Part shown: positions 1 to 64,000 of the stretch, piece by piece
How the letters are laid out: the number at the start of each line of letters is the position of its first letter
Numbering within the stretch: the first letter of the stretch is position 1
From: the human T2T-CHM13v2.0 reference genome, Homo sapiens
Length of the DNA stretch: 64,000 bases
Strand: one strand, 5' to 3'
Assembly (NCBI RefSeq): GCF_009914755.1
Contig: NC_060935.1
Position numbers and translations under genes: made by a program
The notes under the pieces: generated by a model
Databases searched by the model: none
Told to the model about the DNA's origin: nothing
The model's input: the letters and a program-made list of their open reading frames with translations, nothing else

Positions 1-3000
1 TGCTGTGGGAACATTTCAGAAGCCTGTGACCTGACTTTTTTCTCTGCAGGTAACTGCAGGATGAGTGGTTTTTTGAAAAACCCAATTCTGAGCATTTTGG
101 TCTACCACAAACTAGAGGAGAAGGCAGAAGTGCCATCTAAATGGGTTTGGGTCACACACAAAGCATCACAAGGCCGCTTTGTGGGGTAAGTTATAATGCT
201 GCCCTGCTCTTCAAAGCAAAGCCACATGCATATATCTGGCATATGTGCAGGATAAGAATTCATTCTCTTTTTCTCTCACACTCCTAGGCAACCTGGATTA
301 GGTCCAGGGCATGAATTGTGACACCTTCCATTACAAACTCCAAATGCAGAATGTGTTACCGGAGTTGTCTCCCTGGAACCTTTTAGGGTGAATGATGGAG
401 ACTCCTTTCCTGAGATGAGATCTTGCCACTTGCTCCCCGGCCAAACCAGCCAAAGCCTCAGGGGCCAAATGCACATGCTCGTGAGTATAGCAATTCAGAG
501 CATGGACTTTGGAGCCAAACTCAACGGAGTTCAAATCTGGACCTTGCTACTTACTAGCTGGGTGCAACTCAGAGGAAGTTACTCCACTTCCCTGATCCTC
601 CATTTTCTCTTCTGTAAAATGGGAATAATAGTAGTGTCTATGTTGTAACATTAAAGAAGACCTAGGATATGCTTTTAGCACCTATCATACATTAGCTATT
701 AACTCAGTATTATATTTGCTGTATCATTGTGGGAAAATCACGGAATCTCTCCGAGCCCCAGTTTCCTCATCTGTAAAATGGGGGTAATGCTGCATCCTCG
801 AGAGTGTTGGGAACATTCTGTGAGCCAATGTATACAAATTGCTTAGCCCAAAATATGGCAACTAGTGAGAGCTCAATTCATGAAGGTGATTATTACTTTC
901 CTGCCTTTTCCTTTCCACAGCTTCTCTCCTAATTCAGGCCTACTTTCCTTTTGTCTGGCCACCAAAATAGCTTATCTGGCCACCCTGAGTCTCTCTCCCT
1001 CTTTCTGCTGTAGCTCATCCTGCATACAGTCGCCAGAACAATTTTACATCAACACGGCTTTTATCACTTCCCACACCTGCTGAGGAGCCCACTGCGGTTA
1101 GAAGATCGAAACACCCCAGCCTGTTATTTAAAGCTTTGCACGCTGAGATGTGTGCTTTGCATCTTTTCTGTCCAGCCAGTCACCTTATTCCTCATCTACC
1201 TTTGTGCCTACTGCCTCTGTGTGCTAGATGTTGTCGCATGCCCCTCCCAGCTCTCCTGTTAAGAGCACCACTTAGTTTTAATAATTGATTTGAAATGAAA
1301 CCCACTTCTTTCAAAAATTCGCCCTGACACCTTTACCCTCCTCATTCCTTTATGCCTTGTCTTAGCAGCCTTTGGGGCTATAGCCAGCACTGGTCTCATG
1401 CAGCTTTGAGTAAATTTCCTTGTCCTGAAAAGCCACCGAGTGTAGTGGAAAGGGCTTGAGGCTTTGGAGGTCTGACAGATTTGGATTCAGATCTTAGCTC
1501 TGCCACTTACTAGCTGAGACATCTTGGGAATGTTATTTTACTTCTCAATGTTCTCACCAAATAGGAATTTATAAACTGGGAATACTGTCATTATTCCCAG
1601 TTTACAAATGGGGACATTGAGAGGTGAGATAACACATGAGATTATTATTACATAAAGTTCTTAGTATCACATCTGGCATTTAGCTGCTTACATATTACAG
1701 TTCCCTTCCCCTTGTTGTTTCATTTGTGCATGGTTTTTTGCTTTGCCAGAATACAGGCTCCTTAGGTGCAGGGCCCGGATGTTTTGTCTGTGTACCTTAG
1801 CCCCCTGAGTTGGTATATGCTAGGTGGTGCTTTGGTAACTTACAGGCCCAAGTCTCAGCAGTTTCAAACAATAGAGGTTTGTTTCCCACTTGCTTTGTAG
1901 GTCCGTGATGGATTAGTAGGGCAGGCGTCTCTCATCTTAGTTACCCAGGGAGCTAGGCCACTCACATTTCACTGGCCAAAGCCCATCACCTAGCCAGATC
2001 AGAACTTCTAAGGGGCCAGGGAAGTGTAATCCTATTGTGTATCTGGAAGGAGAGAAATTCAGGAACATTTTCAACCACCTAGTGACCACCATATCCTCCA
2101 GGTCCTATCTCAGGTTTCCTGTGTGGAGATGTCTGTTGGCAAGCCTGGTGCCACCACTGGGCATATGGTTTACTCCCAGGACTTGGAGTCTTGGTGATTA
2201 GATACAGTCCTATTCTCCATGGGTTCATGGTTGCCCAACTGTAATTCACAATCTCTGCCAGAAACCCAGTGTGAATCCACTTGTCTTAGAACTCAACCAT
2301 ACCCCTACCAGTAAGGACACAATGAAGACAATAGCTTTGTCCCATCTGAAAAAATAAGCAATGTTCAGGGATTCCCAGTTCTCTAAAACTCTGTCATCCT
2401 TGACTCATTCATTCAGTCCACAATACTAGATTTGTGGAGATTTGCTGTGTGTCAAGCACAATTTTATTTACAACAATACGGTGATACTAAGACAGATGTG
2501 GTCCCTGCCTGTTCAGACCTGACAATTAGGCGGAGAAGGCAGTAGTCTAAAATAATTAACAGAATGGGCTCTGGAGTCAGACAGCTCATCACTGGGCTTG
2601 CATTTCTTCCAATCAACCTTGGGAAAGTTCCTAAACCTCTCTGTACCTCAGTCTTACCATGTGCAAAGTGGGAGTGAGGACCATACTTCTGTTATAGAGC
2701 TTTTTAAAAGAGGAAATGAGGTTGGTAATCCATATAGAACATTTCATAAAGACATCAGCTTCTAGAAAGCCCTTGGTAAATGTTAGCCACGGCTGCTATC
2801 ATCATCTTCATCATCATCATTACCATCATTAGTAGTAACAGTAGGAGTATTTAGGATGAATAGTGGTAGGATGAGGAAGATGTTGAGCCAGCAGGGAAAG
2901 TTGTGCATTTTTCTAGAAGCATCGTACTATGTTGGCATTGCACATAAGTCCATGAAAACCTATTTCTTATGGACCAGAAGCACACTGTGAACACCACCAT

Positions 3001-5382
3001 TCTAGTTACACCTAACCACTGTTTATAACATTGTGCAGGGTCCAGCTCATCCCCTGTTATTGGCCATTTATGTTGTTCCAACTGATTCTCTGTTGTTGGC
3101 CCCTGAAGTCCCACCGTCTAATTCCTTTTGAACATTCAAGTAGCTTTTCATGATTAAGGCTCAGAGTATAGAAAGAACAGCTGAATAGGAATTGAACATT
3201 TTAAAATAGGGAGAAAGGACTCATAATTCTAAAAGCCAGACTAAAGGGCTGCAAAACAGCCCTTCGATGCATCAGACTTGTGCCTGTGTATATTTGTTCA
3301 TGGCCTGACTTTGAGTCACTGTTCTTAAGGAAAAATATATTCTAAATCCCTCTGTGGCTCCCCTCCTCAGTCACCCAAGACACTTGACCCAGCAGTGACA
3401 TGGTGAATTTGGCATTGAAGCAGGAAAGACAGGAGAGCCAGAGACATGCCACTGTTAATTCCCCATATGTGCATAAAATTCAGATACCTCTGGGTCTATA
3501 TTTACTTGTGTTTAGCATCTGCACGTAAAGAAAGGGAAGTTACCCCCTGCTACCTCCCATCAGTCAAGCATCACCTGATTCAAGGACATACTAAGCCACA
3601 GTCAGCCCATCCCAACTTTTTGCCAAAATGCCTACCCCAAAAGACAAAAAAAAAAAAAAAGCATACCCCATCCAAAAAGCTGGCCTAATTAAATCCTGAC
3701 AGACTGCTGCTCTATTTCACAGCTGCCTAGTAGCTGGGTCTGTTTCTGAGCTCTGGCAGGAATAGGATACATCTGGCTTTACTGAGTTATCTAATATCTT
3801 TGGCATGAGCCAGAAAATGGTGGAAATGGTAGAAAATGTGTTCTTTTCTTACTCTAAGACACAAGGGAGTTGGAAAAAGCACATTTTTTTCCTCCACATT
3901 TAAAAATGACTAGAAGGTGAGAGAGAAAGAGAGAAAGCTCACCTGCAGCCGGTGAAGTCACGCTTTTGCATTCCGTTTGTAGGACAAGTTGTCAGTGTGC
4001 GATGATTTCCATAGGCTTTGAAATGGGGTAGCAGTTTAAACATATCAAATGCTTAATGAAGTGAGGCCCCATCTCATCGGTATTCAGTGTGGCACTAACA
4101 TTACATACGCTAATCCTGAAACAATAAGCTATAAGGAGAGCCTCGCTTTCTGGGTTTGAAATGAATGGAGCAGTCTGAATTCTTCCAGTTTTATCTCCTG
4201 CTTTAACCTGGAATGATGCCAGCATGTTGGGTTTTACCCTGGAGAATTCATATCATGTGAAAAACTTAAATCAGGTCTGTCTGCTGGTACACGCAGTCCT
4301 AATCCGTTAAATATTTCTAGCTAACAATGCACGTGGGGCTCTTCAGCTCTGCATACAGTCATGTTCTGCTAAGTCCATGCAAATATAACCACTTCTGCCT
4401 GCTTTTTTGAGGGAGGGATCAGTAATGCCTACATGGTTTTACCCAAATCCCTCATGCGACATACAAGGCTCTTGGCATATCTTAACCCTGGTGGTAGCTC
4501 CCTATCCATTCTCTAGGACCTGGCTCTCTTACTGTGAGCTTGGGAAGGTTTCAAATGAGAGATTGCTTCACTTTCATTGGTCATTTAAAAGGAACCACAA
4601 CTCTTGACTTTATCAAGTGATAGAAACTTGAGCCCAGAGTCCCGGCTGTAGAATGTCTAAAGAGAATGCCACTGAACCCCATCATTCCCTACGCCCTTCT
4701 GCATTCAGAAAAATTAAAAACATTAGGACTTGTGTGAACCATGTATGGGGCATTTTTCTTCAGAGTCAAGCACTGCTGTCTGAAAAAGAACACTTCTTTC
4801 CAGAAAACTCTGTTTTTTCAGAACAACCTCTTTCATTCTGCTGCCTCATTCCCAGAGGAGTGATTTTGTATTTCCCCTCATCCAAACACGGAGATGACTT
4901 TTTCAGGATTGTAAAAAGGAATGTGTGATCAATCTTTTATTTAATACATATTTATGAGGTGCCTCTGTGTGTGAAGTTAAGTGCTGGGTAAAAGGGCAGT
5001 GTAGCATCACAGTCGCAAGCATGGATTCGAGAGTCCAACTGCCCGGGTTGATAACTGTGTGAGGTTGTGCTGGGTACACAGTCTTTCTGTGCTGTGGTTT
5101 CCCCTTCAGGAAAATGGGGCTGTTGACCATACTGACCTCATAACGAAGTCCTTGGGGTCTGACACCTAGCAGGTACTAAGCAAGTGTTAGCTGCCACTGC
5201 TGCCATTTCTGCTCCTGCTGCTCTGCTGTTGATCTCATTACTGTTACCTTCATCTTTACTATTATTAGGTGCTGGGAACAAAGTTGTCCACCAAAACAAA
5301 GCGAAACTATACCCACCATGGTTCCTGTCCTTATGGAGCACCAAGTTTCCTGAGGGAGGCATACACTGAATAAAAGACTATA

Positions 5383-5687
5383 GACCAGGTATAGTGGCTC
5401 ATGCTTGTAATCCCAACGCTTTTGGAAGCTAAGCAGGAGGATGGCTTGAGGCCAGCTGTTCAAGACCAGCCTGGGCAACAGAGCAAGTCCCCATGTCTTA
5501 AAAAAAAAAAAAAAGAAATTAACTGGGCGTGGTGGCACACACCTGTAGTCCCAGCTACTCAGGAGGCTGAGGCAAGAGGATTGCTCCATCCCAGAAGTTC
5601 AAGGCTGCAGTGAGCTATGTTTGTACTGCTGCACCCCAGCCTGGGCAACAGAGGGAGACCCTGTCTCTAAAAAATACCAAACAAACA
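5383..5687 (+). mobile_element. AluJ-type SINE
   Basis: Diverged dimeric Alu with A-rich linker and tail. Confidence 0.9.
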
Positions 5688-5992
5688 GAAGATTGTAGTA
5701 AATGTATAACTCTAGCATGTGCTATGATGAAAGAGAGATAACTAGATTTAGGTGAACATGAATAAGGGGATCTGTCATAAGCATGAAGGTCATCAAATGC
5801 TTTTCTGAAGAGCAGATGATTGACCTGAGATGAAGGAGAGGTCTTAATTCAATACAAGATCATTAACTCAGAAAATATAGAAAAATAATAATACCCCCTT
5901 CACATTGCATATAATTTATCCATCCAATCATAGCCATTATTAACATTTTGCTATATATAGCCCTCTACACCTTCTTTATGAATGGTTAGAAA

Positions 5993-6011
5993 TACACACA
6001 CACACACACAC
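5993..6011 (+). repeat. (CA)n microsatellite
   Basis: TACACACACACACACACAC. Confidence 0.9.
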
Positions 6012-6135
6012 TTTCTCATCAACATAAATGGCATCCTGCTCTCGTAAAAGATATACTGTCCACTAATGTGCTGTCTTTACCAAGCAGCATGCTGAGGATA
6101 CCTTTCTGTGTCAGCCAGCAGGACCAACATCCTGA

Positions 6136-6818
<683 letters not shown>

Positions 6819-7184
6819 ACAGCACCTTATTTCTTAAAATACCTTTCATATTCCTGGAGCCAGAGCACTAAAGGATCCTGTTAAAGAATTTGCTCCTAGG
6901 GTCTTAAGAGACTCCCGAATCTTAGGAGCCTCTTAGAGGATGGATTGTTTCTTCTGAAATTGTTGAAGGCTCAGATCACGAAAGTCACCTTTATAGAAGA
7001 TACTTCTATGGGCTTAAAAAGAAATCAATGTCTTTGTGCTATGTTAATTTGCTTTCCACCTCTTTCTCCTCCTCATCTACTCAATACAAGTTGATTCATT
7101 CATCTCCTCTGTGGTACGATCGAAGACATCTCTCAATGAGGGTCCCTGTTATATAATGTTAGGAGTAGCAGGAAGCTGTGGTTC

Positions 7185-7231
7185 TACACACACACACACA
7201 CACACACGCACGCACGCGTGCGCGCACACGC
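7185..7231 (+). repeat. (CA)n/(CG) compound alternating purine-pyrimidine tract
   Basis: 47 bp of uninterrupted Y/R alternation. Confidence 0.92.
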
Positions 7232-7464
7232 TTTCTGGCTCATTCCAGGTGGATTGACAGCCGCTGCTTAGCATGTCACAGGCCTCAACCTTCTAACAGT
7301 AGCCCGTCCAGCTTCCTTTGTGTCATAAAGAGTTGTCTTCTCCCTCTTGAGTTGATTTTTCTCTTATATTTTCCTTTATATTCTCACAGCTTAACCCTGA
7401 GTCAGTCCAAAATGAATAAAGTGAGTAACCAAGGTCATCTAATAAAATTGTGGAATGATCTCAC

Positions 7465-8122
7465 AGTCTGCTTAGGCTGCCATAACAAAATACCATAGAC
7501 TGGAGCCAGGTGTGGTGGCTCATGCCTGTAATCTCAGCACTTTAGGAGGCTGAGGTGGGCAGATCTCTTGAGGTCAGGAGTTCAAGAACAGGCCGGCCAA
7601 CATGGTGAAACCCCATCTCTACTAAAAATACAAAAATTAGCTGGGTGTGGTGGCATGCACCTGTAGTCCTAGCTACTTGGGAGTCTGAGGCAGGAGAATC
7701 ACTTGAACCAGAAAGGCGGATGTGTAGTGAGCCAAGATCGTGCCACTGCATTTCAGCCTGGGTGACACAGCAAGACTCCATCTAAAAAAAATAATAAATT
7801 AAAAATTAAAAAAACAGACCAGGTGGCTTAAACAACAGAAATTTTCAGTTTTGGAGGCTGAAAGTCCAAGATCAAGGCCCGCCAATTCAGTTCCTAGTAA
7901 GGGCCCTCCTGGCTTATAGACAGCCAGCTTTTCATGGCGTCCTCCTCAGCACGCACTCCGGTGTTCCCTCTTCACTGGGGCGCTAATCCTAGCATGGGGG
8001 TCCCACTCTCAGGACCTCATTACTCCCTAACCTCCCAAAGGCTTCATCTTAACCACCATCACACTGGGGGTTAGGACCTCAACATATGAATTGAGGGGGA
8101 TACATACATTCAGTCCATAACA
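7465..8122 (-). mobile_element. MaLR LTR (MLT1A/MST-like), split by an Alu
   Basis: GGCTGCCATAACAAAATACCATAGACTG ... GGCTTAAACAACAGAAATT ... GTCCAAGATCAAGG ... CATTCAGTCCATAACA. Confidence 0.8.
7504..7814 (+). mobile_element. AluS-type SINE inserted in a MaLR LTR
   Basis: Full dimeric Alu interrupting MLT1/MST-like sequence. Confidence 0.92.
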
Positions 8123-9666
8123 ATCCGTTTTCAGGACTCAGGGTCAAGAAAGGCATGGCCAAGATACCACAGCTGGCAAAAGCTAAAATCTGAACTGCCA
8201 AGATGGCAGGCCATCAGGAAAAGGATGGAGAGGCAACATGGTGATGGGGTGGGGGAAGACAGTGTTGGCACCAAATGCCCGCTCTGCCACTTGCTGGCTG
8301 TGTGAACTTAGGAGCATACTTAATTTCTCTGAACTTGCCTTTCCTTCTCTCTCAAAGTGGGGCCGATGGTGCTCAACCCATGGGCTTGCAGTAAGTGTTC
8401 TTCTATCAATCAGCCAGTCAAGAAATAATGATAGATTTATATGTCAGGAACTCTTAGGTGATGAAATTAAATGAAACTCTTGCTTATGCTGAAAGCTCAG
8501 TGCAGGACATGGTAGACACATGATCAATGTCTCCTTCCTGGTCCCACGCAGAAGGGATCCCCAAAACAGGATTAGTGGGAGTAACTCAAATAAAAGACCT
8601 GATGGGAACAGAGTGCAGTAACAGAGGGGGAGAAAGAAATGTTTTCTGTTGGTTTGCTGAGCATGAAAGTGAAGTTTCTTGCATGCCAGATTGCAGTTGG
8701 GTCCTGAAAATGGGGACCAGTAGAGTTATTTGAAGGTAGAAGTGTGATGGAGTGACAATGGAAACCACATGCTGGTCTTCTTTGAAGGCTGGAGATGTAA
8801 TTTCTGAAGGACAACATGATAAACCAGCAACCAGAAGACAGCTGGACCACTGACAGCCCTCCCCACTCAATACAAGTCTTTGTTGCTGTATGGTAGAAAA
8901 AATAGAGATGTGAGTTCTGAGACATTTATGGGACTGGCCTTTTATTATAGCTTGACAAGTACAACACTGCACTCAAGTTAGAAGTAATCACATCACATTT
9001 TTAGTGCCCATTGTAAGTCTGAAAAACCAGATTTGCCATAATGCCTGGTAGTGGGATTTTTTTGTTGTGGGTTTTTGTGGGGTTTTTTGTATCTTTTAAA
9101 TTAATTTTCAATTAAGTTTTGAAAGGACAAAGTGTAAAATTAACTAACTTGCAATTAATTTCAACAGTCATTATGCAAAAATTCTAGGCATGTGAAAGAT
9201 GGGGAGCACGGAATAATTAGGCGTGGATTTTTTCACTTCCATAATTACAACGATGAATATGCATGAAACCATTTGGGAAAGGAACACACAGCAAGCAATT
9301 GTATTTAATTAAACTTCTAGCTGGCTTAGCCAGGCAAGCCTGCCTTGTGTTGTGTTGTAGTCTCCTCAAACTATTAGCAAAGTCTTTCCAAACAAATAGC
9401 ACCCCAAAATATAAAAGAGGCAGTTGCTGGAAAGGAGGCAGTCGCGGATGTGGTTTTTCTCAACTCTTCCTTTAATTTTCAGATTTCTAGCTTCCTTGGA
9501 CCTTAGGCATAGCATGCATCATTGTCCAGGTGTGACCTGAACAGCAATACCTTGGAATAGATTTTTATGGCAAATAAGCACAGCTCAGCCTTATGCAAAT
9601 GCCACTTTGTTTCATTTCCACCTTGTGTCAAAGACCCCTCCTTGGGTACTTCCTGGGGACATCTTT

Positions 9667-9957
9667 TTTTTTTTTTTTTTTAAGACGGAGTTTCACTCTT
9701 CTCGCCCAGGCTGTAGTGCAATGGCAGGATCTCAGCCCACTGCAACCTCCACCTCCCAGGTTCAAGCAATTCTGCCTCAGCCTCCGGAGTAGCCAGAATA
9801 AAAGGTGTGCACCACCACGCCCAGCTAATTTTTGTATTTTTAGTAGAGAAGGCTACTATGTTGGCCATGCTGGTCTCAAACTCCTGACCTCAGGTGATCC
9901 ACCCGCCTCAGCCTCCCAAAGTGCTGGTATTACAGGTGTGAGCCACCGCGCCTGGCA
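9667..9957 (-). mobile_element. AluS-type SINE
   Basis: Poly-T plus dimer; TSD GGGGACATCTTT (9655-9666, 9958-9969). Confidence 0.93.
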
Positions 9958-10545
9958 GGGGACATCTTTATCTATAATGCAGGATGTAGGAATTGGACTA
10001 TAGCAGGAATACCCAATAATAATAGTAACAGCACCTCTCACGGTTGAGCCATTCCTACAGGCCAGAGATGCTGACCACTTGACATGCATCTTTCATCTTC
10101 CTAGTCACCGAAGTTTGAGACTTGAGGAACTTGTTCAGAGTCACTTGCGTAGCAAATGGCAGAGGGAGATTTGAACCACAGATCCTGAGATCTGTGTGCT
10201 GTGTGCCACTCATTCACTATCATTTTTCTCCAACTTGAGAAAAAGAAGGAAATTATTGTAAGTCCCCACTTTTCATTTTTCTTCAACTTGAGAAAAAGAA
10301 GGAAATTATTGTAAGTCCCCAGTTTAGGCTGTAGATGGAATTCATGCATCTCCCTTGTTTTTCCAAGGTCACCTTCATACTACAGATAGATGTCCCAGGG
10401 GCACCTAAGTCAGTAAAGTCAGACCCTGACAGGGAGCTAGGAAGAAGGACACGGCAGAGGGGGATGTGATGGTGGCACTGGCAGCAGCAGCTGCAAATAT
10501 TTAATGACCCCTTAGACTGTTTGCCAGGCACTGTGCTACATACTT

Positions 10546-10887
10546 ATTTAATTATGTGTTTTTATTTGTCTTAAGAGACAGAGTCTTGCTCTGTCGCCCA
10601 GGCTGGAGTGCAATGGTGCCGTCATAGCACACTGTGACCTCAAACTCCTGGGCTCAAGCGATCCTCCCTCCTTAGCCTCCTGAGTAGCTAGGTTTACAGG
10701 AGCATGCCACCATGCCCAGCAAATTTTTAAATTTTTTATAGAGACAGTGTCTCACTGTGTTGCCCAGGCTGGAGTACGGTAGTGCAATCATAGTTCACCG
10801 TGACCTTGAACTCCTGGCCTCAAGCGATCCTCCCATCTCAGCCTCCAAAAGTGCTGAGATTACAGGTGTGAGCCCCCGCGTCCAGCC
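10546..10887 (-). mobile_element. AluJ-type SINE with atypical left arm, inserted in a MIR
   Basis: TSD CTGTGCTACATACTT (10531-10545, 10888-10902); MIR core TTTTACAGATGAGGAAA continues at ~10960. Confidence 0.9.
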
Positions 10888-12110
10888 CTGTGCTACATAC
10901 TTTATAACGACCATGTCTGATCTTCACAAACACCTCATGAGATGCATGCTCTTATCCTTCATTTTACAGATGAGGAAAACAGGCTCAGGAGTTTAAGTAA
11001 CTTGCCACAGTTGCAAAGCCAATAAATCGTAGAGCCAGGATTCAGACATGGGTCTGTCAGCCTCCAGAGTCTGTGGTCTGTGTTGGATGTCAGTGCATCA
11101 TCGTCTCAACTCCTTTTTAATGTCCATGGGCACCCATCCAACAGGTAGGAAAACCTGGCCCAACAAAGGCAGTCTTTAATTTTGCTCACTGGTGGTAAGA
11201 GCCGGAGTGCGAGTGTTGGACATCTTGGAAAATTTCCCCAGGCGGCACATGAGATGATATTTGGATACTTGCAAAGAACTTTCTAGAATCTCCACAGCAA
11301 AGAGTTAAAGAAGTGTAGATTGTCCCTCACTGTAATGATTACGGGGTCTTGTTTTTATTTAACATGGAGCACTTTGTCTGAGCTTCTCATTTCCAAATGC
11401 ATAACCCCAGAAGGCTTCTCCACCCTTGCCCCTTCACTGTTAGGTCACAACATCTCAGCTAGTGACTTTCTTTGGTTTGGGAAGCACACTTTTTGAGGTC
11501 AGCTGTTACTTTCTGGAATAGTGTGTGATTTCTGAAGGCAGTTACAGCTCACCAGAGGGGCCAGGATGGGCCCCAGTGAATGCTGGTTCAACGGCACTTT
11601 TCCAATTCTCATTAAGCACAATGGCTTTTAGTTTAAAAAAAAAAAAAATCCATCACAGACGTACATACCAGACTGCCATTAGCTGACCCGGGGAGAACCT
11701 TTTGCCAAGTGAAGCAATTTCCTTCTTCTGTAGTTAAAGCAATTTGGGGGCTGAATGTATTTATGGGCAAACTTGGTGAAGTGAGACAGAAGCATTTTAC
11801 AATGTGCATGTCAGAGGAAAATCGGAGGCTCTGGGCAGAACATCCTGGGTATCCCCTTGTCATAAATATGGCATAGCAAGGGGGTCAGGTCCAAGCCATC
11901 TCTTCCTGCTATATCCGGGGCAGCATAAAGAGACCAGGAAACTGAGGTACAAAGAAGGTAAGTAGTTGGCCCAAAGTGGAAAAACGAGCCAACCAGTGGC
12001 CAAACAGTTCCAGGCTTGGTCCTTCTTCTCCTCCCATGTCCTTCCTACACTTAGACAACTCGTGCTCTTCTTTGGCATGTTGGGTTTTTCTTGATGTCAT
12101 TGGAGTTTCT

Positions 12111-12420
<310 letters not shown>

Positions 12421-14344
12421 TAATGGTTTCAGTTTTCCTCTGGTTCTTAAGTTTGCAAAGTTTTCCTAAGCTATCATTTCAGTATTTGGACATTCCTGTC
12501 TCCTGCCAGACAGTCACTTGGGTTGTCACATTGGCACTTGTTCTGCAGAAGTCCCTTGAGCACCTATGACAACAGGCTGGAGCCGCCTATTCTTGCCCCC
12601 GCCCTAATGCACAGCCCCCATCTTCCCCTCAGGTTCCCAGGTTCTTCCTCCTCTTCATTTATAAGTGACTTGAAACTAAGAGGAAACTAAGATTTATAGT
12701 TTCCAAGCTCAGCTGGGACTCCAGCGCCATGTTCTGTTCATTTTGGTTTTGCCTTATTCTTAATGGTAACAGAAACCTACGAATTTAGGACAGATTAAGG
12801 CAACAAAGCCATTCTGTGTTCTCCGTGGGGCCGGGGGATTCCTGCCTTTAGCTGAGCTTACCCCACATTTGACTGTCATCATTATGAATGCCCCAAGGCA
12901 GCTTACAGCTTTCTCTTCCTAGAGGAAAAGCCCAGTATTGTGGCTCTTTTCGTGCTCCCCTCTGCGTCTTGAAAAGTGAATTCCAAGGAGTAGGACAGTC
13001 ACCGGCTTCACACAGCCCTGTCATTGTCTTGGTGTCCCTGATGAAGGGCTGTTGAAGGACTTTTATCCACAGAGAGAATTGATAATGGTGGAGATGCCAC
13101 AGATGACAGTATCTTTAGCTGAAGGTGTGAAGTTGAGGGATGTAAGCAGAAGGAAGCAAGAAGGTCCACAGCATCTCCTGTTATTCCCCCAAAGTCTTTA
13201 CAGATCAAAAAAGGGTTTAAGAGCTGTTGTCTGCCATCAAGCAAGATGCCTCAGAATAGCTCCATTTGGGGCCTGTGCTGCTGAGACCACAAGGGAAGTT
13301 TGTAATTATGACTGATTATGGGTTTTTCTCCTCGGAAGCCAATGAAAAAATACAATTAGCTGAGTCTCCCTTTATCTCCCTCATTTGTGTGTTCAATTAG
13401 TGCAATTGGACATAGATACTGTTACAAGAGGAGCTTTGCCGGCAATGATAGGGTGGCCAGCAAATGCTCAGAAGCGATGAGTAGAATATTAATTGACATG
13501 AATCTTGTTTATGCTCCTGCCTGGAAGTTCCTGCTCCCTGGGTCTCCAGTACAGATTTTCCGTTGGTGTTAACAGCGGTGTCTCCTTGTTGCTCTGGGTG
13601 GAAGTATCACCAGAAGAAGCACTTGATGTATGAAAATAGCAGAATTAAGCTAGAGGCCCTCAACTTTTGGTCTGGAGTTATTTCTTATTTCTTCTCAACT
13701 TAGAAATTCAAAAATTGGAGAGGAAAATCATGAAGAGTCGAGAAAATTACATCCTTGTTAGAGAAGCAAACATTCATTCTTGAAATATCGAGTGGTGATA
13801 ATAATGCTTCTAAGAGTTAATACTGTATGCGGTAGGTGCTGGGGCTGCCTGTTGGTCCTGAACCCATCATTTAAGGCTTATTACTACATATTAGCTTTAC
13901 AGATATTTTAGAATACTAATATATATGTGCAAGGCTGAGCTAAGTGCTTAGCAGTGAGAGGGATGGGTTATAAACATGACTGAGAGGAGAATCCAGCCCT
14001 TGACAAGTTTAATGTTTGCTTTACGGAAGACTAGCTATGTCCGTAACTCTACAACGTGGGAGAGAGTAAGATGTGCCATGACATGGGTCAGGTAAAGCAC
14101 AGTGGGAGGCAGAGGCAGAGCGTGGTTATTTCTAGTTAGGGAACTCAGGGGAGAAGTCAAGGAGAAAGTGGCTTAGTGGCCATTTGAATCTTGAAGGCTG
14201 GCCAGATGTGAACAGGAGGTCATGTTGGCCAAGAGAGCATCAGGCTCTTATACGAGGTCAAGAGAGCGTCAGTCCTAGGAAGGAAGCACCTCTAGAATGA
14301 TTTACCTGTACAGCCCTGTCACTAGCAAGACTTGTTGATTTTAC

Positions 14345-14644
14345 TTTTTTTTTTTTTTTTTTTGAGATGGAGTCCTGCTCTGTCACCCAGGCTAGAGTAC
14401 AGTAGTGCGATCTTGGCTCACTTCAACCTCTGCCTCCTGGGTTCAAGCAATTCTCCTGCCTCAGCCTCACGAGTAGCTGGATTACAGGCGCCCCCGCCAC
14501 CAAGCCCGGGTAATTTCTGTATTTTTAGTAGAGACGGGTTTTCACCATGTTGGCCAGGCTGGTCTCAAACTCTTGACCTCGTGATACACCCACCTTGGCC
14601 TCCCAAAGTGCTGGGATTACAGGCATGAACCACTGCACCCGACC
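14345..14644 (-). mobile_element. AluS-type SINE
   Basis: Poly-T plus dimer; near-TSD TGATT(T/C)TACTTTTT. Confidence 0.92.
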
Positions 14645-14669
14645 CTGATTCTACTTTTTGTACACGAGT

Positions 14670-15415
14670 TTCTCTGGCTTAAGATCTCTCATGTGATTGC
14701 ACTTCTTCTGTCTGCTGGAACTGTGGTCTCATCTGAAGTTTCAACTAGGGGGTTTCCGTTCCTTGTGGGTTGCTGGAATGAGAGCCTCAGTCCCTCACTG
14801 GCTATCTGTTTGCTGGAGGCCTCCCTCTGTTCCTGGGCACGTGGACTTCTCCATAGGGCAGCTCACATCATGGTTCTTAGAGCAAGCAAACGAGAAAATG
14901 ATCAAGAGCAGGTAGCTAAGATGGAACGGAAACCACAGTCCTTTGATAACCTGGTATTGGAAGTGACATCTTATTTCCATCATCTTTCATTAATTAGAAA
15001 TGAGAAATGGCTGGGTGTGGTTTTTCCCACCTATAAACCCAACACTTTGGGAAACAGAGGGAGTTCAAGATCAGCCTGGGCAGCATAAGGAGACCCTGTC
15101 TCTAAAAATAATTTTTAAAATTAGCCGGCATGGTGGCATGCACCTGGGGTCCCAGCTACTCAGGAGGCTGAGGCAGGAGGATCACCTAAGGCTGGAAGGC
15201 TGAAGCTGCAGTAAGCCATGATTGTGCCACTGCACTCCAGCCTGGGTGTTGGAGTGTGAAGGGCTATTGAAGGGCTTGTATCCACAGTGAGATCATGTCT
15301 CAAAAAAAAAAGTGAGAAATAAGTCCAACCACAACTCACGGGAAAGGGATCACAAAAGGGCATGAATCTCAAAAGGCAGGCATTGGAGGAGCTGCCTCAG
15401 AGGTTGTCCACCACA
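14670..15415 (-). mobile_element. MLT1-family MaLR LTR interrupted by an Alu
   Basis: GTGGTCTCATCTGAAG ... CTCCATAGGGCAGCTCACA ... GGAAGTGACATC ... CACAAAAGGGCATGAAT resembles MLT1E/F. Confidence 0.6.
15009..15311 (+). mobile_element. Rearranged AluJ-type SINE
   Basis: Alu with a short left-arm deletion and a ~34-bp non-Alu insert near the 3' end; TSD-like TGAGAAAT on both sides. Confidence 0.85.
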
Positions 15416-15874
15416 CTGGGGAAGGGAATAGAACATCTGGAGCGAGGGCAGAGAGAGAACACGGGGGCTGCTCAGAGAGGGCCTCCTAGGTCTTTGTAAA
15501 TGCTTAGGTTTTACTTTAACAACTGCTTATGTATGAAACAGCCCACCTACGAGGATTTTTATCATAAAAGATTATAATAGAAAAGTTTGGAAATAGATAG
15601 ATCCTGGTTATAAATAAATCATTTCTACATCTCCACAAATGGCACACTCACTGTGCAGCTATTAAGAAGAGTTAGAGTTGATTCTAGGCCTGGGGCTGGG
15701 AAATACAAGATGAGCCCGAAGCATCTTCTCCCAGAAAGTAAACAAGTAGCCCCCAAACCAAACAACAAAAAAATAAGAACATGGAGGTGCATTGAAAGGA
15801 TGCGGGAGCCAACCTGAAAGTGTTCCCCGTGGCCAAAGGTGAAACAACCTGAGCAACAAAATAAATAATAATGC

Positions 15875-16245
15875 CTTTGTTTTGTGCTGGTGTGACAAAA
15901 TACCTGAGACTGAATCATCTATAAAGAACAGAAATTTGTTTCACACAGTTCTGGAGCCTGGGAAGTTCAAGATCAAGGCGCGAGCAGGTTCAGCCATCTA
16001 GCGAGGGCTGCTCTCTGCTTCTAAGATACTACCCTATTGCTGCATCCTCTAGCGATGACAATCACTGTGTCCCCAGGTGGCCGAAGGGCAGCTAGCCAAA
16101 CATTGCATGATGCCCCTTCCGTAAGTGCCCCAATCCCATTCCTGAGGAGAGAGCCTTCCTGGCCTGATCGCCCTTAAATGCCTCACCCTTCAGTACCATT
16201 ACATTGGCAGTACTTGTATTTTGGAGGGAACCCATTCAAATAATA
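15875..16245 (-). mobile_element. MST-like MaLR LTR
   Basis: ACAAAATACCTGAGACTG ... CACAGTTCTGGAG ... AAGTTCAAGATCAAGGCG. Confidence 0.75.
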
Positions 16246-16299
16246 TTGGGTTTTATAACTCAGAGAGTAGCTTAAATAACAAGTCCATCTGAAGTAAAT

Positions 16300-17340
<1,041 letters not shown>

Positions 17341-18719
17341 TAAAAAAGGAGAACCTAGCATATAGAAAGTGCTGTATAGGTATTTATTAAATAGACAAAA
17401 TGGTAATTGGTTAAAAGTATGTATTGATGTGCTTAATTAAGTAAAAAAATCAGGGTGTAACCATGCATGTTAAAACCATAGATATGTGCTAATATATGCC
17501 TGTACTATTCCTGGAAGGCTTCACAAAAAAGAAACTGAACAAAATAAATGGGTGCCAAGGGTTGCCTCTGGGGAGGGGAAGCCCATGGCTAGGAGAGAGA
17601 TACATGAAACAGACTTATTTTTGTCTGCAAATCCTTTCTTACTTTTTGAATTTTGAATCATGCATATTTTGCCTATTCAAAAAATATATTTTAAATAATC
17701 TTAGCCATGGTAATCCTGAGGTTCCCAGAGCTCCCCATCCATTCCCCAATAACTCATGCCCCATAACAGTGGCTCAGAATCTTCTGGCACCCTGGCTGGC
17801 CCTTAGTAGGTGCTAGGAAATGTAGGATGAATGAGTGAATTCATTCTGCTGCCTGCCCTCCGTGGGATTCATCTTTGTATCACATCAGACGGTGTAGGTC
17901 CTTTTATTCCTCTTCCTAAGGAGGCCAGCTTGGGCCCTCTGTTGGCAACAGAAGACTTTGATTTCTTCACTTTCTTGTTTTAAACACAGCCCCATTAATG
18001 TTTAAAATGCTTGTCTGAGCTCTCCAGTCTGTCTTAGGTGTTTCGAGGGCTTTCAACAGGGATTCTAAAGCGGCCCAGGGATACTTGGTTATTATTTCCT
18101 CTTTATAGAATTGAATGAGTAACTTTGAATCCTCCACAGCCCGAGACCCTGTAGTTATTCATCTATTATGGAACAACCGGGTTCAGTGACCCACTGCCCA
18201 GGAGGCCCACTGGTGTTGGAATAGAGCCTCCAGCACCTTGTCTTAAAGAACATTCAAATGCTCCACCAAGACTTCATTTCAAGAAGTATAAATATGAGAC
18301 ATCCAAGTACCTCTCAGAAGACAGGATTGCACAGGCAGGCAGTATTGCTCAACCACCCAGGGAGGTGGTGGTGGCAAGAACAGATAGATTTTTAACTGTT
18401 CAGGTATTTCATAGCCAAGATTGAGACCAAGTTTGCCATTTCCTGTAGGAACATTTCAGTAGCTTACTTCTACAGATAACAAAAAGCAAAAGAGCTAATG
18501 GAGGGATAGCGGGAGAGGGGTGTGCTTGATTTCTTCCTTGATTTCTTCATTTCTCCATTTATTTTCTACAGCAGTTATAGTTACCTCATGCTGATTGCCG
18601 CATTTTGTGTATTAGAGTAACTTCCCAAAGAGACTATAAGCTGAATAAAAGCTGTGCATCTCTAAGCTCATGGTTCATTGTAGTATTGGTCTCCTCAAGG
18701 AATTAACATTAGCCCTTCT

Positions 18720-18890
18720 TGGGTCAGTTTGTATTTTAGGCTTGATGGGCCCTAGAGTCACTGTCTCAACTATGCAACTCTGCCATTGTAGCATGAAAGC
18801 AGCCATAGATGATACATAATGAATGGGAATGGCTGTGTACCAATAAAACTTTATCTATGAAAGCAGACAGTAGGCTGGACTGACCCCTGA
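18720..18890 (+). mobile_element. MER58A-like hAT-Charlie element
   Basis: CAACTCTGCCATTGTAGCATGAAAGCAGCCATAGA ... GGCTGTGTACCAATAAAACTTTAT. Confidence 0.8.
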
Positions 18891-20125
18891 GCTAGAACAC
18901 AGGATGCTAACAGGCAGGTTGTAGAAGAGCCAAGGGCCTCTTGTAGAGATCATATGTCTAAACCATTGCTAGGAGTTTGTATTTCCAGTACAGTGAGCAA
19001 TGCTTGGTGGGAATATAAAGCAGGAAACATACCATGGTCTTATTTATTTCCTAAAACGAGCTTTGTAGGTGCTGTGTGGAAAATGGATTGGAGAGGGGCA
19101 AGATCAGAAATTGGGAGACCAAGTAGAGGTTCACATGGTAATCCATGCAACAGATGATGGTAACTTGTCCCATATTATGGAAGCAGAATCAGCAGGACCT
19201 GCCCCTGAGTTGGACATGAATGGAAAAGGAAAGGAAGGAACCAGGTTTAACACTGAGGCCTGCAGCTCCAGTGACTGCCTGGGGTCCCTGGCCCAGGATT
19301 GTAATTGCTATTTAATGATGATACTTGCTTTCCCAACTCCCACAAGTGAGGTTTTATTTGCAACAATGGCCTGCCTGAAGTAGATTTTTCTCTCTCCAGT
19401 TTTTAGGGTTTGCTTTTCCCTGCAATGCTATTTGTGTGTGATTACACCACACTCACAAACTGATCAAAGCATCTCCGCTCCCTGCATCCTGCTTGAGTTA
19501 GCAGTATTCGCTCTGGCTGCTGACTCGGCAGGCTCAATAAACTATTGTATTGTAATTGGCCAAGCCTTATTACTGGACCAGAAACCAACTGACCATTGAG
19601 TTCAAAGAATGTCTGCTAAGCATTTAATTTTGCGGCTTCCACCAAACACTACAGGTAAATAGCTACAGTAAGCAATAGAAATAGTAGTTCTTTAGAGCCT
19701 TCCTTATTCAGCAAATTCCAGAGGCATGGATAGTCATTTCCAGATGTGGCCTGCAGGAGCAGCCCAGGATATCATATATAGGAATCTGGATCTGGCGAAG
19801 CCACTCGATGCAGAGGAGGCAGATGCCTCAGAGGTTTCCCTTTGGATGGGTAGAATGATTAGATTGATCCCGGTGCAGGTGCATGAGCTCATTACCAAGT
19901 CCCACCCCCTTCCCGTGCTGTCTCTCATTGGCTTCTGCTGCTTTTGTGGCCTGCAGTAGGAGAGGTAGCAAAGAACTCCTACCCCTCATTTTCACTGCAT
20001 TCTTCTGTTGACATTTCTGAAGCAATGACACAATTGAGCAGAGTTCTAAAAAGGCCACCTGGGCCCTAGCTCCCAATTACCCTCTCACTGAGTTTTAGTG
20101 GCAATCTGAATTCCTACTTAAAAAA

Positions 20126-20183
20126 TGCCATTGCACTCTAGCCTGGGCAACAGAGTGAGACCCTGTCTCAAAAAAAAAAAAAA
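20126..20183 (+). mobile_element. Alu 3'-end fragment
   Basis: GCCATTGCACTCTAGCCTGGGCAACAGAGTGAGACCCTGTCTC followed by poly-A. Confidence 0.85.
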
Positions 20184-20636
20184 GCCCTTTTCTATCTTAA
20201 ACAGCCAATTAAATGCCTTACCCTCCAACCAGTTCTGCAACTGCCCTGAGTCTGTGTCTTAGCAAAGAGGCCATTAGCCACCCGACTCCCTGGCTTATCA
20301 CTGGGCCCTTCCTCATCAGACACAGAGATCAAATTCTGAGGGTGTACAGCAGCTCTTAGCAGGCTTCAAAGAGCTCTGGGACTGCTGGGGGCTTTCCTCC
20401 ATTCTAAGAAACTCTCTGGGGTGAACAGCTTAGAAATTAGGGGCCATTGATACCAGTTGGCTGTTCAGTAGCACTTATTGAAAGGATGGAATGCAGCTTT
20501 CAGGGAGACTCCCTGCTCCCATTTGCCCAAAGGATGGCAGTGGTTAGGCAGATAGAAAACCTCTGCAGTCTTTTGGAATAAGAATGACTGAAAATTTCCA
20601 GGGAAGTGTCTACTTCATTCGGTCTTCAGTTTAGAA

Positions 20637-20755
20637 CTTTCTTCTCTCTCTGTCTCTCTCTCCCCCACCCCTCTCTTTCTCTCCCCCTCGCTCCCTCCCT
20701 CTCTCCCTCCCTGTTCCTCTTCCACTCCCCCTCCCCTTGCTTTCCCTCCCTCTCA
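20637..20755 (+). repeat. CT-rich polypyrimidine low-complexity tract
   Basis: About 115 bp almost entirely C/T. Confidence 0.9.
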
Positions 20756-22499
20756 TTTTGAATTTAATCCTCGGGCACTTGTCTCCCAGCTCTCAATGGT
20801 CCTGGTTCCCAGCATCCTGGCAGATGGGTCTCCTCTCTCATTTCCCTCTGGCTTGGGGCCAGGATGGCCCCTGCTGTGGCCGGTCTGAGGTTGCGCAGCT
20901 CCAGTTTTCCCATCACCCTCTTTTCAGTTAATTTTAGCAACTTGAGTTGCCATGGTAATGGTTCAGCGGGGTTTTCATGGCTCTCTTTTGATTCAGTCAT
21001 TTGCTGGTCTGCCCTTTAAATTAAACTTTTTCAATCCGCATCTAAATTGGGATGGGTGATGTGCTTGGAATAGGGATCCGCAAAGGCGCTCCAGCCCCAT
21101 GGGATGCTTTTTTTAGACAGGAAAGTCAGGGTGGATGTGGGGATGCCCTTGGTTTACAGTGGCCCAGACAATCCCTTGATGCTTCCAGGCTTGAGAAAGT
21201 GTGGCTGCCACTGTGGCAGAGGCCATGGTAGGAGGCATGCAGGAGTGAAATGGGACCCCCAGGGCCGCTCCCACCCTGGGAGTGCCATTGGGGTCAGGCC
21301 TGCTCCCCGCACCTGAGCACAGGGCCCAGCCAGGATCTGGGCTCTCCAAGTGGACGAATGAATTGTGGACCCAGCCAGACTCCCCTCCATCGCATCACAG
21401 CTTGGAGGCTCTGTGCCCCTGTGAATCCCAGCTGTTCTCCCTGCCTCCCTCTCAGCAGCGTTTTCTCTTCTCTGCCATTCAGCACTCCCAAGGCCCGTTT
21501 TAATCTAGTGTGAAGGGTCAGACTCTTCGTCCAGGTAAAAGGAAACTACAGAAGCAAGCTCACAGTCGCTTCACTCGGCTCAAATTTAAAACAGTCTTCA
21601 GTGTTCATCTAAACTTTGTGGCAGGTACAAGTTGTTCATCCTGATTTTACAGTCCCAATTTTAATCCCGCTGTCCCTTCATTAAATGCTTTCAGTTGCCT
21701 CTTTTAAACCAGAAGGCTGTGGGGCCCAGCGTTGACAGGATTTAGGCACTAGTCAGGCAAGTTGTTCTAGGCGTGGCTGGCTAGAGAAGGAGGCAGTGAG
21801 AGAGAGGAGAGTGGGGAGAAAGTGGGGGTGAAGAGCTTTGACCTTCATGATGAGGGCGTGGGACTTGACCCTTGGCAAATAAGAAGTCCTGGAAGGGCTG
21901 TGAGTGGGGGCAGACCCAGGTCCAGTCTGCAGGGTTGGCCTGGAGTGACTATGTCAAGGCACCATCTTGGCCACTTTGGGAGAGGAGTCTGCCTGCACTG
22001 GCCCCACACTTTTGGTCCTGCGAGTTGGTGGATCTCTAGATGATTCTGGGAAAGGGTTACATTGATCCCACCTCATTTGTGAGAAGGAAGATTCTAGAAG
22101 GATGAGACTGTTTTTGTACAGTGAACATGTGTTTTCTCTATAAATCTTGAGCTCAGCCAGTGCCCATCAATAACAGTGTGAATATTTCAGCCACAAGGGT
22201 GGTTTTCCCTTCCCCAAAACAGATCACCGGGAAAACTGGTTGAGTGGGACCTGCCCTCATACCATGTGTCATCTCTGGGTGTTGGCCAGACAGACCTGGG
22301 CTCGTGTCTCAGCTCAATCACTTCCTGGCTGTGTGACCTGGGGCAAATGACCTCACTTCTCTCAGTCTTCTTTTTCTCACCTGTGAGGCTGAATGGAATG
22401 ATGGCCATGAAGGCATGGAGTCTCATAGGAAAGATGCACAAGCCAAGACTTCACAGGGCCACAGAGTTAGAGACACTCTGCCGGCTTCTCCCAGCAAAT

Positions 22500-23060
22500 T
22501 TTTACTATTTGGAGCTTTGGGGATTCAGGGATGAGCAAGCAGAATTCAGTTCTGCCCTCAGGGAGTTCTATTCCAGTAGGAAAGAGAGACAATTAAATAC
22601 AAATAGAATGTACAATGACAGGCAGTAACAGTGCTGTGAAGGTAGACGAGGTGGGTGGGGGGATGGAGAGTGATGTCGGTGGGCCAGAAAGGAGTAGAGT
22701 CTTGAATGGAATTGTGAGTGATGCGGATGCCCTGGAAGGTCGTGCTAAGCAGACGGCAAGGGCCCTGTAGCAGGTGCATGCTGGGTGTGTTCCAGAACCA
22801 CATCAAGGAGGCCAACGGGTCTGCAGCAGCAGCCAGGGAGGAGCAGGAGTGGAAGTCAGAGTAGCAACGGGGATGAGATTATTCAGGGCCTGGAGGCCAT
22901 GTTAAGGACTTTGGACTTTATTCTGAGTACATGAGAAGCCACTGGAAGGTTTTGAGCTGAGGAGTGACATGAACAGATGAATGTTTTTAGAAGGAGCACC
23001 CTGCAGCCATGTGGAAAAGACACTACGGGGAGCCAGAGTGGAGGCAGGTGGAAGGGACAG
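22500..23060 (-). mobile_element. L2 LINE remnant
   Basis: GGCCATGTTAAGGACTTTGGACTTTATTCTGAG...GAAGCCACTGGAAGGTTTTGAGC...GGAGTGACATG is characteristic of L2. Confidence 0.8.
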
Positions 23061-25195
23061 TGGCTGGGAACAGGGAGATTATGAAGCACAGGCACCAGGA
23101 CTGGGGATTGGTTGAGGCTGGTGTGCAGAGTCCCGTTTGGCATCGGATATGTCTTGTGCTCCCCTTTCGGGCATGCTCATCCTGCCTGCACTGGGACTGG
23201 AGCCCAAGAGCCCAGTGTCTGGAGAACAAGAACCCAGTGTGTGCAAAACGAACAGCCCTGCCCTCCAAGATGCTGGAGCTTGTTGGGTCAGGGTCGTTGT
23301 GTTCAGATCTGAAATCTCAAGAAGCCATGAATTTGTTCATGGTGGATAAAGCTCCCCCTTGGGAGCCCTGCTTACAGTGATTCTGTATCAGCCCGTTCCC
23401 CTAAATTACTCAGAAAGTTTTCTGCACTCTGAAGCTCCAAGTGTGCACACTCAGCATTTCCCCGGGTAATAAAGTTTCACAGGCAGGAGTAGCACCGATG
23501 AACTGATTATGCAAGGGGCCGTGACAAACTCGCAGATCCCAAGAACAGAACCAGGGCAGCCTTTGGACTCCTTGTGAATTTCTGCAGCATCAGCTCCTGC
23601 ATGCTCAGTTCTTGACAAATGTAAGACGCGGCAGAGTGTCATACAGCCCCCACGGTGGCATCTCTCACTTCATGCTCAGGAGCTGCTCCCAGTGCTTGGC
23701 CATCAGTGATGATGATGCCGAACCTTAACTGATGTGGCCTGGGACCTGGGCCTCACTGTATCACGAGAAGAGAGGATGGGGCTAAGATAGTTGTCTCTCA
23801 GCTTCATCTTCTTCCATCGGCAGCTGCAACCCAGAGCTTCCTCCAACAGCCTGCCCAAAGGCCAGGGATTCCCCTTTCTGATTTGTGAGAAGATATCTTC
23901 TAGAATGTTGGGAATGCACATATTTGGAATATGGTGTATGTTCTGTCCATCTCAGCCTAGCACTGAGGTTGAGGAAATAATCACATCCTTTCATGAAGAG
24001 TCACAGTGGACATTTGCCTAGTAAAGGCTCTGACAAGTCTTGTAATAATAGCTATTGATAATAACTAAAAGTTTTGTCAAATGCTACTTTGTGCCAGACA
24101 CCACTTTAAACATTTCTATACATATTTTCCCTTTTTATCCAAAAAATAACCCTAGGGGGTGGGTTCTATTATCCCATTTTAAAGGTGAGGATTTTGAGAC
24201 ACAGAGAGGCAAAGTAACTTTTCCTAGTCCATACAGCTAGTGAGTGACACGGCTGAGGTTTGAATCTAGACAGTTTGATCTCTGTACCTTCCCTCCAAAC
24301 AGCTACAAAAAAGGAGGGGGGAAGGGGTTTAACTTGTCTAATCCAGTCGTTGTCACACCTGTTTGACCAAGGTACTCTTTTTCATGAAATACCTCTTGCC
24401 ATCCCACAGAAGACACTTCCAGTATATTGATCAGACTCTAAGATTGAGTATTCATTGAAGTTACTGGAAAGGGACCCCATTGCAAGAACAGTACAGTGAG
24501 GTGACAGATGTTCAGGATAAATGGGACAGAGGAGAGGAGGGAGCAGAGAGAAGTATTCAGGATAGCGCAATGGATTCTGACTTCAGACTCCTGCACCCAA
24601 AGACTAGTTGTACCACTTGTTTGCTCTATGACCTTCTGTAAGTTACTTAACCTCTCTGTTAATAAAATGGCACACTTCACAGGATTGTTGTAAAGAAGAA
24701 GGGAAATTGTGTATATCAAAGGAAGAGTAGAAGAAAGAGGTTCAGTGCTCACTGCTCAGCATCTAGGTTATCCTCATTTTCTTCTTGAAATGTTTGCTTT
24801 CCTGTAGTTTTGACTCTGTCTGTAAGTGAAGAAATTGTGAATTACCATGTTGACATGTTTCAGAGTTAGTTTACCAATATCAAAAAACACTGTGGAGTAC
24901 CTGTTGTATTTCCCAGATTGTGGTGAGCCCTGAGTGGGGTTCCAAGAAGGAGCAAGCCTGGTCTTTGCCCACCGAGAACTTAATGGTAAGATAGCCACAT
25001 ATGTAAAATGAAATAAAGCTTTGGGCTAAGAGTACAGATGCTGGAACTAGACTTCCTGGGTTCCTCTTGGTTTCTCTACTAGCTAGCTCTGATAATAGCT
25101 ATTAATAATTCCTCAGGTATAGGGAGTATTTGGGCAAGTTCCTTAACCTGTGTTCCCATTTCCTCACCTGTGAAACGGTCTACTTCATAGGAGGG

Positions 25196-25660
25196 TGTAT
25201 TCGTTTGCTAGGGCTGCCATAACAAATGACCACAAACTTGGCTTTGAAACAACAGAAATTTATTCTCTCACAGTTCTGGAGGCCAGAAGTGCAAATTGAA
25301 GGTACTGGCAGGGTTTGTTCTTTCTGGAGGCTCTGAGGGAGAGTCTGTTCCATGCCTCATTCCTAGCTTCTGGGGCCGCTGGCAATTCTTGGTGTTCCTT
25401 GGCTTGGTTGGGGCTGCATGATTCCAGTTTCTGCCTTCAACTTCGCATGGCCTTTGCCCTTGTCTGTTTCTGTGTCATCTCCTTCTCTGTCTCTCATAAA
25501 GACACTCATCATTGGATCTAAAGCTCTCTCTAATTCAGAATGAGCTCATCTTGAAACTCTTACCTTAATTATATCTGCAAAGACCCTTTTTCCAAATAAG
25601 GTCACATTCTGAGGTTCTGGGTGGACATACCTTTGGAGGGACACTACTCAACTCAATACA
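25196..25660 (-). mobile_element. MLT1C-like MaLR solo LTR inserted in a MIR
   Basis: TGTATT...ACA ends, 5-bp near-TSD GAGGG/GATGG, AACAGAAATTTATTCTCTCACAGTTCTGGAGGCCAGAAGT. Confidence 0.85.
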
Positions 25661-26634
25661 GATGGTGCAAGGATTAAAAGTGTTAGAATGTGTAAAACAC
25701 ATCAGATATTAATGAGAATAGGGTAAGAGCTGCCAGGATAATTATGGTGATGATATTATGTTTACTCTTGTTTTTGAGTTCAAAGTAAATATGCATGGTG
25801 GTGATGGTTGTTAGTATTATTAGTATCATTATTTAGTTCAAATCAGGAATGAGGACATGTCACAAGGCAAATGGTGTTCCTCATTCCAACTCTGGACTTT
25901 TCCCCATGCCCTTCTGGGGGTTGATGCTGGGAAATTAATCACAGGGAACAGTGCTGTCTGTGAACGACAGGCCAAACAGGGTGATGTGAGCCACTGAGGT
26001 TCCTTGATCTGAAGAATTCTACAAGAATTACACAGCAACACAGTCCTGGGTAATGTTCAGACTTGTGGGAGTATTGCAAAAAGACTAGAGTCCGAAGAGG
26101 CTACAGGTGGCAAGACTCTCACGGAGGTTTTCTTCCTGGCCTGGGCCTGGATGTGGCCATGAGAATGGACGTGAGGTTAAGAGGCTGGAGAAACACAGCA
26201 CAGTAGAAATTGACCATACTTGGTTGCTTGATGTGGACAGAGAAAAAGGAGAATGTTCAAGACAACCCCAAGTTTTCAAACCTGGCAGACCAGATGGCCA
26301 GGTAAACATCCAGCATCTAGGAATTCATCCAAAGAAATAATTGCATCAGTGACCAAAGATCACTGGCCCCTCCCCTCATGACCCTCACTGTCTGCCTGAA
26401 TGGTATTGTAGCATTGTTTGTAATAGCAAAAATGGGGAGCAACCTAAAGGTACTTCAATAGAGGTTTGGCTAAATAAACTGTAGTTTATCTCTATAGTGG
26501 GATACTATGTGGCTGTTCTTTCACAAAGGTGTGGGAGCCAAGGAAAGATGCCCACATGCTGAAGTATCCATATAACATGAAGAAAAGTACGTGTGTGTAC
26601 AAGCATAGGGAGCAGTTTTCAAAGATCTATGCTG

Positions 26635-26832
26635 TGGGTAGACAGCAAACTATGGCCAGTGGGCCAAATCTGACCTGCTACCTGTTTTTGTAAATAAAGT
26701 TTGTCTGGGACACGGCCACATTCATTCATTGACATATTGTCCATGACAGCTTTTATCTACTTGTGTAGCTCACAAAGCATAAAATATTTACTATCTGGTC
26801 CTTGACAGTAAAAGTTTGCCAGCTCATGGTCT
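26635..26832 (-). mobile_element. MER58-like hAT element
   Basis: GGGCCAAATCTG...TTTTGTAAATAAAGTTT...AAAATATTTACTATCTGG. Confidence 0.75.
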
Positions 26833-26989
26833 ATACCAAACTGTAAACCATGTCTAGTAGAATCCTAATAGGTTTAGGGGAGAGGAGGGGACATTTTGTC
26901 TGCCTTGAATATTTCTATATTATTTTTTTTTAAATAATGAACATGGATTTTTATAATCAGAAATAAAGTTCATTTTGGAAGGGGGAAAA

Positions 26990-28540
26990 AGGCGTGCAAG
27001 ACACACTACCTCATTTCGAGACTTAACTATAAAGCTGTAGTTAACAACACCCTTATTGGCATAAAGATAGTTGTATAGCTCAATCATACAAAATAGATAG
27101 TCTAAGAATAGACTCAGACTTGTATGGTCAATTGATTTTCAACAAAGGTGCCAAGGTAATTCAATAAGAGAGGATAGGCTTTTCAACAAATGGTGTTAGA
27201 AAAATTGGAAAGCTAAATGGGGAGATGAAAAGAACCTTGACCTTTACCTTGCACCATAAACAAAAATTAATTTGCTGTGGATCATAGACATAAATGTAGA
27301 AGCTAAAGCTATAAGACTTCTTCTAAACAATGATTTAGGGGAAGATTCCTTGAATCGAATATAGAAAAACACAAACCATTAAGAAGGAATTGATGCAAAT
27401 GACTATATAAAAATTTGTTTTGAAACGTTTTCTTCATTGACTAGTCTTAAAAAAGAAAATACCAAAAAGCTCTTTTTAAGACACTGTAAAGAAAATGAAA
27501 AGATAAGCCATAGACTAGGAGAAAATATTTGCAAAACACATTTGTGATAAAATACTATGTCACAGAACATATAAAATGCTCTTACTATCCAATAATAATG
27601 TCAAACCAATTTAAAAATGGGCAAAAGATTTGAATAAACACTTCATTAAAGAAGATAAGCTGTGGCAAATCAGTACATGAACAGATGCTCACATCATTAG
27701 TCATTAGGAAATGCTAATTAAAACCTCAATAAGAGGTTTTAAGTGGTATCAATAAGATACCACTAAATACCTATTAAGATGGCTAAAATTAAAAAGACTG
27801 GTATTACTAAGTGCTGGTGAGGACACAGGATGACTGACAGTTTCATACATTGCTGCTGGTGGGGATGGGAAATGCTATAGCAACTTTGGAGAACAGTGGG
27901 ACAATTTCTTCTAAAGTTAAACATATGCTTCCCATATGACCCAGAAATCTCTCAGCCCTATGTATGCCCAAGAAATATGAAAATATATGTTAGCACAAAG
28001 ACCAGCATTCCTGAAACTGGGAACAGCCCAGTACCCTCCCTCATCTGGGGAATCAAATTGTGATACATCCATGCAACTGAATACTACTCAGGGACAAAAA
28101 GGAATGAAATATTAACACTCAAAGAAACATGGATGAATCTCAAAAGCAGTGTGCTGAGTGAAAGAAGTCAGATGGAATAGAATATAAAAAACACAAACCA
28201 TTAAGAAAGAATTGATGCAAAGGACTATGTAAAAATTTGTTTTTACATACTGTAGGATACTGCATACTGTAGGATTCCACTTATATGGCTTTCCGGAAAA
28301 AAGTGAATCTATTTGGACAGAAAACAGACCCCTGGTTTCCAGAGGCTTGGAATGAGGGGAGAAGATTGACCACAAGAAGCACAAAATACCTTTCGTGGGG
28401 ATGGAAAGGGTCTATATCTTGATTGTGGAAGAGGACATGTGACTGTTTCATTTTGTCAGAATTCATCTAATGGCACATTTTTAAAGGGCAAATTTTATTA
28501 TGCCTAAGGTGTACCTCAATAAATCTAACTTTTAAAATAT
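26990..28540 (+). mobile_element. L1M LINE remnant (end of ORF2 plus 3'UTR), degenerate
   Basis: TTGATTTTCAACAAAGGTGCCAAG, TTTTCAACAAATGGTG, AAAATGGGCAAAAGATTTGAATA, ATGGATGAATCTCAAAA, ending TACCTCAATAAA. Confidence 0.9.
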
Positions 28541-28683
28541 ATAATCTGGAGGAAGAACAAACTGAAAAAAAATACTTCTAAAAAAATTGCAAGGTAGGAG
28601 TTTTTCAAAGGGATGAGGAAGAGTCAGTTTGAAGGGCAATGAATATTCCAGAACAGGAATTCTGGACTTAGGAGGTCAGGCTG

Positions 28684-28998
28684 GGCCAGGCACGGTGGCT
28701 CACACCTGTAGTCCCAGCACTTTGGGATGCTGAGGTGGGTGGATCACTTGAGGTCAGGAGTTCAAGACTGGCCTGGCCATCATAGTGAAACCCCATCTCT
28801 ACTAAGTATATAAAATTAGCCAGGCATGGTGGGTGTCATGCGCTTATAATCCCAGTTACTCGTGAGGCTGAGGCAGGAGAATCACTTGAACCCAGGAGGT
28901 GGAGGTTGCAGTGAGCCAAGATCGTGCAGTAGCCAAGATTGTGCCACTGCACTCCAGCCTGGGAGACAGAGTGAGACTCCATCTCAAAAAAAAAAAAG
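28684..28998 (+). mobile_element. AluS-type SINE with an ~18-bp internal duplication
   Basis: TSD GAGGTCAGGCTG; TGCAGT(G)AGCCAAGAT(C/T)G repeated at 28907-28941. Confidence 0.92.
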
Positions 28999-29138
28999 AG
29001 GTCAGGCTGGAGGCATTGGAAGCTGTCCTCAGGGACTCATGAGTCAGTAAGGGGTCTCCAAGTGAGCATGAAACAGTGAGGCCTGAACCCCAAGAAGCAC
29101 CTACAGGGAGAGAAGGACAGGAAACAATAAAGGAACTG

Positions 29139-29270
29139 AGCCAGGTGCAGTGGCACATGCTGCAATCCCAGCTACTCAGAGGCTTAGGTGGCAGGATCGC
29201 TTGAGCCTAAGAGTTCAAGACCAGCCTGGGCAGCATAGCAAGACCTTATGTCTAAAAATAAAAATAAAGA
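29139..29270 (+). mobile_element. FLAM-type Alu monomer
   Basis: Single arm plus A tail, flanked by ATAAAG(G/A)AACTGA. Confidence 0.8.
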
Positions 29271-29685
29271 AACTGAGATGCACCATCAGCCTGGGCAAGT
29301 CTTAAAGGAAGAAGACAGAGTGCTTATTTTTTTAATAGATAATACAGAACAAATGCTACAAAGTAGGAAGGAGTAAACAATAAAAAGTAAATCTCCCTCT
29401 CCACAAGCATCTATTCCCCTTCCTGGAAGCTCCCAGTGTTACTGGTTATATTGTGTCTTTCCAGATATATTCTATACATTCTCTACTGAACTTTGCTTTT
29501 TTCCCCTTATTTATATATCCTTCTCATGGTTCCATATCAGTATATGTAGAGGTTCCCTAATTTTAAAAATAGGTACAAGATTGTACGGATACACCATAAT
29601 TTATTTAGCCAGGCTGCAACTGATAAACATTTGGATTGTTTCTGATATATCTTGCTGTTATGAACCATGCTTTCATGAATGCTCA

Positions 29686-30002
29686 TTTTGTTTGTTGGTT
29701 TTTTAGAGACAGGGTCTCGCTCTGTCACTCAGGCTGGAGCATAGTGGCATGGTCATAGCTCGCTGCAGCCTCAAACTCCTGGGTTCAAGAGATCTTCCTT
29801 CTTAGCCTCCTGAGTAGCTGGGACTACAGGCACATGCCACTACGCCCAGCTAATTTACTAAATTATTACATTTTTATTTTTTGCAGAGACAGGGTCTCCC
29901 TATGTTGCCCAGGCTGGTCTCGAGCTCCTGGACTCAAGCCATCCCCCCTACTTTCACCTCCCAAAGAGCTGGGTTTACAGATATGAGTCACCATGCCTGG
30001 CC
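29686..30002 (-). mobile_element. AluJ-type SINE
   Basis: Diverged dimer; GGGTCTCGCTCTGTC, CATAGCTCGCTGCAGCCTC. Confidence 0.9.
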
Positions 30003-31064
30003 AATCTCAAAGAATATGCACATTTTTATATTAATATATATTATTAGCTCCTCCACCACCCTGGGTTGGTACTGACTTACCCTCCCACTAGCCATGCCTG
30101 CATATATACCAGGCACGAATATACCTGTTTGCCTGAGACCTGGCCAGCAGTATATGAGCTCAAACTTTGCTTCTGCCAATCTGATAGGCGAAAAATGGTA
30201 TCCGGTAGGAAATTTAATTTGCATCTGGAGGAGGGGATTTTTTTGGAAGTGAAAGAACACCAAGTCACAAGTGTCAGCTGCTTGAGTGCCTTTGCTGGTC
30301 CAGACAGCACCTCTGAGTGAATTAGTTAAAGGTACTCCTCCTCAAGACACTTGGCTGCCATCTGCTAGAAGGCTGTCGTGATAACTAAACAAATATGTAA
30401 TGACTTTGAGGTGAAGAGCACCCCTGGAGTTGTACAAAACACAGCCTGCTTCTCCACAGGCAGCTGTGGAGCTACTGGCAGTCTTGATAGAACAGCAGTT
30501 TCTAGGTAGTGACCAGATTGCCTGGAATTAGTACAGTCGAAGCGGCACGTACAGGACAAGAATTCAAGATGCTTGACAGTGGAGCACAAGGGCATTAGCT
30601 TGAGGGACAGCCAGAATAAATGGAAACTTCATTATCCATGGATTATGCACTTGGAACTTAGGTCCTAGGCAACTCTGATATTAGTAATTTGGCCAGCAGG
30701 CTCATTAAGCTCTTAAGAAAAGTGGGCCTAGTTAATGAATTAACACAAGATGACATTTTACACACAGCAAAAACGAGAGCAGGCACCACTGAGTTATGCA
30801 ACATCATAATTTCTCAGGCAAATGTGATCGCTGCGTCTCGCCTGCCAAAGTGAAGAGAGGTCTGAAGAGAGCCTGCTTTCGGAGACATAAGTGAGCCCAT
30901 TAAGTTCCACAGGCATTTTATATCCCATGCATTTTAAAGGGCTCCCACTTGTATTCTTAAAACCTCACGTGTTTACACAGAAGTCAGCGTTTTAAAATCT
31001 CTGGACCATTTGTTTTCTGTGTGACAGTTTACCCACTTTCCTCCTTTAAGAAATACATTTCACT

Positions 31065-31382
31065 GGCCAGGAGTGGTGACTCACGCCTGTAATCCCAACA
31101 CTTTGGAAGGCAGAGATGGATAGATTACTTGAGCCCAGGAGTTCAAGACCAGCCTGGGCAACATAGGGAGACTCCGTCTTTACAAAATATGCAAACATTA
31201 GCTAGGTTGTGTGACGCACCCTTGTAGTCCCAGCCACTGAGACGGGAAGGTGGCTCGAGCCCAGGAGGTTGAAGCTGTTGAACCAAGATCGCGCCACTGC
31301 ACTCCAGCTTGGGCAACAGAGTGATACCTTGTCTCAAAAAATACATATTAAACATTAAAAAGGAATAAAAAATAAAAAAAAA
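31065..31382 (+). mobile_element. AluJ-type SINE
   Basis: TSD AAATACAT(T/C)TCACT. Confidence 0.9.
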
Positions 31383-31534
31383 TACATCTCACTGGAATGG
31401 AACTCAGTCTGTTCATATCTTCTCCCCAGCCCCATCCCCCAGAGGTGGCTCCCCCAGCTTTCTACCCCCAGTTGCGAGAAGTTGGTGAGGATAATGGTAA
31501 GAACAGCAACACTAAAATCTAGTGTTCATTAGTG

Positions 31535-31690
31535 AGGGATGATGAAAAATTCTGGAGCTGGATAGTGGTGATGGATGCACTATAACATGTGTGAACGTTA
31601 ATAATGTGTATGAATGTTAAGCGCCACTGAACTGTGCACTTTAAAATGGTTACAGTGGTAAATTTTATGTTATGTCTATTTTATCATTAT
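31535..31690 (+). mobile_element. L1M extreme 3'-end fragment
   Basis: GGATAGTGGTGATGG...GCCACTGAACTGTGCACTTTAAAATGGTT...AAATTTTATGTTATG. Confidence 0.8.
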
Positions 31691-33229
31691 TATATAATTA
31701 TATATTATATAATTATATAATAATAATTATTATTTTGTTGTAGTGGTGGTTGTTACAAGAAAGAACTAGCATGACTGAGGCAAACCCTTGCCAGGCACTG
31801 TGCTCAGCACTTGTGTATATGTTATACTCTACCATCTGGATAGTCCAGGGAGACACGGATACTGTTGTTTACCCAGGACCACCACCATTTCACAGACGAG
31901 GAGGGTGAGGCTTCTAAGAGTTAAGTGACTCACTTGAGCTCAAACAGCTAGAAGCAGTGGCTCCAGGATTCCCCCAAGGCTCCTAACTCTACAGCTCTCC
32001 CTGCTAGATAATAAAATAAAGAAGTTATTTTAGTTTAAGCCAGAATTCTGAAACATACACATACACAAGCCTCCACCCAGCTTCTAATTGTCTCACTGAG
32101 AACAGACAAAACTCCAGTAGAATCCTTGAATGACAGCTAATTGTCTCCAGAAAAAATCCAAAATTGCCTCCCTCCCTTAATTGTAGTGCAGCATGATTCT
32201 GTTTTTCTGCTGGGCCCCTATTTGCTTCTTTCTGTGCAATGAATCATTGAAAGAGTGACCACCACGGACTTGGAGAATCTTTGTAGCTTTTAGTCTGTGT
32301 TTGGGTGTGGCTGGAGAGACAAATTAACACACAGAGCCGGACCTTGAAGGGGAAGGTCCTCATTTGTCTCAGATTGGGATCATTTGGGGAATCAGAAAAT
32401 GTTTATATCAGAAAAGAAGAGAAGTCAATGTGTTTCGCAGGTTTGTGGTTTTTTGAAGGAGAAACATCTAGATTCTAGTCCTGTTCCTCTGCCTCCTTCT
32501 TAGGTGATGTTAGACAAAATAATTCACCTCTCTGAGTCAATTTGCTTATCTGAAAAATAGCAATAACAACAGCACTCATTTTACTAGGGCATGTGAATAA
32601 ACAGATTTTTTTCCCATTGAGTGGCAGGTATTTATTGAGTGCCTACTATGTGCCAGGCACCATCCTACTCTCTGGGGATACAGCAGTGAACAAAACAGAC
32701 GCACACCTAGTGATGAGGGATGGAGTAAAGCCCTTAGCCGATGCCAGGACAGAGGACATGAGTCACCTGTAGTCGCTGCCACTGCTGCTATTTCATGGCT
32801 ACATTTTGACCCCTGTGGACCCACTGAAACCTCCTCACTGCCTCACAGGCAGAACAAGGACAGGGTCTTGGCCACCAAGTTTACTCACTTGAGCTGCATT
32901 TAGATTATTCTTCCAGCTAGGCCATGACAGTAGGTAGTGGCAGCTCTCTGTAAAGATGAGGGGTCCCCAGCTCGGACCCCTGGTTTCCTCCACCTGCCTG
33001 GACCTTACAGTGGTAGCCAGGTGTGTCCTGCTGACTGGGAAGCTCCTTACCTGGGTGCTTGAAGTATGGCTCCTTAGCATGTGTGGAGAGAAGGCTATTA
33101 TGATAGCAACCTGCAGGGGTGGGATGTGTACCAGACCTTCACCCTGGAACTCCCGAGGAAGTGCCTGCAGATTGCCTGGCAGGTCTTATTCGGGTGATGT
33201 AGAGCAGAACGCTGGGGCCAGGTTCTGAA

Positions 33230-33400
33230 GTCAGACCCCTGGACTCAACTCACGCACAACTCCTTACCTCCAAACTGTGTGGCCTTGGTCAGGGGAACTG
33301 ACTTCTCTGAGCTTCATTTTCTTCATCTTAAAAAAAAAAGGAGAATCACACCACCTACCCCATGGAGTTGTTATGAGGCAGAGAGATGTGATATAAAGCA
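33230..33400 (+). mobile_element. MIR
   Basis: CTGTGTGGCCTTGG...CTTCTCTGAGCTTCATTTTCTTCATCT core. Confidence 0.65.
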
Positions 33401-33407
33401 TGTACTT

Positions 33408-33720
<313 letters not shown>

Positions 33721-34129
33721 GAATCATGTACTTGTATGTACCGAACACATGCACTTACAGAGCATAACGTATAGCTATGTTCAGGGGCCTGATGAGTATT
33801 GACTCATTTCAGGCTCACAGAAGCCCCAAGAACTGGGCACTATTACATCTCCATTTTGCAGCCCAGAGAGGGTAACACTTCCAAAGGGCACACAGCAAGC
33901 AAGTTTTGAGGGGCTGGGATTTGAGCCCAGGAGTTCCTGCTGTTAGCCTGGGCTGTGCTGGCTCTCCATCCCAAAAGCTCCATGTGAAGCCTGGCTTGAA
34001 ATAAATGATTTGCAGGTATGAGGACCCCAGAGGTACTACCTGTGTTCCTGAGGTGTGTTATACATTTCTACTAAAGAACGGATTTCTGCTACAAGAACTC
34101 TCACTCCTGTTCCCTGGATAGCATATGAT

Positions 34130-34630
34130 ACTTTTTAAAACAACTTAATTGAGATATTATTTGCAGTACTTAAAATTTGCCCATTTTAAGTTTACAGTTC
34201 AGTGATTTTGCGGGGGGGAAATTTACCAATTTGTGCAACCATCACCATAAACCAGTTTCGGGACATTCCCGTCACCCCAACAAGATTCCTCATACCCATT
34301 GACTGTTAATCCCCATTCTCTTTCCCACTCCAGGCAACCACTAATCTACTTTCTGTCTCTGTAAAATTGCCTTTCCTGGAAATTTTGTATATACAGAATC
34401 TTACAATATGTGATCTTTTGTGTCTGGCTTAGTTCACTGCATCATGTTTTTGAGGTCCATCCATGCAGTAGCATGTATCAGTATTTATTAACTTTTTATG
34501 GCTGAATAATATTCCTTTGGGTGGATGTACCACGTTTTGTTTATCCGTTCATCGGTTGGTGGACATTTGGGCGGTTTCCACTTTTTGGCTATTGTGAATA
34601 GGGCTACTGTGAACATTCGCATGCAAGTTC
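34130..34630 (-). mobile_element. L1MB-like 3'UTR remnant, antisense, ending ~80 nt before the exon
   Basis: TTGTGCAACCATCACCA, CAGGCAACCACTAATCTACTTTCTGTCTCT, TTTTATGGCTGAATAATATTCC, TTCCACTTTTTGGCTATTGTGAATA. Confidence 0.88.
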
Positions 34631-34707
34631 TGGGGCTGATGTTGAAACACAAAGATTAGCCAAACTGGTAACCTTCTCTCTTTTCTCTCCTCTCTTGGGT
34701 TTCTCAG

Positions 34708-35053
34708 AACCCGGCAGTGGGCAGGTGTTTGTGACTTCAGAGAACCAACTTGTGTATTACCCCAGCATCACCTATGCCATCATCGGCAGCTCCGTCATTT
34801 TTGTGCTGGTGGTGGCCCTGCTGGCACTGGTCTTGCACCACCAGCGGAAGCGGAACAACCTCATGACGCTGCCCGTGCACCGGCTGCAGCACCCTGTGCT
34901 GCTGTCCCGCCTGGTGGTCCTGGACCACCCCCACCACTGCAACGTCACCTACAACGTCAATAATGGCATCCAGTATGTGGCCAGCCAGGCGGAGCAGAAT
35001 GCGTCGGAAGTAGGCTCCCCACCCTCCTACTCCGAGGCCTTGCTGGACCAGAG
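34708..35053 (+). CDS. LDLRAD3: LDLRAD3 penultimate coding exon (346 nt): juxtamembrane segment, transmembrane helix, cytoplasmic PPSY motif
   Basis: Polypyrimidine tract plus TTCTCAG| acceptor ending at 34707 and AG|GTGTGT donor at 35054. Translation [49 protein letters not shown]...[14 protein letters not shown] has a hydrophobic helix followed by a basic stop-transfer segment; GC3- and CpG-rich. Peptide recognised from memory as LDLRAD3. Enters in phase 1, exits in phase 2. Confidence 0.96.
34708..35053 (+). ncRNA. Single-exon circular RNA circ-LDLRAD3 (346 nt)
   Basis: Exon length computed here matches my recollection of a reported 346-nt circ-LDLRAD3 (not verified against a database); an inverted repeat flanks the exon in this sequence. 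Confidence 0.7.
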
Positions 35054-35169
35054 GTGTGTGCTGGATGGAAGAGATTGAGGCGGGAGAGGTCATCCATTGC
35101 GGGGAGGGGAATAGGTGCACACACTGAGGTTCTTAGGTCTTGCCAAGAGCCTGGCTTCAGCTGCTATAG

Positions 35170-35395
35170 GCAGTGGCAGCATCTGACATTTGCCGAGTCC
35201 TCGCAAAATTCTCTACATGTATCACCTCATTTAATCCTCTTAGCACCTCGCTGAGGGAGGAAACTGATAGGAATGTTCCAAAACTGGATTATGGTGATAG
35301 TTGCACAAATCAGGAAATTTCCAAATTCTACAGATGAGGAAACTGAGGCTCTGGGATGTTAAATGACTTGTCTGAGGAACATACAGTTAGGATCC
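35170..35395 (-). mobile_element. MIR interrupted by a 58-bp L1 3'UTR fragment (35265-35322)
   Basis: CTCATTTAATCCTC ... TACAGATGAGGAAACTGAGGCT; the insert is the reverse complement of 34217-34274. Confidence 0.8.
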
Positions 35396-36009
35396 TGGCC
35401 TGCTCCTCCTGGGAATGTCACGCTGGTCCATGTTCTGGCCACAGACTAGCTCTGAGCCTCACCTGCTACTGCAGAGCAGTGCCCAGTACATGTGAGAGGT
35501 TTGGTTAATATCTGTCAAATGAATGGATAAATGAAGAAGTGAATGAATGAGAGAATCAGTGAGTTCCTTAACTTTGCTTGGCTTCATCTATAAAATAAAG
35601 GAGGTGGAAAGGAGCACTTTCAAGCTTTTTTAAGCAGTACCACATTGCAAATGGAATTGTACAAGAACTCCCAGTATGTATAAAGCCAGGAAGCAGAGTT
35701 CTGTAGTTGAAGCAAGCAGTGGGCCCGTTTCCTGATCAGCATCCCTCTTCCTCAAGCTCTGCCGTGTATGGCATTAGACATTTTGCTGGCCGTGTTCTGA
35801 TGGTGACTGGGCTCTTCCTTGGACCCTCTTCCATGGCAGCTCTTACATTATTGAATCTTCGTTTTCCTTCCTCATAGAAGGTGAATAAAGTTTCAGAGGT
35901 CAGGGGAGAGGATGGCGCTTAAGGATCTCTTTGCAAATAAGTGTAAGAATTCAGGACCTTCCTCACCTAATAAAGTTCCCACTCATAACCTCTTCATTTG
36001 GACCACCCA

Positions 36010-36270
36010 GCATAGGGTAAGGTTAAAATTGCTGAATCTGGAAACAGAATGCGTGGGTTCAAATCCCAGCATTGCTGTTTACCAGTTATTTCTGATGCTG
36101 GGCCAGACATTGAATGTCCCTGTGCCTCAGTTTCCTCACCAGAGCAACAGGCATGAAAGTAATGCCCACCTCCCAGCATTCTTGTGAGCATTAAATAAGG
36201 TAAGGAATGTAAGGGGCATGGCAAAGTGCCTGGCTCATGAGAAGCCTTCAGTAAATGAGAGCTAGAAAAT
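36010..36270 (+). mobile_element. MIR
   Basis: GGGTTCAAATCCCAGC ... CTGTGCCTCAGTTTCCTCA ... AGTGCCTGGC. Confidence 0.75.
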
Positions 36271-36782
36271 AAAATGTCTTTTCTGTTAAATTCATTCCTT
36301 TTAAGCCCCTTCTGCCGATACAGACCGAGGTGTTGAGAGGATGTCCTCTCACCCCAGTTCATAGCCAGGAAGAGTTGGCTTTCAATAGAAATGCCAATTC
36401 CATGTTCCCATCAGAGGCCCAGTCAAGATACCAGCCCAGCCTCTTGGCCACAGGGCTTTTGGCTGATGGAGCAGAGTGGCAATGCCAAACCACCCAGGTT
36501 GAGCCGAGGGACTTGGTGGGCGACCTCATTCTGGTTCTACCCAGAGGATGTGGTTTTGGCACCGTCCGGTCAACACCAACCAGCCAGAACACACTGGCCT
36601 TTTCTGTTCCGATGTGGTTCCTGGTCCTTGAATTAATTGTCTTTGTACTTGGAGGGAAAAATCTCATTTCGCACTGGAAACACTGTCTCAGAAATGGGCT
36701 GAAGTTGGCTTATCTTGGCCCTAATGTGTTCTCTTCTCTTCCTGTCTCCATTGCCCCTGCCCCCCTGCTGTCCCCATCACAG

Positions 36783-37020
36783 GCCTGCGTGGTATGACCT
36801 TCCTCCACCGCCCTACTCTTCTGACACGGAATCTCTGAACCAAGCCGACCTGCCCCCCTACCGCTCCCGGTCCGGGAGTGCCAACAGTGCCAGCTCCCAG
36901 GCAGCCAGCAGCCTCCTGAGCGTGGAAGACACCAGCCACAGCCCGGGGCAGCCTGGCCCCCAGGAGGGCACTGCTGAGCCCAGGGACTCTGAGCCCAGCC
37001 AGGGCACTGAAGAAGTATAA
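36783..37020 (+). CDS. LDLRAD3: LDLRAD3 last coding exon: cytoplasmic tail with PPPY and LPPY motifs, ending ...SQGTEEV*
   Basis: CTAAT branch-like site at 36721, long pyrimidine tract, CACAG| acceptor. AG|G completes an Arg codon in phase with the previous exon. Reads [32 protein letters not shown]...TEEV, with TAA at 37018-37020. Confidence 0.96.
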
Positions 37021-38914
37021 GTCCCAGTTATTCCAAAGTCCATATGGGTTAATCTGCTCTGACTTGTTGCCATTCTAACAATTTGTGCTCATGGGAAGCT
37101 CTTTAAGCACCTGTAAGGATGTCTCAAGTTACAGTTTGGGATATTAACTATCTCTGCATTCCCCTCCTCCCCCAGACTTCAGAGATGTTTTTCTGGCGTC
37201 TCAGTTGACATGATCTGTTGTGCGTCTTTTCTGTCAGGTCACTCTTCCCTTGGGACCCGAGATCACACCCTCATTTTTCACATTATTCTGTTTCTGTTGG
37301 AGAGACAGCATATAAAACAGTATTGAAATAGGCTGGGAGAGAGCAATGTTTCTGTGCTATATTGGATGCTCAGAAGTGCAGGAGACGCTGGACCCAATTC
37401 TCTCTGCTGGGTAGTTACCTTATAGCATTTGGGGATTTGGGTTAGATGATCTAACCAGGAGGCCATCACTGGATGGTCACCCCCCCAAAAAAATTCCATT
37501 TGAGCATCAAAACCTGCTTTGCACAATCCTATTTGATGCCCCCAGTTCAGCAGAGTCAGTGGCCAAAGAAAACTTTGGACGTGAGTAACACCCTTCAGCA
37601 GTCGCAACGTTATTTTGGTTTTGTGAAGGACTCTGAAACCATCTACCCTGTATAAATTCTGGCTTTAGAAATTTGCCCAAGAATGCTCATTCTGAGAGCT
37701 TTCCTCAGCAGCATATATCATCAGCCTCATCCTAAAATAGGCAGGGAGCCCCTCCCATGAGTTTATCCAAGTTCTCAGCTCCTAAAATGCAGGCTGCCAA
37801 GACCCTACACCTGCCCTGGCTCTACAGCCACTTACCTGGTTTCTGGACTGTCACCCTCCCAGCTGACCTGCCCGTAGCCAAGGAATGAGGACCTAACTTG
37901 AGTTGGCCCAAAGTCTGACCTGGCTGTATGTCCCTGTGGCCCACACCCAGCCTGTCTTGCTCATTCATGCAGCCTCAACACTGGCCTCCAAAGTTCCCTT
38001 AACACTTGCAAAGTCCTTTTTACCTGTGCATTTGGACTTGAGGACACTGGTTTCTATCACAGGTGAGAGCCATGTTCAATACCTCCAGCAAGCTCTCCTG
38101 GCTCCCTGCACTGTGCACGCTCCTCTTCCCAAGGTCCCAATACCAGCACCTCTAGTTAGAGTTAGGGTCAGGGTCAGGCCTCTCCCAACATCCCAGTAGT
38201 TTCTCCTCTGAGACACATGGGCAAGAGACAATTTGGAGTCAAGATTTTCCATTTGGATCTATTTTAAATCTTTTAGAAATGCATTTGAAACAGTGTGTTT
38301 GTTTTTTCCCTTCTAGTTAAGGGACTATTTATATGTGTATAGGAAAGCTGTCTCTTTTTTTGTTTTTCCTTTAACAAGGTCCAAAGAAAGATGCAAAAGG
38401 AGATCACACCCTTGCCCCGCTGAGCCCCGTGATAACAAGTCACTCCAGACTAACCTGTGTGCCAGACATTTGTGCATTGTTGCACTTTGAGGTTATTATT
38501 TATCAAGTTCTTGAAGGAAGCAGAAAGAGGGACTCCTCTCTCCCTCCGTGTATAGTCTCTATGTTTGTGCTAGTTTTTCTTTTTTTTCTCTGTGTCCAGT
38601 CAGCCACAGGGCCCGCCTCCCTGCAGGAATAAGGGGTAAAACGTTAGGTGTTGTTTGGCAAGAAACCACACTGACTGATGAGGGGTAAAATGGAACCAGG
38701 TAGAGCCACTCCGGGCAGCTGTCACCCATTCAGAACTTCTTTCCGCAGCTGAAGAAATGTTCAGTAACCTGTTTGACGCTAATTAAAACAGAGCCTGCAG
38801 GAAGTGGGGCTAAAGTGGCATTCAGTGATCCTGTTCTGTAGACTTTTCTTTCTTTTTTTAACCAAATCCAAAGGATGTTACAGAAAAGCTAGCCACTGGT
38901 ATTTTGTTTTGTTT

Positions 38915-38947
38915 AAAAAAAAAAAGAAAGAAAGAAAGAAAGAAAAA
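38915..38947 (+). repeat. A-run plus (GAAA)n microsatellite in the 3'UTR
   Basis: AAAAAAAAAAAGAAAGAAAGAAAGAAAGAAAAA. Confidence 0.9.
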
Positions 38948-39016
38948 CGGAAAGGAACCTAGCTGCCTGTATCTTTCATTTTTAAAATAGCACTTGAGTT
39001 ATTTTCTGAGTAATCC

Positions 39017-39022
39017 AATAAA
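39017..39022 (+). terminator. Candidate proximal polyadenylation signal
   Basis: AATAAA with TGTA at ~38968 upstream and TGTGTT ~25 nt downstream; use is not shown by sequence. Confidence 0.4.
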
Positions 39023-39736
39023 GAACTTTTGATGACAGCCAGAATGTGTTAGAACTCTGGCTGAACATTTCATCTCCTGTGAGTCAGAAGGGCTTTATTT
39101 CTCCCTTTGATGGGGCCCCTTCTTCTTTCTGGTGCTCTGGAAGTTGTTTAGAGGAAAGAATTCTAATTTTAATTAATTGCGCAGTGAGTTAATCTCACTC
39201 GCTTTTCTGCTTCCAGGCATCTTAGGAAAAACAAATGGTTTTAGTAGATAAGGGATGCCTACTAATGCTTTTTTAAAACAAACAGGGACATTTTTATTAT
39301 AGATTTGATTTTTTTAATGAATGTTTTTAAAAATATATAAATAGGACACCAAAGCGGCAGGGTTTTTTTTGGGGGGAGGGGGTTTGTTTTCCAACTCAAG
39401 ATGGCACATTAGTGGCCAGCAATATTTTTTAACTCATTCCAACCAGGAAGCTTTTTTATACATTGCCTAAATCTACGCCAACCAGAAAATAGTCTCATCT
39501 CTTTTTTTCTCAAATGAGATCCGTGTTTTATTTTAGCATTAAATTAGTTACACTGTGATGACTGGCCTATTACCTGACTCAGCTCCCTCTACCTTGAAAT
39601 TGACATTTTTAAAAAATGCAACTAAGTGGTTAATAGTGTGTGACGCTCAAAGTTAATGTAAACTGGAAAGGTTGTGTGTCGTTGCTTTTTGTGTTTTGGT
39701 TAGGCTTGGTTTTGTTTTTTAATTTTTATACTTTCT

Positions 39737-39742
39737 AATAAA
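39737..39742 (+). terminator. Distal, probably main, polyadenylation signal
   Basis: AATAAA with TGTA at 39657-39660, a U-rich tract upstream and a U/GU-rich element (TCTTTCTGTTTGTG) downstream. Confidence 0.8.
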
Positions 39743-40481
39743 TTTGCAGTTTCATTCTTTCTGTTTGTGCAAATGGTCCTTGACCCACTCATTTCCCTTA
39801 TAGCAATATAAACAGTGGACAGTCACTTCTGTCATAGCTTTTGCAATGAATTTATGCCATAATAAAATGAGAAAAAGGAAGAATATGTTGGTGGGACCTC
39901 AAAATGTGATGGATGCTTCAGGATTCTGCAGCTGATATGATTGGAATACAGAGGCAAAGTTGTGGACACCAGTTAATGTAATGGGCCCTGGGAAATCATA
40001 TTGGAAGATGGGTGTTTCTGCCTTTGCTACAGCATTGTTCAAGGGAAAAGGACAAGTAGCTGTGATAACTGTAACAGATTCTGACCACATATTCAGGAGC
40101 ACACTATAGCTCTTGCATAGGTGGGCTAGTAATTAGTTTCAAAACACAAATGGCTCAGATTGTCCCCATCAATGATGGGAACATCTTTATGCTTTTTTAA
40201 GTCTAGTTTTGGAGCCACATGTTGGCCAATGCAGCAGGGACATCTGCCTGGGAAGGAAGTTAGGATGCCCCATAGGTCACCAGCACCACCATCATGAACA
40301 GGGACAGTAACTCCAGCCCTGGCCGAAATGAAATCCACATGGAAATCCAAATGCAAGACCCACAGTACCAAGATTTGGATCATGTATTGATCCCAGATTC
40401 CTCAAATGAAGACTGGGCTGTCAGGCATGTGTATCCCAAATATATGCTATGTCATGCCCTGCCCCAAGTGATGTAGAGTAG

Positions 40482-40868
<387 letters not shown>

Positions 40869-40953
40869 ATGAATACCATTTTTATGGATGCCAAGATGAG
40901 CATTTTTTATGGATGCTAGTGCTTTGCAATGATTGTAAAATACTCAGCTAGAG

Positions 40954-41145
40954 CAGGGGTTGATAAACTTTCTCTAAAGGGCCAGAGAATAAATATTTTT
41001 GGCTTGTGGCCCTGTGGTTTCTGTAGCAACTGCAAAAGCAGCTATAGACAATACAAAATTGAATGGATGTGGCTGTGTTCCAAGAAAACTATTTACAAAA
41101 ACAGGCTACTGGTGGGATTTGACCTGTGGGCTGTGGTTTGTCAGT
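40954..41145 (+). mobile_element. MER58A-like hAT element
   Basis: CAGGGGTTGATAAACTTT...AAAGGGCCAGA...GGCTGTGTTCCAAGAAAACTATTTACAAAAACAGG. Confidence 0.8.
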
Positions 41146-41277
41146 AATCTAAAGGATCACTTCCACATTGGGTTCATAGATGTAAAGCTAAGGACACTGA
41201 AGAGAAGAAACAGTTGTGTTAATGGCTTGGAGTACTAGAACCCTTGAAATGACACCAATCTCAAAAAATTAAAAATA

Positions 41278-41614
<337 letters not shown>

Positions 41615-41694
41615 TCAAGGCCCCTATTAGTTCTCTTCCAAAATAAGAAGATACAGGATTAAGCTGAAGAGAGGCTTTCTTAATGAAATCCTAA

Positions 41695-42070
<376 letters not shown>

Positions 42071-43867
42071 AATCTGTCTTTTAGAGAAGGTCCATGGGAG
42101 TGAGTGACGTGGTATGTCCATTTTCTACATTGAGCTTGCAACCCACAGGCAAAGCAGTAGATTCTAAGAGTGAATTGAATGAGAAAGAGATTCAGGTGGC
42201 TGCAGTGGAAGTGTATGAGTGTACATAACTATGCACCCAGTGAGACCCTTAGGGAAAAGGTCAGTGAGAAAATATACTGACTCCCTTGACATCCTACAGC
42301 TAAACAAGTTCATAGGACATTAATTAGAACTCCTAGTTGTAAGTTATAGAAATCTGACTCATACATGATTAATTGCATTAAATTTTAGAAGATATATTGT
42401 CTAAAGCAACCAAGTCCAAGATTATGGAACTTTTGGGTTCAAGCAGACCTGGATCCAGCTGCTCAACAGCCTTCATTAGGAATTTGTTCCTCCCTTGCCA
42501 GTTTCTCAGCCCTGCTTGCTCATGGAAAAGAGAGTCCAGAAAACCCAGGTTCACAGTCTCAGGAGAGGCACTCTCTCCTAGCATCTATAGAAACCTTTAA
42601 ACGGACTCACGATTGGTTGTTCTTGGTCATGTGACCACTACTATGAGTGGGTCTCAGTCCCTTGATTGACAGCCCCACCTGAATTACATGAAGTGGGAAA
42701 GGGAAAATTCCCATATGGAAAGAGTCTGGTAGTAGACCAAATACCAATATATCTGCTGTAAACCCTCACCAAAGAATGGGACTCACAACTGGCTGGTACA
42801 ATTTGTAATATACATAAGAAAATAGCAGACAACTACAAGCTTCAGACAATGTAACCATGGGCATTATATGGTCTGAAAGAAACAGAGGCAACGTTGCAGT
42901 GAAAATTTCAGGAGACTCAACAGCCTTTCCTTAAACCTATGAGGCAAGGTTAGTTTCAAGTTGGGGTTGGATCATGTATACTTTTGTGAGACGGTCATGA
43001 ATAAGCTGTGTAGGAGGAATTCTACCCTAAAGATACCCCAAATATCTCTTGGGCTCAGAACTGTCTCCCAACCACTGAAATGGGGCAATTATCCTGCCAA
43101 GAGTTTCCCCATCCTTCACAGTATTTTTAAGCTGATGGATCAGAAATATATTCCCATTCATCACCCTTATCAAGCTACCTAAAGACCTAGACTCAAGTAT
43201 GCATGCAGTTAATGAGGCTTTCCATAGTTAACCATTTGTCTATACCTGAAAGTGAGGATGTGTCAATATCTAGAGAACCATCCACTAGAAATTTTGGAAC
43301 AGCTTGTGTCACTGGAGCTGAGGGGCTGAGTTTCCATTATATTGAGAGCTTGAAGGCATAATCATGGGGAGCTGTGATGAAATATTGGAGGAAGCATGTT
43401 AATTTAAATATTACTGATGCCTCAGTTGGGCTGAGTTTATAGTCTGAGCAAGGATAATTCACTCTAAAGTTCTAATATCAGGCTGTATTTGACTTTACAT
43501 GCTTTTCAAGGTCACCGTTGACGGTGAGTCATCCCAGTGAGCCAGCAGAGAAAAGGCATTCCAAGGAGCACACATGCATGGGCAGTGTTTACGGGCCAGA
43601 CCTGGAAGCAACACACACCTTCACTCACATTTCATTGCACAGAGCCTGGTCAGTCCCATGGTCAGACCTACCTGTAAGAGAGGCTGAGAAGTTAGATTAG
43701 CTGTGTGTCCAGGAAGAACCAGAAATGGATTTTGGTGCTGGTGACCAAACCTGTGTTTGCACTCTTCTTTCCCTTCTGAAAGAAGACACCCAACCATTCC
43801 ATCTAATCAGATCCAAGATCTGGGATCTGGTGAAAATTTCTGTCAGGTCCAAATTTGGCTTTTCTAG

Positions 43868-44266
<399 letters not shown>

Positions 44267-46056
44267 TATTCTCAGAATCTTTGAATAACTTTTCCAGGCA
44301 CACACCACCGCTCACAGCCTATTCTCAGATTCTTTGAATAATTGTCAACTCACTGCGGAGAAAGATCAAAATGCTAGTCTATGGGACTTTCCACCACCTG
44401 GCTTCTCCCTTCTCCCTTACCCTGCTCCAGCTATCCTGACCACCCTCCTGGTTCGAACCTACCAGGCAGACTCTCAGCTCCCAAACTTTGTTCTTGCTGT
44501 TCCCTTTACTGGAACAGCTTCTCAAGATCCCTAGAATACTCTTCCCCATCAGAGAACCATCAGGAGCCACAGCCACTTGGAATATTGCTATTGATGTCTT
44601 TGGGACCTCAGCTGTGGCCACACTGAGATTCGTGGAAGATGGAAGTACCAGACTCCTTCTTGACCAAGATACTGATTGATCCCTAGACTAAAGCAGTACA
44701 TGAGAACTTGGGAAGGTGAGTTGAAATACCTTGAAATAATAAACAATACACTGGAATGTGAAGAATGGGACTAAGTGATGGAGGTGGTACCTGAACACAT
44801 GCCCACCTGGGGGCCTGCTCTTTTGGTGACCCCTCAATAGGTATGACTCTTTTGCAAGAGGACTTGGGCCAGACCATCTTGGAAGTGTGTTCTTGGTGTG
44901 CTAGTCTGTGAATCAACTAAGAGCACACCGACATGCCAGGCAACTTCCCAGGGATAGGACCGCAGATTCTATTTGAAAATGGTGGCATCCCCAGTTTGGA
45001 GATAAGAAACTGACACTTTGTTCAAACAGGGAAAAGAGGTAAGAAATTATAGAAAGAGAAGACAGGGCCAGCCTCCTTTTACATGAAAAATAAACTGCTT
45101 AAATAACTCAGCCCTCAGTTACCAGGAAATGATTGAATGTGAATGTCTTGACCCCACTTGCTGGCTTGGCTTAGATCTAATAAGTGATCCTTTCATGAAA
45201 ATGATGTTTGTGCTTGCCTGGTGTATCAGCTGGGATCAGTCAGAGCCACTACAAGTATTACAGGAATAAGGGATTTCATATGGAAATTAGGGCTTATCCT
45301 GTTGCAGAAAGAGCTGGTGGAGGGATGGTCTGGAAAGTTGGAGGATCTGGGACATTATCTCCAAGGCCACTAGCCTGGGGCCTGGGACAGATGGAGAAAT
45401 GAGCTGGCAAGGAAGGCCAAGAAGGTGCTGCTACATGAAGACTTCAAAATGGTATTGCAACAAGTAAGCTCATGGAGAAGACTGTGAAGCCACGTGTCTG
45501 ACTACCCCAATACTTTGAGAATAATGACTTCTGCTCAAGCCCAATCCTCTGGCCCTCCCAGAAACTCTTCAAGTCACTTAATGAATTCCTTTTCTGTTTA
45601 AATCAGCAAAATAGGCTTCATCATTTGCAGCAAAGATCCTAACTAATCCAATATTCAGCCCAATGAGTTGTGGGAGAAATGAGCACTGGATCTAGAGTCC
45701 AAAGATCTGAGATCAAGTCTCAGCTCTGCTCCTGATCTTGTGACTTCACACATATCAGTGTGTCTTACCAAAAATCAGTGTCTTGTCTACAAAATGGTTG
45801 TAATAGTCATTATCTCTTCAAGCAGCATTGAGAAATCCACATGATATTGCAAAGGAAAGTCCCTTGTGAAGGGTAATAGACATTTTTAATGGGAAGTCCT
45901 GTCATTGTTCCTTCACTATGAATCCAAACTGCCCTTCCTTTAAATGCTAAGGAACTGGGAATTTGCATTAAGCAAATCATGTCAGGACAAAATCTTGACT
46001 GCACCTGCACCCAGGAGTTGAGTGGGTCCATTCACATGCCCTTTTTGGAAATGGAG

Positions 46057-46439
46057 TGATATGGTTTGGCTCTGTGTCCCCACCCAAATCTCATGTTGAA
46101 TTGTAATTCCAGTGTTGGAGGAGGGGCCTGTTGGGAGGTGAGTGATTCATGGGGGTGGACTTCCCCCTTGCTATTCTCATGATAGTGAGTTCTCATGAGA
46201 TCTGGTTGTTTAAAAGTGTATAGCACCTTCCCCTTTGCTTTCTCTCTTCCTCCTGCTCCCACCACGTAAGATGTGCCTTCTTCTTCTTTGCCTTCTGCCA
46301 TGATTGAAAGTTTCCTGAGGCCTCTCTACCCATGCTGCCTGTACAGCCTGCAGAACCATGAGCCAATTAAACCTCTTTTCTTTATAAATTACCCCATCTC
46401 AGGTAGTTCTTAATAGCAATGAGAAAATGGACTAATATA
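46057..46439 (+). mobile_element. MSTA/THE1-like MaLR solo LTR
   Basis: TGATATGGTTTGGCTCTGTGTCCCCACCCAAATCTCATGTTGAATTGTAAT ... CCAATTAAACCTCTTTTCTTTATAAATTACCC ... GGACTAATA. Confidence 0.92.
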
Positions 46440-46614
46440 TTGACTGACTGACAGGATAATGCAGGGAGAAGGGAAGTAGAGCTGTTTACTGGCACCTGAT
46501 GATCTAAGTGGCCAAACGCAGAGCAGCAAGGCTGATAATAATAGTAGTAGTTAACATCATTTATTCTTCAGTTATTTTGTGCCAAGCACTTTGCTAACAC
46601 ATAATCCTCTGAAT

Positions 46615-46821
46615 CAGGAGTTGGCAAATGTGACCCACAACCCAAATCTGGTCCACTGCTTATTTTGTAAATAAAGATTTGTTGGGACATACCATTCCCA
46701 TTCATGTACTATTTCCCTGGCTGCTTTCATGCAGAGTTGTAGCATTAAACAGAGACCATATGGCCCAAAATGCCCAAAGTATTTGCTATGTGGCTCTTTA
46801 TAGAAAAATTTGCTGACTCTA
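46615..46821 (-). mobile_element. MER58A-like hAT element with intact 8-bp TSD
   Basis: Imperfect terminal inverted repeats CAGGAGTTGGCAAA / TTTGCTGACTCTA; TSD CTCTGAAT (46607-46614, 46822-46829). Confidence 0.85.
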
Positions 46822-47648
46822 CTCTGAATGAACCATGGAAGATGGATATTCTACCCTCTTTCCAGATTGGAAAACTGAGGCCTAGAGATATAAGGAGCTT
46901 ATTCTAACACCAAAAGCTAGTAAATACTCAATCTCGGATGTGAGCTCAAAGCCCAGGCTCTAATCACTGTTTTACCCTTACCATCATTTTAGATGAGTGA
47001 TGTCCCCTCCTTTTTCTGTTTGCTGTTACTTTTGGGGAAATTGGTGCGGGGCAGTCACTGCCTTCCACCTTCAAGTGAAGACATCAGGCTTGGATTGAAA
47101 TGTCTACTTCCTGCCTTCAGGTTCTAGAGCAGGACTGGATGTTTCTTCCCTAGGGGTTATTTGCTGCCTTGCTGCTCTCAAAATCAATCAGTTCCCTAAA
47201 GCCATGGTTCTCCTTCTACCAAATGGTTGGAAATCTGTGCAGTTTTCGGGGCTGAATCCAGGGCCTCTGGAGAAATGCAGCTTTGCCAGGCAGGGCTGGC
47301 TTTGCAGAAGCTCTTCTTTTTAGCTGAGTTTCCAGGGTTTCGGCTCACATGACTTTGGTGTCCCTGTACCCCAACCCCCACTGCAGGGATCCCTGGACCC
47401 CAGAGGGTGTTTTGACATTTTGTTGTACTTCTCATCTGAGTCCAAAGCTTACTTGGGGTGGATTTGTCTCTGGCAGTAAACAACCACAGACTGTGGATGG
47501 TGCCGTGGCAGATGCTCCTCTGGAGAGAGGCTCTCAGTCTGGGCACATACCCACTGCCTGTCTGGGCAGAACTAAAGGAGTGAGCCAGAAGAACAGTCCT
47601 CACTCTGCGACTTCCCAGTTTAATTGCTTCTTCACATCTGTGGTTTTC

Positions 47649-47965
47649 TTTTTTTAATTTTTCTTTCTTTTTTTTTTTTTTTTTTTTAGAGATAGGGTCT
47701 CGCTCTGTCACCCAGGCTGGAGTGTAGTGATGCAGCCACAGCTCACTGCAGCATTCAATCCTCCTGCTTTACCCTCCCCTGTAGCTAGGACTACAGGCAT
47801 AGGCCACCGCACCTGGATTTTTTTTATTTTTTATTTTTTTTATTTTTTGTAGATACAGGGTCTTGCTATGTTGCCCAGGCTGGTCTCGAATTCCTGGTCT
47901 CAAGCAATCCTCTTGCCTCCACCTCCAAAATGCTGGGGCTACAGCTGTGAGCCACCACACCCACT
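47649..47965 (-). mobile_element. AluJ-type SINE
   Basis: Diverged dimer; TSD-like ATCTGTGGTTT. Confidence 0.88.
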
Positions 47966-48984
47966 CATATCTGTGGTTTCCCACTGACTTTGTCATCTTA
48001 ATTCTGGTGTCATGAAACATTTCAGAGTTGGCAGAAACTGGGGGCAGGAAGCAGTCAGGAAGCCCCTGGACGAGAGGTCTGCTAGGAAGGGCTTGGCCCA
48101 TTGGTATGAAGCCTGAGAGAGTGGGTTTGTGCCTGCACCCTGCTCAGAAGCCTCTTTCAAGCAAACGAGTGCTGATAGAATGGTTCTGCTCTTCACAATG
48201 AGATCCATGGCCCTTCCTACCACTCAGAATGGGCTCCTCTGTCATCTCAGGGTATGCCAGAAAGATACTCTGTTATGCACAATTCCCAAAGATAGACAAG
48301 CCCAGGCCAGTCCTGGCTTCCATGCACCCCAGGGCTTTTTCCGTGTCTAAGACCCTTCTCTATGCCTCAACAACCCTGTCTGTAAAATGGGAGAGAAACT
48401 GGCCAGCAGCCCAGGGAGAATCCCCATTCCAGAGAGTCTTGGTCCCAGTAGACAGGCATGGGGCTTGGCAGCACTGACAGCAGGGAAATTCTACCTCTCA
48501 AAGAAAGGGCTGGGGGAGGATTCTGAAGATAGTATCTCAATAGGCCTTATATCTTGACTAAATTGCATGTTGGAATTTAATTTGGAATCCCTGCTGTTTC
48601 CTTGATGAACGCAAACCACACTGCAATTAGAGTGATGAAGCGGGATGCTGCCGCGTCTGACAAGGGTGATCTGTCTAAGCAGGGAGGGAGGGGACAGGCA
48701 GTTGGCAGGTGCCTGGTGGACTCATGCTGGGCATATTCTCAGCATCTCTCCAACTAGACAGAGGCCATCAGGGGAGAGGAAGGAGTTCAGGGGACAGAGA
48801 TTGTGTGGTCTAACAGCTCACGGGGCAGAGTGGAGGGGAGAGTTTCAGGGGACTTTCTTGGATTGTACTCCATGGCTTATCCACTGCAGTGTCCTGGGCC
48901 CACATGACACCAAGTACAGCAGATTAAGCTCATGACTTGTGTCTCAGAATCTCGCCTCTTCCACCCTCCCACTATGGAAGGAAA

Positions 48985-49210
48985 TAAACATTTATTTAGC
49001 ACTTCCTTTGTGCCAGGCACTGGGCTAGGTGCTCTAAAGGCATTATCTCATTTAATCCACCCAGCAATCTCATGAGATAGGCACTCTTATCTCCATTTTA
49101 CACATGCAAAACCTGTGAGCCAAGAGGTTAAATAACTTGCACACAAGGTCACAGAGCTCATAAGTGATGACGGTAGGTAGGATCTTAACCCAATGGTCTG
49201 GGTCCAAGTT
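48985..49210 (-). mobile_element. MIR
   Basis: TGTGCCAGGCACTGGGCTAGG...ATCTCATTTAATCC...CCATTTTACA...GAGGTTAAATAACTTGC. Confidence 0.8.
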
Positions 49211-51802
49211 CCCTTTCCACCTTACCCATGCATCTGCCAAGGCCCCAGCCTTTGAGAGACTGAGCTGGTCTCTCCCTAATCATCTGCTACTTCCTCCAAA
49301 GGATTCTTGTTCCTGCTATCTGCACATCCCCATACTGGCTCATTGAAAGGGGAACCTGCTCTCTCTCCACCCTCCTTGCTACTTCTTCCCTGCTGGAGGA
49401 GGGCTAGCTTATCTGATGCATGCATGTAGGAGAGTTGCCAGTTGATGGGACCATATGAAACAGGTGCCCTGAGCATACCTGCCCTCCATCTCTGGGTGGA
49501 AAGCAGACTCTGCAGAGTCCACTGCTGGAAGCCTGAGCCAGGTGTTTGCTCTCTGACAACAGCTCTTCCATCTGGAACTAGATCGAATGCTCAGTGTGGC
49601 CATTTCTGCAGAGACATCACAGATAGAGGTAGAAAGAAAAGCTTCATTTGGCCTCAGTCTTGGTTGCGTACTCTCGAACCTGACTTTTAAGCCCCATTTT
49701 GTTCAGTTCTCTGTATTGATACATTATAGGCCAGAATTCAGGAAAGGAAGAAAGAGGCTATTGCTTCAAACCTAACCCCCAACTTACAGGCACTGGAGCT
49801 GGATATCCTTGCTCCCAGGCTGGGGTGTTGCAGTAGAGGAGACTTTTCCCAGAAACTGCCGCAGAGCACCCAGGCAAAGGATATTTCCTGCTGAGCTCCC
49901 AACACATTCTTCTTCCTGATACTCCAAATCCAAACCATCAGAGAGGAGATGCAAGAGAGCCAGAGAGCTCCCAGAACCAGACTCAGGGGAAGAACAGAAG
50001 CAATTCCACTGGAAAGTTTACATATAGACAGTGGGCCCTGGAGCAGTAGAACAAGCATGGACCTCATAGGCAGTGAACCTGAATTTCAATCCCAGCTCTA
50101 CTCCTAGCTTGCTGTGTGGTCCTTTTGGGCTTAACTTCCACCTGGGTAAAGTAAGAATATTAAATAAGTAACTATTAAGTCATTGTAATACTGTGATTCT
50201 AATGTGATTAACGGACATGTGAAAGCCAAAGCCAACAGGTCAAGAGATCCTGAGTACTCATGGTGACCCCCTGCTGAAGACAAGTGGCAAATATACCTCA
50301 GGCCTCTGATTCCATCATTCATTCTGCAAACATGTAGTAGAGGTCTGCGATGTATGGTTTGTGCCAGGAGGTAAGAATTCATTACAGAACAAAAAAGTTC
50401 TTCGTCTCATGGATCACCATCAAAGGGAGGGAAGGACAGTGCCACAAGGGCATAAGCACAGAGGGGCTGACTGCAGGCCAATCTCAGCATCTCCTGATGT
50501 CACTGCGGTGATTAGGCTATAGGTTTGGCTGCTTGGCTGAGACCAAAACTAGACTTGCTCAAACAAGATAGATGTCTGTTTCTCCCCAACTCTCTAGCAG
50601 TTCAAACACAAGGAATCCAGGGCTGTTATGATGGCTTCAGGACATCAGGGACTGGATTCCTTCCATCCTGTGTCTCTGCCGTCCTTGGGTGTTGCCCTTG
50701 TCCTCTTGTCTGACGATGGCCCACCACCATGGCCATTGTCCAGCCAACGGGAGAGAGGAGGAGGAGAAAAGGATGGTGCAGTCCAGAAGTTGCACACCTC
50801 CCTTCTGCTCATGTTCTATCAACCAGAGCTTAGTTGTATGTCCATATCTACTTGGTAAGGACGTTGGGAAGGGTGGGCTTTTGGGGGCAGCCATGTGGAG
50901 TGCCTAGCTAAAGGCCAAGGATTCTGTTACTGTGTAAGGGAGAGTGGGAAACAGAGAACAAGCCATCACTGCCAGACTTGTTGTCCCCTTCTTTTAAACC
51001 ATGGCTAAATCAAATATAACAGACTTAGCCCAGCACATGTCAAGTGCTATCGTAGTCCCAGAAGACAGAGTCCACACCCTCAGAGCATGTAAATTGGTTG
51101 GAAACCAGAGAACACAGGACTGTGGGACTGTCTGCAGTGGCTTTGTAGGAGGGGGCAAATCAGAAAAGCAGCCACTGTAGGTCTTTTAAACAAAGGGCAA
51201 TTAGTATGAGGAATTGGTTATTCACGGGGTGGAAGAGCTGATAAGCTGAACAACCCAGAGACTAGAAACTGTAGGGAGTCATTTCACTCCCAGGCTGCAG
51301 GGACCAAGGGAGGAGCCAAAATCATGGTGGCTGATGCCCATTGGATCCCAGGACTACAGAAGCAAGAACTGTCCAGTAGGAACTGGATCCAACAAGGAAA
51401 TACAGCCAGAGCTGGGGCTGCCACTCGAGGCAGAGCAAAAGATGAAGAAATATTCTGGCTTCTCCCTTCTTCCCACCTTCTGTCAGTGCTGCCCATTGGC
51501 CAAATTTAGCTGGATGCCAGCTGGAAAGAGATTCTTGAAAGTGTAGTTTTCTGCAGTGTGAAGCAGAGCAGAGAGCAGGGAAAGGCTGGTGGGTGGATCT
51601 GAGTACAAACAGGCTAGCATAGACCAGCACAGGGCCAGAAACACCCAAGGGACAGACCTTAGAGTATATTATTGGAAAATCGTATTTTCTCCAGTCTAGC
51701 ACTAATTAATATAACAGAGTAGGCTTTGATTTTTATAATAAGATAAAAGCCGGATCCTTGATTTTAGAAAAGGATAGAGCACATTTGAAAGTAGAAGGCC
51801 CA

Positions 51803-52268
51803 TGTATTAGTTTCCTATTGCTGTTGGAACAAATTATCATCAACATAGTGGCTGAAAATGACACAAATGTATTACCTTACAGTTCTGGAGGTCAGAAGTA
51901 CAAAATGGATCTTACAGGGATAAAATCAAGATGTTGGCAAAATTGCATCTCTTCTCGAGGCTCCTGTAAATAATCCATTCCTTGCCTTTTCCAGTTTCTA
52001 CACATTGCCACATTCTTTGTCTCGTGGCCAACCTCCAACCTCTGCTTCTGTGGTCACAGGTCCTTCTCCCGTTTTCCCATGTCCCTCCTACAAGGACACT
52101 TATGATTACATTGGGCCCATCCAGATGACCCAGAATAATCCCTCCATCTCAGGATTCTTAACTTGATAATATCTGCAGAATCCCTTTTATGATGTAAGGT
52201 AACACGTTACTTAGGATGAGGATTGGGATGCAGACGTCTTTGGGGAGGCCATTATTCTGCCTACTACA
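51803..52268 (-). mobile_element. MLT1C/D-like MaLR solo LTR
   Basis: TGTATTAGTTTCCTATTGCTG...ACAGTTCTGGAGGTCAGAAGT...CCATTATTCTGCCTACTACA; near-TSD GCCCA/GCCCT. Confidence 0.85.
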
Positions 52269-52484
52269 GCCCTCATTTCATTTTCCTCCTAGATCTGAAT
52301 CTAGGCCCCCAAAGATTATCAGCATGCAAAAGTAATTACAGTCAAATTTCTTCAGGCCCTTGGTAGGTCTCCTATAGGTACTCTGCAGACCATAGCTGCC
52401 CTTTGAAAACTAATATGCAATGTGTCTTTGGAGGATGTGCAGAGGGAGTTCAATCAATACTGGCTTCCTTCCTGGTCGAGCAGC

Positions 52485-53015
52485 ATTGGATCAGTTAGGA
52501 ATACTTTGGGCTGCAAGGTACTAAAAAATCTGACTCAAATATGGTTCGTCAGTTGTTGTTGTTTTGTTTTTCTTAATAGCAAAAGTCTATAGGTGGCTGC
52601 TGGCCTTGGTTCAGTGGGTCAGTGATTTCAGGGCTGGCATCTCTGGAAGTCACTTTCAAGTTCCCTAATGCTTTTGCCTCACTCACTGGATGTCTGTCCC
52701 AGCTCCAGGCATAATGCTTTTGCTTCACTCACTAGATGCCTGCCCCAGATCCAGGCATCATGTCCAAAGTCAAGTCAAGAAAGATGGAAGAGATGGCAAC
52801 AATAACTATGTCCCTGTTGTCAGGAAAGCAAGCTCTTCCTGATCCCCCAGCAGATTTCCACTTACATGTCATTGGCCCAAACAGTCATGTCACCATCTTT
52901 AGCAGCAAGGGAGGCTGGAAAAGCAAGTATTTGACATTTCCAGCCTCTATAGTGAAGTTGGGTGAGCGGGGAGGAGTTTAGATATTGAATTAATCAAACA
53001 AAAGAATCTGTCACC
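52485..53015 (-). mobile_element. Old MLT1 (J/K-like) LTR
   Basis: TCAGTTAGGA...GGCTGCAAG...TGACTCAAA ... CAGCTCCAGGCAT ... CATTGGCC...GTCA...GCAAGGGAGGCTGGAAAA. Confidence 0.6.
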
Positions 53016-53589
53016 ACTACCTTTCTTGGATTTACTTGGTTCCTCCCATTGAATGTATAGATGAAATATAGTCATTTTGGGCTGATTATGCCTATCAGTA
53101 ACTTTTATCTCACCATTCCTCTTCTAACTCTCATGAAAGTCAGCTGTTTAGAAAAGCTCATGACCTCTCTGTCCACCCTTGTTGACTCTAGGGTCCTGGC
53201 AGGCTAGTGCTGGGACCTGGGGAGTTTGTTAGAGACCCACAGCATGGATGACCATGTTTGCTGCTGGTGATGACAATGACAAAAATAAGTATGTGAATGA
53301 GTTCTATTATTATTTCCATTTTACAGAGGAGGAGACTGAGGCTCGGGAAAGTTTAATGACCTTTCTCAAAGTGACACCTCTACTAACAGCCTAAGTTGTT
53401 GGTCACTATGATATATCTCCTCCTGGAATTCACTTTCCAGGAAGAAAAGACCAAAGGCAGAAAGTCTCTATTACTACAAAGCCAGGGCAAGAATGTTGCA
53501 AGATTAATGATCCAAGTGATGCCTCCAGTGTCCAAAATTTGTTGCATGTACAGCATCAGCAGAGTTGGAACGTGATCTGAAGAGGCAAT

Positions 53590-53983
<394 letters not shown>

Positions 53984-54057
53984 TTAAAAAGTAATGCAAA
54001 TAGCAAACCATATCTTCCCTGTGGCTTCTACAGTTCAGGGTCTGGAGGTCAAACTCC

Positions 54058-54245
54058 CTCATTCATTTAGTAAATATTTATTGAGCACCTACTGTGTGCT
54101 AGGCACTGATCTAGATGCTGAAAATCCAGCAGGGATCAAATACATCAAAATCCCTGCCCTCATGGAACCTATATGTCTCCTCCAGTGAAGAGAAAGGCAA
54201 TAAGCCAAATAAATAGGTAAAATACAATGATTGTTACATGGTGTT
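54058..54245 (-). mobile_element. L2 3' end
   Basis: TCATTCATTTAGTAAATATTTATTGAGCACCTACTGTGTGCTAGGCACTG...TCCCTGCCCTCATGGA. Confidence 0.85.
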
Positions 54246-55513
54246 CCCACAATCCTAGGAAATAATTGGTTGTTCCATAGTCAAGATGACAAGTTTCCAT
54301 CACTTTGTTTTAAACCTGTCTAATCCATCAATGACAGTCCTATAATCTTTGTATCAAAGAAAAGCTAATTTTACAATTTGGACAAGTTGATGAGTGGTAA
54401 CTCACTTCAATGAACAAAACTCTGAAAGCCAACCAATCCACAGCAGCTTCATGATGTGGAAGTAAACCAATCCCTGGTGGACTCACTTATGTGAACATCC
54501 TTCTAAGGCTGATATCAACCCACCCCTGCTTCTAAAAGCCACACAACCTGAAATACTCTTCCCAACAACTCTATAAAAGACTGGCAGTTTGCTTTGGTTG
54601 GAGAAATTTTCCTGACCACAATGGGTATTCCTTACTTAAGAAAGATATTCAGATTTTGAGTGGTGGTCTCCTCCTTTGATAAATCCAGAGGTCCCGATGA
54701 GATTGTGTTGAAAACGCCTAGTTGACAGAATTCCATGGGACTTGACAACAGATGCTTTGAGCCCAGGTCCTCTGTGCCCTAATTCTACTTACTTTGTGGA
54801 TTTCCCTGACGTGTTTCATTAAAATGTCTTTGCTGAATTTATTTTGTTATCCTAGAATTCATAACCAAAGAGTTCTTTGTACAAGAAAATGAGATCTCAG
54901 TCTTTTTGTATAATTAGCACTTTTTTGAAAATGCATCATTTGTTGAATATTTTTGCCTTTAATCTGCTTATTCTTTTCCTGCTTGCTTTGCTTTTGTTTT
55001 TATTTGACTGTTTGTACAAAGTCTCATCTTGTGCAGCTCTGATTTGATCTGCACTGTCTTGTGTCTGTTAAATGCATGAGAGAGTGCTCCACAAGGATAG
55101 CTGGAGGCGTAGGCTCCAATCCCATCCAAGCTAGCCCTGAGGACTGCGAGTTGGAGGTTCAGGAGATAAGCAATTAATTCATGCAAAAGTGATGGATCAG
55201 ATTTTGCTCTCAATCCCTTTCCAAATTTTATGAGGATGTTCCCTATCTTATCAACGTGTAAAAGAAGGTCATTTTGTTCAGTCTGTCCCAAGGTCAACAA
55301 TTGTTGCATCATTGATTGTGTGACCTCTTCCTAGATTCTGCTTGGTTGGTTGAAACACTCTTTACAAGTACACACACTCTTGACTAACTATGGTGGTCTT
55401 TTTGTCATGAGATTGGCTAGGTCAAAGCCTCAACCTTTTCCTAACAGAACTCCTGCTTTTTGTATGAATTTACTTTTAACTTGGTAAGTGACAAAACAAA
55501 ATTGTTTACTTAG

Positions 55514-56213
55514 TATATTAGCTTGCTAGGGCTGCCATGCCAAAGTACCACAGACCAAGTGGTTTAAACAACAGAAATTGATTTTCTTGAAATTCTGGAG
55601 GCTAGAAGTTTGAGATCAAAGTGTCAGCAGGATTGGTTTCTCCCTGTGTTGTCATATGGGTCTTCTCTCAGTGTCTTTCTGTGTCCTAATTGCTCCTCTT
55701 CTCCTCCTCCTCCTCCCCCTCTTCCTCCTCCTCCTTCTTGTTCCTTCTCCTTCTCCTCCTCCTTCTTCTTTCTTTTTTCTTCTTCTTGATGGGTCTTGCT
55801 CTGTTGCCCAGGCTGGAGTACAGTGATGTGATTATAGCTCACTGTGGCCCCAAGCCATCCTCCTACCTCAGCCTCCCTAGTAGCTGGGACTAAGGGCATG
55901 CACCACCATACCCAGGTAATTTTTATTTATTTTTTTAGAGATGAGGTCTTGCTATGTTGCCGAGGCTGGTCTCGAGCTTTTGGCCTCAAGCCGTCCTCCT
56001 GCCTTAGCCTCCTGAGAAGCTGAAATTACAGACCTGAGCCACAGCACCTGGCTCTAATCTTCTCTTCTTAGAAGGATGCCAGTCATATTGGATTAGGGCT
56101 CACCCTAATTACCTCTGTGACGACCCTATCTCCAATTACAGTCAGATTCTGAAATACTGGGGATTAGGACTTAAACATATGAATCTCAGAGAGACAAAAT
56201 TCAGCCCCCGACA
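55514..56213 (-). mobile_element. MLT1A/B-like MaLR LTR containing an Alu
   Basis: TATTAGCTTGCTAGGGCTGCCA...AAACAACAGAAATT...GTCATATTGGATTAGGG; near-TSD CTTAG/CTGAG. Confidence 0.85.
55693..56053 (-). mobile_element. AluJ-type SINE whose tail has become a (CTC/CTT)n tract (55693-55787)
   Basis: Diverged Alu at 55788-56053 preceded by a polypyrimidine triplet-like tract. Confidence 0.85.
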
Positions 56214-56915
56214 CTGAGAACTGATCATTTTGGGGAAATTGTGACATGTCAAAATTAGGAAATTAATACATTTCACAATAGCTCTGGAAAATGATGAGAA
56301 AAACATATTCAAAGTTCAGGAGTCAGCTTTTTTGATGGATAGACTAAGGACTCAAAACAAAGCATTGATACGGACAGAACCTGTCACAAAAATTCTACTT
56401 AGCTCCTGCTCAGACTCAGAACTCTCTCCTCTGTGCTCGGCTCTCTTTCCTTGCTCATCACCACCACTTACATTCCTCTACTTCTTCTGCTCTCTCTCGT
56501 GAGCTTCTAAGGAAGTTTGTCTCAGGAAAAGAACAATTACCTTGCAAAATAGCCCCTGAAAACTACTAGACCAGAAGGCATATCTATAGAAGCTGAATTT
56601 TAACCACGGTCTACAGCTAAACTGAGGGATATAATTAAAGTATTTTTGTAAACCTCAGGAAGGAAGGCAGAAATTTGCTGCAGAGTTCAGGGTTTTGTTA
56701 CACTGATTGTCCCCAGCAATCAGATATATACCAACTAGTCTACTGCATTGTCAGGCTCTCTGGTGAGGGAAAATATTAAAAGTAGCAGTGTAGGAGAGAT
56801 AAAGAGAGAAACTAAATAACTCAGCTATGCCGTAATTTTTTAAATGGCCCTAAAAGCACAAGGAAATAGGAAAGTTGTTAAAATAAGGCCATGTCAGAAG
56901 GCTTTTCCTAAAAGG

Positions 56916-57120
56916 CAGTGGTGTGCTGGTGAATATTTAACCACCAGCTCTTTGGTGTTGGGGGAGTAGAGGAAAGCTATGAATCGTAACATTTGCAGAT
57001 TTCCATGTTGTAAATACTCCCACCATAGCCAGTTTCAAGCTAACCACAAGATATGACCTAATGCAGCATGGGGTACAGAAGCTGTCAAGAGTCAGCACAA
57101 GCCAGTTCCAGCACACTATG
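56916..57120. mobile_element. MER63-like hAT element
   Basis: Terminal inverted repeats CAGTGGTGTGCTGG ... CCAGCACACTATG; internal GTAAATACTCCCACCAT. Confidence 0.75.
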
Positions 57121-58421
57121 GCTTCAGGGCAGCTTACACAAAGATTTGAATTTGCAAAGAAAACAAGGATGAATCAACAGATGCCAAGAACCTTTCATAA
57201 CAGTATTGTTGAGTGAACCCACAGCCGAAGTCAAGAGAGAGTCATCCTCTCTCTTTTTTAATGTCCTCTGACCTAAAATAGGAGAATAGGAAAAAAATAT
57301 GTTTGAAAGAAAAGTTGCCAGTGTAGAAAATTTTCAACATGTAGCCTAATAGAAATCAATAAGCTAGAAATGGAAGTAAACATCTGAGTTTCTGATTTAA
57401 ACAACTGGCCCAGGGATCAAAACATGCCTTCTGTGCTCAGAATTCAGAACTTCTTGAGAGGATTACCTGTGGAGGTTGCACACAGAAGAACCATTGGAGG
57501 AATGAATGGCCCATAGTTGTGTAGAAACTGAAAAACAGCTATCCGAAATCTGTCCAGCGATGCCTCACAGAGAGACATTAGCACCCAACAATTCCTAGTT
57601 GTCCTCTTCTAAACTCCATGTACAATAGACATCTTTTGTTTTACCTGCCCAGGGTCTCTGCCTCTGGAATCAAAACTCATTTTTCATGTGCTTTAAGTGA
57701 AGCTGACCCCAGCTCCTTCACCTTCCCCTAGCCTAGCAGGTGACTCAGAGATGGCTGGTTGGGAACTCCAGCCCCTTGGTTCAATGATGGGCAAGTGACC
57801 CAACCTGGGCCAACCAGAGTCCTCCTTGATCTGCAGGATTTTCAGGAAAGATGGTATCTCTTCAATAGAGTTGCTAAGCTAGTGAGCAGTCATCCATTTC
57901 TCCTTAAACCTGGGCTTGCCACTGGGGCAGCTCAGCTATGTTTTGCCTCTGCTTCTATTTCTCCTGCATTACTGACTATCCTTCTCCCTCTTCTCTTTAC
58001 CTCCCTCATAGCTGCTGCTTTCTCGTGATCTCCAATGGCCTACCTAGTTCATGGCCTTCCCAGTTCTTGCCTATTGCTTTTGCACTTTGCATCTTTACAC
58101 CTCTGCCTATCTACCCTGTGAAGACAGGGACCATGCCTGTTTTGTGTACCATTTTATACCCAGTGCCTGGAATTCTTTTGAATAAGTGAATGATCTTTGT
58201 CTTTCTCTGAGTTTTCCATTCAAATTTGCCAAAAATGGGTTCTGATGGAGTTGAGCCCCCCACCCCACTGGGGTTGTCTTTGGTCAGGTATTCTACTCTT
58301 GTCCAATCCATTATGGCCAGTGTCATTATGGCCACATTGTATAAGGAACTCCCTGCAGTTAATAGAAGGTTTCCAGAAAGACGAATGTATAGCTTGCAGA
58401 AAAAGCCTGTTCAGCCCAGAA

Positions 58422-58912
58422 GGTTATGGGAGGCAGATTCTGACATGACCCCATTGAACTCTGCCTCCTGATATTCCTGCCCTTGTGTAATCCCCTTCCC
58501 TAAGCATGGGCTGGACCTACTGACTCGCTTCCAACCAATAGAATAAGGCAAAAGTGATGAGATGTCACTTCCATGATTAGGTTAGAAAACACTGACTTAT
58601 CTTTTTCTTCTTATATGTTTGTCCTGATGGACAGGCCAATCTGTCAAGGAACTGTGGGTGGCCTCCAGCCAACAGCTGGAAACTGAATCCTACTAATGTG
58701 TGCTTGGAAGTGTACCCTTCCCAGCAAAGCCTTCAGATGAGACCACAGCCCCAGTCAACACATTGATTTCAGTCTTGTGAGAAACCTTAAGGCAGAGTAC
58801 CCAGCTAAACTGTGCCTGGATTTTTGATTTACATTAACTGTGAGAAAATAAATGCTGTTTCAAGTCACTAAGTTTGGGGATAATTTGTTATGCAGTAGTA
58901 GATAACTATATA
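58422..58912 (+). mobile_element. MLT1E/F-like MaLR LTR
   Basis: CCCTTGTGTAATCCCC...GATGTCACTTCCATGATTAGGTTA...CTAAGTTTGGGGATAATTTGTTATGCAGTAGTAGATAACTA. Confidence 0.85.
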
Positions 58913-60274
58913 CAAGCCAAGTGATATCTCATCCCACTATCATGTCTACCATTATTTCTTAAAGTACTACTGCCTTAAAAACTCAGGGCAGTCCTCCTGG
59001 GCTGGGCATTTGGGGTGACAGAGTCAACTCTTTCTTAGAACTCTGTTGTATTTCAAGGACCAGAGGCAGGGAGATGCCTAAATAGACATTCACAGAAGAT
59101 GTCCACAACTCAAGCCTATATCCAAGGAGAAGACTACAGCTCACCAAATCTCTGGCTTCTAGTGCCCTGTAGTGCCAGTGCTGGGAGCTGAGGCTTTATT
59201 GCCTGGGGAGTGGGTGACCAACCCTCTGAAAAGTGGCCTGAGGCCAAGAGACACCAGTAACAGCAAGAAGATGGCTTGCATTGGGGCTGAATTCTCCTCT
59301 TTCATTTCTGGAGAATGGTTTATATTTTGGCCTAGGATGGCCACTGGGTTCCCAAATTCTGCTCTGAGCCTCTGAAACCAACCTGAGCTGCCTAGGCTAG
59401 AAGCCCTTGGCTGCCCTCCCTGATATCTCTCTGTTGCATTCCAGGCTCCTAACCTTGCTAGAGTGACCTCTGTCCAGAGAGCCCAAGATTCATGCCTCCA
59501 GAGCTCCTCAGTCAGAGCCAAGACACAGAACTGCCCAGCAGGGGATGGGGCAAAGGCAAAGCCTCTTCCCATTCTTCCCCAGACTAGCTGTCTCCTTGGG
59601 AACATTAAACACCCAGCTGAGGCCTAAACCAGAAGAAAAACAAAGCATCCCTATTGAAAGAGTGCCTCCATCATTTCCATCCAATAGATGAGGTGGCTTC
59701 TCAGAGAGGAGCTGGGAAACCAAAGACAAAAGAGACAAAGAGCCTGATGTCCTCATCTTCCCGCAGGCTGCTGGGTGGGTGGGTCACATGGTGGGTTGGG
59801 AGCTGCCTCTGCATCTTCAGTGCAGCCCCAGCCTCGGGAAAGGCATAAAAGATCCGTCCTCCAGGGCCCTTTTAGTTTGAGGCCCTTTCCCTCTCTTTAC
59901 TTCTGTGTTGCAGATCAAGGAGTTTACCTGGTGAGCAGAGCCAATGTGCCCTGGTGGCTCTGCAGAATCTGCCATCATATCACCCTTGTGTGATATAGGA
60001 GTCCCAGGGTGGGTTTCTGGCCGTCTCGGAAGGCCAACTTTGTAGCAAAGCAGTCCTGAATGACTTCAAAGATGTGCTCTGGGGGCAACTTTGTGCAGTG
60101 AGAACAGAGGCACGGGAGTCAGACAAGCCCAGGACTAAATATATCCCAAGCCACCTGCAGTGTGCCCTTAGGTAAATTATTCACACCTTGTCCCCCTCAA
60201 GCCTCAGTTTCCCCATCTGTAGATGTGCAATAATTTATTCACACTGCACCAGCGCCCTACCTTGTAGAATTAAA

Positions 60275-60455
60275 CAGGGTTGGGACTAGGGTGAGGTGAG
60301 TGAGACCCTTGTCTTGGGCACAAAATTTAAGGGGGTGCCAGAAAGCTCAGTAGCCAACATAAATAATATTTTAATGCAATATTTTTAAAAATCAAAATTA
60401 ATGCAAAAAAATCCATGATCAACAAAATATCACAATTCTAAACAAAGAGGATCTA
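60275..60455. mobile_element. hAT-type DNA transposon fragment (MER91/MER96-like)
   Basis: CTAGGGTGAGGTGAGTGAG...CAAAATTTAAGGGGGTGCCA...AAATAATATTTTAATGCAATATTTTT. Confidence 0.65.
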
Positions 60456-61533
60456 TTCAGTAATTGGCTGTGAAGATTACACTCAATAAGCTTTTTGAGA
60501 TGCTTTCCAGGAGGCTGCACATATGGGTTGTAGCTGCTTGAAGAGCCCCATCAGGCCTGCTCAGGCCCAAGTTCAAGTGCACCGTGCCGGCTTGCACTGT
60601 GTAGTGCAGTGGTTAGTCATATAGGCTTGGGGGTCCAGTAGACCCAGGTCTGAAAACTGACTTCACTACTTACCATCTCTGTGATCTTGGATGAGTTATT
60701 TTGTCACTCTAAGCCTCAGTTTCCTTATGTGTAAATTAGGGATAATAATAACAACACTATCTCCACCAAAAGGTTGTTGTAATGCAGGATGCCTGACCCA
60801 TAGAAAGGGCTTCGTCATAGTGGCTGTCATTATGGTATCATTTAACAAACATCAGAATCAACATGAAAAATTCCCTTGGCTGGGCAGAGGATAAAACAGG
60901 CTGGCATTTTGTGGCCGTCTGCTCGCTGCCTTTGTGAGTCCTCCTGATAAGCTGCATCTGCCTGGCTTTCTTGTTAATCAAATACACAGCTGGCTTGGGA
61001 GCTGCTTGCCTGGAGCTGCCTTTGCTACTGTGTCTGCTGCCATCTGGATATCAGAGGGATCACAGAGAAGAGGCTGGGCGTCAAGGCAGGAACAGCTGGG
61101 GCAGAGGGTGGGGAGAGTCCCGGGCTGCAATCTGTTTGCTGCACGCTTGTTTGAGATGCATGGTGGTTGGCAAGGAACAAAATAGCATCCTGGGGGTACA
61201 GCCAGCCACTCTCTGCCTTTCTCCTTGGCATGCAGACAGCATGGGGCTCTGGTCTGGTTTTGACCAGTGATCTGCTCTGATGGCTGATTCGTCCAGTTTG
61301 AGGAGAGCTAGGGGTGCAGGTGACCCCAATAGGACAAAGGAGGACACTTTCCAATTTATTTTGGGCAGGCTTTTTCCTTCTGATGCTTCTGACATCAGAT
61401 GCAAGAAGAAAGGTTTTGAACCAGAGTTATGTGTAGGTGACAGTATTAATTTGTTCACTTAGTAAGCCACAGACCTGTGCTAGGTACCAGAAGAACTAAC
61501 TGATGGGGTGGAGAGGCAGCACAATAGCAGAGC

Positions 61534-61680
61534 ACAGGGTTCATAAACTTTAACGTGCATCAGAATCATCGAGAGGGCTCATTAAAAACCAGAGTTCTGA
61601 TTCAGTAGGTCTGGGGAGGGACCCAAGAATTCACATTTCTAACAAGCTCCCAGGTGCTGCTGCTGCTGGTCTGAGTACGA
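61534..61680. mobile_element. MER5A-like hAT element
   Basis: GTGCATCAGAATCA...GAGTTCTGATTCAGTAGGTCTGGGG...CATTTCTAACAAGCTCCCAGGTG. Confidence 0.85.
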
Positions 61681-63134
61681 CTGACATTGGAAATGTGCTG
61701 TGTAGTTAGACCGCCTGGGTTTGAGTTGAGACCAACTCAGCTACTTACTGGCTGTGGGGGGCCTTTGGCAGCTTAATCTCTCTGTGAATCGGTTTCCTTA
61801 TCTGTAAAATAAGGATGAAAATAACAGCCTCTAGTTCACGGGCTCCATGATTTATGCACACAAAGCACCCAAAGCAGTGCCTGGAATATGGTAAGCCCTC
61901 AATATGCATGAGCTATTATAATCTGTAATATGTAAACATTGTACAATGAATTATGACATGTGTGTTTTTATAAATAAACAAGGAAAGTGAGTAGTGAAAG
62001 GTCCCTATGGATTCCTACATATACAAAATATTTGCATACAATTTCAAGGGGCTCATAGGCCCCCAGGAATTTCATCCTTCTTGATGCCCCTGGTTTTGTA
62101 GATTATAATAGGTATCGTTTTTGAGCCTCCTCTCTGTTGCATGACGTGTGGCAGGTAATTGATATTCTAAATTATTTCATTTAGTTCGCACTCTAACTTT
62201 GTAAAACAGTCATTGTCATTCCTATTTCACAGGCAGAACAACCGAGGCTTAGAGAACTTGCCAAGCGAGGGTTAGAGTTAGGATTTGCACCCAAATCTGT
62301 CAGACTCTATGTCACATGGCCACTAGTCACTTCCTTAGAATGACCATGTCACCAGTTTATCCAGAAGAGCACATTTAGCAGTGACCAAGTGATCAGCCCT
62401 ATAGGGGAGAAATTAAAGGTTGTTCTTGACCTCAAAGAGCTTCTATCTAGTTGAGAAATCAAGATAAACAGAAATCTGCAACATAGTATATTATTGCCAG
62501 CAAATAATAGGTGTGGCAGAGCATTGATGTGATTCACCAGATATGCATTTGCTTTTCATATTTTCCAGCTTCCCTTGCAGTGGTATTAGGCTCATGTGAC
62601 TGGGCTTTGGCCAAGGAATATTGGGCATCATATAAGTTACTTTCAGTCTTGGCCCTTATAAACATGTCGAATGGTCTCTACTTTCTTTCCCTTGCCTTGT
62701 TGCAGTGATTTAGGAAGCCATGTATTCCAGATGGCACAGTTCAAGATGGAGGAGAATTGCCCACCTGCTGTCAGATTGAGACAGGAAGGAGAAATGAACC
62801 TCTATGTGTTAAACCACTGAGATTTCTGGTCACTGCAGCATAGTCTAAGCCTCCTGACTAGTCAAATGGGATAGCCATAATTGCATACTGAGGCGTTCTG
62901 AGAAGATTAGGGAGTCCTGAAATATTCAGGCCTTGAGTTGGCTACAGGCCCCATTCTAGACAAGGTGAGTCAAAATCTTTAGAGAAGGGTCACAGTACTC
63001 TTTAATTTTTAAGGTGATACTGAGGAGAGGCTGGTACTGTGGTCTGCTATGTCTCCCAGAGAATCTCTCAAGAGAGGGGCACCATCCCATGAACATCTAC
63101 AGAGCAGGCTCTGGGGTGGGACTCCTTGGGCTAG

Positions 63135-63493
<359 letters not shown>

Positions 63494-63617
63494 CCCCATT
63501 CTAGCTTTATGCTGGATAATTTAAGGATCTACTTTGTAAAGTTGTTGTGATGACTAAATGAGAGTTGATGTATTCGTTATCTATTGCAGCATAACAAATT
63601 ACCCCAAAACTCAGTGT

Positions 63618-64000
63618 TGTCAACAAAAAGAGTCAAACACTGTAAAATATTTGAAGAGGCTTATTCTGAGACAAATATGGGTGACCATGGCCCATGACAC
63701 AGCCCTCAGGAGGTCCTGAGAACATGTGCCCAAGGAGGTTGGGGTGCAGCTTAGTTTTATATATTTTAGACAGTCATGAGACTTCAACCAAATACATTTA
63801 AGAAATACACTAGTTTGGTCCAGAAAGGTGGGACAACTTGAACCAGGGGCCTCCAGCTTATAGGTAGATGTAAAAATTTTCTGATTGACAATTGGTTGAG
63901 TTTATCTAAAGACGTGGGATCAATAGAAAGGAATGTCTGGGTTAATATAAAATATTGTGGAGACCAAATTCTTATTTGCAGAGGAAGCCTTCAGATGGTA
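63618..64000 (-). mobile_element. MER4-family ERV1 LTR, truncated by the window end
   Basis: TGTCAACAAAAAGAGTCAAACACTGTAAAATATTTGAAGAG...GACACAGCCCTCAGGAGGTCCTGAGAACATGTGCCCAAGG. Confidence 0.8.

What the first reader, a model, noticed from the sequence alone, without database searches (positions are those of the whole stretch)
34217..35322. 58-bp L1-derived inverted repeat brackets the 346-nt LDLRAD3 exon: candidate back-splicing element
Seen: 34217-34274 (GGAAATTTACCAATTTGTGCAACCATCACCATAAACCAGTTTCGGGACATTCCCGTCA) and the reverse complement of 35265-35322 align without gaps at 49/58, or 51/58 paired counting G-U. The arms lie 433 nt before and 211 nt after the exon. The downstream intron has no Alu, so ordinary inverted-Alu pairing cannot form there. 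The downstream arm is an isolated piece inside a MIR, with GAGGAAACTGA on both sides (35257, 35337). Established: intronic reverse-complementary matches promote back-splicing, and I recall this exon being reported as a circRNA. Inference: this stem drives circle formation and arose by local inverted templated copying of the upstream L1. I do not know of it being described.
Basis: partly seen in the sequence, partly recalled or inferred. Interest (0 to 1): 0.8.

Follow-up and report, generated by a model that had tools for sequence, protein, structure and literature searches.

The report
L1-derived hairpin around circ-LDLRAD3 exon
Two short, oppositely oriented pieces of an ancient L1 repeat sit in the introns on either side of the LDLRAD3 exon that forms a known circular RNA, and they are predicted to pair and bring its splice sites together; this is an ordinary mechanism, but the second piece looks like a local inverted copy of the first.

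Summary
Arms 34217-34274 and 35265-35322 are 58 nt long with 49 Watson-Crick and 2 G-U pairs. They lie 433 nt before and 211 nt after the 346-nt exon. Two papers identify that exon as circ-LDLRAD3 / hsa_circ_0006988.

The pair is the strongest inverted match between the flanking transcript parts held in the window (E 6e-12), and no Alu lies downstream. The duplex energy is -69.8 kcal/mol, against -15.8±3.7 for shuffles. The stem forms with probability about 0.96 in folds of 1.6 to 4 kb, even with a same-intron competitor included.

Origin: among 86 other genome copies sharing the 17-nt core, neither arm has a closer relative than the other arm. The arms share four rare states, which only 5 of 3321 copy pairs do. 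The downstream piece is a short insertion in a MIR with no poly(A). A local inverted templated copy is therefore favoured (about 0.65).

That the stem promotes back-splicing is inferred, not shown (about 0.6). I found no paper on how this circle is made. It is a new member of a known kind, of moderate interest.

The parts
34217..34274 (+). Upstream arm: sense-strand stretch of an ancient L1 3' end, in intron 4, 433 nt before the exon
   Evidence: 49/58 + 2 G-U; aligns with L1 3'-end copies across the genome
35265..35322 (+). Downstream arm as transcribed; the L1 sense is on the minus strand. An isolated L1 piece of about 56-58 nt inserted in a MIR, in intron 5, 211 nt after the exon
   Evidence: no other part of the upstream L1 matches nearby
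34708..35053 (+). LDLRAD3 exon 5, 346 nt, which is the whole of circ-LDLRAD3 (hsa_circ_0006988)
   Evidence: hub annotation; PMC5743505 and PMC10191788 passages; AG|..|GT splice sites
34118..34642 (+). Upstream L1 3'-end fragment that contains the upstream arm and would be the donor of the copy; it ends 65 nt before the exon
   Evidence: span covered by at least 5 blastn matches among 100 from 79 genome loci
35226..35395 (+). Host MIR (approximate limits), interrupted by the downstream arm just 5' of its conserved core
   Evidence: alignment with 15 other candidate copies found by blastn, most with the MIR core, from the window and fetched loci; the left limit rests on one copy only (36138) and
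31511..31600 (-). Same-intron competitor: a minus-strand L1-like fragment that can pair with the upstream arm (-50.5 kcal/mol)
   Evidence: it does not displace the cross-exon stem in the 4-kb minimum-energy fold
33829..33949 (+). Upstream MIR, one half of a weaker outer inverted MIR pair (partner 36040-36134)
   Evidence: (I3)
36040..36134 (-). Downstream inverted MIR, partner of 33829-33949
   Evidence: (I2, I3)

Best explanation
The two arms are pieces of the same stretch of an ancient L1 3' end in opposite orientation, one in each intron flanking LDLRAD3 exon 5. In the pre-mRNA they form an imperfect 58-bp duplex that loops out about 1 kb holding the exon. This brings the exon's 5' splice site close to its own 3' splice site, which favours back-splicing into the 346-nt circle circ-LDLRAD3. 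That is the standard mechanism of intronic complementary sequences, here built from a non-Alu, L1-derived pair. The downstream arm was most likely made by a repair or replication event that copied about 56 nt of the upstream L1, 1 kb away, in inverted orientation into a MIR. Shown here: the sequences, their pairing potential, their rank among alternative pairings, their L1 and MIR identity, and their special relatedness. Inferred: that the duplex forms in cells, that it raises circle output (about 0.6), and the copying event (about 0.65).
For: Structure:
- The arms are 58 nt with 49 Watson-Crick and 2 G-U pairs.
- The duplex energy is -69.8 kcal/mol, against -15.8±3.7 (minimum -31.2) for 500 shuffles of one arm.
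- The stem is in the minimum-energy and centroid folds of 34100-35450.
- 50 of 58 positions pair with probability above 0.5 (mean 0.96) in 34000-35600 and in 33760-36160.
- 49 of 58 cognate pairs are kept in the minimum-energy fold of 31450-35450, which includes the same-intron competitor.

Rank among alternatives:
- It is the best of 34 inverted blastn matches between 35054-39759 and 1-34707.
- It is the best of 12,432 pairs of 60-nt windows (-64.6; next -54.0; mean -22.6±7.1).
- There is no Alu downstream.
- The MIR-MIR pair has about 6e-9 expected base pairs in the ensemble.

The circle: hsa_circ_0006988 is exon 5, 346 nt.

Precedent:
- Inverted repeats of 30-40 nt suffice in minigenes (PMC4201285, abstract).
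- Inverted non-Alu MIRs are required for ciRS-7 (PMC7371899, abstract and section 12).

Origin:
- Of 89 exact genomic sites of the 17-nt core, the two arms are each other's nearest relative on the 41 other positions. They match at 33, and the best other copies reach 32 and 30.
- They share 4 rare states (positions 2, 14, 44, 52). Only 5 of 3321 family pairs share 4 or more.
- Two patterns that contain these states have no exact match in the 3.1-Gb genome except the arms.
- None of the L1-like one-mismatch hits that I fetched (37 stretches) combines them.
- The downstream piece has no poly(A), lacks the L1 3' end, and sits in an almost uninterrupted MIR.
Against: - There is no experimental or expression evidence here that the duplex forms or matters.
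- For ciRS-7, trimming the MIR to 51 nt strongly reduced the circle, and about 200 nt was needed. A 58-nt stem may therefore be weak in some contexts.
- A same-intron partner for the upstream arm (31511-31600, -50.5 kcal/mol) is transcribed before the downstream arm and could trap it kinetically.
- Several unrelated window pairs reach -50 to -54 kcal/mol.
- The upstream intron extends beyond the window and was not searched.

Against the local copy:
- By raw identity another genome copy (L003/L032) equals the upstream arm as a match to the downstream arm (49/58; 88% over 56 nt).
- The arms differ at positions 11, 12 and 35 in the same way that two L1 sub-lineages differ (8 copies with CA..AT against 25 with AG..TC).
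- Position 2 may belong to the MIR or to junction microhomology. That leaves 3 shared rare states; 12 of 3321 pairs share 3 or more.
- A small unsampled L1 sub-lineage cannot be excluded.
Confidence: 0.6

Rival explanations
1. The inverted repeat is a bystander. circ-LDLRAD3 is made for other reasons: a long upstream intron and slow linear splicing, RNA-binding proteins bridging the introns, or re-splicing of an exon-5-skipping lariat. The stem adds little.
For: Not all repeats support circularization (PMC4201285, abstract). In the ciRS-7 system short remnants of a repeat were poor drivers (PMC7371899, section 12). The upstream intron is longer than 34.7 kb (hub annotation). A same-intron competitor exists. 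No paper linking this stem to the circle turned up (listings).
Against: The stem is close to both splice sites (433 and 211 nt). It is the strongest cross-exon pairing by both measures and is predicted to form with probability about 0.96. I found one ACTAAY motif (recalled as the QKI site) in the 600 nt upstream and none in the whole downstream intron. That is only a crude test of protein bridging.
Confidence: 0.3
2. Origin rival: the two arms are independent L1-derived insertions from related sub-lineages, for example an endonuclease-independent capture of an L1 cDNA fragment at a break in the MIR. Their complementarity is then a coincidence of family membership.
For: The arms differ at positions 11, 12 and 35 as L1 sub-lineages do. 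Another genome copy matches the downstream arm as well as the upstream arm does by raw identity. 2.6% of 3655 random pairs of core-sharing copies are as similar as the arms.
Against: Four shared rare states, against 0.15% of family pairs with 4 or more. No other genome site carries the shared-state patterns exactly. No L1-like near-match combines the states. If the arms came from a sub-lineage too small to detect, two of its few members landing 1 kb apart would itself be very unlikely (inference).
Confidence: 0.3
3. The outer inverted MIR pair (33829-33949 with 36040-36134), not the L1 pair, is the working complement, as in MIR-dependent circles.
For: Inverted MIRs do flank the exon (I3). A 74-bp interrupted duplex of -79.2 kcal/mol can be drawn. 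MIR-dependent circRNAs are established (PMC7371899).
Against: Same-size control windows give -48.6±11.2 with a minimum of -80.7 (n = 150), so -79.2 is not exceptional. The L1 context scores -83.9 at the same size. The ensemble gives about 6e-9 expected MIR-MIR pairs. The blastn match is only 24 nt at 83%. The MIR spans of 121 and 95 nt are below the roughly 200 nt reported as needed.
Confidence: 0.05
4. The duplex forms but chiefly does something else. It might serve as a substrate for double-strand RNA editing or helicases, or it might promote skipping of exon 5 in the linear mRNA.
For: A listed paper's title states that reverse complementary matches promote both back-splicing and exon skipping (PMC8330042, seen in search listings only). 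Exon 5 is 346 nt, so skipping it would shift the frame (arithmetic from the annotation).
Against: I examined no editing, structure-probing or isoform data. These roles do not exclude back-splicing.
Confidence: 0.05

Closest known systems
Intronic complementary sequences (reverse complementary matches) that promote exon circularization, as dissected by Liang and Wilusz 2014 (PMC4201285, abstract read)
   Same: Inverted repeats sit in the two flanking introns, close to the splice sites, and are longer than the 30-40 nt reported as sufficient. They flank a single circularizing exon.
   Different: The repeats here are L1-derived, not Alu. The stem is imperfect (9 mismatches, 2 of them G-U). No mutagenesis has been done on this locus.
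MIR-dependent circRNAs such as ciRS-7/CDR1as (Yoshimoto et al. 2020, PMC7371899, abstract and section 12 read)
   Same: This is an Alu-free locus where an old mammalian repeat supplies the flanking complement. Deleting one arm is proposed as a clean way to remove the circle.
   Different: The arms are L1 pieces of 58 nt, not MIRs of about 200 nt. The MIR pair present here is predicted not to pair.
[quoted passage not shown]
   Same: LINE-type elements in inverted pairs are associated with circle formation.
   Different: That work concerns a plant, a genome-wide enrichment and whole elements. Here there is one human locus and a 58-nt fragment pair that looks like a local copy.
Templated insertions and template-switch mutations made during break repair or replication (microhomology-mediated, polymerase-theta type); this comparison is recalled, and I read no paper on it
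   Same: A short inverted copy of a sequence about 1 kb away, with no poly(A), no clear target-site duplication and ambiguous junction bases.
   Different: At about 56 nt it is longer than the typical polymerase-theta filler. The event is old, so the junctions are eroded and the mechanism cannot be assigned.

Membership tests
Complementary-sequence (RCM)-dependent exonic circRNA locus | The enclosed exon is documented as a back-spliced circle | tested here: met
   PMC5743505 passage (coordinates spanning 346 nt) and PMC10191788 passage (exon 5, 346 nt; the figure legend cites an RNase R stability assay). The mapping of the hg19 coordinates onto the window exon is my arithmetic from recalled hg19 gene coordinates plus the identical length.
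Complementary-sequence (RCM)-dependent exonic circRNA locus | Reverse-complementary sequences lie in the upstream and the downstream intron | tested here: met
Complementary-sequence (RCM)-dependent exonic circRNA locus | Cross-exon pairing is favoured over pairing within one intron | tested here: met
   In silico only: -69.8 kcal/mol against -50.5 (upstream arm) and -35.6 (downstream arm) for same-side partners. The stem is kept in the 4-kb fold. Co-transcriptional kinetics were not modelled.
Complementary-sequence (RCM)-dependent exonic circRNA locus | Removing or flipping an arm lowers the circle, and compensatory changes restore it | not testable with these tools
   Needs a minigene or genome editing
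Inverted-Alu-dependent circRNA | Alu elements in opposite orientation in both flanking introns | tested here: not met
   There is an Alu at 33402-33727 upstream, but none in 35054-39759
MIR-dependent circRNA (Yoshimoto 2020) | Long (about 200 nt), well-preserved inverted MIRs that pair stably | tested here: not met
   The inverted MIRs span 121 and 95 nt. The duplex energy lies within the control range. The pairing probability is about 0. Smith-Waterman scores against the MIR consensus were not computed.
Ordinary L1 retrotransposition (target-primed) for the downstream arm | Intact L1 3' end with a poly(A) tail, flanked by a target-site duplication | tested here: not met
   The piece stops inside the L1 3' region and there is no A-run. 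An 11-nt direct repeat is present. The first copy may instead be diverged MIR sequence (alignment, inconclusive).
Local templated insertion (inverted copy of a nearby donor) | The insert shares the donor's private changes rather than only family-wide states | tested here: met
   4 shared rare states (3 if position 2 is set aside). 5 of 3321 family pairs share 4 or more, and 12 of 3321 share 3 or more. The patterns carrying these states are unique in the genome.
Local templated insertion (inverted copy of a nearby donor) | Microhomology at both junctions and an empty site in outgroup species | tested here: inconclusive
   The junction bases can be read as either L1 or MIR. No other mammalian genome is on hand.

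The most novel reading that the evidence does not exclude
One mutation gave birth to a circRNA. Roughly 40-90 million years ago a repair or replication slip copied about 56 nt of an intronic L1, in reverse, into the next intron. This created the only strong hairpin around LDLRAD3 exon 5 and so switched on production of circ-LDLRAD3. Some of the changes the arms share may be compensatory pairs kept by selection on the stem. The date is my inference from 9 differences in 58 nt and recalled neutral rates, and its error is wide.
Probability: 0.35. Interest if true: 0.6.

Novelty: new member of a known kind. Interest (0 to 1): 0.42.

Why it matters
circ-LDLRAD3 is a much-cited cancer biomarker: 194 papers in the library hold one of its names. 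Functional work on it relies on knock-down across the back-splice junction. If the downstream arm (35265-35322, intronic, 211 nt from the exon) is needed for the circle, deleting it would give a clean way to remove the circle while leaving the mRNA coding sequence intact. The same logic was proposed for MIR deletion at ciRS-7, by a section heading in the outline of PMC7371899; I did not read that section. The locus is also a compact, Alu-free test case (about 1.35 kb) for how short and imperfect a stem can be and still drive back-splicing. If the origin reading holds, it is a dated example of a templated insertion creating a new RNA-processing outcome.

Tried and rejected
1. Refuting the local-copy idea from raw identity. 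The first genome searches showed another copy matching the downstream arm at 88% over 56 nt, and I expected the idea to fall. A sample anchored on the shared 17-nt core, and so unbiased at the other positions, reversed that reading.
2. A sample of L1 copies chosen through the adjacent segment 34285-34420. Of 29 loci, 5 did not cover the arm region. The other 24 were a mix of sub-families (25-41 of 58 identical to either arm) and were too heterogeneous to be a fair background.
3. Searching for a sub-lineage that carries the shared rare states. Most one-mismatch hits to the 3' pattern were not L1 at all. None that was L1 combined the states.
4. Defining the MIR interruption by blastn with the left MIR flank. 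It hit only itself. A MAFFT alignment anchored on the right flank gave a usable but loose picture, so the 11-nt direct repeat remains ambiguous between a duplication and diverged MIR sequence.
5. MIR-MIR pairing as the driver: rejected.
6. Rfam families in 33300-36900: none at gathering score.
7. Literature on how circ-LDLRAD3 is made, on a mouse orthologue, or on this stem. Searches listed only biomarker, miRNA-sponge and review papers. I judged these by titles and abstract starts, not full texts, and opened no supplements.
8. Earlier findings of this scan were not open.

Full report
**1. The observation**

The repeat finder lists arms 34217-34274 and 35265-35322 as a 58-nt inverted pair, 84% complementary, with 990 nt between them. 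My own count is 49 Watson-Crick pairs plus 2 G-U, without gaps. Similarity stops at both ends of the arms. The perfect runs are 8, 11, 10, 7 and 7 bp. The arms lie 433 nt before and 211 nt after the exon 34708-35053, which is 346 nt long and bounded by AG and GT.

**2. The exon is a published circle**

PMC5743505 (passage) gives hsa_circ_0006988 as chr11:36248634-36248980, gene LDLRAD3. PMC10191788 (passage) says circ-LDLRAD3 derives from exon 5 by back-splicing and is 346 nt long. The length and exon number fit the window exon. Placing the hg19 coordinates on it is my arithmetic from recalled gene coordinates. 194 papers in the library hold one of the circle's names.

**3. What the arms are**

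- The upstream arm lies in an L1 3'-end fragment spanning 34118-34642 on the plus strand. This is the span covered by at least 5 of 100 blastn matches from 79 genome loci.
- The downstream arm is the same L1 stretch on the minus strand. No other part of the L1 matches near it.
- Its flanks are a MIR. An alignment with 15 other candidate copies found by blastn, most of them with the MIR core, places the L1 piece in the A/T-rich stretch just before the conserved MIR core. The MIR is otherwise nearly continuous.
- The piece has no poly(A) and lacks the L1 3' end. It is therefore a true short insertion and not the usual product of L1 retrotransposition.
- I cannot name the L1 sub-families because no repeat library is on hand.

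**4. Is it the relevant complement?**

- Between 35054-39759 (intron 5 and the last exon) and 1-34707 (the part of intron 4 in the window), blastn on the opposite strand gives 34 rows at E ≤ 10. The L1 pair is first at E = 5.8e-12. The next row is a 45-nt MIR match 34 kb away at E = 7e-5.
- The duplex energy is -69.8 kcal/mol, against -15.8±3.7 (minimum -31.2) for 500 shuffles of one arm.
- Among 12,432 pairs of 60-nt windows (31700-34707 against intron 5), the L1 pair is best at -64.6. The next are -54.0, and the mean is -22.6±7.1.
- The stem appears in the minimum-energy and centroid structures of 34100-35450.
- 50 of 58 stem positions have pair probability above 0.5 (mean 0.96) in 34000-35600 and in 33760-36160.

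**5. Competitors**

- The upstream arm has a same-intron partner at 31511-31600, a minus-strand L1-like fragment, at -50.5 kcal/mol.
- In the minimum-energy fold of 31450-35450, 49 of 58 cognate cross-exon pairs are still formed. That competitor is transcribed first, and I did not model kinetics.
- The downstream arm has no same-side partner better than -35.6 kcal/mol.
- An outer inverted MIR pair (33829-33949 with 36040-36134) can be drawn as a 74-bp interrupted duplex of -79.2 kcal/mol. Same-size control windows give -48.6±11.2 with a minimum of -80.7 (n = 150), and the L1 context scores -83.9 at that size. In the ensemble the MIR pair has about 6e-9 expected base pairs.

**6. Origin of the downstream arm**

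First searches with each arm found L1 copies at 73-88% identity. One copy (L003/L032) matched the downstream arm 49/58, the same as the upstream arm does. That argued against a special relation between the arms.

Those samples were chosen by similarity to the arms, so I drew an unbiased one. The 17-nt core shared by both arms has 89 exact sites in the genome, against 1 for the reversed control. I fetched 77 of them as 102-nt stretches, already held 10, and aligned all of them. I set aside two duplicates (L144, L020_1).

- On the 41 positions outside the core the arms match at 33. Among 86 other copies the best are 32 (with the downstream arm) and 30 (with the upstream arm), and the means are 24.1 and 22.4. 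2.6% of 3655 pairs among the others reach 33.
- I dropped four sites that are plainly not L1 (L119, L120, L131, L134). The arms then share four states that each occur in at most 11% of 82 family copies: positions 2, 14, 44 and 52.
- Only 5 of 3321 family pairs share 4 or more such states, and 12 share 3 or more. The top pairs are mostly truncated copies that align to junk.
- Two patterns containing these states have no exact match in the genome other than the arms. With one mismatch they give 24 and 78 matches in all, the two arms included, against 5 and 11 for the controls.
- I fetched 37 of the near-matches. Most 3'-pattern hits are not L1, and no L1-like hit combines the states.

Points against the local copy:
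- The arms differ at positions 11, 12 and 35 just as two sub-lineages do (8 copies CA..AT, 25 copies AG..TC).
- Position 2 may be MIR sequence or junction microhomology.
- A small unsampled sub-lineage cannot be excluded.

Weighing these, I favour an inverted templated copy of the upstream L1 at about 0.65. From 9 differences in 58 nt and recalled neutral rates, the event would be roughly 40-90 million years old, with a wide error (inference).

**7. Mechanism**

Published minigene work shows that inverted repeats of about 30-40 nt next to the splice sites are enough for an exon to circularize. It shows that the repeats must pair, and also that not all repeats work (PMC4201285, abstract). Inverted MIRs are required for ciRS-7 at an Alu-free locus, but there about 200 nt was needed and a 51-nt remnant was poor (PMC7371899, abstract and section 12). 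Inverted LINE1-like pairs are enriched around maize circles (bioRxiv 10.1101/100578, passages).

By analogy, the LDLRAD3 stem would loop out the exon and favour back-splicing. This step is inferred and I put it at about 0.6. The main rival is that the stem is a bystander (0.3).

**8. Known or new**

Searches for circ-LDLRAD3 together with back-splicing, complementary sequences and flanking introns, for rodent names, and for conservation in mouse listed only biomarker, sponge and review papers. I judged these by titles and abstract starts. I opened no supplements, and genome-wide tables of complementary matches may list this pair. No Rfam family matches 33300-36900.

The mechanism is the textbook one, so this is a new member of a known kind. 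The local-copy origin is the less ordinary part.

**9. Verdict**

- Interest is moderate (0.42). The locus gives a practical handle on a much-studied circle and a neat evolutionary example, but it is not a surprise to specialists.

Noticed in passing
window 34666-34696 and 35069-35096: The polypyrimidine tract just before the exon is complementary to a purine-rich stretch 16-43 nt after the 5' splice site. It forms 21 pairs in the minimum-energy fold of 33760-36160, and a slightly wider pair of windows, 34660-34707 and 35054-35110, gives a duplex of -31.0 kcal/mol. It would be a second, very close cross-exon helix, and it might mask the 3' splice-site region.
   Followed up: partly
window 31480-31640, minus strand: An L1-like 3'-end fragment of a different sub-family lies in the same intron as the upstream arm, inverted to it. 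It is a possible same-intron decoy.
   Followed up: partly
window 34710-35053: In frame, exon 5 encodes a long hydrophobic stretch ([20 protein letters not shown]) followed by basic residues and a PPSY motif. That it is the membrane span is my reading. Since 346 is not a multiple of 3, skipping or diverting this exon would remove that span and shift the frame.
   Followed up: no
window 34204-34218: A run of G (GCGGGGGGG) sits at the 5' edge of the upstream arm where other L1 copies have a short A/T-rich stretch. It marks exactly where similarity to the downstream arm ends.
   Followed up: no
window 35335-35368 and 36105-36138: Within intron 5 the host MIR and a second, inverted MIR form a 34-nt, 82% complementary pair (I2). 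This is a same-intron pairing next to the downstream arm.
   Followed up: no
L020 and L144 (G000:C17:8540868 and 8542011): Two near-identical copies of the L1 core region lie about 1.1 kb apart on chromosome 17, on the same strand. This looks like a local duplication, unrelated to the finding.
   Followed up: no
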